Below are positions 1-64,000 of a stretch of 64,000 bases of DNA, piece after piece. Location of the stretch: NCBI GenBank assembly GCA_963666055.2, contig CAXWPH010000012.1:256001-320000 (forward strand), given 5' to 3'. The notes under the pieces are model-generated. The model searched no databases, had not been told where the DNA came from, and saw only the letters and a list, made by a program, of their open reading frames with translations. A program made the position numbers and the translations under genes. The DNA is from Acidobacteriota bacterium. GTDB taxonomy: Bacteria > Acidobacteriota > UBA890 > WLXD01. Position 1 is the stretch's first letter, and the number at the start of each line of letters is the position of its first letter.

Positions 1-1402
1 TCACCTGGGCTCGATGCCCCTTTCGGTTGCAGCGGCAATCGAGGACACCAGCATGGGCCCCGGCGATGTGGTGATAGTCAACGATCCCTTCCGCGGCGGC
101 ACTCATTTGCCCGACATCACGCTCGTCGAGCCGGTCTTCGTCGAAGGCGCCACCGAGCCGACGTTCTATGTCGCCAACCGCGCGCACCACTCCGACGTCG
201 GCGGCATGACTCCAGGATCCATGCCGCTGGCGACCTCAATCTACCAGGAGGGCATCCGCATTCCGCCGGTGCATCTGGTGCGTGGTGGCGAGCTGGTGGG
301 CGACGTGATGTCGATGATCCTGTCCAACGTGCGCACCCCGCGCGAGCGCGAGGGTGACCTCACCGCACAGATCGCTTCGAATCGCACCGGGCTGCGCCGA
401 CTGCTCTCGATCGTAGAAAAGTACGGTCTCGACGTCGTGCAGGCCTACATGGGTCACCTGATGACCTATGCGGAGCGCATGACGCGCGAAGCAATCCGTC
501 AGATACCGGACGGCACCTACCGGTTCGAGGACTGCATGGACGACGACGGCCAGGGCAACGGCCCGCTCGCCATCGTGGTGACCATCACCATTGCCGCCGA
601 TAAGGCCCGCATCGACTTCGCCGGCACGGCACCGCAGGCGCAAGGCAACATCAACGCCAACTACGCCATCGCGTTGGCGGCCGTGTTCTATTGCTTCCGG
701 GTCATCGTTCCGTTCCCGATTCCATCGAACCACGGAACGCTGTTGCCGCTGGAGGTGGTGGCTCCAGACGGCTGCCTGGTCAACGCCCAGGCACCATCCG
801 CCATGGCCGCGGGCAACGTCGAGACCTCGCAGCGCATCGTCGACACGGTGCTCGGCGCGCTCGCCCAGGCAATCCCGGAGATCATTCCGGCCGCCAGCAG
901 CGGCACCATGAACAACACCACGCTCGGTGGGATCGATCTGTCCGGGGCGCAATTCGCCTACTACGAGACCGTCGCCGGGGGGATGGGCGCACGACCGTAC
1001 GCGGATGGCCTCGACGCCACCCACACGCATATGACCAACAGCCTGAACACGCCTATAGAAGCGCTGGAGCACGCCTACCCCTACCGCGTTACGCGCTACG
1101 AGATCCGCCGCGGCTCTGGCGGATCCGGCACCTGGCGCGGCGGCGATGGGATTCGCCGCGACATTCAGTTGCTCGTTCCGGCGCAGCTGACCATTCTCAG
1201 CGATCGGCGCGTCAAAGGGCCCTATGGCCTGCAGGGAGGCGGCTCGGGGCGCCCGGGGCGCAACGTCCTCGTCAGTGGAGACGACGAACACGAGCTTCCG
1301 GGCAAGGTGACCAAATTGCTCCAGGCTGGAGACATCATCAGCGTGCGCACCCCTGGCGGGGGTGGCTTCGGGGCGACTGGAGACGGCGACGCCGGGAGCT
1401 GA
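1..1402 (+). CDS. Hydantoinase B / 5-oxoprolinase subunit (5' end outside window)
   Basis: Frame is open to the window edge (HLGSMP). Motifs NDPFRGGTHLPDIT, HHSDVGG, AGNVETSQR, NTPIEALE, TPGGGGFG. Confidence 0.92.
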   Translation, partial: HLGSMPLSVAAAIEDTSMGPGDVVIVNDPFRGGTHLPDITLVEPVFVEGATEPTFYVANRAHHSDVGGMTPGSMPLATSIYQEGIRIPPVHLVRGGELVGDVMSMILSNVRTPREREGDLTAQIASNRTGLRRLLSIVEKYGLDVVQAYMGHLMTYAERMTREAIRQIPDGTYRFEDCMDDDGQGNGPLAIVVTITIAADKARIDFAGTAPQAQGNINANYAIALAAVFYCFRVIVPFPIPSNHGTLLPLEVVAPDGCLVNAQAPSAMAAGNVETSQRIVDTVLGALAQAIPEIIPAASSGTMNNTTLGGIDLSGAQFAYYETVAGGMGARPYADGLDATHTHMTNSLNTPIEALEHAYPYRVTRYEIRRGSGGSGTWRGGDGIRRDIQLLVPAQLTILSDRRVKGPYGLQGGGSGRPGRNVLVSGDDEHELPGKVTKLLQAGDIISVRTPGGGGFGATGDGDAGS

Positions 1403-1460
1403 CAGCAGCAACTCGCGAAAGCAGCGATTTACGAGAAGACGACCAACCTAGGAGCTGACG

Positions 1461-4400
1461 ATGATCCGACCCCGCATCACGAATGGCCTCTGGAGACTCC
1501 TCCTGGTCGCGTTCGTCGCGACCCTTGGCGCCGTTGGCATCCCGGCACCAGCCGGCGGCCAAGCAGGCGGGGAAGCTTCGGCAGGCCTCGAGAGCCTGTT
1601 CGATACCGGGTTGATCTTCCAGGATCGAAACGGCGATGAGGTCGTCGACTTCGTCAATACCGGTATCGTTCTAGGCTTGGAACGCTCGGATTCCGACCTG
1701 GCCGCGGCGATCGATATCGCGGCGCGGCTCGGATTCGAGACCATGGCCATGGACATTCCGATACCCCGGAATGTGCCAGAGGGCAGCCTCGGCATCGTCG
1801 TCGGGCGCGGCGGCGCACAACGCCTCGGGCTCAGCGTACCGGCCCTCGACGAGCTAGAGCCCGGCGCCGGCCTGGTCATGCGGACCCGCTCACAAGGACA
1901 GGACTGGCTGGTGATCGCCGGAGCCGACGACGCCGGCACCCGCGCCGCCGCCGCAGCTTTTGCCGGTCGCCTGCCACACGTTGGTGCGGCCAAGGGCGCC
2001 ACGCTCGCCGACCTGACAACGGACATCGAGGCATACCTGGGCGACGAAGGGATCGTGGTGCAAGCGGTCACTGTGTCGACAATCCACGCCGAGGACAGCA
2101 ACGACGGCATCTTCTCCTCGGTAGACGTGGTCGTGCGTCTGTCCGCGTCCGACGCCGAAGGGGCGCGGACCGCCCTGATGGAGGTGCCAGCACGACGCCA
2201 AGCCAGCACCATGGAAGACGAGGATGAGGACAACGACGACGACCCATCCGAGCTGCTGTCGTACGCTGGTGTTGAGCGCCTGCACGTTGCGTTGACCGCG
2301 GCAGGCAGAGCCGCGGTCGATGTGGAGATCCTACGCGTAGAGCCGGAGGCTCCGTCACGCCCGACCCCAGCGCGTCCGGGGTCCGGCGGCAAGGACGACC
2401 TCGATCTATCGACGCTGTTCGACGCCGAGGGCTTGCTCGGAGACAGCGACAGCAACGTGATTCCCGACCGCATCGATGCGGTGCTGAGCGCCTCCGGTCC
2501 GGGTGTGGATGGAACGATCGATCTGGCTGCACGCCTCGGTCTGGAGTCGGCGGGAATCACCTTGCCTCTCGGTCGCACCCCGGATCAGATCGACAAAGCC
2601 GGGAGCGAGCCGACGCTGGTGATCATCGGGCTCGATCATCCGCTGATCGCCGACCTCGTCGACGACGGCAAGCTGGCGCCGGGGCGCGTCGAGTCGCTCG
2701 CGGCCGGTGAGGGGCTCATCGAGGTGGTGCCCAACGCCTTCGGCGACAAGCGCGCGGTGGTCGTTACCGGCGGCGACGCCGCCGGTGTGGCGCGGGCGCT
2801 ACAACAGCTGTCGGAGCACTTCCCCAACCTGTCGGAGCGCGGCCAGGATCGGTCGACGGTCGACGCGGTTGAGCTGGCGGTGTGGCAATTCCTGTCGCAA
2901 CGCAGCCCGGGAGGTCAGGCGGCCGCCGCACTCTACAAGATCGACCGCATGGTCGAGGAGCTACAGGGGAAGCAGATCGACTCCGCCGAGGTCACGGTCT
3001 CGCTCGAGAAGATCGAGCCAGGGCTGGAAGCAATCGTACGTCAACGGCTCGCACCTCTGAACGTCGCCAACCTCTCGGTGCACCTGGACGATCGCGACGT
3101 CCAGAAGGCCGCCGTGCTCAGCGAGGAGCAGATCGACATCCCGTCCGAGGTCGAAGCCTTCTGGAACCGATTCCGTTCGCAGGTTGTCCCGGGCGTGCGC
3201 CGCGGCCAGCCGGTGCGAATAGAAGCGCGGCTCAGCGAGCCGCGCGAGGTGCGCCAACGGATTGCCCAACAAGCCCGCGATCTGCTGATCGAAGCAGGAG
3301 CCGACGCGAACGCCACGGAAGTAACCGTGCTCTCGGCCTTCAAGCAGGGCTTCTCGTGGCTACGTGAGGTGATCGTACCGGAGCTCCAGCGGCTGCAGTC
3401 GGGCGGCGCCGATCAGGCCATCGGCGGCATCCGCGTGAACTTCGCCGAGACCGGTCCGCCGGAGGACTGGCCGCAGCAGGCAATGTACAACAAGGTCCGT
3501 TGGCTCAAGGAGATCTGGCCGGTCGACGAGGTCATGGCGGCCGACCTGTCGCTGGATCCGGAGCTCATCGACTTCCACATGGCACCCATCGACGCCCCTA
3601 CCTACGAGGTCGTGGTGACCTCATCGAGTGGCACCGAGCTGTTGCGACGGACGTTCGAGCCGAAGTACGTGCTGCAGCCGTACTATGAGCGCTTCGACAA
3701 CTACGAGATGGTCCGAGTCACGACCGGCTGGATCACCGCCAGCAGCGGCGGCACCACGTTGATCGACGAGCGCATCGTCACCGACATCGAGAGCTTCTGG
3801 GACCACTACCAATCGAAAACGCTGCGCGGACTCTACGACCATGTCATGCAGATACACGACGGCAACCCGCGGAGCGCCGACGCGCCGTACTTCGGTGAGC
3901 TCACCGTCGAGGTAAGCCTGAGCGAGCCCGACTATCTGCTCGGGATCGACAAGGAGTACATTTCGTCGCTCGACTCTCTGCACGAGGAGATCTACTTCCC
4001 CACCCTCTTCTTCTTCCGCATCCTGGGGCGCATGGCGCGGGGTGAGGAGCTCAGCCACATCGGGCGCGTCATCCCGATCATGCGGCCCAACAGCAGTGGC
4101 GAGGGCGGCTGGGCGAAGATCCGCCTAACCGGATTCGCCACCAGCCGACCTGCGGTGGTGATCGACTATGCCGAGGCTGACGGCACCACTGCACAGCTGC
4201 GTCGCGATATCCCTGTGGTTGCGGTGGAACGACCTAGCGCCCTCGCCGCGACCGTGCGCGCCGGGCAGCAGGGCCTCGACAGCCTGGATCTGCGGGTCAA
4301 GGTGGACTTCGAGGACGACCAACGCGCCGATCTGTTGCAACAGGCCGACGAGTTCCAGGTCGACCGCAGGGTCATGAGCGCTGCCCAGGCGACATCGATG

Positions 4401-5756
4401 ATCGACAACCTCGAGGAGCTGCGCGCCAACGACCTCTATGACAGCGAGCTCGCGTTCCATGGCCTGGGCACGATTCGCCTCGCCGCCGGGTGGGAATGGG
4501 AGATCGATCGCGACACGCAGGCGGTCGCCACGCTCGACGCCAACGGCGCGGCGGCTGCCTATCCGACCATCGCGGCACTGCTTCCGGAGGGTGGCTACAG
4601 CTACGCTGGCGAGGAGATGGTGCAGTGGGATACACCCATCCCGCCGCCCGAGGGGCACGCCATCCTGGCGCGCATGTCGACGTTTCCCGAAGCGACGATG
4701 TACTACACAGGCCGCAGCTACCTCGGCAAGGACATCTGGGCGATGCTCTTGATGCCCCCCATCGAGGCCAGCCACTGGTCTCGCTACAAGCTCACGACGC
4801 ACAAGCCGACGGTGATCTACTCGGCCCGCCAGCATGCGAATGAGGTCTCGTCGACCAGCCACGTGCTGAAGCTCGCCGAGCTGCTGTTGACCGACGAGGA
4901 GTTCAAGAAGAAGCTCCTCGATGTGAACGTGATCATTCATCCGTTCACCAACCCGGATGGGGCCCAGCTGGCCTACGACCTCTACGAGATCACCCCCGAT
5001 TTCATTCTCCACGCCGGCTACCTCGGCGCGCTCGGCCAGGATGCGACGAACGGGGCTCGCGAGGACATGCCCATATATCCGGAGTCGAAGATTCGACCGA
5101 CACTATGGAGAACCTGGCTCCCGGATATCTTCCTCAATCCGCACGGGTACCCGTCGCACGAGGTGGTGCAGCTGTTCTCGGAGTATGCCGGGTTGGTACG
5201 TCGGGGCCGCATCACCGAGCGTAACTGGAGCGTCAATCGAGGCTGGTTCATTCCCGGCTTCGGCTACCTGGACGATCCCAAATTCCCGCGCCACAAGGAC
5301 GCTGCCTTCCGTATTCGCGACTACGTCACCCGCTACATCAACGCCGCCGAGGATGTGCGGGCGATGAACGAGCGCGCCTACGACCGCTACAACCGTTACG
5401 GAAGTGACTACGAGCCCATCATCTATCGACAGGACATGACCGATGGGGTCAACGTGCAGATGCCGCTCAAAGGCGGCCGATCTGGCGAAGGCGGCGCCTT
5501 CGGAGGTGGCTTCAACCCCAAGGTGACGATCTGGAACGGCGGCACCGAGGCGCCCGACGAGACCGCCTATGGCGACTGGATGAAGATCGTCGCCACCGCC
5601 GGTCTACAGTGGGACAAGGCGATCCTCGACTACCTGTACGAGGGCGAGCACAGCGTCGACCGCAATGGCACTAGCCACTGGGGCGGTGGCGTACGGCTCT
5701 GGCTCGATCGCCCGCGCCCGCCGAAGCCCGAGGGAGAGGACGAAGAGGAGGAGTGA
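1461..5756 (+). CDS. Large secreted protein with C-terminal M14 zinc carboxypeptidase domain
   Basis: Signal peptide; zinc motif ARQHANE (HxxE), NPDG and LNPHG in the C-terminal ~380 aa. Confidence 0.85.
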   Translation: MIRPRITNGLWRLLLVAFVATLGAVGIPAPAGGQAGGEASAGLESLFDTGLIFQDRNGDEVVDFVNTGIVLGLERSDSDLAAAIDIAARLGFETMAMDIPIPRNVPEGSLGIVVGRGGAQRLGLSVPALDELEPGAGLVMRTRSQGQDWLVIAGADDAGTRAAAAAFAGRLPHVGAAKGATLADLTTDIEAYLGDEGIVVQAVTVSTIHAEDSNDGIFSSVDVVVRLSASDAEGARTALMEVPARRQASTMEDEDEDNDDDPSELLSYAGVERLHVALTAAGRAAVDVEILRVEPEAPSRPTPARPGSGGKDDLDLSTLFDAEGLLGDSDSNVIPDRIDAVLSASGPGVDGTIDLAARLGLESAGITLPLGRTPDQIDKAGSEPTLVIIGLDHPLIADLVDDGKLAPGRVESLAAGEGLIEVVPNAFGDKRAVVVTGGDAAGVARALQQLSEHFPNLSERGQDRSTVDAVELAVWQFLSQRSPGGQAAAALYKIDRMVEELQGKQIDSAEVTVSLEKIEPGLEAIVRQRLAPLNVANLSVHLDDRDVQKAAVLSEEQIDIPSEVEAFWNRFRSQVVPGVRRGQPVRIEARLSEPREVRQRIAQQARDLLIEAGADANATEVTVLSAFKQGFSWLREVIVPELQRLQSGGADQAIGGIRVNFAETGPPEDWPQQAMYNKVRWLKEIWPVDEVMAADLSLDPELIDFHMAPIDAPTYEVVVTSSSGTELLRRTFEPKYVLQPYYERFDNYEMVRVTTGWITASSGGTTLIDERIVTDIESFWDHYQSKTLRGLYDHVMQIHDGNPRSADAPYFGELTVEVSLSEPDYLLGIDKEYISSLDSLHEEIYFPTLFFFRILGRMARGEELSHIGRVIPIMRPNSSGEGGWAKIRLTGFATSRPAVVIDYAEADGTTAQLRRDIPVVAVERPSALAATVRAGQQGLDSLDLRVKVDFEDDQRADLLQQADEFQVDRRVMSAAQATSMIDNLEELRANDLYDSELAFHGLGTIRLAAGWEWEIDRDTQAVATLDANGAAAAYPTIAALLPEGGYSYAGEEMVQWDTPIPPPEGHAILARMSTFPEATMYYTGRSYLGKDIWAMLLMPPIEASHWSRYKLTTHKPTVIYSARQHANEVSSTSHVLKLAELLLTDEEFKKKLLDVNVIIHPFTNPDGAQLAYDLYEITPDFILHAGYLGALGQDATNGAREDMPIYPESKIRPTLWRTWLPDIFLNPHGYPSHEVVQLFSEYAGLVRRGRITERNWSVNRGWFIPGFGYLDDPKFPRHKDAAFRIRDYVTRYINAAEDVRAMNERAYDRYNRYGSDYEPIIYRQDMTDGVNVQMPLKGGRSGEGGAFGGGFNPKVTIWNGGTEAPDETAYGDWMKIVATAGLQWDKAILDYLYEGEHSVDRNGTSHWGGGVRLWLDRPRPPKPEGEDEEEE

Positions 5757-5804
5757 ACCCGAAGGAGTAGCCAGGCACGCCCCCGATCGTCGGCTAGTGG
5801 GCCC

Positions 5805-7130
5805 CTAACAGGCCGACGGCAGCGTCTCGAGGGCTCCCAGCACCTGCGCGGTGATCTCGACTACCTGATCCAACTCGCTGTCGGAGATGACGAACGGCGG
5901 GCCGAACAGGATCACGTCGCCGTCGGTGCCGTTGACCATGCCGGTTCCCGGATAGACCAGTAGGCCCTCCGCCTTGCACGCCGAGAGCACGCGCTCGGTA
6001 ACCTGAGAAGATCGTGGAAAGGGCTCGCGGGTGTCGCGATCAGCGACCAGCTCAACCCCTACGAGCAGGCCACGGCCGCGCACTTCACCCACGTACGGGT
6101 TGTTCGACAATTGCTCCACGAGCAGGGATTTGAGGCGTTCTCCCTTGTCGCGCGACTGCGCCACCAGGTCGCCAACCAGCAGACGCTCGATCACCGCCAC
6201 GCCGACCGCGGCGCCGACGGCATGGTGTGAGTAGGTGAAGCCGTGCACAAAACCACCTTCATACAGTGCGGCCGCCACGCGCCCGCTGGCGACCGTCAGC
6301 CCGAGTGGCCAGTAGCCCGACGAGCACCCCTTGCCGCTGGCGATGAGATCAGGCTGCACATCCCAGTGGTCGACACCGAACCACGTCCCCGTTCTACCGA
6401 AGCCGGTCATTACCTCGTCGGCAATGAGCAGGACGCCGTGGCGCCGGCAGACCTCGGCAGTCGCCAGCCAGTAGTCATCCGGCGGCACGCTGGCACCGAG
6501 CGTCGCCCCACCGATCGGTTCGGCGATGAAGGCCGCAACCGTATCGGCGCCCTCCTCGGTAATGGCCCGGTCGAGCGCCGCCGCGTGCGCCGCGCCGCAG
6601 GCACGCGGATGCGTCGGCATCGGGCAGCGATACTCGTAAACCGCCGGTACGTGGATGGCGCTGCCGAGCCAAGGTAGGTACGGGGCGCGCAGCGGCGCGC
6701 GACCGCTGACGGCGAGCGCCGCGCGCGTGTTGCCGTGGTACGAGCCCCAGCGACTGATGATCTTGTGCCGACCATCTTGTCCATTGGCCAGGTGGAAGGC
6801 CCGCGCCATCTTGAAGGCTGTTTCTATCGCCTCCGAGCCCCCCGACACGGGGTAGATCGACGGCGACTCCATCGGCAACAACGGGGCCAGCTTCTCCCCC
6901 AGCTCCTCGAGAGCGGCGGTGGTGAACTCGGTGCCGTGTACGTACGACACGCGTTCGGCCTGCTCCAGCATGGCGCGCCGGATCTCGGGCACGCCATGGC
7001 CGACGTTCACCACCACGGCGCCGCCGGCGGCGTCGAGATAGCGGTTGCCGTGCTCGTCAGTGATCCAAACACCCTCGGCAGCGACCGCCCTCGGCATGCC
7101 CGCGGGCGCCCGTCGGAAGATGTGGCTCAT
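5805..7130 (-). CDS. Class III PLP aminotransferase, YodT-like
   Basis: YLDAAGGAVVVNVGHG, GSEAIETA, SRWGSYHGNT, LIADEVMTGFGRTG, PLP lysine in SGKG, HGFTY. Confidence 0.92.
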   Translation of the reverse strand: MSHIFRRAPAGMPRAVAAEGVWITDEHGNRYLDAAGGAVVVNVGHGVPEIRRAMLEQAERVSYVHGTEFTTAALEELGEKLAPLLPMESPSIYPVSGGSEAIETAFKMARAFHLANGQDGRHKIISRWGSYHGNTRAALAVSGRAPLRAPYLPWLGSAIHVPAVYEYRCPMPTHPRACGAAHAAALDRAITEEGADTVAAFIAEPIGGATLGASVPPDDYWLATAEVCRRHGVLLIADEVMTGFGRTGTWFGVDHWDVQPDLIASGKGCSSGYWPLGLTVASGRVAAALYEGGFVHGFTYSHHAVGAAVGVAVIERLLVGDLVAQSRDKGERLKSLLVEQLSNNPYVGEVRGRGLLVGVELVADRDTREPFPRSSQVTERVLSACKAEGLLVYPGTGMVNGTDGDVILFGPPFVISDSELDQVVEITAQVLGALETLPSAC

Positions 7131-7909
7131 CGCGTATAGATCCCGTCGGTATCGAGCTCCTCGCGGATCAGCCGTAACTCCTCGGCGGTGGGCGCAGGAG
7201 CTTCGCGCAGATCGTCAGCTACCTTCATCTCCCAGCCGGTCTTCTCGCGCACCTCGTCCAGCGACACGCCAGGGTGCAGCGAGGTGAGCTCCATCTCGCC
7301 GGTCTGCGCGTCGAAGCCATACTCGCCGAGATCGGTGATGACCACCTGCGGCCCGCTCCCGAGCCAGCCACGGGCGCGCTCGACCTCTGGATCGGGATTG
7401 TGTCCCGGCGAGGTCTGGAAGCTCAGCTGCTGCACGAACGAACGCCGTCTCTGCGGCATGATGATGAAGACGCGCCGGGCGTTGATGGCGATCTCACAAG
7501 CGCCTCCCGAGCCGGGCAGACGCACCTTGGGCTCCTCGTAGTCGCCAATGACGGTGCTGTTGAGGTTGCCGTAACGGTCGATTTGGGCCCCCTGCAGGAA
7601 GCCCACATCGATGAGGCCGGCCTGCAGGTAGAAGGCGAAGAGCTCGAACATGCTGGTCGCCGCCGTCGCCCCGGTGACCAGAGTCGGATCCCCGATCGAC
7701 AGCGGCAGCCGCGCCGGCGCGGCGCCGAACACGCCGGCCTCGTACACCATCTGGATATCGGGCGACACCGTACGCTTGGCGAGGTTCACCGCGATGTTCG
7801 GCATACCCACGCCCACAAAGCAAATCCTCTCTCCCTCGAGAGCGTGCGCCGAGCGCACGATCATCATCTCCTTGCGCGAGAAACCGAGCTCCGGCTGCGC
7901 GACGCTCAC
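7127..7909 (-). CDS. CoA-transferase subunit B (glutaconate / 3-oxoadipate CatJ-like)
   Basis: FVGVGMP, catalytic Glu in VYEAG, AQIDRYGNLN, RLPGSGGA; 4-bp overlaps with neighbours. Confidence 0.9.
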   Translation of the reverse strand: MSVAQPELGFSRKEMMIVRSAHALEGERICFVGVGMPNIAVNLAKRTVSPDIQMVYEAGVFGAAPARLPLSIGDPTLVTGATAATSMFELFAFYLQAGLIDVGFLQGAQIDRYGNLNSTVIGDYEEPKVRLPGSGGACEIAINARRVFIIMPQRRRSFVQQLSFQTSPGHNPDPEVERARGWLGSGPQVVITDLGEYGFDAQTGEMELTSLHPGVSLDEVREKTGWEMKVADDLREAPAPTAEELRLIREELDTDGIYTR

Positions 7910-8823
7910 GCGTACTCTCCGTAGTCAACCTCACCGGAAAGTGCGGGGCCTGTCGGGCGTAGGCGATCCCAGTAGGCGGCACCGAACTTCTCCACGTAGT
8001 CGGCATGGCACGACAGGTCGTAGACCCACTCCCGGAGCCAGGCGTCGAGGCTATCGGCGTGGCGCGCAATCGTGTCCCACTTCACGTAGAAATCATTGTC
8101 GCGATCGTAGTGACCTTGAACATAGGAGGGGTGACAGCCGAAAGGCTCGACCACGACCGCGTCTACCTTGATGCCAGGGATCACCGTGCGGTTGGGATCG
8201 CGACGTACCGTTTCCTCGCCAACCAGCTCCTCGACCACGAGGATGACGCGGTCAGCGCCAAATGCTGCCTCCTTCTGGCAACCGAGCAGGCCCCAGATCT
8301 GTGCGTTGCCCTCAGCGTCGGCACGCTGCGCGTGGATGATCGCGACGTCTGCGTTCAGCGGCGGCACGGCAGCGATCCGACCGCTGCCAAAGGGGTCGTC
8401 GAGCCAGCGGATCTGATCGTTCACCGACGGAATGTCGGACTCCTCGTACGAGCGCAGCGGCATGAACGGCAGGCGCGAGGCCCCTGCCATGTAGCGGCAC
8501 ACCATGCCGAAGTGGCTGTACTCCTCGATCTCGAGGGGCGCCGGGTCAGCCCTCTCTACACGACGGCGAATAGCATGCAGCGACCCGACGCCAGGGTTGC
8601 CTAACCACGAGAAAATCAGTTTGCTGGCCACACCGGCGGCGATCATCTGGTCGTAGGTCACATCGGGGGTCATGCGCGCCAGGGTCAGATCGCGCTTGCG
8701 CTGTCGGATGATCTCGTGCCCGGCCGCAAAACAGATGAGGTGGGTGAACCCCTCGATCGCCACCGTGTCGCTATCGCGCACGAGATCGCGCACGGCGTCC
8801 TGCATCGAAACCACCTTGCCCAC
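7906..8823 (-). CDS. CoA-transferase subunit A (glutaconate / 3-oxoadipate CatI-like)
   Basis: EGFTHLICFAAGHEIIRQ, EEYSH, DVAIIHAQRAD, GCHPSY, YDRDNDFY. Confidence 0.9.
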   Translation of the reverse strand: MGKVVSMQDAVRDLVRDSDTVAIEGFTHLICFAAGHEIIRQRKRDLTLARMTPDVTYDQMIAAGVASKLIFSWLGNPGVGSLHAIRRRVERADPAPLEIEEYSHFGMVCRYMAGASRLPFMPLRSYEESDIPSVNDQIRWLDDPFGSGRIAAVPPLNADVAIIHAQRADAEGNAQIWGLLGCQKEAAFGADRVILVVEELVGEETVRRDPNRTVIPGIKVDAVVVEPFGCHPSYVQGHYDRDNDFYVKWDTIARHADSLDAWLREWVYDLSCHADYVEKFGAAYWDRLRPTGPALSGEVDYGEYA

Positions 8824-8831
8824 TGTCGCCC

Positions 8832-10172
8832 CTACCCGCCGACCGCGCCGAGGACCTCTTCGAACACCTCGAGACCCCGGTCGGCCTGCTGTCGCGTGAA
8901 GACCAGCGGTGGCGTGATGCGGATCACGTTGTCGCCGCAGCCCAGCATCAGCAAGCCGCGCTTGAAGGCCTCTTGTTCGATCCGGCCCATCACGTCATGG
9001 CTCGGGAACTCGACGCCGATCATCAGGCCCAGCCCGCGCAGATCGCGAATCACGTCGTGCTTCGACTGCAGCTGGCGCAGCCCGTCCATCAGATAGGCCC
9101 CGACCTCGGCGGCGTTCTGCTTGAGGCCGTTCTCGATCAGATCGATGCTGGCAAGCGCCGCCGCGCACGGCGTCGGCGATCCCCCGTAGGTGGAGCCGTG
9201 CGCACCGAACTCCCAGGACATCAGATCCTCGCGCGCGATCATCGCGCCCAGCGGCATGCCGCTGGCGATGCCCTTGCCCGACAGGACGATGTCGGGTTCG
9301 ACGCCGAAGTGCTGGATGGCCCAGGTCTTACCGGTACGGCCCATGCCCGACTGCACCTCGTCGGCCACCAGCAGGATGCCGTGCTGGTCGCACAGCCGCC
9401 GCAGCTCGGTGAGGAATTCCTGCGGCGGGAAGATGTAGCCGCCTTCGCCCTGCACCGGCTCGACGAAGATCGCCGCCACCTCGTCGGCTGCCAGGACGTG
9501 CTTGAAAAGCACCTTCTCGATGTAATCGATACTCGCGAGTCCATCATCGCCGGCGGCCAGGTCCAATCCCCAACCGTAGCCGTCGCCGTACGGGGCGTGG
9601 TAGACGCCGGGAAGCAGCGGTCCGAAGCGGCGGTGATACTTCGCTTTCGAGGCCGTCAACGACACGCTGCCGTACGAGCGACCGTGGAAGGCACCGTAGA
9701 ACGCAATCACGTTGTGCCTGCCGGTGGCGTAGCGTGCCAGCTTCAGGGCCGCCTCCACGGCCTCGGTACCCGAGTTGGTGAGGAAGGTGCGCGCCCGGCC
9801 CGAAAACGGCGAGATCTCGTCGAGCCGCTCGCAAACTTCAGCGTAGATTGGCAGGTAGAAGTCCGACGCCGAGTAGTGCAGCAACTCGGCAGCCTGCTTC
9901 TGGATCGCCTCGACCACTGCCGGGTGCGAATGGCCCGTGGCATTGACCGCGATGCCGGCGTTTAGGTCGAGAAACAGGTTGCCGTCGACGTCCTCGACCA
10001 CCGAGCCGCTCCCCCGTCGGGGGGCAAACGGATACGCTCGGGGCAGCGACGGCGACGTCACCCGCTGGTCACGCTCGATGATCGCCTGCGCCTTGGGGCC
10101 GGGCGGCGAGACGACGATCTGCGGAGCCGCTACTCCGGCGAGATCTGCGATGGAAAGCTCAGTGCTGCTCAT
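8832..10172 (-). CDS. Class III omega-aminotransferase (GABA / ornithine / lysine type)
   Basis: Start moved to ATG 10172 (ATGA overlap with the ALDH stop). PPGPKA, NSGTEAVE, AFHGRSYG, EPVQGEGGY, DEVQSGMGRTG, SGKGIASG. Confidence 0.92.
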   Translation of the reverse strand: MSSTELSIADLAGVAAPQIVVSPPGPKAQAIIERDQRVTSPSLPRAYPFAPRRGSGSVVEDVDGNLFLDLNAGIAVNATGHSHPAVVEAIQKQAAELLHYSASDFYLPIYAEVCERLDEISPFSGRARTFLTNSGTEAVEAALKLARYATGRHNVIAFYGAFHGRSYGSVSLTASKAKYHRRFGPLLPGVYHAPYGDGYGWGLDLAAGDDGLASIDYIEKVLFKHVLAADEVAAIFVEPVQGEGGYIFPPQEFLTELRRLCDQHGILLVADEVQSGMGRTGKTWAIQHFGVEPDIVLSGKGIASGMPLGAMIAREDLMSWEFGAHGSTYGGSPTPCAAALASIDLIENGLKQNAAEVGAYLMDGLRQLQSKHDVIRDLRGLGLMIGVEFPSHDVMGRIEQEAFKRGLLMLGCGDNVIRITPPLVFTRQQADRGLEVFEEVLGAVGG

Positions 10173-11728
10173 CCGATCACCGTCCTGGATTGTTCGCGCA
10201 TGTACTGGAGCACGTAGTAGGGGCCACCCGCCGCCTTGCCCATCGTCCCGGAACCCTTCCAGCCGCCGAACGGCTGGGCGCCCGGCCACGCGCCGGTGGT
10301 GGCTCCGGAGGAACGATTGATGTAAATGACGCCGGCCTCGATCTCGTTGCAGAAGCGGTCGATCTCGGCCTGATCTTCGCTGAACAAACCCGCCGTGAGC
10401 CCGTATTCGGTGTCGTTGGCAAGCCCGATCGCCTCGTCGAGCGAGTCCACCGCATCGACCGCCACGAACGGCACGAACAGCTCGCGCTTCCACAGCCAAG
10501 AGTCCCGCGGCACGTGTACCACCGTCGGCTGCACGTAGGTGCCGCGCGCAAAATCACCGTCAGTAATTACCTCCCCGCCGGCGATCACCTCTCCCGTCCG
10601 TCTGGCCTCATCGGCAGCCTCCTCAAACGTGTCGACAGCCGCCTGGTTGATCACCGGTCCAAGAAACACACCCTGTTCAAGCGGGTTGCCGACCACCAGG
10701 GCCTCGGTCTTCTCCTTGAGCTTGGCGACGAACTCGTCGTACAGCTCACGCTCGACGTACACCCGCGAGTTCGCCGAGCACTTCTGGCCCTGAAGGCCGA
10801 ATGCACTGCGCCATACGCCGTCGGTAGCCTTGTCGAGATCGGCATGCTTGGTGACGATCGTCGGGTTCTTGCCGCCCATCTCGCAGATAGCCGGCTTGGG
10901 GTAGTCCCTCGCAAACTCCCTGTAGATCTTCATCCCGACTTCATAGGAGCCAGTAAACGTCAGGCCCTTTACATCCGGGTGGGTGGCGATGCCATCGCCG
11001 ACCACCTCACCTGACCCTGACAGCAACTGGAACGCGCCAGGTGGCATGCCGGCCTCGCGATAGGCCTCGTAGAGCATGTGTCCGGTCGCCGCCCCCTGCG
11101 AGGCGGGCTTGAACACCACCGTATTCCCGGCTGCCAGCGCCGCCGACGACGGCCCAGCCGCCAGCGCCATCGGAAAGTTAAAGGGGCTGATGACCCCCCA
11201 GACGCCATAGGGGCGCATGATGTCGTAGTAGTCGCCGGCCTCGCCTAGCGGCTGCATCGGCACCCTGAAGCCCTCGGCTTGGATCATCGCGTGGGTATTC
11301 CAGCGAATGAGGTCGGCCGACTCCTGCACGTCGCCGACCGCCTCGAGTCGGCTCTTCCCCACTTCCATCGCCATCAGCGCCGACATCATGTAGCGCTGTT
11401 CCTCGATGATCTTGGCGGCCCGGTCGAGGATCTCGGCGCGCTTCTGGTATCCCAGTGCGTCCCAGGCCAGCGCATAGTCCTTGGCGGCGGCGATGGCATC
11501 GCTTACGTCCTGCGGGGTCGCCCTGGCGAACTCGCCGAGCACGATGTCGGAGTCGATCGGGGACACCTCGGTGTGCCAGCCATCACCCTCGCGAGCTTCG
11601 CCGTTCACGTAGAACGGATGTCGCTGGCCGAGCCACGCCTTGGCGTCCTCGATGCCGCGCTCGTAGTCGGCGTGCATGTTCGGGTCGGCTGCGAGCGTCG
11701 CGTAGGTAACGCGGAATCCTTCGGCCAT
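10169..11728 (-). CDS. Aldehyde dehydrogenase, P5C-dehydrogenase (RocA/PruA)-like
   Basis: SPFNFP, FTGS, CEMGGKN (Glu), GQKCSA (Cys), TTGAWPGAQPFGGWKGSG. Confidence 0.92.
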   Translation of the reverse strand: MAEGFRVTYATLAADPNMHADYERGIEDAKAWLGQRHPFYVNGEAREGDGWHTEVSPIDSDIVLGEFARATPQDVSDAIAAAKDYALAWDALGYQKRAEILDRAAKIIEEQRYMMSALMAMEVGKSRLEAVGDVQESADLIRWNTHAMIQAEGFRVPMQPLGEAGDYYDIMRPYGVWGVISPFNFPMALAAGPSSAALAAGNTVVFKPASQGAATGHMLYEAYREAGMPPGAFQLLSGSGEVVGDGIATHPDVKGLTFTGSYEVGMKIYREFARDYPKPAICEMGGKNPTIVTKHADLDKATDGVWRSAFGLQGQKCSANSRVYVERELYDEFVAKLKEKTEALVVGNPLEQGVFLGPVINQAAVDTFEEAADEARRTGEVIAGGEVITDGDFARGTYVQPTVVHVPRDSWLWKRELFVPFVAVDAVDSLDEAIGLANDTEYGLTAGLFSEDQAEIDRFCNEIEAGVIYINRSSGATTGAWPGAQPFGGWKGSGTMGKAAGGPYYVLQYMREQSRTVIG

Positions 11729-12041
11729 CGAGGTCGCCTCTTGGTGGATCGCTATGGCGGATCGTCTCGTCCCGTCGCGTGATCGATCTCAGGCGGACAT
11801 CGTATTCCTGTCGCCAAGTCGCCGCATCCCGCTCGGCGCGGAGAATCGGTCAGCGGTTGCCCAAGCTCGCGGTGCGATGGGATGATAGATAAGTGGCCTC
11901 CACCTTTGCCGACGTCGTGACGGCGGCACGTGGACTCATATGGCGGCTAGGCTCATATCTCGACCCGCTCGCCGGTGACCTGCATGTGGTTCAACCTGAA
12001 CGTCCTTCACCAGCCCGACGTCGACGCCTGATGACGTGACC

Positions 12042-12061
12042 GCGCCCCCCTAGGGGGGCGC
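12042..12061. promoter_or_regulatory. Perfect 20-bp palindrome in the divergent intergenic region (possible operator or hairpin)
   Basis: GCGCCCCCC-TA-GGGGGGCGC, ~45 bp upstream of the kamA start; function is inferred. Confidence 0.35.
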
Positions 12062-12105
12062 CTGTTAGTCCCATCGGCCCCCAAGGTGAAGCAAGGATCC
12101 CAAGC

Positions 12106-13506
12106 ATGTCGTCCAGCACCCTGAAGACCACTGCAGTAGAAGGCGGCGACACCGCGCATCTCAAGGAACCCGTCGATGCGGCGGCGCTCGGCCATCGCGA
12201 TCTGGTTCGCGGCGAGTTCTGGCGCGATGTCCCGGCATACAGCGACGTCTCGGAGCCCCAGTTCCTCGACCACCTATGGCAGGCAAGGAACTCGATCACG
12301 ACCCCGAAGAAACTGCTGGCGGCGCTCAGCGGGCTGGTGAGCGACACGTTCATCGAGGACGTACGCAACGGCTTCGAGCGCTCGCCAATGAGCGTGCGGG
12401 TTTCTCCCTACCTTCTCAGCCTGATCAACTGGGAGGACCCTTACGAGGACCCGCTGCGCATCCAGTTCATCCCGGTCGGATCGCGGTTGTTGCCCGACCA
12501 TCCGAAGCTCGAGCTGGACTCGCTGCACGAGCAGGCCGATGCGCCGGTGCCCGGCCTGACGCACCGATACCCCGACAAGGCACTGTTTCTCGCTCTCGAT
12601 ACCTGTCCGGTGTACTGCCGATTCTGCACCCGAAGCTACGCGGTGGGCATCGACACCGAGGAAGTCGAGAAGGTCCAGCTCAAAGTCAACGCCGAGCGCT
12701 GGGATCTGATGTTCGAGTACGTGCGATCGCGACCTGAGCTCGAGGACATCGTCATCTCCGGTGGCGATGCCTACAACCTGCGTGCCGAGCAGATCCGCAC
12801 CATCGGCATAACGCTGCTGGAGATCGATCATACCCGCCGCATGCGATTCGCCACCAAAGGGCCGGCGGTGATGCCGCAGAAGCTGCTCACCGACCACGCC
12901 TGGGTCGCGGCGCTCACCGATGTGCACGAACGAGGGCGACAGCTAGGTAAGGAGGTGGTACTCCACACGCATTTCAACACCGGGCGCGAGATCACCGGCA
13001 TCACCCACGATGCGATGAACGTGCTGTTCGAGCGCGGCATGACGTCGCGCAACCAGAGCGTCATGCAGCGCGGGGTGAACGACAAGGTCACCACCATGCA
13101 GCGGCTGGTCAAACGGCTCAGCTACATCAACGTGCACCCCTACTACGTGTACATGCACGATCTGGTGAAGGGCGTCGAGGACCTACGCACCACCGTCGTC
13201 ACCGGCATCGCCGTGGAGAAGCACGTGCGTGGCGTGACGGCGGGATTCAACACCCCCACCGTGGTCGTCGACGCGCCCGGCGGCGGCGGTAAACGCGACA
13301 TCCACTCGTACGAGCACTACGACCCGGACACCGGCATCAGCGTCTACACGGCGCCGTCGGTCAAGCATGGGTACTTCCTGTATTTCGACCCCATCCCCAT
13401 GCTCCCCGTCGAGAGCCAGCGGCGCTGGTCTGACCCCGTCCAGCAGCGTCGGATGATCCGCGACGCCCTCGACGCGGCGAGCGCCAACCGGGGACAACAT
13501 GCGTAG
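12106..13506 (+). CDS. kamA: KamA-family radical SAM/PLP aminomutase (lysine 2,3-aminomutase-like)
   Basis: HRYPDK, CPVYCRFCTR (CxxxCxxC), SGGD, HTHFN, NQSV, YMHD, VVDAPGGGGK (PLP Lys). Confidence 0.9.
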   Translation: MSSSTLKTTAVEGGDTAHLKEPVDAAALGHRDLVRGEFWRDVPAYSDVSEPQFLDHLWQARNSITTPKKLLAALSGLVSDTFIEDVRNGFERSPMSVRVSPYLLSLINWEDPYEDPLRIQFIPVGSRLLPDHPKLELDSLHEQADAPVPGLTHRYPDKALFLALDTCPVYCRFCTRSYAVGIDTEEVEKVQLKVNAERWDLMFEYVRSRPELEDIVISGGDAYNLRAEQIRTIGITLLEIDHTRRMRFATKGPAVMPQKLLTDHAWVAALTDVHERGRQLGKEVVLHTHFNTGREITGITHDAMNVLFERGMTSRNQSVMQRGVNDKVTTMQRLVKRLSYINVHPYYVYMHDLVKGVEDLRTTVVTGIAVEKHVRGVTAGFNTPTVVVDAPGGGGKRDIHSYEHYDPDTGISVYTAPSVKHGYFLYFDPIPMLPVESQRRWSDPVQQRRMIRDALDAASANRGQHA

Positions 13507-14620
13507 GTCGGCGGACCAGCGCGGCCGCCTGCTGATGGCTGGTCTGTTGTCTTGTCTGGCGCTCGCCTGTGGTCCTACCCCCGTGGTCGAGACGCCGGCG
13601 TTGGAACCGTCGGCGCAGGTCGATGCCTTGTTCGCCCACTACACCGAGGGCATTCAGCCGGGCGCTGCGGTCATGGTCATCCGCGACGCAGAGGTAGTGC
13701 ACAGCGCAGGCTATGGCTATGCGGAGATCGGGCACAGGGTGCACATCGGCACCGACTCGACGTTCCGACTCGGTTCCTTCTCCAAGCAATTCACCGCCAT
13801 GGCGATCATGCTGCTGGCCGAGAGCGGTGACTTGGACTACGACGATCCGATCGCCCGTTACCTGCCCGAGCTGGCCCGCTACGGCGAGAACATCACGATT
13901 CGACACCTCCTGCACCACCAAGGCGGCCTGCCGGGGTACTACAGCGACATCGACACTTCGGCTGGGATGCCCTCCAACGCAGACGCGCTAGCTCAGCTAG
14001 CGAGCAAGGGCGAGCCGGTGTTCCCGCCGGGGGAGCGCTACGAGTACAGCAACCCCGGATACGACATGCTGGCCGTGGTGGTCGAGGCAGCTTCGGGGAT
14101 GAGTTTCGCCGACTTCATGCGTGAGCGTATCTTCGCTCCGCTGGGAATGGACGACTCCCTGATTCACGATCACACTGGCCCGCACATCGCCCGTCGCGTC
14201 GTCGGTTACGACCCGGACGGCGATGGGTACGTGGAGAACGACCAGCACCCACTCAACGGCATCGTCGGCTCGGGCAGCATGTTCTCCACCCTCGAGGACC
14301 TCTACAAATGGGACCAGGCACTCTACACAGGGGTGCTGGTGAGCAGCGCAACCCTGCGGGAAGCGTTCACGCCCGCGAAACTCAACAACGGAGAGGGCAC
14401 CGGCTACGGCTTCGGCTTCACGATCGGCGAGTACCGTGGCCACCAGCGCATCGCGCACGGTGGCAGCTGGGTGGGCTTCCGGACGCACATCGCACGACAT
14501 CCGGAGATCGGGCTGACGGTGATCCTGCTTTCGAACCGCGGCGACTTCGACAGCAGCGACTACGTCGACCCGGTGATCGATGCCTATCTGGGCGCTTACT
14601 CGACTCCGTCGGCCGAGTAG
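13499..14620 (+). CDS. Serine hydrolase, beta-lactamase class C/AmpC family; probable lipoprotein
   Basis: Lipobox LALAC, SxxK in GSFSKQF, YSN, HGGSWVGF. Confidence 0.9.
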   Translation: MRRSADQRGRLLMAGLLSCLALACGPTPVVETPALEPSAQVDALFAHYTEGIQPGAAVMVIRDAEVVHSAGYGYAEIGHRVHIGTDSTFRLGSFSKQFTAMAIMLLAESGDLDYDDPIARYLPELARYGENITIRHLLHHQGGLPGYYSDIDTSAGMPSNADALAQLASKGEPVFPPGERYEYSNPGYDMLAVVVEAASGMSFADFMRERIFAPLGMDDSLIHDHTGPHIARRVVGYDPDGDGYVENDQHPLNGIVGSGSMFSTLEDLYKWDQALYTGVLVSSATLREAFTPAKLNNGEGTGYGFGFTIGEYRGHQRIAHGGSWVGFRTHIARHPEIGLTVILLSNRGDFDSSDYVDPVIDAYLGAYSTPSAE

Positions 14621-15051
14621 ATCACGTAGATCTTGCTATAGCCCATTGTGTCCCAGGTGCCCTTCCATTCCTTCGGAATGGTCGCCGCTTCGCCGGCCTC
14701 GATCACCTGTACCGTGCCGTCCTCCGAGGTCAGCGTGACGCTGCCCTCGGTGAAGTACATGAACTCGTCGACACCATACGGCTGGTCGTCGTAGGTCCAG
14801 TGTCCCTCGGTGGCGCGATACATGCCGCTGACAAACTTCTTGTCGCTGCTCCGGTGCGTGATGAAATCGTGCGTCGTGCGATCGTTGCGCGTAGTCACCA
14901 CGATCTCCGGGTGATCGAAGATGGCCCCGGCGATCTCCGCCGCGGTCAACTCTGCCGGCCTGACAACATCCTCGCCGGCGACCGCCGTCGCCGCCAGCGC
15001 GCCGACGATCATCAATCCGATTGCCGCAATGCCGTATAGCGCTTGCTTCAT
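14596..15051 (-). CDS. Secreted cupin (DUF861/EutQ-like)
   Basis: Signal peptide; G.Y.ATEG, DEFMYFTEGSVTL, IPKEWKGTW. Confidence 0.85.
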   Translation of the reverse strand: MKQALYGIAAIGLMIVGALAATAVAGEDVVRPAELTAAEIAGAIFDHPEIVVTTRNDRTTHDFITHRSSDKKFVSGMYRATEGHWTYDDQPYGVDEFMYFTEGSVTLTSEDGTVQVIEAGEAATIPKEWKGTWDTMGYSKIYVIYSADGVE

Positions 15052-15105
15052 GGTTCCTGCTCCTTGGTTTCTGACCTGGTCGTTACGCGAGCGACCCCGA
15101 ACTGC

Positions 15106-17580
15106 CTAGCTTCCCGGCGTCAGCTCGATTCGCATCGCCGTCGCCGCCTCGATCTTATCCCGAGAATAGAAGACTGGATGGAACCGATCGTTCGCCCAGT
15201 CCTCGAAGAGGTTGCGGTAGAAGGGTGAGTCGGGATCGCCACTCTGCCCGGGCGTGTTCATCCCGACGCCACGATCCCAGTCGCCGGTATCGATGATGAT
15301 CCGGAACGACGCCCCCGACGTCTGGTTGTCGGCACCACTGGTTTGGTTGACGGTGTAGCTATAGCCACCCCGCGGGTGCGGGCCGACCTCGAGCCGGGCC
15401 CGCATTGGCTCGCTCACCGCTGCCCCCAACGGATGGCGCAGGGTGACGTGCTTGTAGTCGGGCTGGCCGTAGACCCAGTTGGCAGGGTCGGGGCCGAGTT
15501 TCTGAGTCAACGCGTCGACCGTCGACTCCAGAGCATCCAGGAGGATCTCGTCGCGGGCACGTAGGGGGTCGGCTCCGAGCGTACCGGGGGGGACCATGAT
15601 GGTGTCGATCGTCTTCTTCAACGACAGGGTCATTCGAGCTGCCGGCGGCACTAGAGCGGCGTTGACGCTGCGGCGCAACTGCGCTTCCCAGGCCACGTAC
15701 AGCCCCGCGGCGGTCGACCGCTTGTCGACCACGTAGTCCCATTCGAGCAGAAGCTGCCGGGCCCACTCGATGCGATCGTCGCCGGCCTCGATCTCCTCGA
15801 GCAGCGGCACCAGTTGCCGCGCCGGGATCGACAGCTCGTCGGTCTGCAGACGCATCATGTCGGCGATCGAGAAGCGTGTGCCGCTGCCGAGCACCTCGAC
15901 CAACCGCAGCCAGCGATACGGGTCCGACCAGCTGAAGCCGATCGCGTCCATGTACTCGTAGTCGCGTGGCACCAGGTCGTTGTTGGCGGTGGCGAAGTAG
16001 CCCTCGGGTGGGTTCACGACATGCGGCTTGGCCTTGATCGGCAGGTAGCCGTCCCATTCATAGCGGCCATCACCGGGGACCGGTACCAGACCGCTCCAGT
16101 TGCGACGGATAGGAGCGATTCCCACGGCTTGCCAGCCGATGGTCCCGTCACGCCCTGCCCAGACCATGTTCTCGCCTGGGATGTTGGAGTAGTTGCTCGC
16201 CTCGACGAACTCCTCCCAGGTCGTTGCCTGGTCCATGCGCAGCGAGCCCAGGTACGGCGACCCGCCGATCTCCATCCAGCCGGCGCGCACTGCGTACGCC
16301 AGATTGCGGCCGCGATCCTCGAAGACCACCGGGCCGTGGCGCGTGTACTTGAGCTCGGCGCGGTGCGCGCCTTGTCCCTTCACCGGAATCTCCTCGTCCA
16401 GCACCGTCATCGGCTGCCATTCGCCGCGGTAGCGGTACTCGTTGCCGTTGGCCGGGTTGGTCTCGTAGACGTAGAGATCCTCGGCGTCGGTCGAGAACAC
16501 CGTCAGTCCCCAGGCGCCGTGGGCGTTGTGCCCGATCGAAATGCCCGGCAGGCTCGGCTCGCCGCCGCCGATGACGTCCCAGCCGGGCCCCACGAGGTGC
16601 ACCCAGTAGCGCAACGACGGAGCTGCCTGCACGCGGTGTGGGTCGTTCGCCATGATCGGATAGCCGCTCTCGGAGCGGGAGCCGCTGACCACCCAGTTGT
16701 TGGAGCCGATGTCCAGCTCCGGGTCGGAGCCTAGCGCCGCGGAGGAGGCTTCCGCGGCGCGCTCGAGCCGGGCGAAAGACTCGGCATCGCCGCGATGCCT
16801 GGCGATGATGTCCTCGGGCCCGAAGCGTACGCGGCCACGGAAGGCGTTGTAGATACCGAGGATGTCGTCAGAGAGCGCCCCGCCATCGATCGCCGGGTCG
16901 AGCTCGAGCAGAGGGTCACCAGGCCCGTAGGTGCCGAGATCCTTCACTTTCGCCGCGCCCAGCTCGGCAACCAGCCGACCCGTGCGTAGCTCCGCACCAA
17001 TGTTGCCGAGAAGCCCCTGATGCCGTGAGATAACGATCTCCGGCGTCCAGGTGCCGGGGGTGATGCCGAGCAACTCGAACTCGATCGGCAACAGGCTCGG
17101 GTCCCGCCGGGTTTGCTCGACATAGGCGTTGATACCGTCCACGTAGGCACCGATGATCGCCACCCCGTTGCGGTGATAGTGGCTCAGCTCCTGCTCCAGG
17201 TTGCGCCGGAACTTGAACAGCCGCGCTCCCCGATCGCGCTCGATCTCACGCGGCCCGAGGATCTCTGCCACCGTCCCCGTCGCCTGACGGCGCCAGAGCT
17301 CGAGCTGAAACAGCCGATCACGCGCGGCGTTCCAGCCCTGCGCGAAGAACAGGTCGTGCTCGGTGTCAGCATAGATATGGCTGATACCCCACCGGTCGAC
17401 GAGGATCTCGACTGACTGGTCGAGGCCGGTGATCTCGAATCGGGTAGATTCCTGTGCGAGAAGTCCGGATGCCGGGATCGTCAGACCCAGCAGCAACCCG
17501 AAGGCGATCCCGGCGCGACAGGCGACTATCCGAAGCATCGAGCCAAGGGCGCAACTGAAAGGCGCGCGACTGACGGTCAT
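15106..17580 (-). CDS. Penicillin acylase family Ntn-hydrolase
   Basis: DRWGISHIYA, ARDRLFQ, nucleophile GSNNWVVSG, ANDPH, PGQSG; GGAGG RBS before ATG 17580. Confidence 0.93.
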   Translation of the reverse strand: MTVSRAPFSCALGSMLRIVACRAGIAFGLLLGLTIPASGLLAQESTRFEITGLDQSVEILVDRWGISHIYADTEHDLFFAQGWNAARDRLFQLELWRRQATGTVAEILGPREIERDRGARLFKFRRNLEQELSHYHRNGVAIIGAYVDGINAYVEQTRRDPSLLPIEFELLGITPGTWTPEIVISRHQGLLGNIGAELRTGRLVAELGAAKVKDLGTYGPGDPLLELDPAIDGGALSDDILGIYNAFRGRVRFGPEDIIARHRGDAESFARLERAAEASSAALGSDPELDIGSNNWVVSGSRSESGYPIMANDPHRVQAAPSLRYWVHLVGPGWDVIGGGEPSLPGISIGHNAHGAWGLTVFSTDAEDLYVYETNPANGNEYRYRGEWQPMTVLDEEIPVKGQGAHRAELKYTRHGPVVFEDRGRNLAYAVRAGWMEIGGSPYLGSLRMDQATTWEEFVEASNYSNIPGENMVWAGRDGTIGWQAVGIAPIRRNWSGLVPVPGDGRYEWDGYLPIKAKPHVVNPPEGYFATANNDLVPRDYEYMDAIGFSWSDPYRWLRLVEVLGSGTRFSIADMMRLQTDELSIPARQLVPLLEEIEAGDDRIEWARQLLLEWDYVVDKRSTAAGLYVAWEAQLRRSVNAALVPPAARMTLSLKKTIDTIMVPPGTLGADPLRARDEILLDALESTVDALTQKLGPDPANWVYGQPDYKHVTLRHPLGAAVSEPMRARLEVGPHPRGGYSYTVNQTSGADNQTSGASFRIIIDTGDWDRGVGMNTPGQSGDPDSPFYRNLFEDWANDRFHPVFYSRDKIEAATAMRIELTPGS

Positions 17581-17735
17581 GGGTCCTCCCGGATCTGGCA
17601 AGTCGATCGGCACGCGCGTCGAGCGCGACCGGCGGCAGCGTACTCAACTGGTAGCTACCTCACAAGATGCGCGGGCGGACAAGAGCGGCCAGGAGCGGCC
17701 AAGTCCGGCCAGTGCAGAGCCCAGTGTTCCTTCAG

Positions 17736-18716
17736 TCAGCCAGGCAACTCGCCGTCGAGCTCCATATACACACGCCGCACGGCGCGCCCACCCTGCAACG
17801 ACCGATCGACCCAGCCCTCCAGATCGCCGAAGCTCGCTTGTTCCACCGCCTCGTCCGCGGTGATGCCGGCGCCGTGAAGGCGCCTGACCTCAGCGATTAT
17901 CTGCTCCACGGCGTGGCGGTGGATGGTCAGCTGCGCGCCACCCAGAATCTCCGCTGAACCGACCACCGCATGGCCGGGGACATACATGTCGACGTCCATC
18001 ACCTCGGCCCGCTCGATCATGGCCACCCATTCCGTCGGGTAGGCAGTGCCCATCGCCGGGAACATATCGCTGAAAAAGGTCTCGCCCATGAAGAGGACCT
18101 CCTCCGCCGGCAGGTAGACAACCAGGTCGCCGCCGGTGTGGGCGCGACCCAGAAACAAGATCTGGATCTCCTTGCCGCCGAGCTGCAAAACCAGCCGCTC
18201 GTCGACCAGTGCGCTGGGCATGATGATCGGGGGCGCGTCGGCGGGTTGATCTGGCTGGTTGGCTCTCGCCTCCAGCGTCGCCGCAGACGTCGGATGGGCG
18301 TAGAAGACGGCTTCTGCCGGAAACGCCACGTTGCCTCGCGTATGGTCGCCGTGGTCCGAGCAGATCACCACGTGTGTAATGGGCTCGTCGGTAATCTTGG
18401 CGATCTCGTCGATCAGCCGCTGCGTGTCCGCAGGGCTCCCCTGCCCGTCGGCGACCAGCACACCGCCCGAGGTAACCACGAACATGCTGACCGTGGTGAC
18501 CACCTCGTCGGGACCGGCGAGCTGCTCGTACAGATACACGCCGTCGGCCATCTCGTGTACGCGAGAGAACGCTCCGTCCGCCATTCCCGGCAACGATCTG
18601 CTTGCCGGACCGGCAGTCTCGTCGACACGGGGTTCGGGCGAATCCGGTGGCGACGACGTGCACGCCACACCAACCAGCAAAGCAACCGCCAGCGCGCTCA
18701 GCATGCGTCTCGTCAT
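17736..18716 (-). CDS. Metallo-beta-lactamase-fold lipoprotein (cyclase-like)
   Basis: Lipobox VGVAC; variant metal motif SDHGDH; AHTGGD; VPGH. Confidence 0.85.
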   Translation of the reverse strand: MTRRMLSALAVALLVGVACTSSPPDSPEPRVDETAGPASRSLPGMADGAFSRVHEMADGVYLYEQLAGPDEVVTTVSMFVVTSGGVLVADGQGSPADTQRLIDEIAKITDEPITHVVICSDHGDHTRGNVAFPAEAVFYAHPTSAATLEARANQPDQPADAPPIIMPSALVDERLVLQLGGKEIQILFLGRAHTGGDLVVYLPAEEVLFMGETFFSDMFPAMGTAYPTEWVAMIERAEVMDVDMYVPGHAVVGSAEILGGAQLTIHRHAVEQIIAEVRRLHGAGITADEAVEQASFGDLEGWVDRSLQGGRAVRRVYMELDGELPG

Positions 18717-18903
18717 CGTGGCCTCCCGGTACCCTGCGTGCCGCCGCGCTCGGCGGTACGTGTTCCTGACGTCGCTCGCGTGCGAACGGTATCATCGCGT
18801 GACGATGCGTCGAGCGATCTCTTTCCGTCGAACCGAGCCAGCCGCGCAAGGTGCGCCAATCCGATGGCGCCAGCCTACGACGCCCCTCGACCAACGTGTG
18901 CCG

Positions 18904-19545
18904 GTGCACGGATCAGTGAGGATTGCGGCCCTGCTGGCCGCGGCCCTGCTGCTGACTCAGCCGGGATCCGCAGCGGCCAAAGCGCAGGCAGCGGAGCCGG
19001 CGGCAGCGTGCGTGCCGGTAGACGGCACACCAACAGACGGCGCGGCAGCACAAGACGGCCGGCAGAAGGAATGGCCAGTGCACTTCGGTTTTGGACACGC
19101 TCCCAGTGCCGAGGAGATCGCTGCCTGGGACATCGATGTACGGCCGGACGGCACCGGATTGCCAACCGGCGGCGGCACCGTCGCATCGGGCGCTGCCGTC
19201 TATGCAGCGACTTGCAGCGTCTGCCACGGGGCCACCGGCGTCGAGGGTCCTTACAACATCCTCGTGGGCCGGCAGCCCGGCGACGCCTTCCCGTTTGCGG
19301 ACGATCCGACCCAACCGAAGACGATCGGCAGCTACTGGCCGTATGCGACCACGTTGTTCGACTACATTCGCCGCGCCATGCCACCGGAGACTCCTGGCGC
19401 ACTGAGCAACGATGAGGTCTACGGGCTCACCGCGTACCTACTGCATCTCAACGAGATCGTTCCCGAGGAAATCCAGCTGAACCGCGAGTCACTGCCGCAG
19501 GTGGTCATGCCGGCCGTCGATCGTTTCCGGGTCCATGAACGATAA
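18904..19545 (+). CDS. Monoheme cytochrome c, SoxD-like (start approximate)
   Basis: WDIDVRPDGTGLP, CSVCHG, TIGSYWPYATTLFDYIRRAMP; signal peptide after the GTG. Confidence 0.88.
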   Translation: MHGSVRIAALLAAALLLTQPGSAAAKAQAAEPAAACVPVDGTPTDGAAAQDGRQKEWPVHFGFGHAPSAEEIAAWDIDVRPDGTGLPTGGGTVASGAAVYAATCSVCHGATGVEGPYNILVGRQPGDAFPFADDPTQPKTIGSYWPYATTLFDYIRRAMPPETPGALSNDEVYGLTAYLLHLNEIVPEEIQLNRESLPQVVMPAVDRFRVHER

Positions 19546-20803
19546 CCAGACGATCAACCGCGCTGGCCTCATCAGCCGCCGTAAGCTGATCACCGCGGCC
19601 ACTGCCACCGCCGGCGTCGCCCTGACGCGCACGGCAGACGGCAGGGTGGTGCAGACGACGGCCCAGAACGTTCCGGAGACCCCGGAGGATCCCACCAAGG
19701 TGCCGGGCGCCACGTCGAGCGTGATCGGCGGCCGCTCGCCGTTCGAGCAACCCGAGCGCATCCTCACCAGCGAGCGCGGCGCGCGCACGCCGTTGCAAGA
19801 TCTGTACGGCATGATCACGCCTTCCGGACTCCATTTCGAGCGTCACCACGGGGGCGTGCCACAGATCGACCCAGATCGCCACAACCTGCTCATCCACGGG
19901 ATGGTGGAGCGGCCGCTGAAGCTCTCGCTCCGTGAGCTCAAGCGCTTCCCGGCGGTATCCCGGATCTGCTTTCTCGAATGCGCCGGCAACCTCTACTGGT
20001 ACGGACGTGAGGAGAACACCCCGGGTGACATCTGTGGCATGACCAGCCAGAGCGAATGGACCGGGGTGTTGCTATCGACCCTGTTCCGCGAGGTCGGCAT
20101 CGAGCCGAAGGCGACGTGGTTTCTCGCCGAGGGGGCCGACGCCGCTGTGATGACGCGCAGCATACCCATGAGCAAGGGATGGGACGACGCCATGATCGCC
20201 TACGCACAGAACGGCGAGGCGATACGCCCCGAGCAGGGCTACCCGATGCGCCTGCTGTTGCCGGGCTGGGAAGGCAACACCAGCATCAAGTGGCTGCGCC
20301 GCATCGAGGTGGCCGACGCACCGTTCATGACCCGTGAGGAAACCGCCCGGTATACCGAGGTATACACGGACGGCACGGCTCACATGTTCAGCTTCGTCAT
20401 GAACGCGCGCTCGATCATCACGTTCCCCGCCTATCCGAACCGTCTGCAGCCAGGCTGGGTGGAGATCCGCGGCCTCGCCTGGAGCGGCCGCGGCAAGATC
20501 CAGCGGGTCGACATCAGCACCGACTCCGGGCACTCCTGGGCGTCGGCGCAACTGCAGCCGCCGGTGCTTTCCAAGGCCCATACGCGCTTCCGTCATCTGT
20601 GGCAATGGAACGGCGCCGAGACCCAGATCCTGAGCCGCAGCGTCGATGAGAGCGGCTACGTGCAGCCCACCGGGCCGGAATTGGTTAAGATGCGCGGCCG
20701 TCCCGACACTTCCTACCATCTCAATCCGATCACCGCGTGGACGGTGCGCCGCGACGGTGCGGTGGTGTTCAGGGTGGAGGATCTCTGGCAGGGAGTCGGC
20801 TAG
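19535..20803 (+). CDS. soxC: SoxC-like molybdopterin oxidoreductase (sulfite oxidase family), Tat-exported
   Basis: SRRKLI Tat motif, LHFERHHGGVP, Mo-ligand Cys in FLECAGN, RPEQGYP, KWLRRIE, GLAWSGRG. Confidence 0.88.
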   Translation: MNDNQTINRAGLISRRKLITAATATAGVALTRTADGRVVQTTAQNVPETPEDPTKVPGATSSVIGGRSPFEQPERILTSERGARTPLQDLYGMITPSGLHFERHHGGVPQIDPDRHNLLIHGMVERPLKLSLRELKRFPAVSRICFLECAGNLYWYGREENTPGDICGMTSQSEWTGVLLSTLFREVGIEPKATWFLAEGADAAVMTRSIPMSKGWDDAMIAYAQNGEAIRPEQGYPMRLLLPGWEGNTSIKWLRRIEVADAPFMTREETARYTEVYTDGTAHMFSFVMNARSIITFPAYPNRLQPGWVEIRGLAWSGRGKIQRVDISTDSGHSWASAQLQPPVLSKAHTRFRHLWQWNGAETQILSRSVDESGYVQPTGPELVKMRGRPDTSYHLNPITAWTVRRDGAVVFRVEDLWQGVG

Positions 20804-20822
20804 CAGGCCGCAGTTCCCCCGC

Positions 20823-21101
20823 CTAGCAGGCCGTGGTGAAAGTGTGGTGGGTCTGGCGACAGGGTCTTGCGAAGTGGAGGCAAGGAGAGAGGAGGAGGCG
20901 ATGGTTACCCCATCGTTGACGAGGAACGACGCAGCATACGCGCGCAACCCCCTGTCGCCCGGGGGGTTACGGCGATTTGGGGCCATTTGCAGCGTTGGCC
21001 TTCCTCGACGATGGCTAGGGCATCGCCTGTGTCAGGCTGCCTTGCATCTGGCCCCAACTCGCCGTAACCAGACCCACCACACTTTCACCACGGCCTGCTA
21101 G
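20823..21101 (+). mobile_element. MITE family A, full copy (279 bp)
   Basis: Perfect 34-bp terminal inverted repeats including CTAG (CTAGCAGGCCGTGGTGAAAGTGTGGTGGGTCTGG); near-identical inverted copy at 41273-41551; no transposase. Confidence 0.9.
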
Positions 21102-21112
21102 CACTGCGAGCC

Positions 21113-22723
21113 ATGCGCTACAGCGACACGGACTTCGACATCATTGTGGTCGGGGCCGGCCACAACGGCCTGGTCGCGGCAGCCTATCTCGCCAAGGCGG
21201 GCCTGCGTACGCTGGTGCTCGAGCGGCGGGAGATCGTCGGCGGCGCGTGTGTTACCGAGGAGATCGCTCCCGGATGTCGCGCCTCGACCACGTCGTACAT
21301 CGCCAGCATGTTGCGTCCGGAGGTAATCCGTGACCTGAACCTGGGCGAGCACGGGCTCCGCATGGTGCCGTGCGATCCCGCGCTGCAAGTGGCGTTTCCC
21401 AACGGGACCGTGCTGCCATGGTGGCACGACCGCGATCGCACCGTCGCGGAGCTCGCCCGCTTTTCAGCACGCGACGCCCGCACCTTCGTGCGCGTCGACG
21501 ATGAGCTCAAGCAGCTGGCGCGCTACCTACAGCCGTTCTTCATGGAGCCGCCCCCCGATGTCCACAAGCGCGGCTTCGCTGGCCTGCTAGAGCTCATCCG
21601 GGTGGGACGTCGCTTCCTCGGCATGAGCGGCGACGAGATGGGCCGGCTGGTGTCGTTTCTGACCGGTAGCCTGGGCGAGTTCCTGGATCGCAACTACGAG
21701 TCTGACGAGGTCAAGGCGCTGTTTCTGGCCAACAACGTTTACGGCAAGCACGGCGGGCCCTACCAGCCCGGTACCGCCATCGGCCTGCTGTTCCATTTGC
21801 TCTCTGGCGGCGAGCACGACCAGCAGGGCTTCTCCGGACACGTCATCGGCGGCATGGGTGCCATTACCGAGGCCATGGCGACTGCCTGCCGGCAATTCGG
21901 CGTGGAAATCCGCACCTCCAGCCCGGTGAGCCAGATCGACGTACGCGACGGGCGTGCCCGCGGTGTCGTTCTGGAGGACGGAAGCGAGATCAGCGCCGCA
22001 ACTGTGGTATCGAACGCCGACCCCAAGCGCACGTTCCTTGGCCTCGTCGATGCCGATGTGCTCGACGACGAATTCCGGTCGGCGATCGCCGGTATCAAGA
22101 TGGACGGCCCCTGCGCCAAGGTGAACCTGGTGCTGTCCGAGGAGCCGCGCGTCAACGGCATGCCCGAGGACGCCAGCCCCGAGCAACGGTCACTATTCAC
22201 GCTGGTGCCATCGCTCGAGTTCGCCGAGCGCTGCTACGACATCGCCAAGATGGGCGAGATCCCGGAGCAATTGTGGGTGGATTGTGTGTGGGCCTCGGCG
22301 ATCGACGATACGCTGGCGCCGCCCGGGAGGCATATTGTCGGCTGTTTCGTGCAGTATGTCCCTTACCAGCTACGGGAGGGCACCTGGGACGATAACCGCG
22401 ACCTGCTCGGCGATCGCGTGGTTGCCACGATCGGCGAGTACGCGCCAAACGTTCCGGGCGCCGTGGTGGCGCGACAGGTGCTCACACCGCTCGACCTGGA
22501 GCGCACCTACGGACTTACCGAGGGCAACATCTTCCACGGTGACCTGAGTCTCGAGCAATTGTTCTTCATGCGGCCTGTGCCGGGATGGGCGCAGTACCGA
22601 ACACCTGTGCAGAGTCTCTACCTCTGCGGCGCTGGCGCACATCCCGGCGGTGGGGTTACCGCGGCACCAGGCCACAACGCCGCCAAGCAGGTGCTTGGCG
22701 ATCTACGCCGGAGGCGCGCATGA
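21113..22723 (+). CDS. Phytoene desaturase-family FAD-dependent oxidoreductase
   Basis: GAGHNGL, ERREIVGGAC, GGMGAIT, GNIFHG, LYLCGAGAHPGGGV. Confidence 0.9.
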   Translation: MRYSDTDFDIIVVGAGHNGLVAAAYLAKAGLRTLVLERREIVGGACVTEEIAPGCRASTTSYIASMLRPEVIRDLNLGEHGLRMVPCDPALQVAFPNGTVLPWWHDRDRTVAELARFSARDARTFVRVDDELKQLARYLQPFFMEPPPDVHKRGFAGLLELIRVGRRFLGMSGDEMGRLVSFLTGSLGEFLDRNYESDEVKALFLANNVYGKHGGPYQPGTAIGLLFHLLSGGEHDQQGFSGHVIGGMGAITEAMATACRQFGVEIRTSSPVSQIDVRDGRARGVVLEDGSEISAATVVSNADPKRTFLGLVDADVLDDEFRSAIAGIKMDGPCAKVNLVLSEEPRVNGMPEDASPEQRSLFTLVPSLEFAERCYDIAKMGEIPEQLWVDCVWASAIDDTLAPPGRHIVGCFVQYVPYQLREGTWDDNRDLLGDRVVATIGEYAPNVPGAVVARQVLTPLDLERTYGLTEGNIFHGDLSLEQLFFMRPVPGWAQYRTPVQSLYLCGAGAHPGGGVTAAPGHNAAKQVLGDLRRRRA

Positions 22724-23892
22724 ACAGCAACAACAACGCCGACATCGTCATCCTGGGCGCTGGGGTGATCGGCACGTCGATCGCTTTCCAGCTCGCCCGC
22801 CGCGCTCCCGGACGGGTCGTGTTGCTCGACCGAGACGTGGTGGCGGCCGGAGGCAGCGGGCGATCATCGGCCCTCATCCGTATGCACTACAGCTTCCCGC
22901 CCGAGGTCGAGCTGGCGCTGCGCAGCCTGGAGATCTTCAAGAACTGGGAGGACATCGTCGAGCGCCCGGCACACTTCCGCAATGTCGGCTTCGTACGCCT
23001 GGTGCCCGAGGCGGAGGTCGGGCGGTTGCGGGCACAGGTCGATATGCAGCGCGGTCTCGGCGCCAACGTCGAGCTCATCGGGGCCGGTGACCTTGCCCAG
23101 ATCGAGCCCGACTGGACCGTCGACGACGTCGCCTTGGCCGCCTACGAGCCCGATTCGGGGTACGGCGACGGCGCCGTCGTCGCCGGCGATTTCCTGTCAC
23201 GTGCACGGGAAATGGGTGTCGAGTACCTACCGCACACAAGTGCCACGGCGCTCCGTGCCGCGGGTGGCCGGATCCGCGCCGTGGAGACTGACGACGGGAC
23301 CATCGAGAGCCCGGTGGTGGTGTCGGCGATCGGTCCATGGACCAGGCCGTTGCTGAGCACGCTGCACCTGGACCTGCCGATCGAACCCGAATACCACCAG
23401 GTCGCCATCCTGCGGAATCCCCCCGGCATGAAGTCGGAGGGCTGCGCCTGCATCGACTCCATCACGAGGACGTACTTCCGGTCCGACGCCGGCGATCTCA
23501 CCTTGGTGGGCGACTTCTACGGGGACCGCAACGTCGACCCGAGTGACTTCCAGGAGAATCCCCCCGAGGAAGATCTCGCCGAGCTGGTGATGAGCGCCAC
23601 CGGTCGGATCCCGGCGCTGGTGGACGCCGGTATCCAACGCGCGGTTACAGGCATCTACGACGTCAGCCCCGACACTCGCCCGATACTCGGCGAGGTGCCC
23701 GAGGTTTCCGGGTTGTACGTCGCCGCAGGCTTCTCCGGGATGGGCTTCAAGATCTCACCGGCGATCGGCGTGGTGATGTCGGAGCTGCTGCTCGACGGTG
23801 CAGCCTCAACGGTCGACATCAGCGCCTTTCGGCCCGCACGCTTCGCCGAAGGTGCCCTGATCGAAGCCGAGCACGAGTACGAAGACGACTGA
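22720..23892 (+). CDS. FAD-dependent amine / D-amino-acid oxidoreductase (sarcosine oxidase beta/DadA family)
   Basis: ATG 22720 overlaps the upstream stop; GAGVIG, SGRSSALIR, YDVSPDTRPILG, GFSGMGFK. Confidence 0.9.
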   Translation: MNSNNNADIVILGAGVIGTSIAFQLARRAPGRVVLLDRDVVAAGGSGRSSALIRMHYSFPPEVELALRSLEIFKNWEDIVERPAHFRNVGFVRLVPEAEVGRLRAQVDMQRGLGANVELIGAGDLAQIEPDWTVDDVALAAYEPDSGYGDGAVVAGDFLSRAREMGVEYLPHTSATALRAAGGRIRAVETDDGTIESPVVVSAIGPWTRPLLSTLHLDLPIEPEYHQVAILRNPPGMKSEGCACIDSITRTYFRSDAGDLTLVGDFYGDRNVDPSDFQENPPEEDLAELVMSATGRIPALVDAGIQRAVTGIYDVSPDTRPILGEVPEVSGLYVAAGFSGMGFKISPAIGVVMSELLLDGAASTVDISAFRPARFAEGALIEAEHEYEDD

Positions 23893-23947
23893 CAGGCCTA
23901 CTCGAGTGACCGCACCGAGCTCGTCGGCGCGTGTTCTGCGGACAGCG

Positions 23948-26185
23948 CTACCAATCGAATGCGTAGGTCATCTTGGCGGTCAGCGACCGATCGTCGAGAC
24001 CATCGAACATGCCCTCGGCAGCGGTCGTCTGCCGATAGACAAGATAAAAGTCGTCGCCGGGGCGGTAGATAAAGCGCAGCCGCGCGAACAGCGACAGCTG
24101 ATCGCTCACGCTGCTGTACTGTGCGAGCGAGTCGATCAGCACTCGATCCGAGAAGTGCAGATTGGCGCGCACTCGGGCCAGATGGGTCTCGAACTCGCCA
24201 CCGGGTAGCCGCACTCGGTTGTAGCGGTACTCGGGCTGCAGGCCGAAGCGCTCGCTGAACCGGATCGAGGGGCCACCGCCGATCCCGACCCGTGTGCCAT
24301 CGTAGAAGTCTCCGAGGTCAACACTCACGTTGCCGCTGAGCCAACGGCGATTGGTCGTACGCAGGCTGATTCGTGCGTCGGTCCAGGAGTAACTGCCTAT
24401 CGGGATGGTCACGCTCTCGTCGATCTGGAAATCGAAGTCCAGGTGCTCGAAATTTCGGTGCACGCTGAACGTGAGCCGGTCGCCGGAGTCGAGCTCCAAG
24501 CTCGCGTCGGCGGCAGCGCGGCGAGAGACGAGGCGCCCGGAGGTATCGGTGATGTGCTCGAGCGATCCCGTCAACGAAGTCCGCCTCAGGACTGCCCACC
24601 CAGGCCGGGAAGACCATCGCGCTTGATAGTTCTGGCGAATGATGTCACGCCGCAGGATGAAGCCGAGGTCGCTGTCGAAGTCCTCTTCGATGTAGGTTAC
24701 GTCGCCCGAAGCGCCCCACTTGTCGGTATCCCAACCGACGCTGAACTGACCGGCCCACGGCGCGCCCTCGACGTCGCTGTCGCTCATCCCGGCAACAAAG
24801 CCGGATACGAACAGGTGGTCAAAGAACGTGAAGTCGACATCGGCGCCAAACACGCGGTTGAACTCGCCATCGGCGCCTTGCACGTTGGTGAACAGCGCCC
24901 CGATGCTGGAGCGACCCAGCACGTCCTGCTTCCAACGCACCGCCGTGTAGTTCTGGCCGGCGCCAAACTGCGAATCGTCGGTCTGCACGTTGAGCATGCC
25001 CAGGGTCCCGCTGCCGAGCTTGCCGGTGAGCTTACCGCCGAAACGGATGGGGACAGGCTCGCCGTCCGGCCCCAGGCCGATTCGCCGCGAGAAGAACAGC
25101 AGCGCCAGCGGCGGCTGCCGGCCGAAGCCGCCGCCTCCACCCTGGCCACGGCGCGACAGGGTGCCGAAGGTGAAGCTGTCGTTGGCCTCGAGGAAGAACT
25201 CGCGCTTCTCGGGAAAGAACAACGAGAAGCGGGTGAGGTTGACGCGCTGGTCGTCGACCTCGACCTGGGCGAAATCGGTGTTGGCGGTGAGGTTGGCGGT
25301 GAGGTTGGGGGTCAGCTGGATCTTGAAGACCTCGAGGCCGAACTCGCCGGTCCTCTCAGACACCGGATCGTCGCGCTGCTTCAGCGACTCGTAACCGGCG
25401 GTGGCGAACGGCTTGAGACGAAACCGCTCGGTGAGCTTCAGGTTCTCCAATCCCGCCAAGTGCCCCGATTGTGAGATGGCGCGCCAATCGTAGTCGCGGC
25501 CTAAGTTGTTCCAGTTGATCTCCTCGCGGTGGCGGCCGATGCCACGGTCGAGCTCCAGGCCCCAGACGTGTGTGCCCGTCGGATACCTGAGGATGGCGAA
25601 CGGAATCACCACCTCGGCCTCCCAGCCCTCATCGGTGAACGCGGTGGCTATCTCCCAGGCCTCGTCCCAGTTTCCATTCACCTGGCTTTCGTCGGTGATC
25701 ACCCAGTCGAACTTGGTGCCCAACGGGTTGGCGGCGAACATGAAGGCGTTGCGGTGGTCGTGGAACGTATCGAGCACCATCGTGATGTGGTCGTCGTCGA
25801 CCTTGAACGCATCGCGCTCGAGCGACGTCGCCACGATCGCTTCGGGGTTGTCGTCGAACAGCGTCCAGCCGAAATAGAGGTTGTCCTGGTCGTAGAGGAT
25901 CCGCACCTCGGTGCGCTGCGACGGTGGCGCCCCCGCGACGGGATCCTTCTGCGCAAAGTCGGTGATCACCTCGGCCGCTTCCCAAGCGAGGTCGTCAACT
26001 CGGCCGTCGAGCACCGGCGGGGTGCTCGTGAAGGTCGCCGTCGCGAGCTTGGTCTCCTCGGGTCCCGTCTGCGCCCCGACGGTGGGCGCGGCCAGCAGTG
26101 CGCCCAGCAAACCGGCGCAGGCGAGCAGCCGCCAGCCGCGTGTCCGAGACGGGTGTCTCTTGAAGATGGCACCGCCGTCGGACAT
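23948..26185 (-). CDS. CBM9-like + DUF5916 outer-membrane-type protein (paralog 1)
   Basis: PVLDGRVDD..W, LDTFHD, NTDFAQVEVD..VNLTRFSLFFPEKREFFLE, FFSRRIG; C-terminal aromatic residue. Confidence 0.88.
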   Translation of the reverse strand: MSDGGAIFKRHPSRTRGWRLLACAGLLGALLAAPTVGAQTGPEETKLATATFTSTPPVLDGRVDDLAWEAAEVITDFAQKDPVAGAPPSQRTEVRILYDQDNLYFGWTLFDDNPEAIVATSLERDAFKVDDDHITMVLDTFHDHRNAFMFAANPLGTKFDWVITDESQVNGNWDEAWEIATAFTDEGWEAEVVIPFAILRYPTGTHVWGLELDRGIGRHREEINWNNLGRDYDWRAISQSGHLAGLENLKLTERFRLKPFATAGYESLKQRDDPVSERTGEFGLEVFKIQLTPNLTANLTANTDFAQVEVDDQRVNLTRFSLFFPEKREFFLEANDSFTFGTLSRRGQGGGGGFGRQPPLALLFFSRRIGLGPDGEPVPIRFGGKLTGKLGSGTLGMLNVQTDDSQFGAGQNYTAVRWKQDVLGRSSIGALFTNVQGADGEFNRVFGADVDFTFFDHLFVSGFVAGMSDSDVEGAPWAGQFSVGWDTDKWGASGDVTYIEEDFDSDLGFILRRDIIRQNYQARWSSRPGWAVLRRTSLTGSLEHITDTSGRLVSRRAAADASLELDSGDRLTFSVHRNFEHLDFDFQIDESVTIPIGSYSWTDARISLRTTNRRWLSGNVSVDLGDFYDGTRVGIGGGPSIRFSERFGLQPEYRYNRVRLPGGEFETHLARVRANLHFSDRVLIDSLAQYSSVSDQLSLFARLRFIYRPGDDFYLVYRQTTAAEGMFDGLDDRSLTAKMTYAFDW

Positions 26186-26196
26186 TTGTGCGGAGA

Positions 26197-27907
26197 TCAG
26201 CTCTCGTCTTGCTGCTGGCGAGGGGCGGAAGTGCTGAGCTCTTGATAGAGCCAGCCGCCAACGAACAGGCTCACGCCCAGCGCCGCCAGGCTACCGATAC
26301 GCACCAGCGGTGCGGCGCCGGCAAGATCATAAAGCAACACCTTCAGGCCCGATACCGCGAACACCAGAAACGACGATCGTCCGAGCGTGGTGTCGTGCAA
26401 CCACAGAGCCACGATGAGCCCGGCAACGGCGATCGCTCCCCAGAGCACCGAGGTCAGGAAGCTCGCATCGACGAACCACACCACCGCGGCCATGGCCGCC
26501 ACGTGCGCCGCGTACAGAAGCGGCTGGCGCAACCCGAATACCCCCGCCTCCTGTCGCAGCACGCCGTAGCCAGCGTACAGAACGATCGGGTAGAGAAGGC
26601 GCAGCCATCCATCCGCGGGCACCTGATCCATGTTCACATCGCTCAGCACACGCAGGTAGTTGAGCGCGAAGACGGCGAACACCGCCAACTTCGCCAGCTG
26701 CGCGACCAGGCCAGCAGTATTGCGCGAACGCGTCATCAACGCGTACGCCACCACGGCGCCGAGCGCCACCCACGGCGCCAATCTTTCCGGGAGCAATTCC
26801 ACGTAACCAGCGTGCATGGTCACGAGCACGGCATAGGCGCCGACGATCCCGGCGCTGGCGGTCGTGGGCTGACGCATCAGGCGCGTGGCAACGAAGTGCG
26901 CGCCGAGCAGCACCGCCACGCTCCCGAAGGCGATCCAGGGCGCCCACGCTTCGACGTTCCGGTCGAGGATCGAGTACTCCAGCACATAGAAGATAAGCAG
27001 CGCCGGCATGTGGCCGTACGCGGCTTCCGCCTCGGTCATCGGAGACTCGTGCCGCACCGAATACACCACCGCGGTCACCGTGAAGATAAGTAGCTGCAGT
27101 GCCTGGTAGATCGCCGCGGTCCCCCAATCAGGCTGCCCGGCGTCGCGCCAGATCAGATCGAACCCGACGATCGCCAGGTACATCGCCACCAGGTAAGCGG
27201 TGCGCGAGCCGACCCAAAGAGCGTGCAAGCAGAACAGCACGCTCCAGGCAGAGAAATAGATCAGGAGATCCTCGAGATCGGGCCGCCAGGTGGGCAGTAG
27301 GAAGGGGGTCGACGTCGTCTGCCTTGTTTCGCTCTGGCTCGGTCACGTCTTCCGCACCGACATGTACGTTCTGTTTGCGGTTGTCGGCAACCGCGGCGGT
27401 GGCCGTCGGAGCACCGATCAATCCGTGATAAACATGCGCTCCGAAGACCGTCAGGAACAAGATGACCACACCGGCCCCCGGCAGCAATGCCGCGTAACGC
27501 CGCCTGCGACCGGCAAGGGCCAGGCCTAACGCGATGAGGGCCAGCCCGCTGAGGGCCGCCAGCGCCATCTGTCGTGACGGCGTCAACCATCCGGAGTCGA
27601 TCGCCAGGCGAATCAAATACATGGCCGCAAGCACCAACGCGGCGGCCCCGCTGATGCCGAGAACACCCGTCGCCATCGACAGCCGGGACCCGTCGGATCG
27701 TCCAGCAGCAGCCGGCATCGCTGGCTGCTTGTCGGGCTGCGGGGGTGATGCAACCACGCGTCTCGCCGGCGTGGGCGCGGCGGCCGGTGCCTTGGCGCTC
27801 TCGATCGGTTGCCCGGCAGGGGCCGGCGAACCCGCGCCCCCTCGCGCCTCCTCGAGTCGGCGGAGGCGTTCTTCCAGCCCGGCTAGCCGACGCTCGAGGT
27901 CGGTCAT
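26197..27907 (-). pseudogene. DUF2339-like membrane protein disrupted by an internal micro-inversion
   Basis: N-terminal half (RLAGLEERL...LAIDSGWLTP) and C-terminal half (KVLLYDL..LVRIGSL..LG) lie in different frames. The missing transmembrane segment reads on the + strand at 27314-27388. Confidence 0.8.
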
Positions 27908-28004
27908 TCGAAGCTCCCCCGTCTCTCGTGGAAACGGCGCAATGCCCGTGCCCACGGCGCAATTGCTGCGCTGATCGTAGTCTCCTGCTTGGGGCGCCTC
28001 AACC

Positions 28005-28631
28005 GTGCCAAATGTCGGCCCGTCAGTTCGTCCCTTCGCACATGCCGCGAAGATTGCATGTGCTGGAGGCCTGACGGCGGGACCCCCGTTAAACTCCGTT
28101 GCAGCGGGCATCGCCGCACAGGCTCTGGTGGCCGACGCGGCCTGCGTGATAGAAAGCTCGACGCGCCGCCCCAACATCAAGGGCAATGCGTCGAATATCC
28201 ATGTCTCCAACTTCGAGCCGCGCTCCACGGATGAGATCATCGGGGTAAGGGCCCACCACGCAGAGTTCTTCCCGGGCTTCGGCTCGGCACTTCCCATGCT
28301 CTCCTTCACACATGCCGCGAACGGCAATCGGGGGTTCGACGAAATGACCACCTATTCGATCTGGGCCGGCGGCGACCTGCTAGTGCTCGGGGCCGGTGAG
28401 GTGCTGGCGCAGAACTTCTTCGCCGACGAGTCGGCGGCGGCGCGCGCCAATGGCGATGAGCTCCGGGTCGGTCCGATCAACTGCCCGAATCCCAGCAACT
28501 TAGCCGATCCGTTCTGCGGCACGACGCAGTTCAGCAACGCGATGAAGACGGTCAAGAACGTGCCCGCCGGGGCCAACCTTACAATCGTGCGCCGTGGACC
28601 TGAGCTCCTACCGGATCCGTCCTTTGGGTAG
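28005..28631 (+). other. Possible degenerate gene fragment / hypothetical ORF
   Basis: The open frame fills the gap and its 3' part looks protein-like, but there is no clear start or family. Confidence 0.3.
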
Positions 28632-29805
28632 TGAGATTGCTGTAGCTTCGGGAATCGCGCCGAGCCGACGCGCCGATTCCATTACGCAGGCCGAGATCCG
28701 CGCCATGTTCATCGAGTGCGAGCGCGTCGACGGCATCAACCTGGCGCAGGGTACCTGCGACACGCCGACCCCCGAGCCGGTAGTCCAGGGTGTCCGCGAG
28801 GCTCTCGAGCAGGGAATCAATACCTACACCCGCTACGACGGCCTCGAGGTGTTGCGACAGGCAGTGGCGCGAAAGCTGGCGGCCTACAACGGCGTCGAGG
28901 TCGATCCCGAAACCGACATCGTGATCTCCTCAGGCTCGACTGGGGCGTTCTATGCCGTGTGCTTGTCGTTTCTCGATCCGGGAGACGAGGTCATCGTTTT
29001 CGAGCCCTACTACGGCTACCACGTCAACACGCTGGGCTCGGTTGAAGCGGTTCCGGTCATGGTCAAGCTCCAGCCTCCGGATTGGAACTTCGATCGGGCC
29101 GCCCTGGAAGTGGCTGTCTCGCCACGTACGAAGATGATCCTGGTCAATACGCCGGGCAACCCGTCCGGAAAGGTGTTCACCCGCGAGGAGCTCGAGTGGA
29201 TCGCCGAGCTTGCGGTGCGCAACGACCTCCTGGTGATCACCGACGAGATCTACGAGTACTTCCTCTATGGCGGTGCCGAGCACATCAGCCCCGGATCGCT
29301 GCCGCAGATTCGCGATCGGACGATCACCATCTCGGGTTACTCGAAGACCTTCAGCATCACCGGCTGGCGCATCGGCTATACGGCCAGCGAGGCACGATGG
29401 TCTAAGATCATCGGCTATATGAACGATCTCGTCTACGTATGCGCGCCGGCGCCGCTGCAGTACGGCGTCGCCGCCGGCGTCAACACGCTGAACGACACCT
29501 TCTTCGCTGACCTGGCGGTCGAGTATGAGGCCAAGCGAGATCGGTTCTGTGACGCGCTCGATAGCGCAGGCCTCACTCCGTGTGTTCCCGCCGGCGCCTA
29601 CTACGTGCTCGCCGACGCCTCTCATCTGCCGGGCGACGACGGCAAGGCGCGAGCCATGCACCTGCTGAATACCACCGGGATCGCGGCCGTTCCCGGCGAG
29701 GCGTTCTTCCAAGGAACCGACGCCAAGAGATACTTGCGCTTCTGTTTCGCCAAGGACGACGAGGTGCTGGCGGAAGCCTGCCAGCGACTCGCCGGCCTGG
29801 CCTGA
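28594..29805 (+). CDS. Class I/II PLP aminotransferase (start uncertain)
   Basis: INLAQG, NTPGNPSG, DEIYE, SKTFSITGWRIGY, LRFCFAK. Confidence 0.92.
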   Translation: MDLSSYRIRPLGSEIAVASGIAPSRRADSITQAEIRAMFIECERVDGINLAQGTCDTPTPEPVVQGVREALEQGINTYTRYDGLEVLRQAVARKLAAYNGVEVDPETDIVISSGSTGAFYAVCLSFLDPGDEVIVFEPYYGYHVNTLGSVEAVPVMVKLQPPDWNFDRAALEVAVSPRTKMILVNTPGNPSGKVFTREELEWIAELAVRNDLLVITDEIYEYFLYGGAEHISPGSLPQIRDRTITISGYSKTFSITGWRIGYTASEARWSKIIGYMNDLVYVCAPAPLQYGVAAGVNTLNDTFFADLAVEYEAKRDRFCDALDSAGLTPCVPAGAYYVLADASHLPGDDGKARAMHLLNTTGIAAVPGEAFFQGTDAKRYLRFCFAKDDEVLAEACQRLAGLA

Positions 29806-29845
29806 CGAGCCGGCCGGTGGCGATTTCGGCACCAGTGGTGGGGCG

Positions 29846-30748
29846 ATGATCTCGCCCGCCAAGGCGGCGATCTTCATCGCTCTCGGCCTCGTCGCAACCG
29901 CCTTCCTCGCCGTCTGGGTCGCCGCAGCACGGAACGCTCGCCGCACGCTGCCGGCCTCCCACCCGGCAGCTCGATGGGAATGGCCCGATCTCAAGGAGAT
30001 CACCATCGGCGCGATCGTCAACTTCTTCGACACCCTCGGCATCGGCTCGTTCGCGCCGACGACCGCCGCCTACAAGTTCTTCAAGATGGTCCCCGATCGG
30101 ATCATTCCCGGCACGCTCAACGTCGGTGGCGGCCTCGCCATCGTCGTGCAGGCGTCCATCTTCATGGCGATTATCGAGGTCAACGTGTGGACGCTAATCC
30201 TACTAATCACCGCCGCCGTTGTCGGTGCCTGGCTCGGCGCCGGCGTGGTCGCTGAGCTACCACGGCGCAGCATTCAGTTGGGCATGGGAATCGCCCTTCT
30301 GGTGGCAGCGGGCCTGATGGTCATGACGCAGTTCGGGTTGTTTCCCGCCGGCGGTGAGGCCTTGGCTCTGCACGGCCCGTTGCTGGTGGCAGCGATCCTC
30401 GGCAACCTGATCCTCGGCGCCCTCATGACACTTGGAATCGGCATGTACGCCCCGTGCATGATCATGGTCAGCCTCATGGGAATGGATCCGCGGGCTGCCT
30501 TCCCCATCATGATGGGCTCATGCGCCTTCCTCATGCCGGTGGCGGGTATGCGCTTCGTACGCAAGAACAGCTACGCGCTGCGCCCATCGTTAGGCCTGCT
30601 GCTCGGCGGCATCCCCGCGGTCCTGGCCGCCGCCTTCATCGTCGGCTCGCTGCCACTCACCGCCATCCGTTGGCTGGTGGTGGTGGTGGTGACGTACGCC
30701 GCCTTCTCGATGCTGCTGGCGGCACGCGCCGGGCCGGACCACGGCTAG
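29846..30748 (+). CDS. TauE/SafE-family permease
   Basis: NFFDTLGIGSFA, PGTLN, AFPIMMGSCAFLMP; multiple transmembrane helices. Confidence 0.85.
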   Translation: MISPAKAAIFIALGLVATAFLAVWVAAARNARRTLPASHPAARWEWPDLKEITIGAIVNFFDTLGIGSFAPTTAAYKFFKMVPDRIIPGTLNVGGGLAIVVQASIFMAIIEVNVWTLILLITAAVVGAWLGAGVVAELPRRSIQLGMGIALLVAAGLMVMTQFGLFPAGGEALALHGPLLVAAILGNLILGALMTLGIGMYAPCMIMVSLMGMDPRAAFPIMMGSCAFLMPVAGMRFVRKNSYALRPSLGLLLGGIPAVLAAAFIVGSLPLTAIRWLVVVVVTYAAFSMLLAARAGPDHG

Positions 30749-30785
30749 CACGCCACACCACCACCACGGCTCGCTAGTGTCCTAG
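30745..30785. repeat. Composite remnant of MITE A and MITE B ends between convergent stop codons
   Basis: Three CTAGs. 30752-30777 matches the short A-type end at 22/26; CTAGTGTCCT at 30774-30783 equals the start of the B inverted repeat. Confidence 0.6.
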
Positions 30786-33339
30786 CGCTGCAACGTGAAC
30801 GTCATCTTGGCGGTGAGCGAGCGGTCGTCCAAGCGGTCGAACACGCCGCTGAAGGCGGTTGACTGGCGGTACACCAGGTAGAAGTCGTCGCCGGTACGGT
30901 AGATGTAGCGCAACCGCACGAACGCCGAGAGCTGATCGGTTACGCTGCTGTGCTGCAGCAGCGAGTCAAACAGCACTCGCTCCGAGAACGACAGGTTGGC
31001 GCGTAGCCGCACCAGGTGGGTGTCGAAGCTCCCACCGGGCAGTTGGATACGGTTGAAGCTGTATTCGGGGTTCAGCGCGAAGCGGTCGCTGAATCGGAAC
31101 CGCGGCCCGCCGCCAACCCCGAAACGTGTGCCGTCGTAGAACTCGCCCAGGCTGAGGGTCAGGTTGCCGCTCAGCGCCCGGCGGGGTGCTGAGCGCAGGG
31201 TGACCTCGCCGTCGGTCCAGGAGTAGTCGCCGACCGGGATGGAGACATCCTCGTCGATGGGGAACTCGACATCCAACAGCTCGTAGTTGCGGTTGACGCG
31301 AAAACGGATGATGTCACCAGACTCCAGATCCAGCCGCGTGCTCAGGCTGCCAAGCCGCGAAACCAGTCGGCCGCTGGTGTCGGTGATACGTTCGAACGAG
31401 GGGCTCACCGACATGCGCCGCAACAGCGGCCAGCTCGGGCGCGTCGACCAGCGTCCCTGATAGTTGTAACGCACGATGTCCCGCCGGAGGACGAAGCCGA
31501 GGTCGCTGTCGAAGTCGTCGGCCACGTATGTGACATCGCCGCCTAGTCCCCACGCTTCGGTATCCCATCCGGCGCTGAGCTGACCCACCCATGAAGTGCC
31601 GTCGACGTCGTTGTCCTGGCCACCGGCCACGAACCCCGACAGAAACAGGTGGTCGAAAAATGTGAAGTCAACGTCGGCACCGAAAACGCGATTGTATTGG
31701 CCATCGGGCCCCTGCACGTTGGTGACCAGCGCGCCGACGCTCGATCGCTCAAGGACATCCTGTTTCCAGCGAAAGGCCGTGAAGTTCTGACCGACACCGA
31801 ACTGCGAGTCGCCTGTCTGCACGTTCACGAAGCCGACGTTGCCGCTGCCGAGCTTCCCCGTCAGCTTGCCCCCGAAGCGAATGGGGGCCGGCTGCCCCTC
31901 CGGCCCCAGACCGATACGACGTGAGAAGAACAGCAGTGCCAGCGGCGGCTGTCGCTGGAAGCCACCTCCCTCGCCATCACCCGAGCTACGCCGTGCCAGA
32001 GTGCCGAAGGTGAAGCTGTTGGCGGCCTCGAGAAAGAACTCACGCTGCTCGGGAAAGAACAGCGAAAAACGGGTCAGTTCACCTGCTGGGTGTCGGCCTC
32101 GACCTCGGCAAAGTCGGTGTTCACCGTCAGGTTGGCGGTGAGGCTGGGGGTCAGCTGCACCTTGAAGACCGCGATGCCGATATCGCCCCTGCCATCAGAC
32201 AGCGGATCGTCACGCTGCTGGAAGGAGTCGTAGCCGCCGGTCACGAAGGGCTTGAGGCGGAACCGATCGGTGAGCGCCAGGTTCTGCAGCCCGACGAGAT
32301 TGCCGTATTGTGAAACGGCGCGCCAGTCGTAGTCGCGGCTCGTGTTGTTCCAGGTCATGCGCTCCTTGGTGCGTACAACCTCGCGCTCGAACTCGATACC
32401 CCAGATGTTGCTTCCGGTGGCATACCGGAGGGCAGCGAACGGGATAGCGAGCTCGGCTTCCCAGCCGCGTTCGGTGATGCTCGCCGCGGCTTCCCAGTTC
32501 TCGTCCCAGTTCATGTTGAACTGGCTCTCGTCACGCAGCGTGAAGTCAAACTTGGTGCCGAGCGCGTTGACTACAAAGCCGAAGGCGTTGCGATGGTCGT
32601 GAAACGTGTCCAAGTAGACCACCGCCCAATCGTCCGCCGACGGGTATCTGTCGCGCCGCATCTCCGTGGCGACGATCTTGTCGGGCTCATCGTCGTGGTT
32701 GATCCAGCCGATGTAGAGGGTGTCCTCGTCGTACAGGACGCGCACTTCGGTACGCTTTGTCGGCATCGATCCGGCGATGGGCTCCTTCTGGACGAAATCG
32801 CTGACGACGTCGGCCAGCAGCCACGCTGCGTCGTCGATCCGGCCATCGAGAACGGGGGGCGTGTCCGTCCATGTCGCCGCGGCGCGTTTGCCATCGATAG
32901 GCGGGTCGAGGGGCACTCCTGCGACAGCGCCGGTATCCCCGCCTCGCGCTACCGAATCCGCGAGGTCATCGAGGAACGAGGGTGGCGCTGCTCCGCTCTC
33001 CGGTAGCGACACACGATCCGCGCTCACCGAGAGGGGGCCGTTAGCGACAGCAGGCTGGAGGACACCTGCGGCAATGGCTCCACCGGGGCTTGCAATCGGC
33101 GCATTCGCTAGCGGTGCGCCCACTGCGGGCGGCAACTGCACTTGCCCCGTCTCGCCGGGTCGAACCATGCGTACCGGAATGCTGCGCCGCGGGCCCAGGC
33201 GCACAGCGCTCCCAGACTCGCCGGGGCGAACCAGGCGCACCGGAATCTGGCGTCGACGCCGATCTTGTTCCCGGCGCTCCTGCCCGGCAGCCATGGCCGA
33301 GCTGGCAAGTGCCAAGCAGACGGTGACGAGAGTCAACAC
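30782..33339 (-). pseudogene. CBM9-like + DUF5916 protein (paralog 2), -1 frameshift near 32077; start approximate
   Basis: Colinear with paralog 1. AAC TGA CC stands where AAC CTG ACC (N-L-T) is needed; LTRFSLFFPEQREFFLE continues in another frame. Confidence 0.8.
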
Positions 33340-33602
33340 TCGACAAAGGGTCGGACCGAGTTCCCCCCGCGCTTCCCGGGTTACACACACAGACTCGTCA
33401 CTCGTCGATCGTGGAGCCCCGCGAGGCTGCGAGTTGCTTGCGCGAAGCTGAACCTCCCAATCTAGCAGAGCGGGTGTGTCGGCGGTGGGTGGCCGGCGCC
33501 CTTGCCATCCCCACAAGGGCCAACCGCGGACACTACCCGCGTCGGGTTCAGAGCCGCGCCACACTAGATGCATGAAGCAGCGAGCGATAGGCTGCGCAGT
33601 GC

Positions 33603-34160
33603 ATGAGTTTGACAGGCAGTAGCAACCGACACCCGCTAGGCCGCGACGAACTGGATCGCATCGTCCGCGAGCACCGACTCTGGTTGGAGTCCGACCAGGT
33701 CGAGGGGGTGCGCGCAGCGCTCAACCGAACCGACTTGTCGAGCGCCGACCTTGCGGGAGCCGATCTATCGCGCGGCGACCTATCAGGCGCGCGACTTACC
33801 CGCGCCAATCTCGCAGGATGCAATCTCACTGCCGCCAACTTGGTTCAAGCGGACGTTTCCTGGGCCAACTTGTGCGAGGCAAACCTCTAGCGCGCACCGT
33901 GATCGTGGACGTCGACTTGGGCGCGGCGCGCGGTCTCGAGGACGTCGAGCACCTGGCGCCGTCGAGCCTCGCCACCGATACGCTAGTTCGCTCGCGCGGA
34001 GCGATCGCGTCGGCCTTTCTCAAAGGGTGCGGCCTGAGCGACGTAGATGTCGAAGCGGCCAAGCTCGCCCAGCCGGGCATTTCCACCGAAGACGTCACCG
34101 AGATCGCCTACAACATCATCAACCTCAAGACGGCCAGGCCGCTCGCCGTTGGGGGCTGCC
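33603..34160 (+). pseudogene. Fragmented pentapeptide-repeat protein (pentapeptide-TIR type, TIR domain absent)
   Basis: EHRLWLES plus A(D/N)Lxx repeats up to a TAG at 33888-33890. VDLGAARGLEDVEH..PSSL..DTL and FLKGCGLSD continue in another frame, then similarity stops. Confidence 0.7.
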
Positions 34161-35984
34161 TCCCGGGAAAGGGGCACCTCTCGGCCGATCGACGACCTGA
34201 CCCGGACGAGACGCACTCCTAGATCGTCGTAAACCCTTCGGCCGGCCACACTTCCACCACCGCCTGCACGGCGACGCCGCGTCACGTTCGAAGATCACCC
34301 GCCCGTCGAGCACCGTCATGTCGACCTGGACCTGGTGGATCTCGGTCTCCAACACCTCGAAGAGGTTGCGCTCAAGCACCACTAGGTCGGCGAGCTTGCC
34401 GACGGCAATCGATCCACGCGCTTCCTCCTGCGACCAGAGGTAGGCACCGGTGATGGTATATGCGGCAATCGCCTGACCGAGTGTCAGGCGCTCTGCCGCG
34501 CCCCAGGCTTCATCCGGATTACCAGCGGCATCGCGACCACCCATGTGCCGGCGTGTCACAGCCGCCTCGATCCCTTCCATCGGCACGATGGGTGACACGC
34601 CCCAATCGGTTCCCCACACCAGGTGGGCGCCACTGCCCAGCAGCCCTTTATAGGCATAGATCTGTTGCGCGCGCTGGATGCCCAGCGATGGAACACCGGA
34701 CGTCGTATTCCAATCGTCGGCCCTTCCCCAGTGCGGCGTCATGTTGGCGATCACGCCAAGCTGGTAGAAGCGCGGCACGTCGGCCGGGTCGATCAGAGCG
34801 ATGTGCGTGATCGTGTGTCGTGGACCGTCGGGGCCATTTGCGGCTCGTGCCGCAGCGAGCCCGTCGAGCGCTCGCCGCACTCCCCGATCGCCGATCGCGT
34901 GAATCAAGACCTGGAAGCCTTCACGATCGAGCCGGGTCAAGAGCCGGGCGAGGCGCACCGGCTCGACAAACACCTCGCCCAGATCGCCGGGCCGTCCCTC
35001 ATACGAACGCAACAACCCGGCCGTCTCTCTGGCGAGCGTGCCGTCGAGGAAAATCTTGACGCAGGTGGCGCGCAATGAACCTGAGGGCAGCCGAGCACGA
35101 CGTGCGAGGAAATCGGCGGCCTGCTCCTCGTCGTCCATCTCCAGGCGGAACCGCTGGCAGAGCGTGGCGCGCACCGTGAGCTCGCCGGCCTCCGCCAGCT
35201 TGGAGAAGTCTGCTTCACTTTGCGCTGAGGAGGAGGCGTTGGTGATCGCCGTGATGCCGTTGCGCCTCATCAGACGCAACGCCGCGCGGTAACCATCGAG
35301 CCGGACGCGCTCACTGGGCTGGGGAACCTGCCGCAGCACCATAGCGAGGGCACTACCGAAGAGGGCCCCGGTGGGCTCGCCGCGCTCGTTGCGCGCGATA
35401 CGCCCGTTCGGCGGATCGGGAGTCGCTGCGGTGATCCCAACCGCCTGGAGGGCGCGCGAGTTGACCCAGATTGCCTGGCCACCGGCGCTCCGGAGAGCAG
35501 CTGGTCGGTCGCTCACTGCGCTGTCGAGCAGTTGGCGGCTCGGTAACCCCTGGGGGCCGAAAGCCCCCTCCTCCCAGCCCCCGCCCTGGATCCAGGCATG
35601 CTCCGGATGCGCTGCCGCATAGCGCTCGATCTTGGTGATCACTTCGCTGGATTCAAGAACCCCCTGTAGATCGATCTGTTGCAGACGCATTCCGGTGCCA
35701 GGATGCAGATGGGAGTCCTGAAACCCCGGCAGCAACATCCGGCCGTCGAGATCGATAACCCGCGTGTCCGGCCCCACGAAAGGCTCCACCCCGGCATCGT
35801 GTCCGACGTAGACAATCTTGTTTCCGTCCACCGCAACGGCCTCAGCCCAGCTCCGCGCCGCATCGACGCGGTATACGGCTCCGTTGTGGAGAACGAGGTC
35901 AGCGGCCTCAGGTGCCCGCACCGCAGCAGCCACCGCGCTCAGGCTCAGCAGCGCGACCAGCATGCCGCATTGGGCAATCCTCAT
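34125..35984 (-). CDS. Secreted amidohydrolase-3 (YtcJ-like) with probable read-through tail
   Basis: PGFQDSHLH, KIFLDG, HAIGD, GTDW, GSIAVGKLADLVVL; the family-like sequence ends at VIFER. Confidence 0.88.
   Translation of the reverse strand: MRIAQCGMLVALLSLSAVAAAVRAPEAADLVLHNGAVYRVDAARSWAEAVAVDGNKIVYVGHDAGVEPFVGPDTRVIDLDGRMLLPGFQDSHLHPGTGMRLQQIDLQGVLESSEVITKIERYAAAHPEHAWIQGGGWEEGAFGPQGLPSRQLLDSAVSDRPAALRSAGGQAIWVNSRALQAVGITAATPDPPNGRIARNERGEPTGALFGSALAMVLRQVPQPSERVRLDGYRAALRLMRRNGITAITNASSSAQSEADFSKLAEAGELTVRATLCQRFRLEMDDEEQAADFLARRARLPSGSLRATCVKIFLDGTLARETAGLLRSYEGRPGDLGEVFVEPVRLARLLTRLDREGFQVLIHAIGDRGVRRALDGLAAARAANGPDGPRHTITHIALIDPADVPRFYQLGVIANMTPHWGRADDWNTTSGVPSLGIQRAQQIYAYKGLLGSGAHLVWGTDWGVSPIVPMEGIEAAVTRRHMGGRDAAGNPDEAWGAAERLTLGQAIAAYTITGAYLWSQEEARGSIAVGKLADLVVLERNLFEVLETEIHQVQVDMTVLDGRVIFERDAASPCRRWWKCGRPKGLRRSRSASRPGQVVDRPRGAPFPGGSPQRRAAWPS
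34244..34267 (-). repeat. Solo MITE A end
   Basis: Minus strand reads GCAGGCGGTGGTGGAAGTGTGGCC. Confidence 0.7.
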
Positions 35985-36001
35985 GTGATCGCTCCGTGTC
36001 T

Positions 36002-37081
36002 TCAGGAGTCGAACGCAGCCGCCAAGATCGAGGCAACGCTCGCCGGTGGAAGGTGGCTGCGAGCCGGGCGGTCTTGGTTGTCGAGAAAGCTCAACACCAC
36101 CGGGAAGCCTCGTCCCGCGAGGGTGGAAAACGGCGTCACCTCGTCTGCAATGCGCCAGCGGCCGGCGCCACTTTCCGCTTCCTCGAGCTCGAGCACGGCT
36201 TGGTCCAGCGGCCGATGACCATAGTAATAGCCATTCTTGCTGCCGCTAAACTCAAGGCCAGGCGCGCGCCAAGCTTCCGGCGTATCGGCCCACATGTACC
36301 CGGGGTAGTAGAGATCGTAGTGCCAGCCATCCACCGACTCGATCGACACCAACTGTACGCGGTCATGATCTCGCCGATTGCGGACCTGTGGCAGTAGCGG
36401 TATGGCCTCGCCTAGCGGAGCGTTGAAGGCTGGAACGCTGAGCGCTAACTCCCAGCTTTCCTGAGCGACCGAGCACGGTACATGAAAGTGCGTAAACCGC
36501 CGGTGTAGACCGCGCCGCACGATGACCCCCGACTCCACGAGGTCGAGTGAGCGGCGGAGAGCTGCCAGCCCCTCGCGTATCCCCGGATCGTCCTCATTGC
36601 TGTTGCCGATCAGCTCACGGGCCCGATCGAAGCACCGCTCGTAGATCTCCTGAACATCGACCTGGTGAGCCTGCAGGTTGTCCATCAGTAGTGTGAGCCC
36701 CTGAAAGAGGACCTGCGCCGGCTGCTCGCCCCAGCCCCAGAAATCGCCCATCTCGGCCGCCTGGACGATCGTCTGCCGCTCGGCGCGGGCGAGCGCCGCA
36801 TCAACGAGCGTGAAGATCGAGAGTACGCCGTCAACGTCCAGGTGGTTGTTAATCGCCAGGTCCCAGTCGTCGGTAGCGCGCTGCTCGATGAACTTCATAC
36901 AACAGCCCGTCGAGGTGTCGGCCTTGTACGTTGATGGCGTCTTGTTGGGTACCCAGTGGCTGAGCTCGATGTCCACGCCATCGCGAAAAGTGCTGTCCGA
37001 GTCGCCATCAGCGAAGATCGTCTTACGGCTGGCGGGGCGCTTCAACGCGCTGCCGACAATATAGAACCGAGGCGCTCCCAT
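36002..37081 (-). CDS. DUF6687-like protein (DHH-phosphoesterase-like motifs)
   Basis: LSHW.PN.TP..YKADTST, NNHLDVDGVLS, GDF; ATG lies 12 bp after the upstream stop. Confidence 0.7.
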   Translation of the reverse strand: MGAPRFYIVGSALKRPASRKTIFADGDSDSTFRDGVDIELSHWVPNKTPSTYKADTSTGCCMKFIEQRATDDWDLAINNHLDVDGVLSIFTLVDAALARAERQTIVQAAEMGDFWGWGEQPAQVLFQGLTLLMDNLQAHQVDVQEIYERCFDRARELIGNSNEDDPGIREGLAALRRSLDLVESGVIVRRGLHRRFTHFHVPCSVAQESWELALSVPAFNAPLGEAIPLLPQVRNRRDHDRVQLVSIESVDGWHYDLYYPGYMWADTPEAWRAPGLEFSGSKNGYYYGHRPLDQAVLELEEAESGAGRWRIADEVTPFSTLAGRGFPVVLSFLDNQDRPARSHLPPASVASILAAAFDS

Positions 37082-37092
37082 GTCGGCTTGTC

Positions 37093-38091
37093 CTACTCCT
37101 TTGCGCGCTCGCGCGACAGCACCGTCCCCGCACCGATGCCGTGCTTCTCGAGCACCTTCATCAGGTCCACCAGCACTTCGTCCCGTTTGGCCTCCCATTC
37201 CGCCACCGACCGACCGCCGGCCTGTTCCTCGCAACCCTCGATAAGCCGACGACTCATCTCGTCGGACCATTCCGGGAACCTCAGCTCCGTCCACGGAAGC
37301 TCCTCGGCCGGATCGAAGTGATCGAGGAAATGCCGCATTCCGCCCTCGCCGCCGGCGAGATGGTAGGTCAGGAACGGGCCCATGAACGCGTATCGTAGCC
37401 CGGCGGAAAATACGAGCGAATCATCGATCTCCCTGGTGCTGGCGATATCTTTGTCGATCAGGTGCAACGCCTCACGCCAGAGCGCCTCTTGCAGTCGGTC
37501 GCAGAGGTAGCCGTCAATCTCGCGCTTCAGCCGCAGCACATACATGCCGAGGGACTCGTAGAAAGTGCCGGCGAATCGCATCGCATCTTCCGACGTCTGC
37601 TCGCCGGGAACGACCTCGACGAGCGGTAGGAGATAGACCGGGTTGAACGGGTGGCCAATGAGCAACCGTTCGGGGTGCACGCATCGAGACTGCAGGCGCG
37701 TCGGCAAGAAACCGGAAGACGAGGAGGCGATAACAACGTCAGGGCGCGCCACAGCGTCGATCTTCGCGAACAGAGCGATCTTGAGATCTTCCCGCTCCGG
37801 GGCGGCTTCCTGTATCCAATCGGCGCGCGCCGCCATGTATTCGACGCTCTGTGTGAAGCTGAGGGTGCCGCGCTCGACGTGCTCGCGGTCCATGAGCTTC
37901 AGCATCGACGGCCAAGCGTTCTCGATGCTGGCGCGAAAGCGTTCCTCTGTGGCCGCTGCCGGGTCGTACGCCACCACGTCCAAGCCACGCGCTAGAGCGC
38001 GAGCGGCCCATCCGGCTCCGATCAGCCCGGCACCGGCAATACCGATAGTCCGGACCCTCTTCACTTCGGCCCGCCGAGTAGCAAGCCTCAC
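37093..38091 (-). CDS. L-carnitine dehydrogenase-like (3-hydroxyacyl-CoA dehydrogenase family)
   Basis: [65 protein letters not shown]. Confidence 0.88.
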
Positions 38092-38984
38092 CCGCCGCGC
38101 TGCTCGAGACCCAGGATATTTCGCGCCTCATCGGGCGAAGCGACCTTTGCACCGATCAGCTCGACGATCTGGATCGCACGCTCGGTGAGCGAGCCGTTCG
38201 AGGCGTACACCCCTTTCTCCAGATAGAGGTTGTCCTCCAGACCGACGCGTACGTGCCCCCCGAGCACAACCGCCTGGGCCACCATCGGCATCTCCCAGCG
38301 GCCGATTCCGAAGCCCGCCCAGACGCAGCCGTCGGGCAGCTGGCTCACCATATAGGTCATCGTCTGGGTGTTGACCGGGGCTCCCCATGGGATGCCCAGA
38401 CAAAGCTGGAACATCGGCGGATCCTCGACTAATCCTTCGGCACATAGCTGCTTCGCGAACCACAGGTTGCCGGAATCGAAGATCTCCATTTCCGGCTTCA
38501 CCCCGTACGAGCGGATCAGCTTGGCCTGCTCGCGCAGCTGAATAGGTGTTTGGATGACCACCGAGTGTGTGTCCCCGAAGTTGAGCGAGCCACAATCGAG
38601 CGTGCAGATCTCCGGGCGCAGCTCCGCCACATGCAGCAGCCGTTCAACCGGCCCGACCAGGTCGGTGAGCTCCTCGTCGAAATCCCGTGGGCGCTCCCCG
38701 TCGCCGATCATCAGGTCGCCGCCCATGCCGGCAGTGAGGTTGATGATCACGTCGGTATTCTGGGATCGAATGTGTTCCACGACCTGCCGATACAGGCCCA
38801 CGTCGCGCACGCCTCTGCGGGTCTCCACATCGCGCACGTGGCAATGAACGATAGCGGCCCCGGCATCGGCCGCCTGCAGCGCTGCATCGCCGATCTGCTG
38901 CGCAGTAACCGGGATCGCCGGGTGCTTGTCGACCGTGTCGCCGGACCCGGTGACGGCACACGTCACGATGACTTTCGAGTTCAT
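38088..38984 (-). CDS. Beta-keto acid cleavage enzyme (BKACE/DUF849; CdhC-like)
   Basis: [40 protein letters not shown]. Confidence 0.9.
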
Positions 38985-39217
38985 GATCGCTCCCGGACCT
39001 AGCCTGCTGGCTGTCTCGTCGGTAATCTTCGCACCGAACCTAGCGTATCCCGAACAACCGTGGTGACGTGCCGCGCTTTCGACCGTGAAGGGTCGGCAAG
39101 TTGGCGCTCCTCTTTCAACCGGAGGGCTTGACCTGCTTGGAGAGACCCATGGCCATCGCGTCAGGCGCATCGTAAAGTTGCTGCGAGCTATTCTTGCCTA
39201 GGGAAACCGGAACACTC

Positions 39218-40171
39218 ATGAGACGAATTTCGAGACTAATCGTCGTTCTCGCTGTCACCATCCTGGTGGTCTCTGCCGTCTATTCGATCCCGGCCTCTGC
39301 GGCCGGCCCGGTGCCACAGCAGCCCACGCAGGAGCAACAGCAACAGCTCAAGCGGGCCCAGGAATACATCGACCAGGGTGAGCCGGAGTACGCTCTCGAG
39401 GTGCTTGAAGAGGTGCTCGAGGCGGATGACGCGCTGTGGACGGCCCACTATTTGAAGGGCATGGCACACGGGCAAAAGGGGGCTGAGAAGGACGCGCTGG
39501 CGTCGTTCATGGCCGCCGACGAGCGGCAGCCCGGGGTGCCCGACGTTTACTTCATGGCGGGGATCGCCTCCTTTGGCATCGGCGACTACGAGACCTGCTG
39601 GGAGCAAACGATCCTCGCGCATCAGGCGGGACGCGACATGACCAAGGAGATCGCCCAGCTCAGGGAGGTCGCCGACCCGCCGGACGATCTCGAGGAGAGA
39701 ATCAATGCGCCGCGCGTGCTGATGGGCCCGATGGACACCAGCGTCACCGAACAGAACGGTGCGATGGAATCGGCGCTCATGCAGGTTCAGGGAGAGCTGG
39801 CGATCGTTCAGCAACAGGTCGCGCGGGCGTTGCGCGACTCGCCCAACTTCGGCCTCGTACGCGCGCGCCAGCTCGCCGACTACATCGTGGTGGTGAATGT
39901 CGCCGACTACGGCGGTGCGGCCGGCGCCGGGCTACAGAACCGCGTCGGCGACGTGAATATCAACCTCGCGCGTCAGGATGGCCTGCGCCCTGGGGCAGGC
40001 AGGCACGAGCTCAAGGGTCTACTCGAGCTGGTGGATACGAAGACCAACGACATCGCCTTCTCCCTGCCAATGACGCTGACCGATATCACCTCGATCGGCG
40101 ACCTGACGCGAGACGTGCGACGCCGCGTCGACCTGCTCGAACGGTGGGCCCGGAACAACCGGGAGAACTAG
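39218..40171 (+). CDS. Secreted TPR protein
   Basis: Signal peptide followed by TPR-like helix pairs (AHYLKG.A, YFMAG.A). Confidence 0.7.
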   Translation: MRRISRLIVVLAVTILVVSAVYSIPASAAGPVPQQPTQEQQQQLKRAQEYIDQGEPEYALEVLEEVLEADDALWTAHYLKGMAHGQKGAEKDALASFMAADERQPGVPDVYFMAGIASFGIGDYETCWEQTILAHQAGRDMTKEIAQLREVADPPDDLEERINAPRVLMGPMDTSVTEQNGAMESALMQVQGELAIVQQQVARALRDSPNFGLVRARQLADYIVVVNVADYGGAAGAGLQNRVGDVNINLARQDGLRPGAGRHELKGLLELVDTKTNDIAFSLPMTLTDITSIGDLTRDVRRRVDLLERWARNNREN

Positions 40172-40185
40172 TGGCCTGTAACAGA
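40168..40185 (+). repeat. Solo MITE B end on the TPR gene stop codon
   Basis: CTAGTGGCCTGTAACAGA matches the MITE B inverted repeat at 17/18. Confidence 0.7.
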
Positions 40186-40188
40186 TGA

Positions 40189-40377
40189 TCAGCTGACGCC
40201 GTATTCGGCTTGCGCACCCTGCCCCAGCCGTGATTCGACGACGGCAAGCCGGCGCTCGATCTGCTCCAGCTTGTGCAGGATGAGCACATGGGTCTTCTTG
40301 GCGTCGATGCCGACGGGACTGGCTGCGCTATCGATCAGTCCAGCAATACGCTCGTAGTCGTCCTTCGGGATTTCCAT
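40189..40377 (-). CDS. Small hypothetical protein (62 aa)
   Basis: GGAGAG RBS; SPVGIDAKKTH followed by a coiled-coil; fills the intergenic gap. Confidence 0.75.
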   Translation of the reverse strand: MEIPKDDYERIAGLIDSAASPVGIDAKKTHVLILHKLEQIERRLAVVESRLGQGAQAEYGVS

Positions 40378-40423
40378 ACGCTCTCCGACTCAGTCAAACG
40401 CGGGTTGGCGGCAGGAGGAAACC

Positions 40424-40762
40424 ATGTGTGAGTTGGCAACACGGAAATGCGAGGCGTGTCGGGTCGGCGCCCCGATGGTGACCGACGCGGAAGCGGCCGA
40501 GCTGCACCGACAGATACCGGCGTGGGAGCTCATCGAAGTGGATGATATCAAGCGCATCACCCGCACATTCCGATTCGGCAACTTCGCGGAGGCATTGGCG
40601 TTTACCAACCAGATAGGTTCGATCGCCGAGGAAGCAAACCACCACCCGATGCTGGTCACCGAATGGGGAAAAGTCAGTGTTACGTGGTGGACTCACAAGA
40701 TCCGCGGGCTGCACGTGAACGACTTCATCATGGCTGCGCGAGCCGACGCTCTCGCCGGATGA
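40424..40762 (+). CDS. phhB: Pterin-4-alpha-carbinolamine dehydratase
   Basis: CEAC, AEEANHHP, WWTHKIRGLH.NDFIMAA; AGGAGG RBS. Confidence 0.93.
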   Translation: MCELATRKCEACRVGAPMVTDAEAAELHRQIPAWELIEVDDIKRITRTFRFGNFAEALAFTNQIGSIAEEANHHPMLVTEWGKVSVTWWTHKIRGLHVNDFIMAARADALAG

Positions 40763-41193
40763 GCCTCACGGTACTATTCCTGTGTACCGGCAACTCGTGT
40801 CGCAGCCAGATGGCGGAGGGCTGGGCGCAGCACCTCAGACCCGACGACCTCGTACCTTACTCGGCCGGGATCAAGCCGCAGCATCTGGACCCGGACGCGG
40901 TGCTGATCATGCGCGAGGCGGGGATAGACATCTCTTCCAATCGCGCCAAACACGTCGATGAGCTCGCCGCGGTCGACTTCGACGCCGTCGTCACCGTCTG
41001 CGGGCATGACGAAGAGCACTGCCCAAGGTATCCGCGATCTACAATCGTGCGGCACTTCTACTTCGATGATCCGCCGAAGTTGGCAGCCGTCGCGTCATCG
41101 CGGCACGAAGCGCTGCAGCATTATCGGCGGGTTCGCGACGAGATTCGCGAGGTCGTAGCAATACTCCCTGAGATGCTTTCTGCGGCACGCTAG
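40759..41193 (+). CDS. arsC: Thioredoxin-type arsenate reductase / LMW-PTP fold
   Basis: LFLCTGNSCRSQMAEG, VTVC....EHCP, FDDP; ATGA overlap with phhB. Confidence 0.9.
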   Translation: MSLTVLFLCTGNSCRSQMAEGWAQHLRPDDLVPYSAGIKPQHLDPDAVLIMREAGIDISSNRAKHVDELAAVDFDAVVTVCGHDEEHCPRYPRSTIVRHFYFDDPPKLAAVASSRHEALQHYRRVRDEIREVVAILPEMLSAAR

Positions 41194-41551
41194 CAGGCCG
41201 TGGTGAAAGTGTGGTGGGTCTGGTTACGGCGAGTTGGGGCCAGATGCAAGGCGGCCTGACACAGGCGATGCCCTAGCAGGCCGTGGTGGAAGTGTGGCGG
41301 GCCTGGTTGCGGCGAGTTGGGGCCAGATGGAAGGCGGCCTGACACTGGCGATGCCCTGGCCATCGTCGAGAAAGGCCAACGTCGCAGATGGCCCCAAATC
41401 ACCGTAACCCTTTGGGCGACAGGGGGTTGCGCGCGTATGCTGCGTCGTTCCTCGTCAACGATGGGGTAACCGTCGCCTCCTCCTCTCTCCTTGCCTCCAC
41501 TTCGCAAGACCCTGTCGCCAGATCCACCACACTTTCACCACGGCCTGCTAG
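41190..41551 (-). mobile_element. MITE family A: 87-bp partial copy (41190-41276) plus full 279-bp copy (41273-41551)
   Basis: Reverse complement of 20823-21101 with scattered substitutions; the partial copy ends exactly at the element's internal CTAG. Confidence 0.9.
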
Positions 41552-42063
41552 CGCCGCAACTTGTTGCCGTCGATACGCTCCAGGTACTCGCGGCCCCGCT
41601 GCCGCGCCGCACGCGCCTCGGCACTGGTCGTCGGTCCATCATCGGCTGCCACCAGCTCACGAAGCGCCGCCTCCGCCAACTCCAGACGAGTGCGCAACTC
41701 GGCGAGATCGCCAATCGTCGCCATCGCGCCAGCCAAGCGCTCGTACTTCTCCTCCATCGTGTGTCCGTCCCAGGTGGATTCGTAGGGCGGCAGGTCACGA
41801 AAGTGCCGTGCCTGATCCCCTTGGAAATGCCACGATGCCTGCCCGGTGGGCAGATCGATGTAGACGCAACCGTGCCATTGCCGATCCGCGTCGTCGATCT
41901 CGGTGCGCTGTACGCCGGATGGGAACAGCCTGGCAAGCGCAGCGACGAGGCGATTGCGCTCGTCATACGCAGCAGCCTTTGCGGCGCGCAGGCGTTCGAC
42001 TTCTGACCTCAAGCGCTGTGACCGGACGCCCTTCCTGTCGTTGATTCTGTGATCAGCCACCAT
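41548..42063 (-). CDS. WDGH-motif protein (phage-associated type)
   Basis: AY.ERNRLVA.L, W..CVYIDLPTGQASWH, WDGHT.EEKYERL. Confidence 0.75.
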   Translation of the reverse strand: MVADHRINDRKGVRSQRLRSEVERLRAAKAAAYDERNRLVAALARLFPSGVQRTEIDDADRQWHGCVYIDLPTGQASWHFQGDQARHFRDLPPYESTWDGHTMEEKYERLAGAMATIGDLAELRTRLELAEAALRELVAADDGPTTSAEARAARQRGREYLERIDGNKLRR

Positions 42064-42171
42064 CGTCGCTTCCCAAAACCGTCGCCCTCAACATCTCCTC
42101 TGCCGATTCTTTCTGCTTTGGTACGCGCTGCCTAGCGACCTAGGATTTGATGATTGTCTATGGAGAATCGC

Positions 42172-42528
42172 ATGGCACAAGACTTTCAACAGCCTCCGTC
42201 GATCGGAACAGCACCGGCGGCAGCCGAAAGCAGGGTCGATCAAGACCCGGTGTTGCTACGGTTACACGCAGCGCTAAAGGGCCTCGATCAGGCCATCTAC
42301 GAGGCGCTGCGTGCACTCGACATAGCGCTTGGTCGTTCTCCTTCGAGTGCGCCTCCGGCAGCTCTGCCGTATCGCGAGCTCGGTCGCCTCAAGGACCATC
42401 TCCATAAAGTGACACCCGGTCCGACCGAGACAGCGCCGCGTTCTCTGGGCGACATGGCGCTCGACTGGGACGTCCCCGACGACGATAAGGAGAATTCGGA
42501 ATCGGCATCGGACTCTGACGCCTCCTGA
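42172..42528 (+). CDS. Hypothetical protein
   Basis: GGAGA RBS before ATG 42172; helical core and acidic tail. Confidence 0.55.
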   Translation: MAQDFQQPPSIGTAPAAAESRVDQDPVLLRLHAALKGLDQAIYEALRALDIALGRSPSSAPPAALPYRELGRLKDHLHKVTPGPTETAPRSLGDMALDWDVPDDDKENSESASDSDAS

Positions 42529-42581
42529 GCACGCCAGGGCGACCACCGAGCGGGCCCATCGCGACGTGCCCCCTTGGTCCC

Positions 42582-42614
42582 TTAGCAGGCCGTGGTGGAA
42601 GTGTGGCCTGTTAG
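42582..42614. repeat. Mini MITE A (both ends, 33 bp) forming a hairpin between convergent genes
   Basis: TTAGCAGGCC-GTGGTGGAAGTGT-GGCCTGTTAG. Confidence 0.7.
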
Positions 42615-42625
42615 AGCCGCACTAC

Positions 42626-45112
42626 CTACTCGGGCGGTCGATCGGGGGGCTTGGGTGGAGGCGGCATCTCATCGCCGGCTTCCGTAGGCTGCACCATTTC
42701 CGTTGTCGAGTCCCGAGCGCCCCGGCCCCACGTCATGAGCTGCTCGCCGAAGCTTCGCAGGCGAGCGTACACACGAGCGTTGATCGAGTCGGGGGTCCAG
42801 TCGCCCTTCTCGTCGCGCTCCCCGGCCGGCACCCCGGTCAGGATGCTGATTCCCTGATCGACGTGATCGACCGCCCAGACATTGAACGTACCGGCGGCAA
42901 CCGCATCGACCACATCCTGGCGCAGCATCAAATGCTGCACGTTGGCGCTCGGGATCATCACGCCCTGCTCGCCGGTGAGGCCCCGTGCAGCACAGACGTC
43001 GAAGAAGCCCTCGATCTTGTAGTTAACACCCCCGATTGCCTGTACTTGCCCACGCTGGTTGACTGATCCGGTCACCGCAATGCCCTGCTTGACGGGCACC
43101 TCGGCCAACGCCGATAGCAATACGTAGAGCTCGGTGCTTGATGCCGAGTCACCAGCGATCTCCGAATACGACTGTTCGAACGTCAGCGCTGCCGACAACG
43201 TGAGCGGCTGATCCTGAGCAAAGCGATCGCCCAGAAAACCCGTAATGATGAGCACGCCCTTGTCATGGGTAGCGTGGGACATGCGCACTCGGCGCTCGAT
43301 GTTGACGACACCGCTGCGACCGAGATGAACGGACACGGTGATTCGCGTTGGTCGGCCGAACAGGTAGTCACCGAGCATGTGCACAGCCAGACCGTTGATC
43401 TGTCCCGCCACCGCGCCGTCGGTATCGATAAGGATGATCTCGCGCTGGATGAACTCCTGTACCCGCTCCTTGCTGAGCGACGCACGAAACTCCGACTCCT
43501 CCACGGCGCGTTCGACATGTCGGTCCATGACCGGGTCCGAGTCATCCTGACGGGCCCAATAGGCAGCCTCGCGGATGAGATCGTTGAGCTCGCCGAAGCG
43601 CAGCGACACCTTCTGCTGGTCCTCGACCTTGCGTGAGCTCTCGTCGACGACCGCGGCCACCGCACTGCGATGAAATTGGGGTAGATTCTCCCGCTCGACG
43701 AGCTGGGCAATGAATGGCCCGAATCGCAACAGCGCTTCCTCGTTGCGCTCCGCCTGATAGTCGAAATCGGCCTTCACCTTGAAGATTTCGCGGAACACCT
43801 CGTCATAGGCGAACAACAAGTGGTAATAGCGCGGGTGTCCGATGAGGCAAACCTTCACATCGAGCTGGAGCGGCTCGGGCCGAAGCGTCGACGCCGAAAA
43901 CAATCCGTAGCGCTCGGCCACGTCTTCTACCCGTACTTCCTTGTTTACCAGGGCACGCTTCAGCGCCTCGTAAACGAACGGGTTGCGTAGCACATCCTCG
44001 ATGTCGAGCACGAGGTAGCCGCCGTTGGCCTTCGCCAGCGAGCCGGCGCGAATCATCGTGAAGTCGGTAATCAGGGCGCCGAACTGTGCCCGGCGCTCAA
44101 TGCGGCCGACGAGGTTGGCATAGGTGGGGTTGTTTTCGACGATCACGGGGGCGCCGTCCGCGGCTCCGTTGTCGACGATGAGATTGACTTCGTAGCGCGC
44201 CAGATCGGGTTCCTGCCGCGGCAGGCGCAAGCCCGGAATCGGCAGCTGTGGCTCGTCGCTCGGACGAAACTGCTCGATGTTTTCGAGCACGTCTTGCTCC
44301 ATCCTGCGGAGGTGCTCGAGAACGGGGTCGAGATCCTTGTAGCGCGGCCGCAGATCGCTCATCAGCGTGCCGAGCACGTTGGTCGCCACCTGGCGGTTCA
44401 GGTCCCGGACCTCCTCCTTGAGCGCCTGGTCAACGTCCTTGATCTCGGACATGACCTCGCGGATCTTCCCCTGCAGTCCCTCCATGCGGGAGTCGAGCTC
44501 CTTGCGCTCGTCCTCCGGCATGTCCTGATACTCCTCCTGCGTGAGGGGCTTCTTCTCGCGGACGGGGATGGTGCGGAAACCCATCGGCGTGCTCTTGATC
44601 TCGAACCCCAGCTCCGCCGCCTCGCCCTCGAGCTTGTCCAGCAGCCCTTGCTTCTGCGACTGGAACCGTTCGCTGGTAGCCCGCTGCTGCTCCTCGTATG
44701 CCTTCCCCTCGAACGCCTTGGGAACCCGTTCCTCGAGCTCTTCGACCAGCTCGTTGTGGTCGTCGCGCAATCGCGCGCCCATACCGGCCGGAAGCACTAG
44801 TACGCGCGGAGAGTCCGTATCGTCGAAGTTGTGGACGTAGGCAACGTCGGGTGGCGTCGAACGCCCCTCGCAGCAGCGCGACAGGATCCGCCGCAAGATG
44901 GTCTTACGCCCCGTCCCGGGCGGCCCGGCCAAGAACAGGTTGAACCCGGAGCTGGATATGTCCAGTCCGAACTCGATCGCGCGCACGGCGCGATCCTGCC
45001 CAATGATCTCGTCGAGCGGTTTAACATCGGCGGTGGTCTCGAACGGAAAGATGGCAGGATCGCACGTATTGCGTAGCTGATCGGGTTTCAGCCGCAACGC
45101 ATCGGCGTCCAC
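42626..45112 (-). CDS. Lon-like protease (LonC / AAA_32 type)
   Basis: IIGQDRA, GPPGTGRK, GSL.KANGGYL, GQINGL, FEQSY..IAGDSAS (Ser), GGVNYKIEGFF (Lys). Confidence 0.92.
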   Translation of the reverse strand: MDADALRLKPDQLRNTCDPAIFPFETTADVKPLDEIIGQDRAVRAIEFGLDISSSGFNLFLAGPPGTGRKTILRRILSRCCEGRSTPPDVAYVHNFDDTDSPRVLVLPAGMGARLRDDHNELVEELEERVPKAFEGKAYEEQQRATSERFQSQKQGLLDKLEGEAAELGFEIKSTPMGFRTIPVREKKPLTQEEYQDMPEDERKELDSRMEGLQGKIREVMSEIKDVDQALKEEVRDLNRQVATNVLGTLMSDLRPRYKDLDPVLEHLRRMEQDVLENIEQFRPSDEPQLPIPGLRLPRQEPDLARYEVNLIVDNGAADGAPVIVENNPTYANLVGRIERRAQFGALITDFTMIRAGSLAKANGGYLVLDIEDVLRNPFVYEALKRALVNKEVRVEDVAERYGLFSASTLRPEPLQLDVKVCLIGHPRYYHLLFAYDEVFREIFKVKADFDYQAERNEEALLRFGPFIAQLVERENLPQFHRSAVAAVVDESSRKVEDQQKVSLRFGELNDLIREAAYWARQDDSDPVMDRHVERAVEESEFRASLSKERVQEFIQREIILIDTDGAVAGQINGLAVHMLGDYLFGRPTRITVSVHLGRSGVVNIERRVRMSHATHDKGVLIITGFLGDRFAQDQPLTLSAALTFEQSYSEIAGDSASSTELYVLLSALAEVPVKQGIAVTGSVNQRGQVQAIGGVNYKIEGFFDVCAARGLTGEQGVMIPSANVQHLMLRQDVVDAVAAGTFNVWAVDHVDQGISILTGVPAGERDEKGDWTPDSINARVYARLRSFGEQLMTWGRGARDSTTEMVQPTEAGDEMPPPPKPPDRPPE

Positions 45113-45118
45113 AGCAGC

Positions 45119-45289
45119 CTAGAGTCCGATCGCGGTGCGCCCGGCGGCGATCAGCGCCAACAGGACGACAATTCCGATGATCGTCTTGACGACCCAGCCC
45201 GAACCACCGCCCAAGACCATGCGGTCGTACCGCGCGGCGAAGTCGTCGGGCTCGCCGTTTACCCCCACTCCCGTTCGCTTGTCGCTCAT
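45119..45289 (-). CDS. 56-aa single-transmembrane small protein (not in the ORF track)
   Basis: MSDKRTG...WVVKTIIGIVVLLALIAAGRTAIGL*; GGAG/AGGA RBS; exactly fills the folE-lon gap. Confidence 0.65.
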   Translation of the reverse strand: MSDKRTGVGVNGEPDDFAARYDRMVLGGGSGWVVKTIIGIVVLLALIAAGRTAIGL

Positions 45290-45295
45290 CCGTTC

Positions 45296-45955
45296 CTACT
45301 CCTGTTGGCGGGCCGCATCTTGCAACCCGTCTTGATCGCCCCTGGTCGAGCTCGCCGGCCTCAACCAGGCCAGGCAATGATCTTGCAACCGCTGATCAGT
45401 GGCCAGACTACCGGCGAACGCTGCGGTACGCGTAACGCTACCGCGTTGGCGCCGACCGCGCGCGAACACACAAAGATGCTCGGCCTCGAGCACACAGGCG
45501 GCGCCTAACGCCGCCACTCCCGACATCAACTCCTCGGCGATCTGCTCGCCTAGGCGCTCCTGCATCTGCAACCGACGCGACAGGCAGTGAACCAACTCCT
45601 CGATGCGCGAGAGCCCGGTGAGGCGCTCGTCGGGCAGGTAGGCGACGTGCGCCTGCCCGAAGAATGGCAGGAGGTGATGCGCACAGACCGAGACGAACGG
45701 AATGCTGGTAACCGTAACGATGTCGCCGCTGCGCTCCGGCCAGGTGGGCTCGAGCACCGACCCCGGATCGATCGCATAGCCGCTCAACAAGTCGTTGATC
45801 CACGCCGCGGCGGTGTTATCAGGAGCCTCGCCCGCTGCGTCTTCCGCCAGGCCTGCGGCGGCCAGGAAGTGCGCCACGGCGTCACGCATCCCTTCCCGGT
45901 CGAAGCGCGACGCCGCGTCGACAGGTTGTGAACGCACCGGTGAATCAGGGGGCAT
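45296..45955 (-). CDS. folE: GTP cyclohydrolase I (divergent)
   Basis: SVCAHHLLPFFG.AHVAYLP, GLSR, RRLQMQERL, AEHLC...RG. Confidence 0.85.
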   Translation of the reverse strand: MPPDSPVRSQPVDAASRFDREGMRDAVAHFLAAAGLAEDAAGEAPDNTAAAWINDLLSGYAIDPGSVLEPTWPERSGDIVTVTSIPFVSVCAHHLLPFFGQAHVAYLPDERLTGLSRIEELVHCLSRRLQMQERLGEQIAEELMSGVAALGAACVLEAEHLCVFARGRRQRGSVTRTAAFAGSLATDQRLQDHCLAWLRPASSTRGDQDGLQDAARQQE

Positions 45956-46022
45956 CAGGCCCTCGAGGCGCTGGCGAACGCAGTTGGGGACTCAGTGCGA
46001 GCAGAGTACGGGCGCCCGTGGG

Positions 46023-46757
46023 TCATTGCAATCCGGCTCCGATAGCGTCGACGGGCGCCGCGACAAGAGCCTGTGAGACGGCATCATGGACGCGATCTCG
46101 GAGATCGTTCCGGTTGCCGAAGTCTAGACCTCGGGTCGGAATCGGGGAAAGAAACTCGATCTCAACGATCCCCGGTGTGATTGTCATGCTCCCCTTGGGC
46201 TGGATCCCGCGAGTGCCGCGAACGACCACGGGAGCGACCGGCACCTGTGCCTTGATGGCCATCACGAACGGTCCCTTCTTGAAGGCCTGCAGGCGACCGT
46301 CTTTGCTCCGCGTGCCCTCGGCGAAGACAAGGAAGTCGTATCCCTTGCGCAACGCCTCGGCAGCCAAATCAACTGCCCGCATGCCGCGTTCGCGGTCGTG
46401 GCGATGCACCGGCGGAAACTGCGCCGCGCGAAGCACGGCCCCAAATACGGGCAGCTTGAAGACCGCCGCCTTGGCAAACGCACGGATGTTCCGGCCGATC
46501 GCAACGAACACCACCGGCGGGTCGACGTTGCTGAGGTGATTCGCCACGAAGACATACGTGGCTTCCGGATCCAACCGGTCTCGCCCGATCACCCGAAGCT
46601 GGATCCCGGCGACGCGGAGCAGCCCGCGCGCGATCGGAAACGCGAGGGCGTACAGGGGCCGTGGCGAGCCGGTGATCCAGGCGGCCAACAGGCCAATCGA
46701 TCCACCGATCGGAATGATCAGCGCCATAGCGACGCCGGTGATCAGGGCGCGTAGCAA
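46023..46757 (-). CDS. plsC: 1-acyl-sn-glycerol-3-phosphate acyltransferase
   Basis: NHLSNVD, FAEGTRS, FKKGPF. Confidence 0.9.
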   Translation of the reverse strand: MLRALITGVAMALIIPIGGSIGLLAAWITGSPRPLYALAFPIARGLLRVAGIQLRVIGRDRLDPEATYVFVANHLSNVDPPVVFVAIGRNIRAFAKAAVFKLPVFGAVLRAAQFPPVHRHDRERGMRAVDLAAEALRKGYDFLVFAEGTRSKDGRLQAFKKGPFVMAIKAQVPVAPVVVRGTRGIQPKGSMTITPGIVEIEFLSPIPTRGLDFGNRNDLRDRVHDAVSQALVAAPVDAIGAGLQ

Positions 46758-46799
46758 GACACAGGAGCCCGTCGCGGAACTCTCATCGGCGGGGGTGAG

Positions 46800-46973
46800 C
46801 TAGTGTCCTGTAACAGAGGTTCGTTGCAACTTGTGGCGCGCCACCGAGTCGGATCCCAGGAGGCCCGACGACGGGAATGCTGTGTACATCGCAGAGGAGG
46901 GCGGACGTCGGAAGCGGCCGGTCCCACGGTCGCCCGGAGGGCTGGGTCGCAAACCTCTGTTACAGGACACTAG
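46800..46973. mobile_element. MITE family B (174 bp)
   Basis: Perfect 22-bp terminal inverted repeats including CTAG (CTAGTGTCCTGTAACAGAGGTT); the right CTAG is the tonB stop codon. Confidence 0.8.
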
Positions 46974-47758
46974 TGCAGTCTGTAGGTAACGGTGAAAACA
47001 GCGATCACCGGGACGGGCACACCATCCTTCATCCCCGGCTTGAAGACCCATTTCTGGATGGCCTCCATGGCGCGGGTATTGAGCTCTTCGTCCGGAAGCC
47101 CGCGAAGCAGGCGCGGATCGACGACCGAGCCGTCGACATCCACGACCGCCTCGATCCAGACCTCCCCCTGAATCCCCTTACGGGTAGCCTCCGGCGTGTA
47201 CTCTGGGTCCACCTGGCGCAATACCTGCGGCGAGAGAATTCCACCGTCGCCAGCCCGGAACGCCCGTCCGCGCAGCCCGCCGGCGCCCGGAATGCCCAGC
47301 GGATCGCCGATGGCGAATTCGTCGTCGAACTCACCCTTGTCAACATCTGACGCCTCGGGCTCGATGGGCTCCGGATCATCCGGCGTCGGATCAGGAATCG
47401 GCACCACCGAAGCCGATTTCCTTCTCTTCGTTTTCTTCGCCTTGGCGGGCGGCGCCGGCGGCGTGTACCGCTTCACGACCGTCGCCGCAGTGCGCTCGAG
47501 CTCCACGACTTCGGGCATTGCGGCGGGTATCACCAACAGGAACGCAATGAAGTGGGCGACGATCGCGAAGATCCCCGACTTCTTCAACGAGACAGTGCGC
47601 TCTGAGTTCTTTCCTTCGAGGTACTCCCGAAACACCTCCACACCGGTGCCGGCGGGAGCGGAAGGCGCGCCGGATGACTCCCGGCGCATTTTCGCCCACC
47701 GCCGAGACTTCTCGTCGCGGAGTTGAATTTTCGGATACCGATCGCCGCCGAGATTCAT
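46970..47758 (-). CDS. TonB-family energy transducer
   Basis: Transmembrane helix with His (IVAH), Pro-rich linker, PEYTPEA...IQG.V, W.FKPG..DG.PV. Confidence 0.88.
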   Translation of the reverse strand: MNLGGDRYPKIQLRDEKSRRWAKMRRESSGAPSAPAGTGVEVFREYLEGKNSERTVSLKKSGIFAIVAHFIAFLLVIPAAMPEVVELERTAATVVKRYTPPAPPAKAKKTKRRKSASVVPIPDPTPDDPEPIEPEASDVDKGEFDDEFAIGDPLGIPGAGGLRGRAFRAGDGGILSPQVLRQVDPEYTPEATRKGIQGEVWIEAVVDVDGSVVDPRLLRGLPDEELNTRAMEAIQKWVFKPGMKDGVPVPVIAVFTVTYRLH

Positions 47759-47945
47759 GGTTCAGATTGCCCGATAGACCGTTCGACCACCTATAAACGA
47801 TTATAGGTGGACGTCAGATGGAGGTCTATGACACGTTCCCACGGAGCGTTTGAGTGTCGCCTGTTGGGGCTGTATTCTCTTTTGCCAGATAGGAATCGAT
47901 GGTTTCGTCGGCGCGGCGGATGGCCGCCATTGTGGGGGACGACGC

Positions 47946-48224
47946 ATGGCTCGCGCGGTCAAGAAACGCCCGAAGAAACACTCTGCATCGATCGCCATCG
48001 TGCGTCGCCACGACTGCACAGGGTGCGAGGCCTGCATCATTTTCTGCCCAGTGGACTGCATCGATCTGGTGCAGCCGGGGGGAAACCCGGCAGAGAAGTA
48101 CGTGCTCATCGACAAGGAGACCTGCATCGGCTGCCTGCTATGCGCGCGGTACTGCCCGTGGGATTCGATCGACATGATCAAGCGCGAACCCTTCGACCAG
48201 ACTGGCGATCTCGTCTTCATATAG
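47946..48224 (+). CDS. 2[4Fe-4S] ferredoxin
   Basis: CTGCEACIIFCP and CIGCLLCARYCP. Confidence 0.9.
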   Translation: MARAVKKRPKKHSASIAIVRRHDCTGCEACIIFCPVDCIDLVQPGGNPAEKYVLIDKETCIGCLLCARYCPWDSIDMIKREPFDQTGDLVFI

Positions 48225-48263
48225 GTGCTGGTGCGGCGGCAGCCCCACCAGCACGCCGGCGTG

Positions 48264-49094
48264 CTAGGAAAGCCCCGCGACGACGCATTCTTCACCGCCC
48301 CTGAGCAGGTGCTCCCGAGCGCTGTCGTCATCGTCGCGCCGGTGATAAGCCTCCGCCAAGGCGCAATGAGCAGCGGGAAGCAGGTAAGTCGAGGTGCCGC
48401 GTAGCTCATCGACGAGCTGCAACGTGTTGATGGCGCGATCCAGATCACCGCGCTCGAGGTATTCGCGCCCGAGTCGGAGGTACAGATCTGGAAGCGGCGG
48501 CCGCTTGAGCGCGGCGGCAATGTACGCTTGAAAGGCAGCCTGGTTACGACCCTGTTCTTGGTACATGGTCCCGAGGTGGTAGTAGGGCGTGCCGACATCC
48601 GGATGAACCTCCAGGGCCTGTTGGTAGTAGCGCTCGGCATCCTCGAAGCGCCGCGCCGACCCGGCGGCCTGGCCCTCGCGCACTAGCATCATCGCGTACA
48701 GCTCTTTGACCCGCAGGTTATCGGGCTGGGCCTCGTACAGTCGCTCCAGGCTCTCGACAATGGGGGCAGCATCACCGCCGCGGAACGCCCAGGCCTCGCC
48801 GAGCAGCAATGTGTACTCCAGCCGCGCTTCGAAATCATCGCCAAACTGCTCGAGATGCCGTTGATACAGTCCGATCGCGCGCCCTCGGTCACGGTCGTCG
48901 GCCGCTTCGCGGGCCAACTCCAGCGCCGAGCGATCCTCCGCACAGGCAACTGCCAGCACCGCCGCAAGCAGGACACTCGACGGTGCAAGACGTGAGCAAT
49001 CGAGCCGCCGCGATCGCCGAGCCTCAAGGCTGCATGGCGTCTCAGCGCTGCACCGTGCCTCAGGGCTGCACAATGCGACTCTCGGACGACTCAC
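48264..49094 (-). CDS. TPR lipoprotein (true start probably further in)
   Basis: Lipobox LAVAC; TPR motifs YYHLG..Y and YLRLG..Y. Confidence 0.75.
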   Translation of the reverse strand: MSRPRVALCSPEARCSAETPCSLEARRSRRLDCSRLAPSSVLLAAVLAVACAEDRSALELAREAADDRDRGRAIGLYQRHLEQFGDDFEARLEYTLLLGEAWAFRGGDAAPIVESLERLYEAQPDNLRVKELYAMMLVREGQAAGSARRFEDAERYYQQALEVHPDVGTPYYHLGTMYQEQGRNQAAFQAYIAAALKRPPLPDLYLRLGREYLERGDLDRAINTLQLVDELRGTSTYLLPAAHCALAEAYHRRDDDDSAREHLLRGGEECVVAGLS

Positions 49095-50649
49095 GGTCCT
49101 CCTCCTGACGTACGCTTTGATAGGCGGCCAGCACGCCGCGCTGGATCAGGGCGCGCGCAAACGGGTGATCGGAGTACAGATCGGCGACATCGGTGAAGCC
49201 CTGCGCGGCAGCGAGAGCGAGCTCCGCCTCGCGCTCGTGCTTCGTCGCCCTCAAGACATCCGTCATCTGCTCCAACCGCTGCCTGTAGCGCATGCGTGTG
49301 ACCTCGTCGAAGACCTCGGCGACGCCGCTAATCTCGCGGTCCACCTGTTGCTTTCGCTGCTCCTCGTCTACCAGCAGGGTGCTCGTTTCGGCACGACGAA
49401 CCCCGGCCGCGGCACTTTCGACTGCCTCGCCGAGAACGGCCCAGTTGGCGAAGTAGGGCTCGCCGAGCAGATCGGCCGACTGTGCCAACAATTCGCGCTG
49501 TTCTGGGACGGAGCGACCGCCCTGGTCGTCTGGCGCGCCTTCCTTCGCCTTCTCCCTTGCTGAATCCACCGCCATGCTCCCGCCTTGCGGCACCCCGACC
49601 GATGCGGCAAACAACTCTGCCGCCGTATCGTCGCGCCATGCCTCGTACTCGGGTGGCAGATCGTTTCCGGCGGCGGCGGCCAACGCCTCCCCGGCGCGCA
49701 AGATCGCCACCGCTTGTGCCAGCTCGAGCTGCGCTATCAAGAGCGTCGGATTGGCTCGAAGGCGCTCGATGTGGGCCCTGAACTCCTTCAGCGCCACGGA
49801 CATCACCTCGGACTTTCGCAGCCCCTGCTGATCGTCGACGACCGCCTCCAGCAAGCGGTAGCCACCCTTGATAGAGGGTGCCATCACCCATACGATGCGC
49901 CCGCCTGACCCATCGATGCCGGTGGCAAAGCTGCGCGACTCGCGTTGCATGTCCGGCGCAATCTGCAGCGAGAATCTTTCTTGCGCCGGCGTTTCCTCGG
50001 CCACGTCGACGCCGGCGGCTCGTAAGCGATGCAGGGCCCGCTTGGCAATCTTTCGCAGCTTGCGATCCTCCCCTGCAACCAGTCGCCGCAGAGACGGTGC
50101 GGCCTCTTGGTTCCCCGACGCACCGAGACGCTCGACGACAATGGGGTCCATCCGGGGGTCCAGTCCCAAGACAGTTTCAAGAAGGCTGGCATCCGAACCT
50201 GAGCGCGCCAGCCAGGCGCGCAGCACAGATTCCTTCCAAGCCTCCGGCAACGCCAGCACGGAATCCAAACCCTTGGCGTCGGGAGCTTCAACGAACTGAC
50301 GTGCCGCGCGCAGCGTATCCTCGACCTGCTGCGGTATCTCGACGCCGACGTCGCGAAGTAGGTCAATCGCCTCCCCCTTGGCCTCGAGCGGTACTGCATG
50401 GCGCAAGGCCTGCGACGCGATCTCGTTTGCCAACCCGCCGGAACGCGCCAATCGCACCAGGCGGATCGTGGCCGCGAGGCGCTCGGGCGGCGCGCTGCAA
50501 ACCGCCTCTCGGAGCCCCGCTTCCACCCCTGCCCCGAATGCCATGACGGCCTTGACCTCGCGTTCGGGCACCTCGCCATCGAGTCCACCCTTGTCGATGC
50601 GGCTCACGGCGCGCCGAATCGCCTTGACGAGTTCTTTCGGAGGGCTCAT
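49060..50649 (-). CDS. Hypothetical protein with HEAT-like helical region
   Basis: ATGA coupling to the coaX stop; RKIAKRALHRLR, IDGSGGR. Confidence 0.75.
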   Translation of the reverse strand: MSPPKELVKAIRRAVSRIDKGGLDGEVPEREVKAVMAFGAGVEAGLREAVCSAPPERLAATIRLVRLARSGGLANEIASQALRHAVPLEAKGEAIDLLRDVGVEIPQQVEDTLRAARQFVEAPDAKGLDSVLALPEAWKESVLRAWLARSGSDASLLETVLGLDPRMDPIVVERLGASGNQEAAPSLRRLVAGEDRKLRKIAKRALHRLRAAGVDVAEETPAQERFSLQIAPDMQRESRSFATGIDGSGGRIVWVMAPSIKGGYRLLEAVVDDQQGLRKSEVMSVALKEFRAHIERLRANPTLLIAQLELAQAVAILRAGEALAAAAGNDLPPEYEAWRDDTAAELFAASVGVPQGGSMAVDSAREKAKEGAPDDQGGRSVPEQRELLAQSADLLGEPYFANWAVLGEAVESAAAGVRRAETSTLLVDEEQRKQQVDREISGVAEVFDEVTRMRYRQRLEQMTDVLRATKHEREAELALAAAQGFTDVADLYSDHPFARALIQRGVLAAYQSVRQEEDRESSESRIVQP

Positions 50650-51419
50650 TGCTTGCTCGCGTAGTTGGCGTGAATGAACCTCAGGCCCTCGAGGGTGAGC
50701 AACAGATCGATATGCTGTATGCGTTCGCACGCCTCCCCGATGGTCACCGCCCATCCACCAGTGGCGATAACCGTCGGCTCGGCACCCAGCTCCAGGCTGA
50801 TGCGGCGGAGCAGCCCATCTACGAGGTCGGCGTAGCCATAGAACAGACCCGACCTCACGCTGCCCACGGTAGATCGACCGATGACCTGCTCGGGCCGCGC
50901 TATGTCGACTCGCGGGAGGCGTGCCGCACGCGCAAACAGGGCGTCGGCCGACACTCCGACACCGGTAGCGATCACGCCCCCGAGATAGGCGCCCTCGTCG
51001 TTGATCACATCGAACGTTGTGGCGGTACCGAAATCCACTACCACGGCAGGGACGCCGTACTTTTGGCGTGCCGCAACCGCGTTGACGATACGGTCTGCCC
51101 CGACATCGCCCGGCGGATCGTAAAGCACCGGAAGATCATCAACGAGGTCGGCACTCACGAGCAGTGGCTCGACGCCGAAGTACCGTTGCGACATACGCGC
51201 GAGGGCCCCCGTCAAGGGTGGCACGACGCTCGCCACGACAATGCCGGAAATATCCTCGGTGGCGATCTCCTCGCGCTCCAGGAGCGACAGCGACAATAGT
51301 CCCATCTCGTCAGCGGTGCCGTTGCCGCGCGTTGCCAAGCGCCAGTCAGCCCGCAGGGTAGCGCCGTCGAACACCCCAAACTGAGTGTTCGTGTTGCCCA
51401 CATCGATTGCCAGGAGCAC
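50646..51419 (-). CDS. coaX: Type III pantothenate kinase
   Basis: DVGNTN, SVVP, GADRIVN, VDFGTATTFD, ATGG, LTLEGL. Confidence 0.95.
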   Translation of the reverse strand: MLLAIDVGNTNTQFGVFDGATLRADWRLATRGNGTADEMGLLSLSLLEREEIATEDISGIVVASVVPPLTGALARMSQRYFGVEPLLVSADLVDDLPVLYDPPGDVGADRIVNAVAARQKYGVPAVVVDFGTATTFDVINDEGAYLGGVIATGVGVSADALFARAARLPRVDIARPEQVIGRSTVGSVRSGLFYGYADLVDGLLRRISLELGAEPTVIATGGWAVTIGEACERIQHIDLLLTLEGLRFIHANYASKQ

Positions 51420-51429
51420 TTGCGCCTCG

Positions 51430-52338
51430 TCAGATGTCGTCGAACCTTGTCAGCGCCTGAAACTCGCCGTACCGAGCGGCGATCTGGTCGCTGCCGAGCC
51501 CCCGAATCCCATCGAGGCTAAAGCTCTCGACGCAAAAGGAGGCCAGAACGCTGCCGGCTACGATTGCCCGACGCAGCCCTTCTGTGCTGTGATCGCCGGT
51601 GCTCGCAAGATGGCCCATAAAGCCTCCGGCGAATGTATCGCCGGCGCCGGTCGGGTCGGCAAGCTGGCGCAACGGGAATCCCGGCACGCTGAAGATATCG
51701 CCTTCCAGGAAGGCCGTCGCGCCGTGCTCGCCACGCTTGATGATCACATTGGCTGGTCCCAGCGCCCGAATGGACTCGGCGGCCTCAACGAGGTTGTAGA
51801 CACCGGCTAACTCGCGTGCCTCCTCATCGTTTATGACCAGCATGTCGACGTGTTGCAGGGTTGTTTTCAGCGCCTCGAGCGAGCCCTCGATCCAATAGTT
51901 CATCGTATCGAGCGCCACCAATTTCGGCCTCTCCACCTGCTCCAGGACCGACTGCTGTAGCTGCGGCGCGATATTCGCCAGGAACACATAGGGTGTGTCC
52001 CGGAACTCCGCCGGCAACACCGGTGCGAAAGTCTCGAAGACATTCAGCTCGGTGAACAGCGTTTGGCGCTCGTTCAGGTTGCTGGAGTACTCGCCACCCC
52101 AGCGGAACGTCCGGCCGTCTGCCCGCTCGATACCCTTCGTATCCACGCCGCGCTCCGACAGCACTGCCTCGTGCTCGGCGCCGAAGTCATTGCCGACGAC
52201 GGCCACCACCTGTACTGGACAGAAATACGACGCCGCCACCGCGAAGTACGTGGCCGCCCCACCCAGGACATCGTCAACCCGACCGTGCGGAGTAGTCACT
52301 GTGTCGAACGCGACCGAGCCGACTACGACGATGCTCAA
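51430..52338 (-). CDS. PfkB-family (nucleoside/sugar) kinase
   Basis: VGSVAFD, GGAATY, NDEEA, DPTGAGDTFAGG. Confidence 0.92.
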   Translation of the reverse strand: MSIVVVGSVAFDTVTTPHGRVDDVLGGAATYFAVAASYFCPVQVVAVVGNDFGAEHEAVLSERGVDTKGIERADGRTFRWGGEYSSNLNERQTLFTELNVFETFAPVLPAEFRDTPYVFLANIAPQLQQSVLEQVERPKLVALDTMNYWIEGSLEALKTTLQHVDMLVINDEEARELAGVYNLVEAAESIRALGPANVIIKRGEHGATAFLEGDIFSVPGFPLRQLADPTGAGDTFAGGFMGHLASTGDHSTEGLRRAIVAGSVLASFCVESFSLDGIRGLGSDQIAARYGEFQALTRFDDI

Positions 52339-53204
52339 CCCTGTGCTCCATTGTCCGGCTCGAGAAGCAGCGCCAGACGGCGCCTAAGCGCTGGCGGGAA
52401 ATTATCGGGAGATGTCATGATGGCACTGGCAATAGCAGCCTCGCACGATGAAGGTGCGTCTGCTGGGAGATTGTTGATCGCTTCACGGAGCACACGCTGT
52501 GCATTGTCGACACTCTTTCCCAGGTTGGCAATCGCCAATTCCGCCGTGACATCCGCGTGCTCCTCGTGCCAGCAGTCGTAATCGCACACCATCGCCAGGG
52601 TGGCGTAGCCGATTCCCGCTTCACGCGCCAACTTCGCCTCCGTGAGGTTGGTCATGCCAACCACATCCATTCCCCAGGAGCGATACAGATTGCTCTCGGC
52701 GCGAGTGGAGAACTGGGGCCCCTCGATGCAGACGTAGGTGCCGCCACGGTGCACCTCGACGCCAACCGTTTCAGCAGCCGTAGCGAGCAGATCTGCCAGC
52801 CGAGCGCAGATGGGATCGGCAAACCCTACATGCGCCACCACGCCCTCGTCGAAGAAGGTCGTCATCCGATTGTGGGTTCGATCGACGAACTGGTCGGGTA
52901 CTACGAACTGCAACGGCGCGATCGCCTCGCGTAGGCTACCGACGGCGCTCACCGAGAACAGATTGCGCACGCCGAGCAGCCGAAATCCGTACACATTGGC
53001 CCGGTAGGGCACGTTCGAAGGGCTGAAGGTGTGGCCGCGGCCATGCCGCGACAGAAACGCCACCGGCCGGTCGTCGAGCTCACCGATCACGAACGCGTCG
53101 GAAGGATCGCCGAACGGCGTTTCCAGGCGCATCTCGTCGAGAACCGTCAGCCCGTCCATCTCATAGAGGCCGCTGCCTCCGATCACACCGATTCGTTTTT
53201 CCAT
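52335..53204 (-). CDS. mtnP: S-methyl-5'-thioadenosine phosphorylase
   Basis: GVIGGSGLY, RHG.GH, EGPQFSTRAES, GMTN..EAKLAREA, DYDCW. Confidence 0.95.
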   Translation of the reverse strand: MEKRIGVIGGSGLYEMDGLTVLDEMRLETPFGDPSDAFVIGELDDRPVAFLSRHGRGHTFSPSNVPYRANVYGFRLLGVRNLFSVSAVGSLREAIAPLQFVVPDQFVDRTHNRMTTFFDEGVVAHVGFADPICARLADLLATAAETVGVEVHRGGTYVCIEGPQFSTRAESNLYRSWGMDVVGMTNLTEAKLAREAGIGYATLAMVCDYDCWHEEHADVTAELAIANLGKSVDNAQRVLREAINNLPADAPSSCEAAIASAIMTSPDNFPPALRRRLALLLEPDNGAQG

Positions 53205-53231
53205 CCCGTCCTCGACTGGAGCATCATGGCT

Positions 53232-53257
53232 GCCACACTTCCACTACGGCCTGCTAG
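53232..53257 (-). repeat. Solo MITE A end starting at the recN stop codon
   Basis: Minus strand reads CTAGCAGGCCGTAGTGGAAGTGTGGC. Confidence 0.75.
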
Positions 53258-54939
53258 GCCGGCTCGCCCAGCAGGTTGCGGGCATGCTCGCGCACACCAC
53301 GAGATTCGCCGATACCGCCTAGCATGCGCGCCAGCTCATCGATGCGCTGCTCGACGTCGAGCGCTGCCGCCGATACGCACACGCGTCCGTCGCGCTCGGC
53401 CTTGCGGACGCGATAGTGCGTCGTCGCTCGGGCAGCGATTTGCGGCAGATGCGTGACCACGAGAACTTGATGGCTGGTCCCGAGCTCGACCAGCCTCGCC
53501 GCCAGTCGGTCGGCAACGCGGCCCCCGCCCACCCCGGCGTCGATCTCGTCGAATACCAGCGTCTGGGCCGGGGCCTGGCGCGTTTCGGCTAGCTTGAGCG
53601 CCAGCATCACGCGCGAGAGCTCCCCGCCGGAGGCGACTCGCGTCAGTTGGCGCACCGCATCCCCCGGGTTGGCGGCGAGGCGAAACGAGACGGTCTCATA
53701 GCCGCGGCGGCTGGCTCCGGGCGGTAGTCCACCCTCGGCGTTGGCGCTGCGAGGCTTCAACCGAACCTGAAAACGGGCTCCCTCCATACCGAGCTCCTGC
53801 AACTCCGAAGTGATGTGCTCGGATAGTCGCGCCGCTGCCTCGGCCCGCAGCGTGCTCATGTGCGAGGCAGCCTCGTCGAAGCCCCGCACTGCTAGCCTTA
53901 CCTGGCCGGCCAGCTCGGCGATCTCCTGGTCCCGGTTCTGCAGCGAGGCGAGCTCGCGCTCAGCGTCGTCGGCTACCCGCAGGATGTCCTCGATTCGATC
54001 GCCGTACTTGCGCCGCAAACCATCGAAGGTCGCCAGACGCTCCTCGACCGCGTCGAGCCGCACCGGGTCCACCTGCACCAGATCGAGATACGCCTGCAAC
54101 GAGCGGGTGATTTCCTCGATCGCGTAGCCCGCCTCGGCGACGTCATCGCCGCTGGCGGGCGCGCTGGTATCGAGCCGGACAATTCGTTCGATGACGACTT
54201 GCGCACGGCGAATGAGCGCTGCCGCAGATTCTTCGCGCTCGTAGAGCACATCCAACGCCTCCTCGGTCGCCGCCGAGAGGTCCTCGGCGTGTCGCAGCCG
54301 CTGGCGCTCAGCGTTCAACGCCGCCGCCTCATCGACGCCGAGATCGGCGGCGCGGATCTCCTGTGCTCGGTAGCGTAGATAATCGGCGCGCTGAGCACGA
54401 TCGTCCGTCTCCAGCGCCTGTAGTCGGTGTTGCAGATCCACCGCTTCATCCCATGCACTCGCCACGGCGAGGCGCTGTGCGCACAGATCGCCGAAACGAT
54501 CGAGCAGCTCGAGCTGCGTCGCCGACCCCAGCAGCGATTGGTTCTCGTGTTGTCCGGCGACATCCACAAGACGAGTGCCTAGCTTGTGGACAAGGCCCAC
54601 GGTGACCAGCCGATCGTTGAGATAGGCGCGACTGGAACGGCTGCCGAGGGTGCGGCGAACGAGAATCTCACCGGACTCCGACGATAGCCCCTCGTGCTCC
54701 AGCAGCTCGGCGATGTCAGGCCGACCAGCTATGTCGAACACGGCTTCAACAGTGGCCGAATCCGCCCCGGTGCGCACCTGATCGAGTGTCGCGCGGTTAC
54801 CCGTGGCCAACGACAGTCCGCCCAGGATGATCGACTTTCCGGCACCGGTCTCACCGGTGAACGCGATGAGGCCAGCCGGCGGCTCGATAACAATATCCTC
54901 GATGAGCGCCAGGTCGCGGATCCGTAAGTAACTGAGCAT
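53254..54939 (-). CDS. recN: DNA repair protein RecN
   Basis: TGETGAGKS, ASGGELSRVMLALK, FDEIDAG, THLPQIA; start placed at MLSYLRI. Confidence 0.95.
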   Translation of the reverse strand: MLSYLRIRDLALIEDIVIEPPAGLIAFTGETGAGKSIILGGLSLATGNRATLDQVRTGADSATVEAVFDIAGRPDIAELLEHEGLSSESGEILVRRTLGSRSSRAYLNDRLVTVGLVHKLGTRLVDVAGQHENQSLLGSATQLELLDRFGDLCAQRLAVASAWDEAVDLQHRLQALETDDRAQRADYLRYRAQEIRAADLGVDEAAALNAERQRLRHAEDLSAATEEALDVLYEREESAAALIRRAQVVIERIVRLDTSAPASGDDVAEAGYAIEEITRSLQAYLDLVQVDPVRLDAVEERLATFDGLRRKYGDRIEDILRVADDAERELASLQNRDQEIAELAGQVRLAVRGFDEAASHMSTLRAEAAARLSEHITSELQELGMEGARFQVRLKPRSANAEGGLPPGASRRGYETVSFRLAANPGDAVRQLTRVASGGELSRVMLALKLAETRQAPAQTLVFDEIDAGVGGGRVADRLAARLVELGTSHQVLVVTHLPQIAARATTHYRVRKAERDGRVCVSAAALDVEQRIDELARMLGGIGESRGVREHARNLLGEPA

Positions 54940-55135
54940 CGGTCGAACCTGCTGGGATGAGATGGGCCCGGCAAATATACCGGAAGAGCCAAGATCGGTT
55001 CCGCGACCAGCCTGACGGGTGATACGCATTGATGACACACACAGGCCATCGTGGTACCTTGATGCGGTTCGGTGCGGCTGGGGGGCTCGGCAAACGGACG
55101 TCTTTTTCTGACCTCGGAACGCTGAGGGGACCTCT

Positions 55136-55852
55136 TTGTTGTTGTTGCAGGCCGATTTCATGTCCGAAGGCGTCCTGAGCATCGCTCGTAACCTGGGCCC
55201 ATTCGCCCTCGCAGTGCTGCTGGTATTGGGTTTCTTTTCGGTTCTCTCGTGGGCTGTGATCGTGGATCGCATCCTGCTGTATCGAAAGGCAGAGAAGCAG
55301 ACTGTCAAGTTCCTCGAGGTGTTTCGCGCCAGCTCGAAGTTCTCGCACGTGCGCACCGCCGCGAAGGAGATGGAAACGACGCCGCTGGCGGGAGTATTCG
55401 ACGCAGGGTACGGTGAGATCTCGTCGCAGCTCGAGGGCACAGCGCAATCCGGCCAGCTACCCGGCAGCTCGCGCATGAACATGGAGGCGCTCGAGCGCTC
55501 GCTTACTCGCGCAGCGCACCAGCAGCGTCGCCGGCTGGAACGCGGCATGTTGTTCCTCGCCACCACCAGTTCCGCCGCCCCTTTTATCGGCCTGTTCGGC
55601 ACGGTGTGGGGCATCATGAACGCCTTCGAGAGCATCGGCAGGTTCGGCAACGCCAATCTTGCCGTTGTCGCGCCCGGCATCAGCGCCGCGTTGATCACCA
55701 CTGCGGCCGGACTCGCGGCCGCCATTCCTGCGGTGATCGCCTACAACCACCTGCTATCGCGCGTTCGTGACCTCAGTGGCGACATGGAGGATTTCGGTCT
55801 CGAGTTCCTCAACGTGGTGCAGAAATCGTGGCAAGCGGAGCGCGCCCAATGA
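55136..55852 (+). CDS. tolQ: TolQ (MotA/TolQ/ExbB family)
   Basis: APFIGLFGTVWGIM, VAPGIS.AL.TTAAGL..AIPA. Confidence 0.93.
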   Translation: MLLLQADFMSEGVLSIARNLGPFALAVLLVLGFFSVLSWAVIVDRILLYRKAEKQTVKFLEVFRASSKFSHVRTAAKEMETTPLAGVFDAGYGEISSQLEGTAQSGQLPGSSRMNMEALERSLTRAAHQQRRRLERGMLFLATTSSAAPFIGLFGTVWGIMNAFESIGRFGNANLAVVAPGISAALITTAAGLAAAIPAVIAYNHLLSRVRDLSGDMEDFGLEFLNVVQKSWQAERAQ

Positions 55853-56253
55853 AACAGGGCTGGTTCAAGGAAGATGACCGCATCCTCTCGGATATAAACG
55901 TTACGCCGCTGGTCGACGTCGCGCTGGTGCTGTTGATCGTCTTCATGATCACCGCACCGATGATGATCCAAGGAGCTGAGGTCCGGCTGCCGCGAACCCA
56001 GATAATGGACAGCCTTCCGCAGGAGCAGATCTTCATTTCGGTCACCGATCAGGGTCAGATCCTGGTAAATGGCGATGCCGTGCCGCTCGAGGAGTTGGAA
56101 GCCCGCCTGTCGCCCCGCATCACGCCCGGGCGCACGATCCTGCTGTATGGCGATCGGGCGGGCGAATACGGGCGCGTGGTAGCCGTCATCGAGGTTCTCT
56201 GGAGCCTGGGAGCCGACATCGGCCTGGTCACCGAGCCCGTCCCGCGCCGCTAA
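55849..56253 (+). CDS. tolR: TolR / ExbD
   Basis: INVTPLVDV.LVLLIVFMITAP; ATGA overlap with tolQ. Confidence 0.92.
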   Translation: MKQGWFKEDDRILSDINVTPLVDVALVLLIVFMITAPMMIQGAEVRLPRTQIMDSLPQEQIFISVTDQGQILVNGDAVPLEELEARLSPRITPGRTILLYGDRAGEYGRVVAVIEVLWSLGADIGLVTEPVPRR

Positions 56254-56306
56254 CGGGGCGAGTACATGCCGAGCGGCCGCCCCTGGCCGCTTGCTAAGCT
56301 GACAGC

Positions 56307-57131
56307 ATGAGCTACGCCGAGCAGCAAGCCGTGTTGAACGAGCAAGTGATCGAGCAGCGCTTCCGCGCTGCGGTCATCAGCTCTGCCGCCACGCATCTGG
56401 CGTTCTTCCTGGCGCTGCTGTTCGGCCCAATGCTTATCCCGGTGCCGCGCTACGAGCCGAGTTTCACGCCGGTGAGGCTCGTCCAGTTACCCCCGCCAGC
56501 TGCGCAGCCAGCCACGCCCGCCGAAGCCCCACAGGAGGAGGCTGAGGCAGAGCCCGAGCCCGTGCAGCCGGTGGTCAGTGAGCCCGAGCCCGTGCCCCGC
56601 AGCCTGGCCGAGCTGCAGCGCGAGCGCGAGGCCGAGGAGCAGCTCCGCCGCGACGAGGCGGAGCGGCAGCATCAGGCCGAGCTCGAGCGCCAGCGCCGCG
56701 CTGAAGAAGAGCGCCGCCGACGCGAGGACGAGGCACGTCGACAGCCGCAGCGGGCCGGACAACGTCCCCCGGCGCAGAGCCAAAGCGCCCGGCGTACGGG
56801 AATCGACGTCACCCAAAGCGGCGACAGCGGTTACACGGTCGAGGAGTTTCCGTTCGCCGACTACCTTTATCGGATTCGTGACCTGATCGCGGCCCAGTGG
56901 TCACCACCGCCCAGCGGCCCCTACGGGCTGCAGCGTCGCACCGAGGTGTTTTTCAGACTCGGCAGGAACGGCCGCCTGGTCGTGCAGCCACGAGTGGAGG
57001 ACGGATCCGGCGATACCACGTTCGATCGAGCCGCTATGCGAGCCGTCGCGGCTGCTGCTCCATTCCCCCCTCTGCCCCGCGAGTACGACGGGCAATCACT
57101 TGGAGTTGGGCTTGCCTTCGTTACGGAGTAG
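56307..57131 (+). CDS. tolA: TolA / TonB-like protein
   Basis: S..TH transmembrane helix, charged helical linker, SG...FDRAA.RAV...PFPPLP; operon position. Confidence 0.85.
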   Translation: MSYAEQQAVLNEQVIEQRFRAAVISSAATHLAFFLALLFGPMLIPVPRYEPSFTPVRLVQLPPPAAQPATPAEAPQEEAEAEPEPVQPVVSEPEPVPRSLAELQREREAEEQLRRDEAERQHQAELERQRRAEEERRRREDEARRQPQRAGQRPPAQSQSARRTGIDVTQSGDSGYTVEEFPFADYLYRIRDLIAAQWSPPPSGPYGLQRRTEVFFRLGRNGRLVVQPRVEDGSGDTTFDRAAMRAVAAAAPFPPLPREYDGQSLGVGLAFVTE

Positions 57132-58467
57132 AACCTCAGTTTGGCCGCTCATCGTGCTCGTGCTCGTGGTCGGTGCAGCATCGGCGCAAGACCAAGACGT
57201 ACAGCTGGAGATCCGCCAACGCGGCGCCCCCGCGATCAAGGTCGCCGTGCCGACATTGCTGGCGGCAAGCGGCGCCGCCGAGCATGCTCAGCGCATCCAC
57301 GCCGTCCTATTGAACGACCTGCAAAATTCCATGGTGTTCGACCTCGTCGATAGCCGCGTCTATCCGAACGCCGCCCCCAACGAGCCGATACCGTGGCAGG
57401 CGTGGAAGAGCACCGGTGCGCGCGGACTGATCCAGGGATCGGTAAGCGTGCAGGGCTCGCTCGTGGTGGCAGATTTCCGGCTCTTCGACGTCGACACCGG
57501 CCGACAGATCAGCGGCAAGCGCTACTCGCAATCCACCGAGGGACTCTCGGCTCCCGACGCTGCTTATCGTGTGCGACGCATCGCGCATACATTCAACGAC
57601 GAAACGGCGCTCAACTACACGGGCGTGCCGGGAGTGGCGAACTCCTACATCGCGTGGGTCTCAGATCGCCAAGCACCGGTGGGTACGCCACAGAAAGAGG
57701 TCTACCTGATGGACTACGATGGCGAGCGGCAACGACGCATCACCTACAACTCCTCGATCTCGCTGTCGCCATCCTTCTCGCCGCAGTCGGACCGGATCGC
57801 GTTTCAAACGTACGTGATGCGCGACCGCTTTCCAAATGCCGAGATCCACATCATTCTCAACAGCGGCGGTCGGCCGCGACCGCTCGTCACCTGCCGCGGC
57901 ACGAACACCGGCCCGGCCTTCTCCCCCGACGGTACGCTGGTTGCCTTTTCCTCCAGTTGCGGAGGCAACTCCGAGATCCATGTGATCAAGCCCGACGGCG
58001 AGGGAATGCAACAGCTGACGCGCAACCCGGCCAGCGACGTGTCCCCCGGTTGGTCGCCGAACGGTCGCCAGTTGGTGTTCGTCTCCGGCCGCAGCGGTAG
58101 CCAGCAGCTGTACGTGATGGACGCGACCGGCTTGAACACTCGTCGGCTCTCGGCACCCGGTGGACAGAAAGACGATCCAGCGTGGCAACCGGTGCGCGGC
58201 GAACTTATCGCCTTCACCGCCTCGACTGGTGGTAACAATTTCGATATTTTCGTGTACGATCTCACGACCGATCGCGTCCATCAGCTAACGCGCAGTCGCG
58301 GCCGCAAGGAGGCACCGGCCTGGTCGCCCGATGGGCGACAGCTGACCTTCGAGTGGACCCAAGGCCCCAGCACACAGATCTGGGCCATGGGCTTTGACGG
58401 CTCGCGGCAGCGTATGCTGACGAACGTGGGTAACAATATGACCCCGACTTGGGGAACCCGCCCCTAA
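57100..58467 (+). CDS. tolB: TolB (start uncertain)
   Basis: TolB-N domain followed by MDYDG and repeated P.WSPDG PD40 blades. Confidence 0.92.
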   Translation: MELGLPSLRSRTSVWPLIVLVLVVGAASAQDQDVQLEIRQRGAPAIKVAVPTLLAASGAAEHAQRIHAVLLNDLQNSMVFDLVDSRVYPNAAPNEPIPWQAWKSTGARGLIQGSVSVQGSLVVADFRLFDVDTGRQISGKRYSQSTEGLSAPDAAYRVRRIAHTFNDETALNYTGVPGVANSYIAWVSDRQAPVGTPQKEVYLMDYDGERQRRITYNSSISLSPSFSPQSDRIAFQTYVMRDRFPNAEIHIILNSGGRPRPLVTCRGTNTGPAFSPDGTLVAFSSSCGGNSEIHVIKPDGEGMQQLTRNPASDVSPGWSPNGRQLVFVSGRSGSQQLYVMDATGLNTRRLSAPGGQKDDPAWQPVRGELIAFTASTGGNNFDIFVYDLTTDRVHQLTRSRGRKEAPAWSPDGRQLTFEWTQGPSTQIWAMGFDGSRQRMLTNVGNNMTPTWGTRP

Positions 58468-58513
58468 TGGCCCGCCCCTAATGAAACGCGGCCATCGCAT
58501 GGAGGAAACCACG

Positions 58514-59092
58514 ATGTCTAGCCCCGCGAAGCGACTCGCGTTAATCGCGCTCGCGGCCGTGGTCGTTGCACTGCCCGCATGCAGCAAAGACGTCCCGCCC
58601 GCGCCAACGCCCGAGCCGATACCGGAGGCCCCGGCCCCCGCGGCGCCGGCTGCTCCGACAGAGCCGGCCCAAACCGGCGACTGGGAAGAGGCTGATGCTC
58701 CCGAGCAGACCTTCCTGTCGGCAGAGGAGATCAACCGACGCCAGTTGCTCAAGCCGATCTATTTCGACTACGACAAGGATGAGATCCGCGGCGACCAGCG
58801 GGCGACGCTCCAGGCGAACGCTGACTGGCTGCGTGAGCATGCGGACGTCGCGGTCCTGATCGAAGGCCACTGCGATGAACGCGGCACGCGCGAGTACAAC
58901 CTCGCGCTCGGCGACCGCCGCGCCTCGGCAACGCGCGACTATATCGTCTCGCTCGGCATCGGCGCCAACCGCGTCGAGATCGTTTCGTACGGTGAAGAGC
59001 GCCCTGCCGTTATGGGCCAGGGTGAGCAGAACTGGTCGCAGAACCGCCGCGGCGAGTTCGTGGCCACCTCAGCAGGCCAGACGAACGAGTAG
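58514..59092 (+). CDS. pal: Peptidoglycan-associated lipoprotein
   Basis: GGAGG RBS, lipobox LPAC, IEGHCDERGTREYNLALG.RRA, SYGEERP. Confidence 0.95.
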   Translation: MSSPAKRLALIALAAVVVALPACSKDVPPAPTPEPIPEAPAPAAPAAPTEPAQTGDWEEADAPEQTFLSAEEINRRQLLKPIYFDYDKDEIRGDQRATLQANADWLREHADVAVLIEGHCDERGTREYNLALGDRRASATRDYIVSLGIGANRVEIVSYGEERPAVMGQGEQNWSQNRRGEFVATSAGQTNE

Positions 59093-59102
59093 CAGGTTCG
59101 GC

Positions 59103-59148
59103 AACGGCGGGCGGCGGGTGCGACAACCTCCTGTCCGCCGTTTCTGTT
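59103..59148 (+). terminator. Hairpin with short U-rich tail after pal
   Basis: AACGGCGGGCGG...CTGTCCGCCGTT followed by TCTGTT. Confidence 0.55.
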
Positions 59149-59173
59149 CCAGGGTGCAGCACAGAAAACAAGG

Positions 59174-60013
59174 GTGATGATGAAACGACGGAGCTTGTTG
59201 GTCTCCTCGGTTGCGCTCCTCGCCCTTGCCCCCGCCTGCTCGTCCGGCGAGCAGCGGCTGGTGAACATCGAGTCGCGTCAGGCCGCCCTGGAGGCGCAGG
59301 TCGCCGACCTGCAAACCGCGCAGCAGAACATCACCGCCCGGCTGGTGCAGGTGCGGCAGGAGCTCGACAACTCGCTGCAGCCGCTCCGCACGCAGTCCGC
59401 CGACCGCGGCGAGGACCTGCGCTCGATGGAACGTGAGGTCACGGCGCTCGAAGCCGAGGTGGCCGAGATAAACGCACGGATCGCACGCCTCACCGAGCAG
59501 TTCGCAGCCGGCGGCGGCCCGCCTTCCGAGACGAGGCGCACGGGTACGGCGATGCCGCCGCCGCGCGGATCGCGCGTGACCACTGCCCAGGAGCCAACCG
59601 GCTCGCAGCAGACCGCCGCCACCACGCTGTACAACAGCGCCTACAACGACTACCTGCGAGAGAACTGGGAACTATGCGTGCAGGGGTTCGAAGAGTACGT
59701 GCGTCGCTACGTCTCGTCGGATCGTACCGACAACGCCCGATACTGGATCGGCATGTGTGAGCGAGAGCGCGGCCAGCTCTCCGCGGCTCACACGGCGTTC
59801 CAGTCGGTGGTCCGCGACCACCCGAACAGCGAGCTGGTTCCGGACGCCATGCTCAACGACGGGCTGATTCTTAAGGAGGAGGGTCGCGAACGCGCCGCTG
59901 CAGAGTCATTTCGACGGCTCATTCAAGCCTACGCCGACAGCGATGCGGCGTTCCTGGCCTGCGGCCAGCTGCGCGTGCTAGGTCTGCAGCGTCCCGGCAT
60001 TTGCGAGCAGTGA
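59174..60013 (+). CDS. cpoB: CpoB/YbgF (coiled-coil + TPR)
   Basis: Lipobox, coiled-coil, LY.SAY.DY, NARYWIG; directly after pal. Confidence 0.85.
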   Translation: MMMKRRSLLVSSVALLALAPACSSGEQRLVNIESRQAALEAQVADLQTAQQNITARLVQVRQELDNSLQPLRTQSADRGEDLRSMEREVTALEAEVAEINARIARLTEQFAAGGGPPSETRRTGTAMPPPRGSRVTTAQEPTGSQQTAATTLYNSAYNDYLRENWELCVQGFEEYVRRYVSSDRTDNARYWIGMCERERGQLSAAHTAFQSVVRDHPNSELVPDAMLNDGLILKEEGRERAAAESFRRLIQAYADSDAAFLACGQLRVLGLQRPGICEQ

Positions 60014-60044
60014 TCGCCGCTGGCGCGATGAGAGGCGTTCCCCG

Positions 60045-60542
60045 ATGAAGCGATTGCCAACCTTGGCTCTGGCCATGGCCCTGGTGCTGACGACCGCGTC
60101 GGCCGCATGGGCAGTGCAGATCTTCGGCGCCACGAATCCCGGCAATCAGATGGGGACCGTCCAGGACCTCCTGGACCTGGGCACGGACATCGATAATAAC
60201 GACGCTGGCAACACCCTCCCCTTCGATCTGGTGGAAGATAGCGCGGTCATCATCACGTTCAGCGCCGAATGCGCTGTTGATGGCGCCGAGCAGCAGTGGG
60301 TGAGCATCGAGTTGCTCGTAAACGGCGACGCCCTGAGGCCCAGCGGGGGCGACCAGGATACGTTCTGCTCGGGCAATGGCTTCGCCGGGTTCAACGACGG
60401 ATGGGTGATGGCCAGCATGACCGTCCCGGCGAAGCTCGCCGCCGGCAACTATGACCTGCAGATCCAGGTGACACCCTCCGGGGGCGCCGCAGCGTGGTGG
60501 ATCGGCGACCTGGCGCTTACCGTCCTCGTCCAGAAGCCCTGA
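60045..60542 (+). CDS. Secreted beta-rich hypothetical protein
   Basis: GAGG RBS, signal peptide ending AWA, two Cys. Confidence 0.75.
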   Translation: MKRLPTLALAMALVLTTASAAWAVQIFGATNPGNQMGTVQDLLDLGTDIDNNDAGNTLPFDLVEDSAVIITFSAECAVDGAEQQWVSIELLVNGDALRPSGGDQDTFCSGNGFAGFNDGWVMASMTVPAKLAAGNYDLQIQVTPSGGAAAWWIGDLALTVLVQKP

Positions 60543-60755
60543 CGCGGGCACCGCCGAACATTCACCGGCGGCGCCAGTGCCAACCCGCGGCTGGGGCCCG
60601 ACACCGCTGTCCACACGGTCAACCAACCGCCTTGCGACGATCGATGCGACGGATTACCGTCCGGTCACTCTCACTCTGGTGCTCAGAATCGCGGCGTCAC
60701 GCGGCCGTCTCATCAGCGTGTAGCGCCGAACAGCGACTACTCCTAGGGGGGCAAT

Positions 60756-61211
60756 ATGGTCAACAAGGTCATCTTGATTGGAAACGTTGGCAGAGACCCC
60801 GAGCTGCGCTACACCGCCAGCGGGACCGCCGTGGCCAACTTCCGCGTCGCAACTTCCTCCCGATTCAAGGACCGCGACGGGAATCAACAGGAACGAACCG
60901 AGTGGCACACGATCGTTGCTTGGCAACGCCTTGCCGAGATCGTCAACCAGTACGCCCCCAAGGGGAAGCAGCTGTACATTGAGGGTCGTCTACAGACGCG
61001 CCAGTGGGAGGATCGCGACGGCAACACGCGCTACACCACCGAGGTCGTCGCCAACAACATCCAGCTGCTCGGCCGCGCCGGTGGCGGCGGTAGCGGCGGT
61101 GAACACGATGATCCCGGCCCGGCTGGTGGCCCCGGCCCCGACGGCGGTGCGAGCGGTGGCGGTGGCGGTGGTGGCGACGCCCCCATTAGCGATGACGACA
61201 TCCCCTTCTAG
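60756..61211 (+). CDS. ssb: Single-stranded DNA-binding protein
   Basis: [28 protein letters not shown]-terminal DDDIPF. Confidence 0.97.
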
Positions 61212-61308
61212 CCAGCCGCGGGAGCCGCCGGCGGGGCCAACCCCGCGAAGGTCCCGCTCGAGGAGAAATACCGAGCGGGCCCCGCGCTTGCCTTAGCTTG
61301 CAAACAAT

Positions 61309-61685
61309 GACTGACCCGCGAGGCGAGTAAGCGGGATTCTGTTCACCCGGCCGAAGCCAGGCTGGGAACCATGAATCTGGGACGCCGGTCTCCCGACGCC
61401 TCGTGCAGCCTACCCGGAAGCCGGGCCGGGCCAGCCCATCGCTTCCCTATTTGGCCTTGCTCCACGCGGGGTTTACCTAGCTGCCGGGGTCACCCCCGAC
61501 ACTGGTGGGCTCTTACCCCACCGTTTCACCCTTACCGACGGCCCGAGGGCCGCAGGCGGTCTGTTCTCTGTGGCACTTTCCCGGGGTTGCCCCCGCTGGG
61601 GGTTACCCAGCGCGCCGCCCTGTGGAGTCCCGACTTTCCTCTGCCGATGATCTCGACAGCGGTTCCCCTGCCTCGCGGGTCAATC
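61309..61685 (-). ncRNA. rnpB: RNase P RNA (type A)
   Basis: Minus strand: GAGGAAAGUCGGGACUC, GGGUGAAACGGUGGGGUAAGAGCCCACC, GGUAAACCCC, GAGCAAG, ACAGAAUCCCGCUUA. P1 helix pairs 61309-61324 with 61670-61685. Confidence 0.95.
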
Positions 61686-61773
61686 CCGCACTCTGTCTTT
61701 CGTCTGCAAGGCTCGAGCCCCGCAACTCCTCGCGTCGCCGTGCAGCACGCCGAACACGCCGGTTGGAAGCCTG

Positions 61774-62319
61774 TCAGTCCTGTGACGTGCCGTCACCGAT
61801 GCTCGAGTTAACCAGCGCCAGGAACTCGGTGGTGACGATTGTCGAGTTAGCGAAGTAGAGCACGCCCTGCGCCCGTGAAGAATCGAAGATCACATCGTAG
61901 CCGTTCTCGGCGGCGAACTGTTCGACCAGTGGTCCGAGTTGCTCGTTGACATCGAGCGTGATCTGCTGCTCCATGCGCTCGAGCTCACGACGGGCATCGT
62001 CGTTGGTGCGCTGGGCCAGCACCTGCTTCTCTTCAATGTCCTGGTTAAGCCGCGCCAACGCAGCGTCGTTGAGGGTCAGCGCTTGATCTCGGCGCTGGCG
62101 CTGTAACGCTTCGAGCTCCGTCGTCTGCGCATTGAGATTCTCCTGCCACCTCACAGCTTCGGCCTCAAGTCGGTCGCGGGCAACGCGTCCAATCTCTGAT
62201 CCGGTCAGCACCGAGTCTCCATCGATAAAGACGATACGGGTGCCGGTAGACTGCGGGGTGGAAAAAACAGCCGACGCGAACATTGCCGCGCCGACTAGCA
62301 AGCTGGTGGTCGTCCGCAT
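61774..62319 (-). CDS. skp: OmpH/Skp periplasmic chaperone
   Basis: Signal peptide, I.FID...VL..S..G, long helical hairpin, A...GYDVIFD. Confidence 0.85.
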   Translation of the reverse strand: MRTTTSLLVGAAMFASAVFSTPQSTGTRIVFIDGDSVLTGSEIGRVARDRLEAEAVRWQENLNAQTTELEALQRQRRDQALTLNDAALARLNQDIEEKQVLAQRTNDDARRELERMEQQITLDVNEQLGPLVEQFAAENGYDVIFDSSRAQGVLYFANSTIVTTEFLALVNSSIGDGTSQD

Positions 62320-62480
62320 CGGATCATACTCCTGGCGAGGTCGGTATCTAGGGAGGGTACGGCCGCAACGGGATGTCGCTGACCGTCACCCAATCGTAGC
62401 AAGCGCGTTCCGGGGCGGCAATTTATCTGGCCGTCCACCCTGAGACCTTCCGCTGTCTCTGGGGATTGACCGACGCACAT

Positions 62481-62515
62481 CGGGCCCGGGGCGAAACAAG
62501 TACGCCCCGAGCCCG
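62481..62515 (-). terminator. GC-rich hairpin downstream of groEL
   Basis: CGGGCTCGGGGCG-loop-CGCCCCGGGCCCG on the minus strand; no U-tract. Confidence 0.5.
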
Positions 62516-62549
62516 GAGTGATCTTGTGGTCAGATAAACGGGCGCGAGA

Positions 62550-64000
62550 CTAGAAGCCGCCCATTCCTCCACCCATACCGCCCCCCATACCGCCCATGTC
62601 AGGAGCCGCCTTCTCGTCCTCTGGGATCTCGGTCACCATGGCCTCGGTGGTAAGCAGCAGGCCGGCCACCGACGCGGCGTTCTGCAACGCGGTGCGGGTT
62701 ACCTTCGCCGGATCGATGACTCCTGCCGCGACCAGGTCGCCGTAGTCCATCGTCGCCACGTTGAAGCCTATCGACTGCTTCTTGGCGCGCAGCTTCTCCA
62801 CCACCACCGAACCCTCGAGCCCGGCGTTGTTGACGATCTGACGCAGGGGCTCCTCGAGCGCCCGGCGCACGATCCTTACCCCGAGTAGCTCATCGTCGGA
62901 GCCCTTGATGTTGTCGAGGGTCTTCTGGGCGCGCAGCAAGCTGACGCCGCCGCCCGGTACGATCCCCTCCTCGATGGCCGCCTTGGTAGCGTGCATGGCA
63001 TCCTCGACGCGAGCCTTCTTCTCCTTCATCTCGGTCTCGGTCGCGGCGCCCACGTTGATCACCGCCACCCCACCAACCAGCTTCGCCAGACGCTCCTGGA
63101 GCTTCTCACGGTCGTAGTCGGACGTGGTGTTGTCGATCTGCGTGCGGATCTGATCCACCCGCGCCTTGATGTCGGCCGCCTTGCCGGAACCCTCGACGAT
63201 CGTCGTGTTGTCCTTGTCGATGACGATCTTGCGGGCCTGACCGAGGTCCTCCATGTTGACGTTCTCGAGCTTGATGCCGAGATCCTCCGAGATGCACCGA
63301 CCGCCCGTGAGGATGGCGGTGTCCTCGAGCATCGCCTTGCGGCGATCGCCGAAGCCGGGCGCCTTCACCGCCGCCACCGTGAGCGTTCCGCGGATCTTGT
63401 TGACCACCAGCGTCGCCAGAGCCTCGCCATCGACATCCTCCGCCAGAATCAGCAGCGGACGACTGGCTCGCGAGACCTGCTCGAGCAACGGCAGCAGGTC
63501 CTTCATGCTGGAGATCTTCTTCTCGTGGATGAGCACCAGCACATCCTCCAGAACAGTCTCCATGCGCTCCGGATTGGTGACGAAATAGGGCGACAGGTAG
63601 CCGCGGTCGAACTCCATTCCCTCGACCACTTCGAGCGTGGTCTCCAGACCCTTGGCTTCCTCGACCGTGATGACGCCATCCTTGCCGACCTGCTCCATTG
63701 CCTCGGCGATGATCTCGCCGATCTCCGCATCGTTGTTTGCCGAGATCGTGCCCACCTGGGCGATCATCTCCCCCCGCACCGGCTTGGATATCGTCGAGAT
63801 GTACTTGACGGTCGCCACCACCGCCTTGTCGATGCCGCGCTTGAGCGCCATCGGGTCGGCTCCGGCAGTGACGTTGCGGGCACCTTCACGGAAAATCGCC
63901 TGCGCCAGCACCGTCGCCGTCGTGGTGCCATCACCGGCAACGTCGGAGGTCTTGCTGGCGACCTCCTTGAGCAGCTGCACGCCCATGTTCTCGGTCGCTT
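62550..64000 (-). CDS. groEL: Chaperonin GroEL (5' end outside window)
   Basis: [33 protein letters not shown]-terminal GGM repeats. Confidence 0.98.

What the first reader, a model, noticed from the sequence alone, without database searches (positions are those of the whole stretch)
5805..13506. Candidate new lysine catabolic route: beta-lysine -> beta-aminoadipate -> beta-ketoadipate
Seen: a tightly coupled five-gene operon (P5CDH-like ALDH, omega-aminotransferase, CoA-transferase A and B, YodT-like aminotransferase) shares a divergent intergenic region with a KamA aminomutase. That enzyme keeps the substrate residues of clostridial lysine 2,3-aminomutase: Arg in CTR, Asp in YMHD, Asp and PLP-Lys in VVDAPGGGGK. 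Established: B. subtilis clusters kamA with yodT (aminotransferase), yodSR (CoA-transferase), an acetyltransferase and a deacetylase; fermenters instead use the B12 5,6-aminomutase. None of those helper genes is in this cluster, which has an omega-aminotransferase and an ALDH in their place. Inference: omega-transamination of beta-lysine gives 3-amino-6-oxohexanoate, which cyclises to 1-pyrroline-5-acetate, a one-carbon homologue of P5C that would explain the P5CDH-like ALDH. Oxidation gives beta-aminoadipate, the YodT-like enzyme gives 3-oxoadipate, and the Gct/CatIJ-type transferase gives 3-oxoadipyl-CoA. Every gene gets a role. Caveat: no thiolase is in the window.
Basis: partly seen in the sequence, partly recalled or inferred. 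Interest (0 to 1): 0.85.

Follow-up and report, generated by a model that had tools for sequence, protein, structure and literature searches.

The report
New B12-free lysine breakdown pathway
Five genes that many uncultured bacteria keep together, and that sit beside a lysine-rearranging enzyme gene in three separate lineages, likely break lysine down without vitamin B12 by a route I could not find described, predicted to run through beta-lysine, beta-aminoadipate and beta-ketoadipate to succinyl-CoA and acetyl-CoA.

Summary
Observation confirmed. The five-gene operon is complete in 52 of 80 related loci (39 of 42 with enough flank). kamA lay in none of those 80, but genome searches found it physically linked in three independent lineages: the window's genus, two Actinomycetota (Lrp|kamA-ALDH-AT1-CoAA-CoAB-AT2, one strand) and three Gemmatimonadota (kamA-AT1). 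In sister Actinomycetota the same Lrp-kamA slot is followed by kdd-kamDE instead. 48 of 50 operon genomes have a KamA, 0 of 49 have kamD. The CoA-transferase groups with pca-cluster 3-oxoadipate transferases; thiolases adjoin some loci. This genome has separate ornithine/proline enzymes. Best reading, about 0.65 and wholly inferred: lysine to beta-lysine, 1-pyrroline-5-acetate, beta-aminoadipate, 3-oxoadipate(-CoA). Against: no assay; some module genomes lack KamA; no PcaF-class thiolase here. New: a conserved 15-codon leader peptide precedes kamA. The scan had not reported this operon, but had reported a sibling 2-aminoadipate-aminomutase operon on other DNA.

The parts
12106..13506 (+). kamA, radical-SAM/PLP aminomutase of the clade whose named members are myxobacterial; predicted lysine 2,3-aminomutase (step 1)
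   Evidence: TIGR00238 220 > 199.2, TIGR03820 250.7 < 525.4; R176/D352/D389/K396 align to 2A5H R134/D293/D330/K337; clade members adjoin kdd in 10 of 80 loci; names
8832..10172 (-). AT1, class III omega-aminotransferase of the PH1423/TK2101 family; predicted beta-lysine epsilon-aminotransferase (step 2)
   Evidence: PRK05769 585.7 > 552; best PDB hit 7VNO = PH1423; D104 in 92 of 92 orthologs; directly behind kamA in L389, L390, L393
10169..11728 (-). P5CDH-like ALDH of its own subfamily; predicted 1-pyrroline-5-acetate / beta-aminoadipate-semialdehyde dehydrogenase (step 3)
   Evidence: Best PDB hit 3RJL P5CDH; xQKCSA catalytic loop in 85 of 85 orthologs and a 3-residue insertion before TGA in 80 of 80 that cover it, 0 of 7 other GQKCSA-bearing ALDHs
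5805..7130 (-). AT2, YodT-like class III aminotransferase; predicted beta-aminoadipate transaminase (step 4)
   Evidence: Best PRK07483/PRK06917, below cut-offs; best PDB hit 3I4J, which PMC6522883 lists as YodT's closest structure; stays with CoAA/B when ALDH and AT1 are elsewhere
7906..8823 (-). CoA-transferase subunit A, Gct/CatIJ type; predicted 3-oxoadipate:succinyl-CoA transferase (step 5)
   Evidence: 50-55% identical to transferases in pcaF/pcaHG clusters, 53% to the S. meliloti pSym gene followed by a PcaF-like thiolase; one 99* clade with them
7127..7909 (-). CoA-transferase subunit B
   Evidence: PF01144; best PDB hit 1POI_B; 44-50% to pca-cluster B chains
11729..12105 (.). Shared divergent intergenic region; no Rfam match, no sigma-70 consensus
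11984..12031 (+). Conserved 15-codon leader ORF (motif MWF..N[VI]LHxPDV) ending 74 nt before kamA; predicted translational attenuator
   Evidence: Same motif only directly upstream of this KamA clade: 4 genomes of the genus (this one included) and 9 of 67 metagenome loci with 200 nt or more upstream; 7 of 9 variable columns at codon position 3; no other hit in 3.98 Mb of loci
12005..12091 (+). Predicted pairing of the leader's Leu-His codons (12005-12011) with 12085-12091, next to kamA's purine-rich ribosome-binding site, enclosing a variable GC hairpin
   Evidence: RNAalifold on 6 close relatives; 7 pairs, one with a two-sided change in one sequence; weak

Best explanation
The five genes form a conserved operon, linked to kamA in three lineages, that likely degrades the beta-lysine made by KamA without B12 or acetylation, predicted to proceed through 1-pyrroline-5-acetate, beta-aminoadipate and 3-oxoadipate to 3-oxoadipyl-CoA. 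Steps, all inferred: (1) KamA turns L-lysine into beta-lysine. (2) AT1 moves the epsilon-amino group to 2-oxoglutarate; beta-lysine has the same amine-to-amine spacing as ornithine, so the aldehyde would cyclise to the five-membered 1-pyrroline-5-acetate, the homologue of P5C. (3) The ALDH oxidises it to beta-aminoadipate. (4) AT2 transaminates the beta-amino group to give 3-oxoadipate. (5) CoAA/B takes CoA from succinyl-CoA. (6) A thiolase encoded elsewhere (best candidate G000:C12:157294-158463) gives succinyl-CoA + acetyl-CoA. Shown here: conservation, linkage, cassette exchange with kdd-kamDE, residue conservation, tree position. Not shown: any activity.
For: Linkage on three separate starred branches of the KamA tree: window genus (3 of 3 long loci; L170, L171); G581 and G501, six genes on one strand behind a divergent Lrp; G648, G632, G636, kamA directly before AT1. 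The G581/G501 KamAs sit in a 99* clade with 7 kdd-linked KamAs; 9 of 13 fetched Actinomycetota with that KamA type and no operon have kamA next to kdd, with kamD/kamE confirmed in L302 and L310. Co-occurrence: 48 of 50 chosen operon genomes have a KamA; 24 of 27 versus 28 of 174 in a 201-genome Actinomycetota sample; 14 of 16 versus 45 of 85 in Gemmatimonadota. kamD: 0 of 49 operon genomes; 5 of 351 Acidobacteriota, none with the transferase. R/D/D/K kept in all three KamA types wherever the alignment covers them. AT1 belongs with PH1423, listed as an Orn/Lys omega-aminotransferase with GABA and 5-aminovalerate as poorer substrates (PMC9986279 table). G000 has its own RocD-like aminotransferase, PRODH and a true P5CDH (TIGR01236 759 > 613.6) and no kdd, kamDE or pcaHG hit. 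Thiolases adjoin L150, L158, L160 and L355, the last passing pcaF (639.5 > 597).
Against: No enzyme assay. kamA is in 0 of 80 nearest operon loci and the operon adjoins 2 of 80 nearest kamA loci, both of the window's own lineage. Four Acidobacteriota 93-100% complete (G217, G102, G277, G252) hold the transferase, three of them with AT2 or a variant cluster, but no KamA at E 1e-5. In most Gemmatimonadota the KamA sits with ATP-grasp ligases and a GNAT and may be biosynthetic; its base rate there is 53%. No PcaF-class thiolase in G000 (best 382 < 597), and none at E 1e-100 in G040 or G033; 5 of 5 such genomes have only general thiolases. In many Actinomycetota the operon lies between proC (7 loci with PRODH) and acuC, and in G040, G033, G581 and G127 no other P5CDH scored at E 1e-70, so the ALDH may also or mainly serve proline. 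Kin are not independent, so the co-occurrence counts overstate.
Confidence: 0.65

Rival explanations
1. Still beta-lysine catabolism, but beta-amino group first, as in the acetylated Pseudomonas route (recalled) and as the B. subtilis yod cluster suggests: AT2 makes a 3-oxo-6-amino(or acetamido)hexanoate, CoAA/B and a thiolase cleave it to acetyl-CoA + 4-aminobutyryl-CoA, and AT1 + ALDH act as GABA transaminase and succinate-semialdehyde dehydrogenase.
For: AT2 is YodT-like. An HDAC/AcuC-family deacetylase lies in 34 of 80 loci; an amidohydrolase follows AT2 in L280; an M20 deacylase adjoins AT1 in G181. AT1 also scores on GABA-transaminase models (371 < 506).
Against: No AblB/YodP acetyltransferase over cut-off in 0 of 5 operon genomes tested. 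acuC neighbours PRODH/proC and an unrelated ALDH in genomes without the operon, and the amidohydrolase also belongs to the kdd-kamDE cassette. AT1 keeps an invariant Asp at the PH1423 Asp93 position (its role in binding a second amine is recalled). The ALDH has the P5CDH loop and scores 278 on SSADH versus 400 on P5CDH. The transferase groups with dicarboxylate (3-oxoadipate) enzymes.
Confidence: 0.12
2. AT1 and the ALDH take L-lysine itself to 2-aminoadipate, and an aminomutase then shifts the amino group to give beta-aminoadipate, which AT2 and CoAA/B finish.
For: PH1423 and TK2101 accept L-lysine. G000 holds a second, distant KamA-like gene (C2:286683-288164) that lacks the D330-position Asp and shares words with the scan's predicted 2-aminoadipate aminomutases. 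G181 has that gene, a saccharopine/lysine-dehydrogenase-like gene and the module, but no lysine-type KamA.
Against: That second family is in only 3 of 79 operon genomes. The KamAs physically linked to the operon keep both Asp residues and cluster with kdd-linked lysine enzymes. It may be a side entry in a few genomes.
Confidence: 0.08
3. The operon has nothing to do with KamA: AT1 + ALDH serve ornithine/proline (or cadaverine/5-aminovalerate), and AT2 + CoAA/B serve glutarate or another acid.
For: kamA is usually unlinked. The operon is often next to proC/PRODH and its ALDH is the best P5CDH-like gene in four genomes tested. The module exists without KamA in four genomes. GctAB is the best PDB hit.
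Against: Three independent linkages and the cassette exchange with kdd-kamDE. G000 and G648 have a separate true P5CDH. The transferase is 50-55% identical to pca-cluster enzymes, against 31-40% to the other Gct-family relatives found.
Confidence: 0.08
4. Same route to beta-aminoadipate, but CoA is attached first: CoAA/B makes beta-aminoadipyl-CoA and AT2 transaminates the thioester to 3-oxoadipyl-CoA, as the acyl-CoA beta-transaminase of PMC3149608 (title and start of abstract seen) does for its substrate.
For: AT2 and CoAA/B are the most tightly kept trio; gene order cannot tell the two sequences apart.
Against: The transferase's nearest context-defined relatives sit in pca clusters, where the substrate is free 3-oxoadipate (substrate from established knowledge).
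Confidence: 0.07

Closest known systems
Lysine fermentation route KamA-KamDE-Kdd-Kce-Kal (Clostridium, Fusobacterium)
   Same: Starts with a lysine 2,3-aminomutase; sister genomes carry kamA-kdd-kamDE at the locus where G581/G501 carry this operon.
   Different: No B12 5,6-aminomutase or Kdd in G000 and no kamD in 0 of 49 operon genomes; the epsilon-amine would be removed, not moved; predicted end products succinyl-CoA + acetyl-CoA.
N6-acetyl-beta-lysine route (Pseudomonas, Barker laboratory; recalled) and B. subtilis yodTSRQP-kamA
   Same: KamA plus a YodT-like class III aminotransferase plus a two-chain CoA-transferase; YodT and AT2 share the closest PDB entry 3I4J.
   Different: No AblB/YodP-type acetyltransferase found; an omega-aminotransferase and a P5CDH-like ALDH instead; transferase of the Gct/CatIJ type. 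PMC6522883 calls YodT uncharacterised (passages).
Ornithine catabolism: PH1423/TK2101 ornithine omega-aminotransferase plus P5C dehydrogenase
   Same: AT1 passes PRK05769 and has 7VNO as best structure hit; the ALDH keeps the QKCSA loop and TGA motif.
   Different: The ALDH fails all P5CDH cut-offs and carries a clade-specific 3-residue insertion; AT1 orthologs have Arg/Lys at position 45 in 84 of 84 covered where PH1423 has Asn; G000 has separate ornithine/proline genes.
Lower beta-ketoadipate pathway (CatIJ/PcaIJ of the Gct type plus PcaF)
   Same: Transferase in one 99* clade with pca-cluster enzymes; PcaF-like thiolases beside L150 and L355.
   Different: Fed by amino acid enzymes; no pcaHG hit in G000; no PcaF-class thiolase in G000.
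Predicted 2-aminoadipate 2,3-aminomutase operon
   Same: Would converge on beta-aminoadipate and 3-oxoadipyl-CoA.
   Different: Different aminomutase branch and, by those notes, a GSAM-like transaminase, with no ALDH or omega-aminotransferase; no look-alike of this stretch in the scan's index.

Membership tests
Lysine 2,3-aminomutase (KamA/AblA) | CxxxCxxC, substrate Arg, two Asp and PLP-Lys at the 2A5H positions | tested here: met
   the roles of these residues are recalled (Lepore 2005 not held)
Lysine 2,3-aminomutase (KamA/AblA) | TIGR03820 equivalog cut-off and the clostridial C-terminal domain | tested here: not met
   250.7 < 525.4; LAM_C 25.9 < 26.7; alignment to 2A5H ends at residue 340 of 416
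Lysine 2,3-aminomutase (KamA/AblA) | Clade members linked to lysine-degradation genes | tested here: met
   kdd (NF052381 247.7 > 200) in 10 of 80 loci
Lysine 2,3-aminomutase (KamA/AblA) | Activity on L-lysine | not testable with these tools
   needs an assay
Lysine fermentation pathway | KamDE and Kdd in the genome | tested here: not met
   none in G000; kamD 0 of 49 (the same model finds 5 of 351)
N6-acetyl-beta-lysine route / yod cluster | AblB/YodP-type acetyltransferase | tested here: not met
   TIGR03827 over cut-off in 0 of 5 genomes, 2 of 14 controls over; an unrelated acetyltransferase is not excluded
N6-acetyl-beta-lysine route / yod cluster | YodT ortholog | tested here: inconclusive
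   PRK06917 410 < 535, PRK07483 450 < 485; no B. subtilis sequence was in hand for a tree
PRK05769 Orn/Lys omega-aminotransferases | HMM cut-off and Asp at the PH1423 Asp93 position | tested here: met
   585.7 > 552; D104 in 92 of 92
P5C dehydrogenase (ALDH4) | HMM cut-offs TIGR01236/01237/01238 | tested here: not met
   252.7, 399.6, 269.8, all below
P5C dehydrogenase (ALDH4) | QKCSA catalytic loop and TGA motif | tested here: met
   85 of 85 and 80 of 80 covered, with a 3-residue insertion
3-oxoadipate CoA-transferase, Gct type (CatIJ) | Groups with pca-cluster transferases | tested here: met
   99* clade, quick IQ-TREE, LG+G4, 69 rows; branching inside it unresolved; GctAB itself not in the tree
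3-oxoadipate CoA-transferase, Gct type (CatIJ) | Activity on 3-oxoadipate with succinyl-CoA | not testable with these tools
   needs an assay
Lower beta-ketoadipate pathway | PcaF-class thiolase in the genome | tested here: not met
   G000 best 382 < 597; met beside the variant locus L355 (639.5)

The most novel reading that the evidence does not exclude
This is a third, widespread branch of beta-lysine catabolism that needs neither B12 nor acetylation, with two undescribed intermediates (1-pyrroline-5-acetate, beta-aminoadipate) and three undescribed activities (beta-lysine epsilon-aminotransferase, a homo-P5C dehydrogenase whose loop insertion fits a six-carbon substrate, beta-aminoadipate transaminase). 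It is exchangeable with kdd-kamDE behind one Lrp-kamA unit, is here gated by a new arrest-type leader peptide, and makes lysine a non-aromatic source of beta-ketoadipate; the Gct-type transferases of aromatic pca clusters may have been recruited from it.
Probability: 0.55. Interest if true: 0.85.

Novelty: new variant of a known kind. Interest (0 to 1): 0.77.

Why it matters
It would explain what many Actinomycetota, Gemmatimonadota, Acidobacteriota and Eremiobacterota do with beta-lysine when they have kamA but no B12 aminomutase. It would reassign a large set of proteins now labelled P5C dehydrogenase (5835 of 8000 scored candidates at E 1e-150, not all orthologs). It would show the beta-ketoadipate end steps fed from an amino acid. 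It also offers a carbon-conserving enzyme route from lysine to a six-carbon diacid: PMC7241714 (passages) names the lack of a deaminating enzyme as the main obstacle to making adipate from lysine. The six-gene operons of G581 and G501 make the whole idea testable in one construct.

Tried and rejected
Neighbourhood search from either side alone gave no outside link; only whole-genome position comparison did. acuC as pathway deacetylase: rejected, it neighbours PRODH/proC without the operon. The PcaF-like thiolase near L280/L281 as specific evidence: rejected, kdd-type sisters L303, L305, L308 have it too. The window ALDH as G000's only P5CDH (suggested): rejected. The serine hydrolase overlapping kamA (13499-14620) was seen only in the genus; not counted as a part. 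A cultured carrier on plasmids: none among the 5 regions opened of 128 + 11 hits. BKACE as cleaving enzyme: in 2 of 5 genomes tested, unlinked. Rfam and promoter scans gave nothing in the intergenic region. Expression: no RNA holder listed. Fisher tests were not used, since kin are not independent. Structure prediction was not run, because models cannot be measured here. Primary papers on LAM, glutamate aminomutase, ALDH4A1, TK2101, CatIJ and S. meliloti PcaIJ were not held; claims from them are marked recalled. One search timed out and was redone.


Full report
OBSERVATION. The five minus-strand genes overlap by 4 nt at three junctions and are 8 nt apart at the fourth; kamA is divergent. AT1 passes PRK05769; AT2, the ALDH and KamA fall below the equivalog cut-offs of their best families, and KamA passes the KamA subfamily model. 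Against 2A5H, window R176, D352, D389 and K396 match R134, D293, D330 and K337; their roles in binding lysine and PLP are recalled, as the paper was not held. The closest named transferase relative is an Acidobacteriota MAG.

THE OPERON IS A CONSERVED UNIT. A scan of GTDB contigs with CoA-transferase A confirmed 164 relatives and kept the best 80. All five genes are present in 52 of 80, and in 39 of 42 loci with enough flank (36 Actinomycetota, 15 Gemmatimonadota, 1 Vulcanimicrobiota = Eremiobacterota; one locus, L084, is from the unpublished G073). Full sets also occur in other Acidobacteriota (L159, L164, L165). Two orders occur: ALDH-AT1-CoAA-CoAB-AT2 and AT2-ALDH-AT1-CoAA-CoAB. The trio AT2-CoAA-CoAB also stands without ALDH and AT1; in 4 of 5 such genomes tested the ALDH ortholog (48-53%) is elsewhere. 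The window's transferase nests among Actinomycetota sequences (98*), while kamA's named relatives are myxobacterial, so the two halves likely arrived separately.

IS kamA LINKED? At first not: 0 of those 80 loci hold any KamA, and of the 80 best kamA loci (381 confirmed) only 2, at 88-89% identity, hold the operon. Whole-genome searches changed this. Of 50 operon genomes that I chose from the 80 for completeness, 48 have a KamA-family gene (47 of 49 without G073), of three types. In 201 sampled Actinomycetota, 27 have the transferase at 69% identity or more (AT1 or AT2 beside it in 26); 24 of 27 have KamA against 28 of 174 others (22 of 25 and 26 of 172 without the four unpublished genomes). 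In G581 and G501 the six genes lie on one strand, kamA first, behind a divergent Lrp (L280, L281). In 101 Gemmatimonadota, 14 of 16 with the ALDH ortholog have KamA against 45 of 85; in G648, G632 and G636 kamA lies directly before AT1, near CoAA/B, and in the first two also beside ALDH and AT2, with a GntR gene between in G648. In 351 Acidobacteriota, 10 of the 11 listed genomes with the actinobacterial KamA type have the transferase (39 low-scoring matches were not listed). The linked KamAs fall on three separate starred branches (41 rows chosen by me), and the window's is 34% identical to G581's.

CASSETTE EXCHANGE. Of 13 fetched Actinomycetota with this KamA type and no operon (13 of 16), 9 have kamA next to kdd; L302 and L310 continue amidohydrolase-kamD(-kamE). 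Several share flanking genes with L280/L281, and seven of these KamAs form a 99* clade with the two operon-linked ones. The window's own KamA clade adjoins kdd in 10 of 80 loci and Lrp in 13. kamD was found in 0 of 49 operon genomes (MAGs, so not proof of absence) and in 5 of 351 Acidobacteriota, none with the transferase. G000 has no kdd, kamD or kamE hit. Inference: the operon is an alternative consumer of beta-lysine.

ORDER OF STEPS (inferred). AT1's best structure is PH1423, listed with TK2101 as using L-ornithine and L-lysine, GABA and 5-aminovalerate less well (PMC9986279 table passages). Asp104, at the position of PH1423 Asp93, is kept in 92 of 92 orthologs; that Asp93 binds the substrate's second amine is recalled. 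Beta-lysine has ornithine's amine spacing, so epsilon-transamination gives a P5C homologue. The ALDH keeps the P5CDH loop (GQKCSA 71, NQKCSA 14 of 85) and has a 3-residue insertion before TGA in 80 of 80 covered, absent from 7 of 7 other GQKCSA ALDHs; that this loop sets chain length is recalled and was not found in the library. G000 has a RocD-like gene, PRODH and a true P5CDH elsewhere. The transferase is 50-55% identical to genes in pcaF/pcaHG clusters and shares a 99* clade with them, though branching within it is open. Thiolases adjoin L150 (560 < 597 on pcaF, 59-60% to pca-cluster PcaF), L158, L160 and L355 (639.5 > 597). G000's best candidate, about 100 kb from the operon, is 56% identical to those of L158/L160 but is not PcaF-class.

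AGAINST. No activity is shown. G217, G102, G277 and G252 lack any KamA at E 1e-5. Most Gemmatimonadota KamAs sit with ATP-grasp ligases and a GNAT. G040 and G033 have no PcaF-like thiolase, only general ones, three of six fetched being 55-57% identical to the L158 type. In many Actinomycetota the operon sits between proC and acuC and its ALDH is the only P5CDH-like hit in 4 of 5 genomes tested, so a second role in proline use is likely. G000 has a second distant KamA-like gene resembling the scan's predicted 2-aminoadipate mutases, present in 3 of 79 operon genomes: a possible side entry. No AblB/YodP was found in 5 genomes.

LEADER PEPTIDE. A 15-codon ORF at 11984-12031 is kept at peptide level upstream of this KamA clade only, and its Leu-His codons are predicted to pair beside kamA's ribosome-binding site (six close sequences). 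It has no lysine codon and no Rfam match. Attenuation by ribosome arrest is my inference.

LITERATURE. Five full-text searches gave no description of this route: beta-lysine + 3-oxoadipate + aminomutase, 0 papers; yodT set, 8; beta-aminoadipate synonyms, 6, none on catabolism by listing; acetamido-intermediates set, 80, 30 listed; beta-lysine/beta-ketoadipate/kamA set, 22. I saw listings only, except passages of PMC6522883, PMC9986279, PMC9081730, PMC6957869, PMC2821294, PMC7241714; a term search in PMC9854754 returned nothing. Subscription papers are not covered, and no supplements were read. The acetylated Pseudomonas route and the CatIJ assignments are recalled.

VERDICT. Real, conserved, and tied to lysine 2,3-aminomutase by three independent linkages and a cassette exchange (about 0.85 that KamA's product or a like beta-amino acid is what it consumes). 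Known enzyme types, undescribed substrates: a new variant of KamA-initiated lysine degradation. Interest 0.77.

Noticed in passing
window 11984-12031 (+); L170, L171, L174, L177, L178, L183, L184, L187, L203: Conserved leader peptide, motif MWF..N[VI]LHxPDV, found only upstream of this KamA clade; no lysine codon; predicted to pair beside the kamA ribosome-binding site.
   Followed up: partly
G000:C2:286683-288164 (L367:6684-8165): Second, stand-alone, very distant KamA-like gene lacking the D330-position Asp; 73% identical to one in G181; resembles the scan's predicted 2-aminoadipate aminomutases.
   Followed up: partly
L157:12753-13964; L160:13040-14185: Saccharopine-dehydrogenase-family (lysine 6-dehydrogenase-like, recalled) genes near AT2-CoAA-CoAB in two genomes without a lysine-type KamA; a possible other entry to the lower module.
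   Followed up: partly
L150:5119-6501; L355:7564-9168: A PRK06062-like aminotransferase stands in place of AT2 in two variant clusters that carry a PcaF-like thiolase.
   Followed up: partly
L301-L310 and L280, L293, L296: An amidohydrolase-3 gene travels with both the kdd-kamDE cassette and this operon; function unexplained.
   Followed up: no
L090-L102, L300, L391: AblA-like kamA with Ddl-like ATP-grasp ligases and a small GNAT in Gemmatimonadota; already noted by the scan on other DNA.
   Followed up: no
window 13499-14620 (+): Beta-lactamase-fold serine hydrolase with a lipoprotein-like N-terminus overlaps kamA's end by 8 nt; kept in 4 of 4 genus relatives, not seen in other loci.
   Followed up: partly
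window 37093-39170 (-): BKACE (PF05853) gene followed by a 3-hydroxyacyl-CoA-dehydrogenase-family gene, as in carnitine catabolism (recalled).
   Followed up: partly
window 61312-61678 (-): RNase P RNA class A (Rfam RF00010).
   Followed up: no
L031:9609-9995; L037:11706-12629: A small glyoxalase-like gene (18 loci) and a 300-aa gene with no Pfam hit (15 loci) are inserted inside the operon in many Actinomycetota.
   Followed up: no
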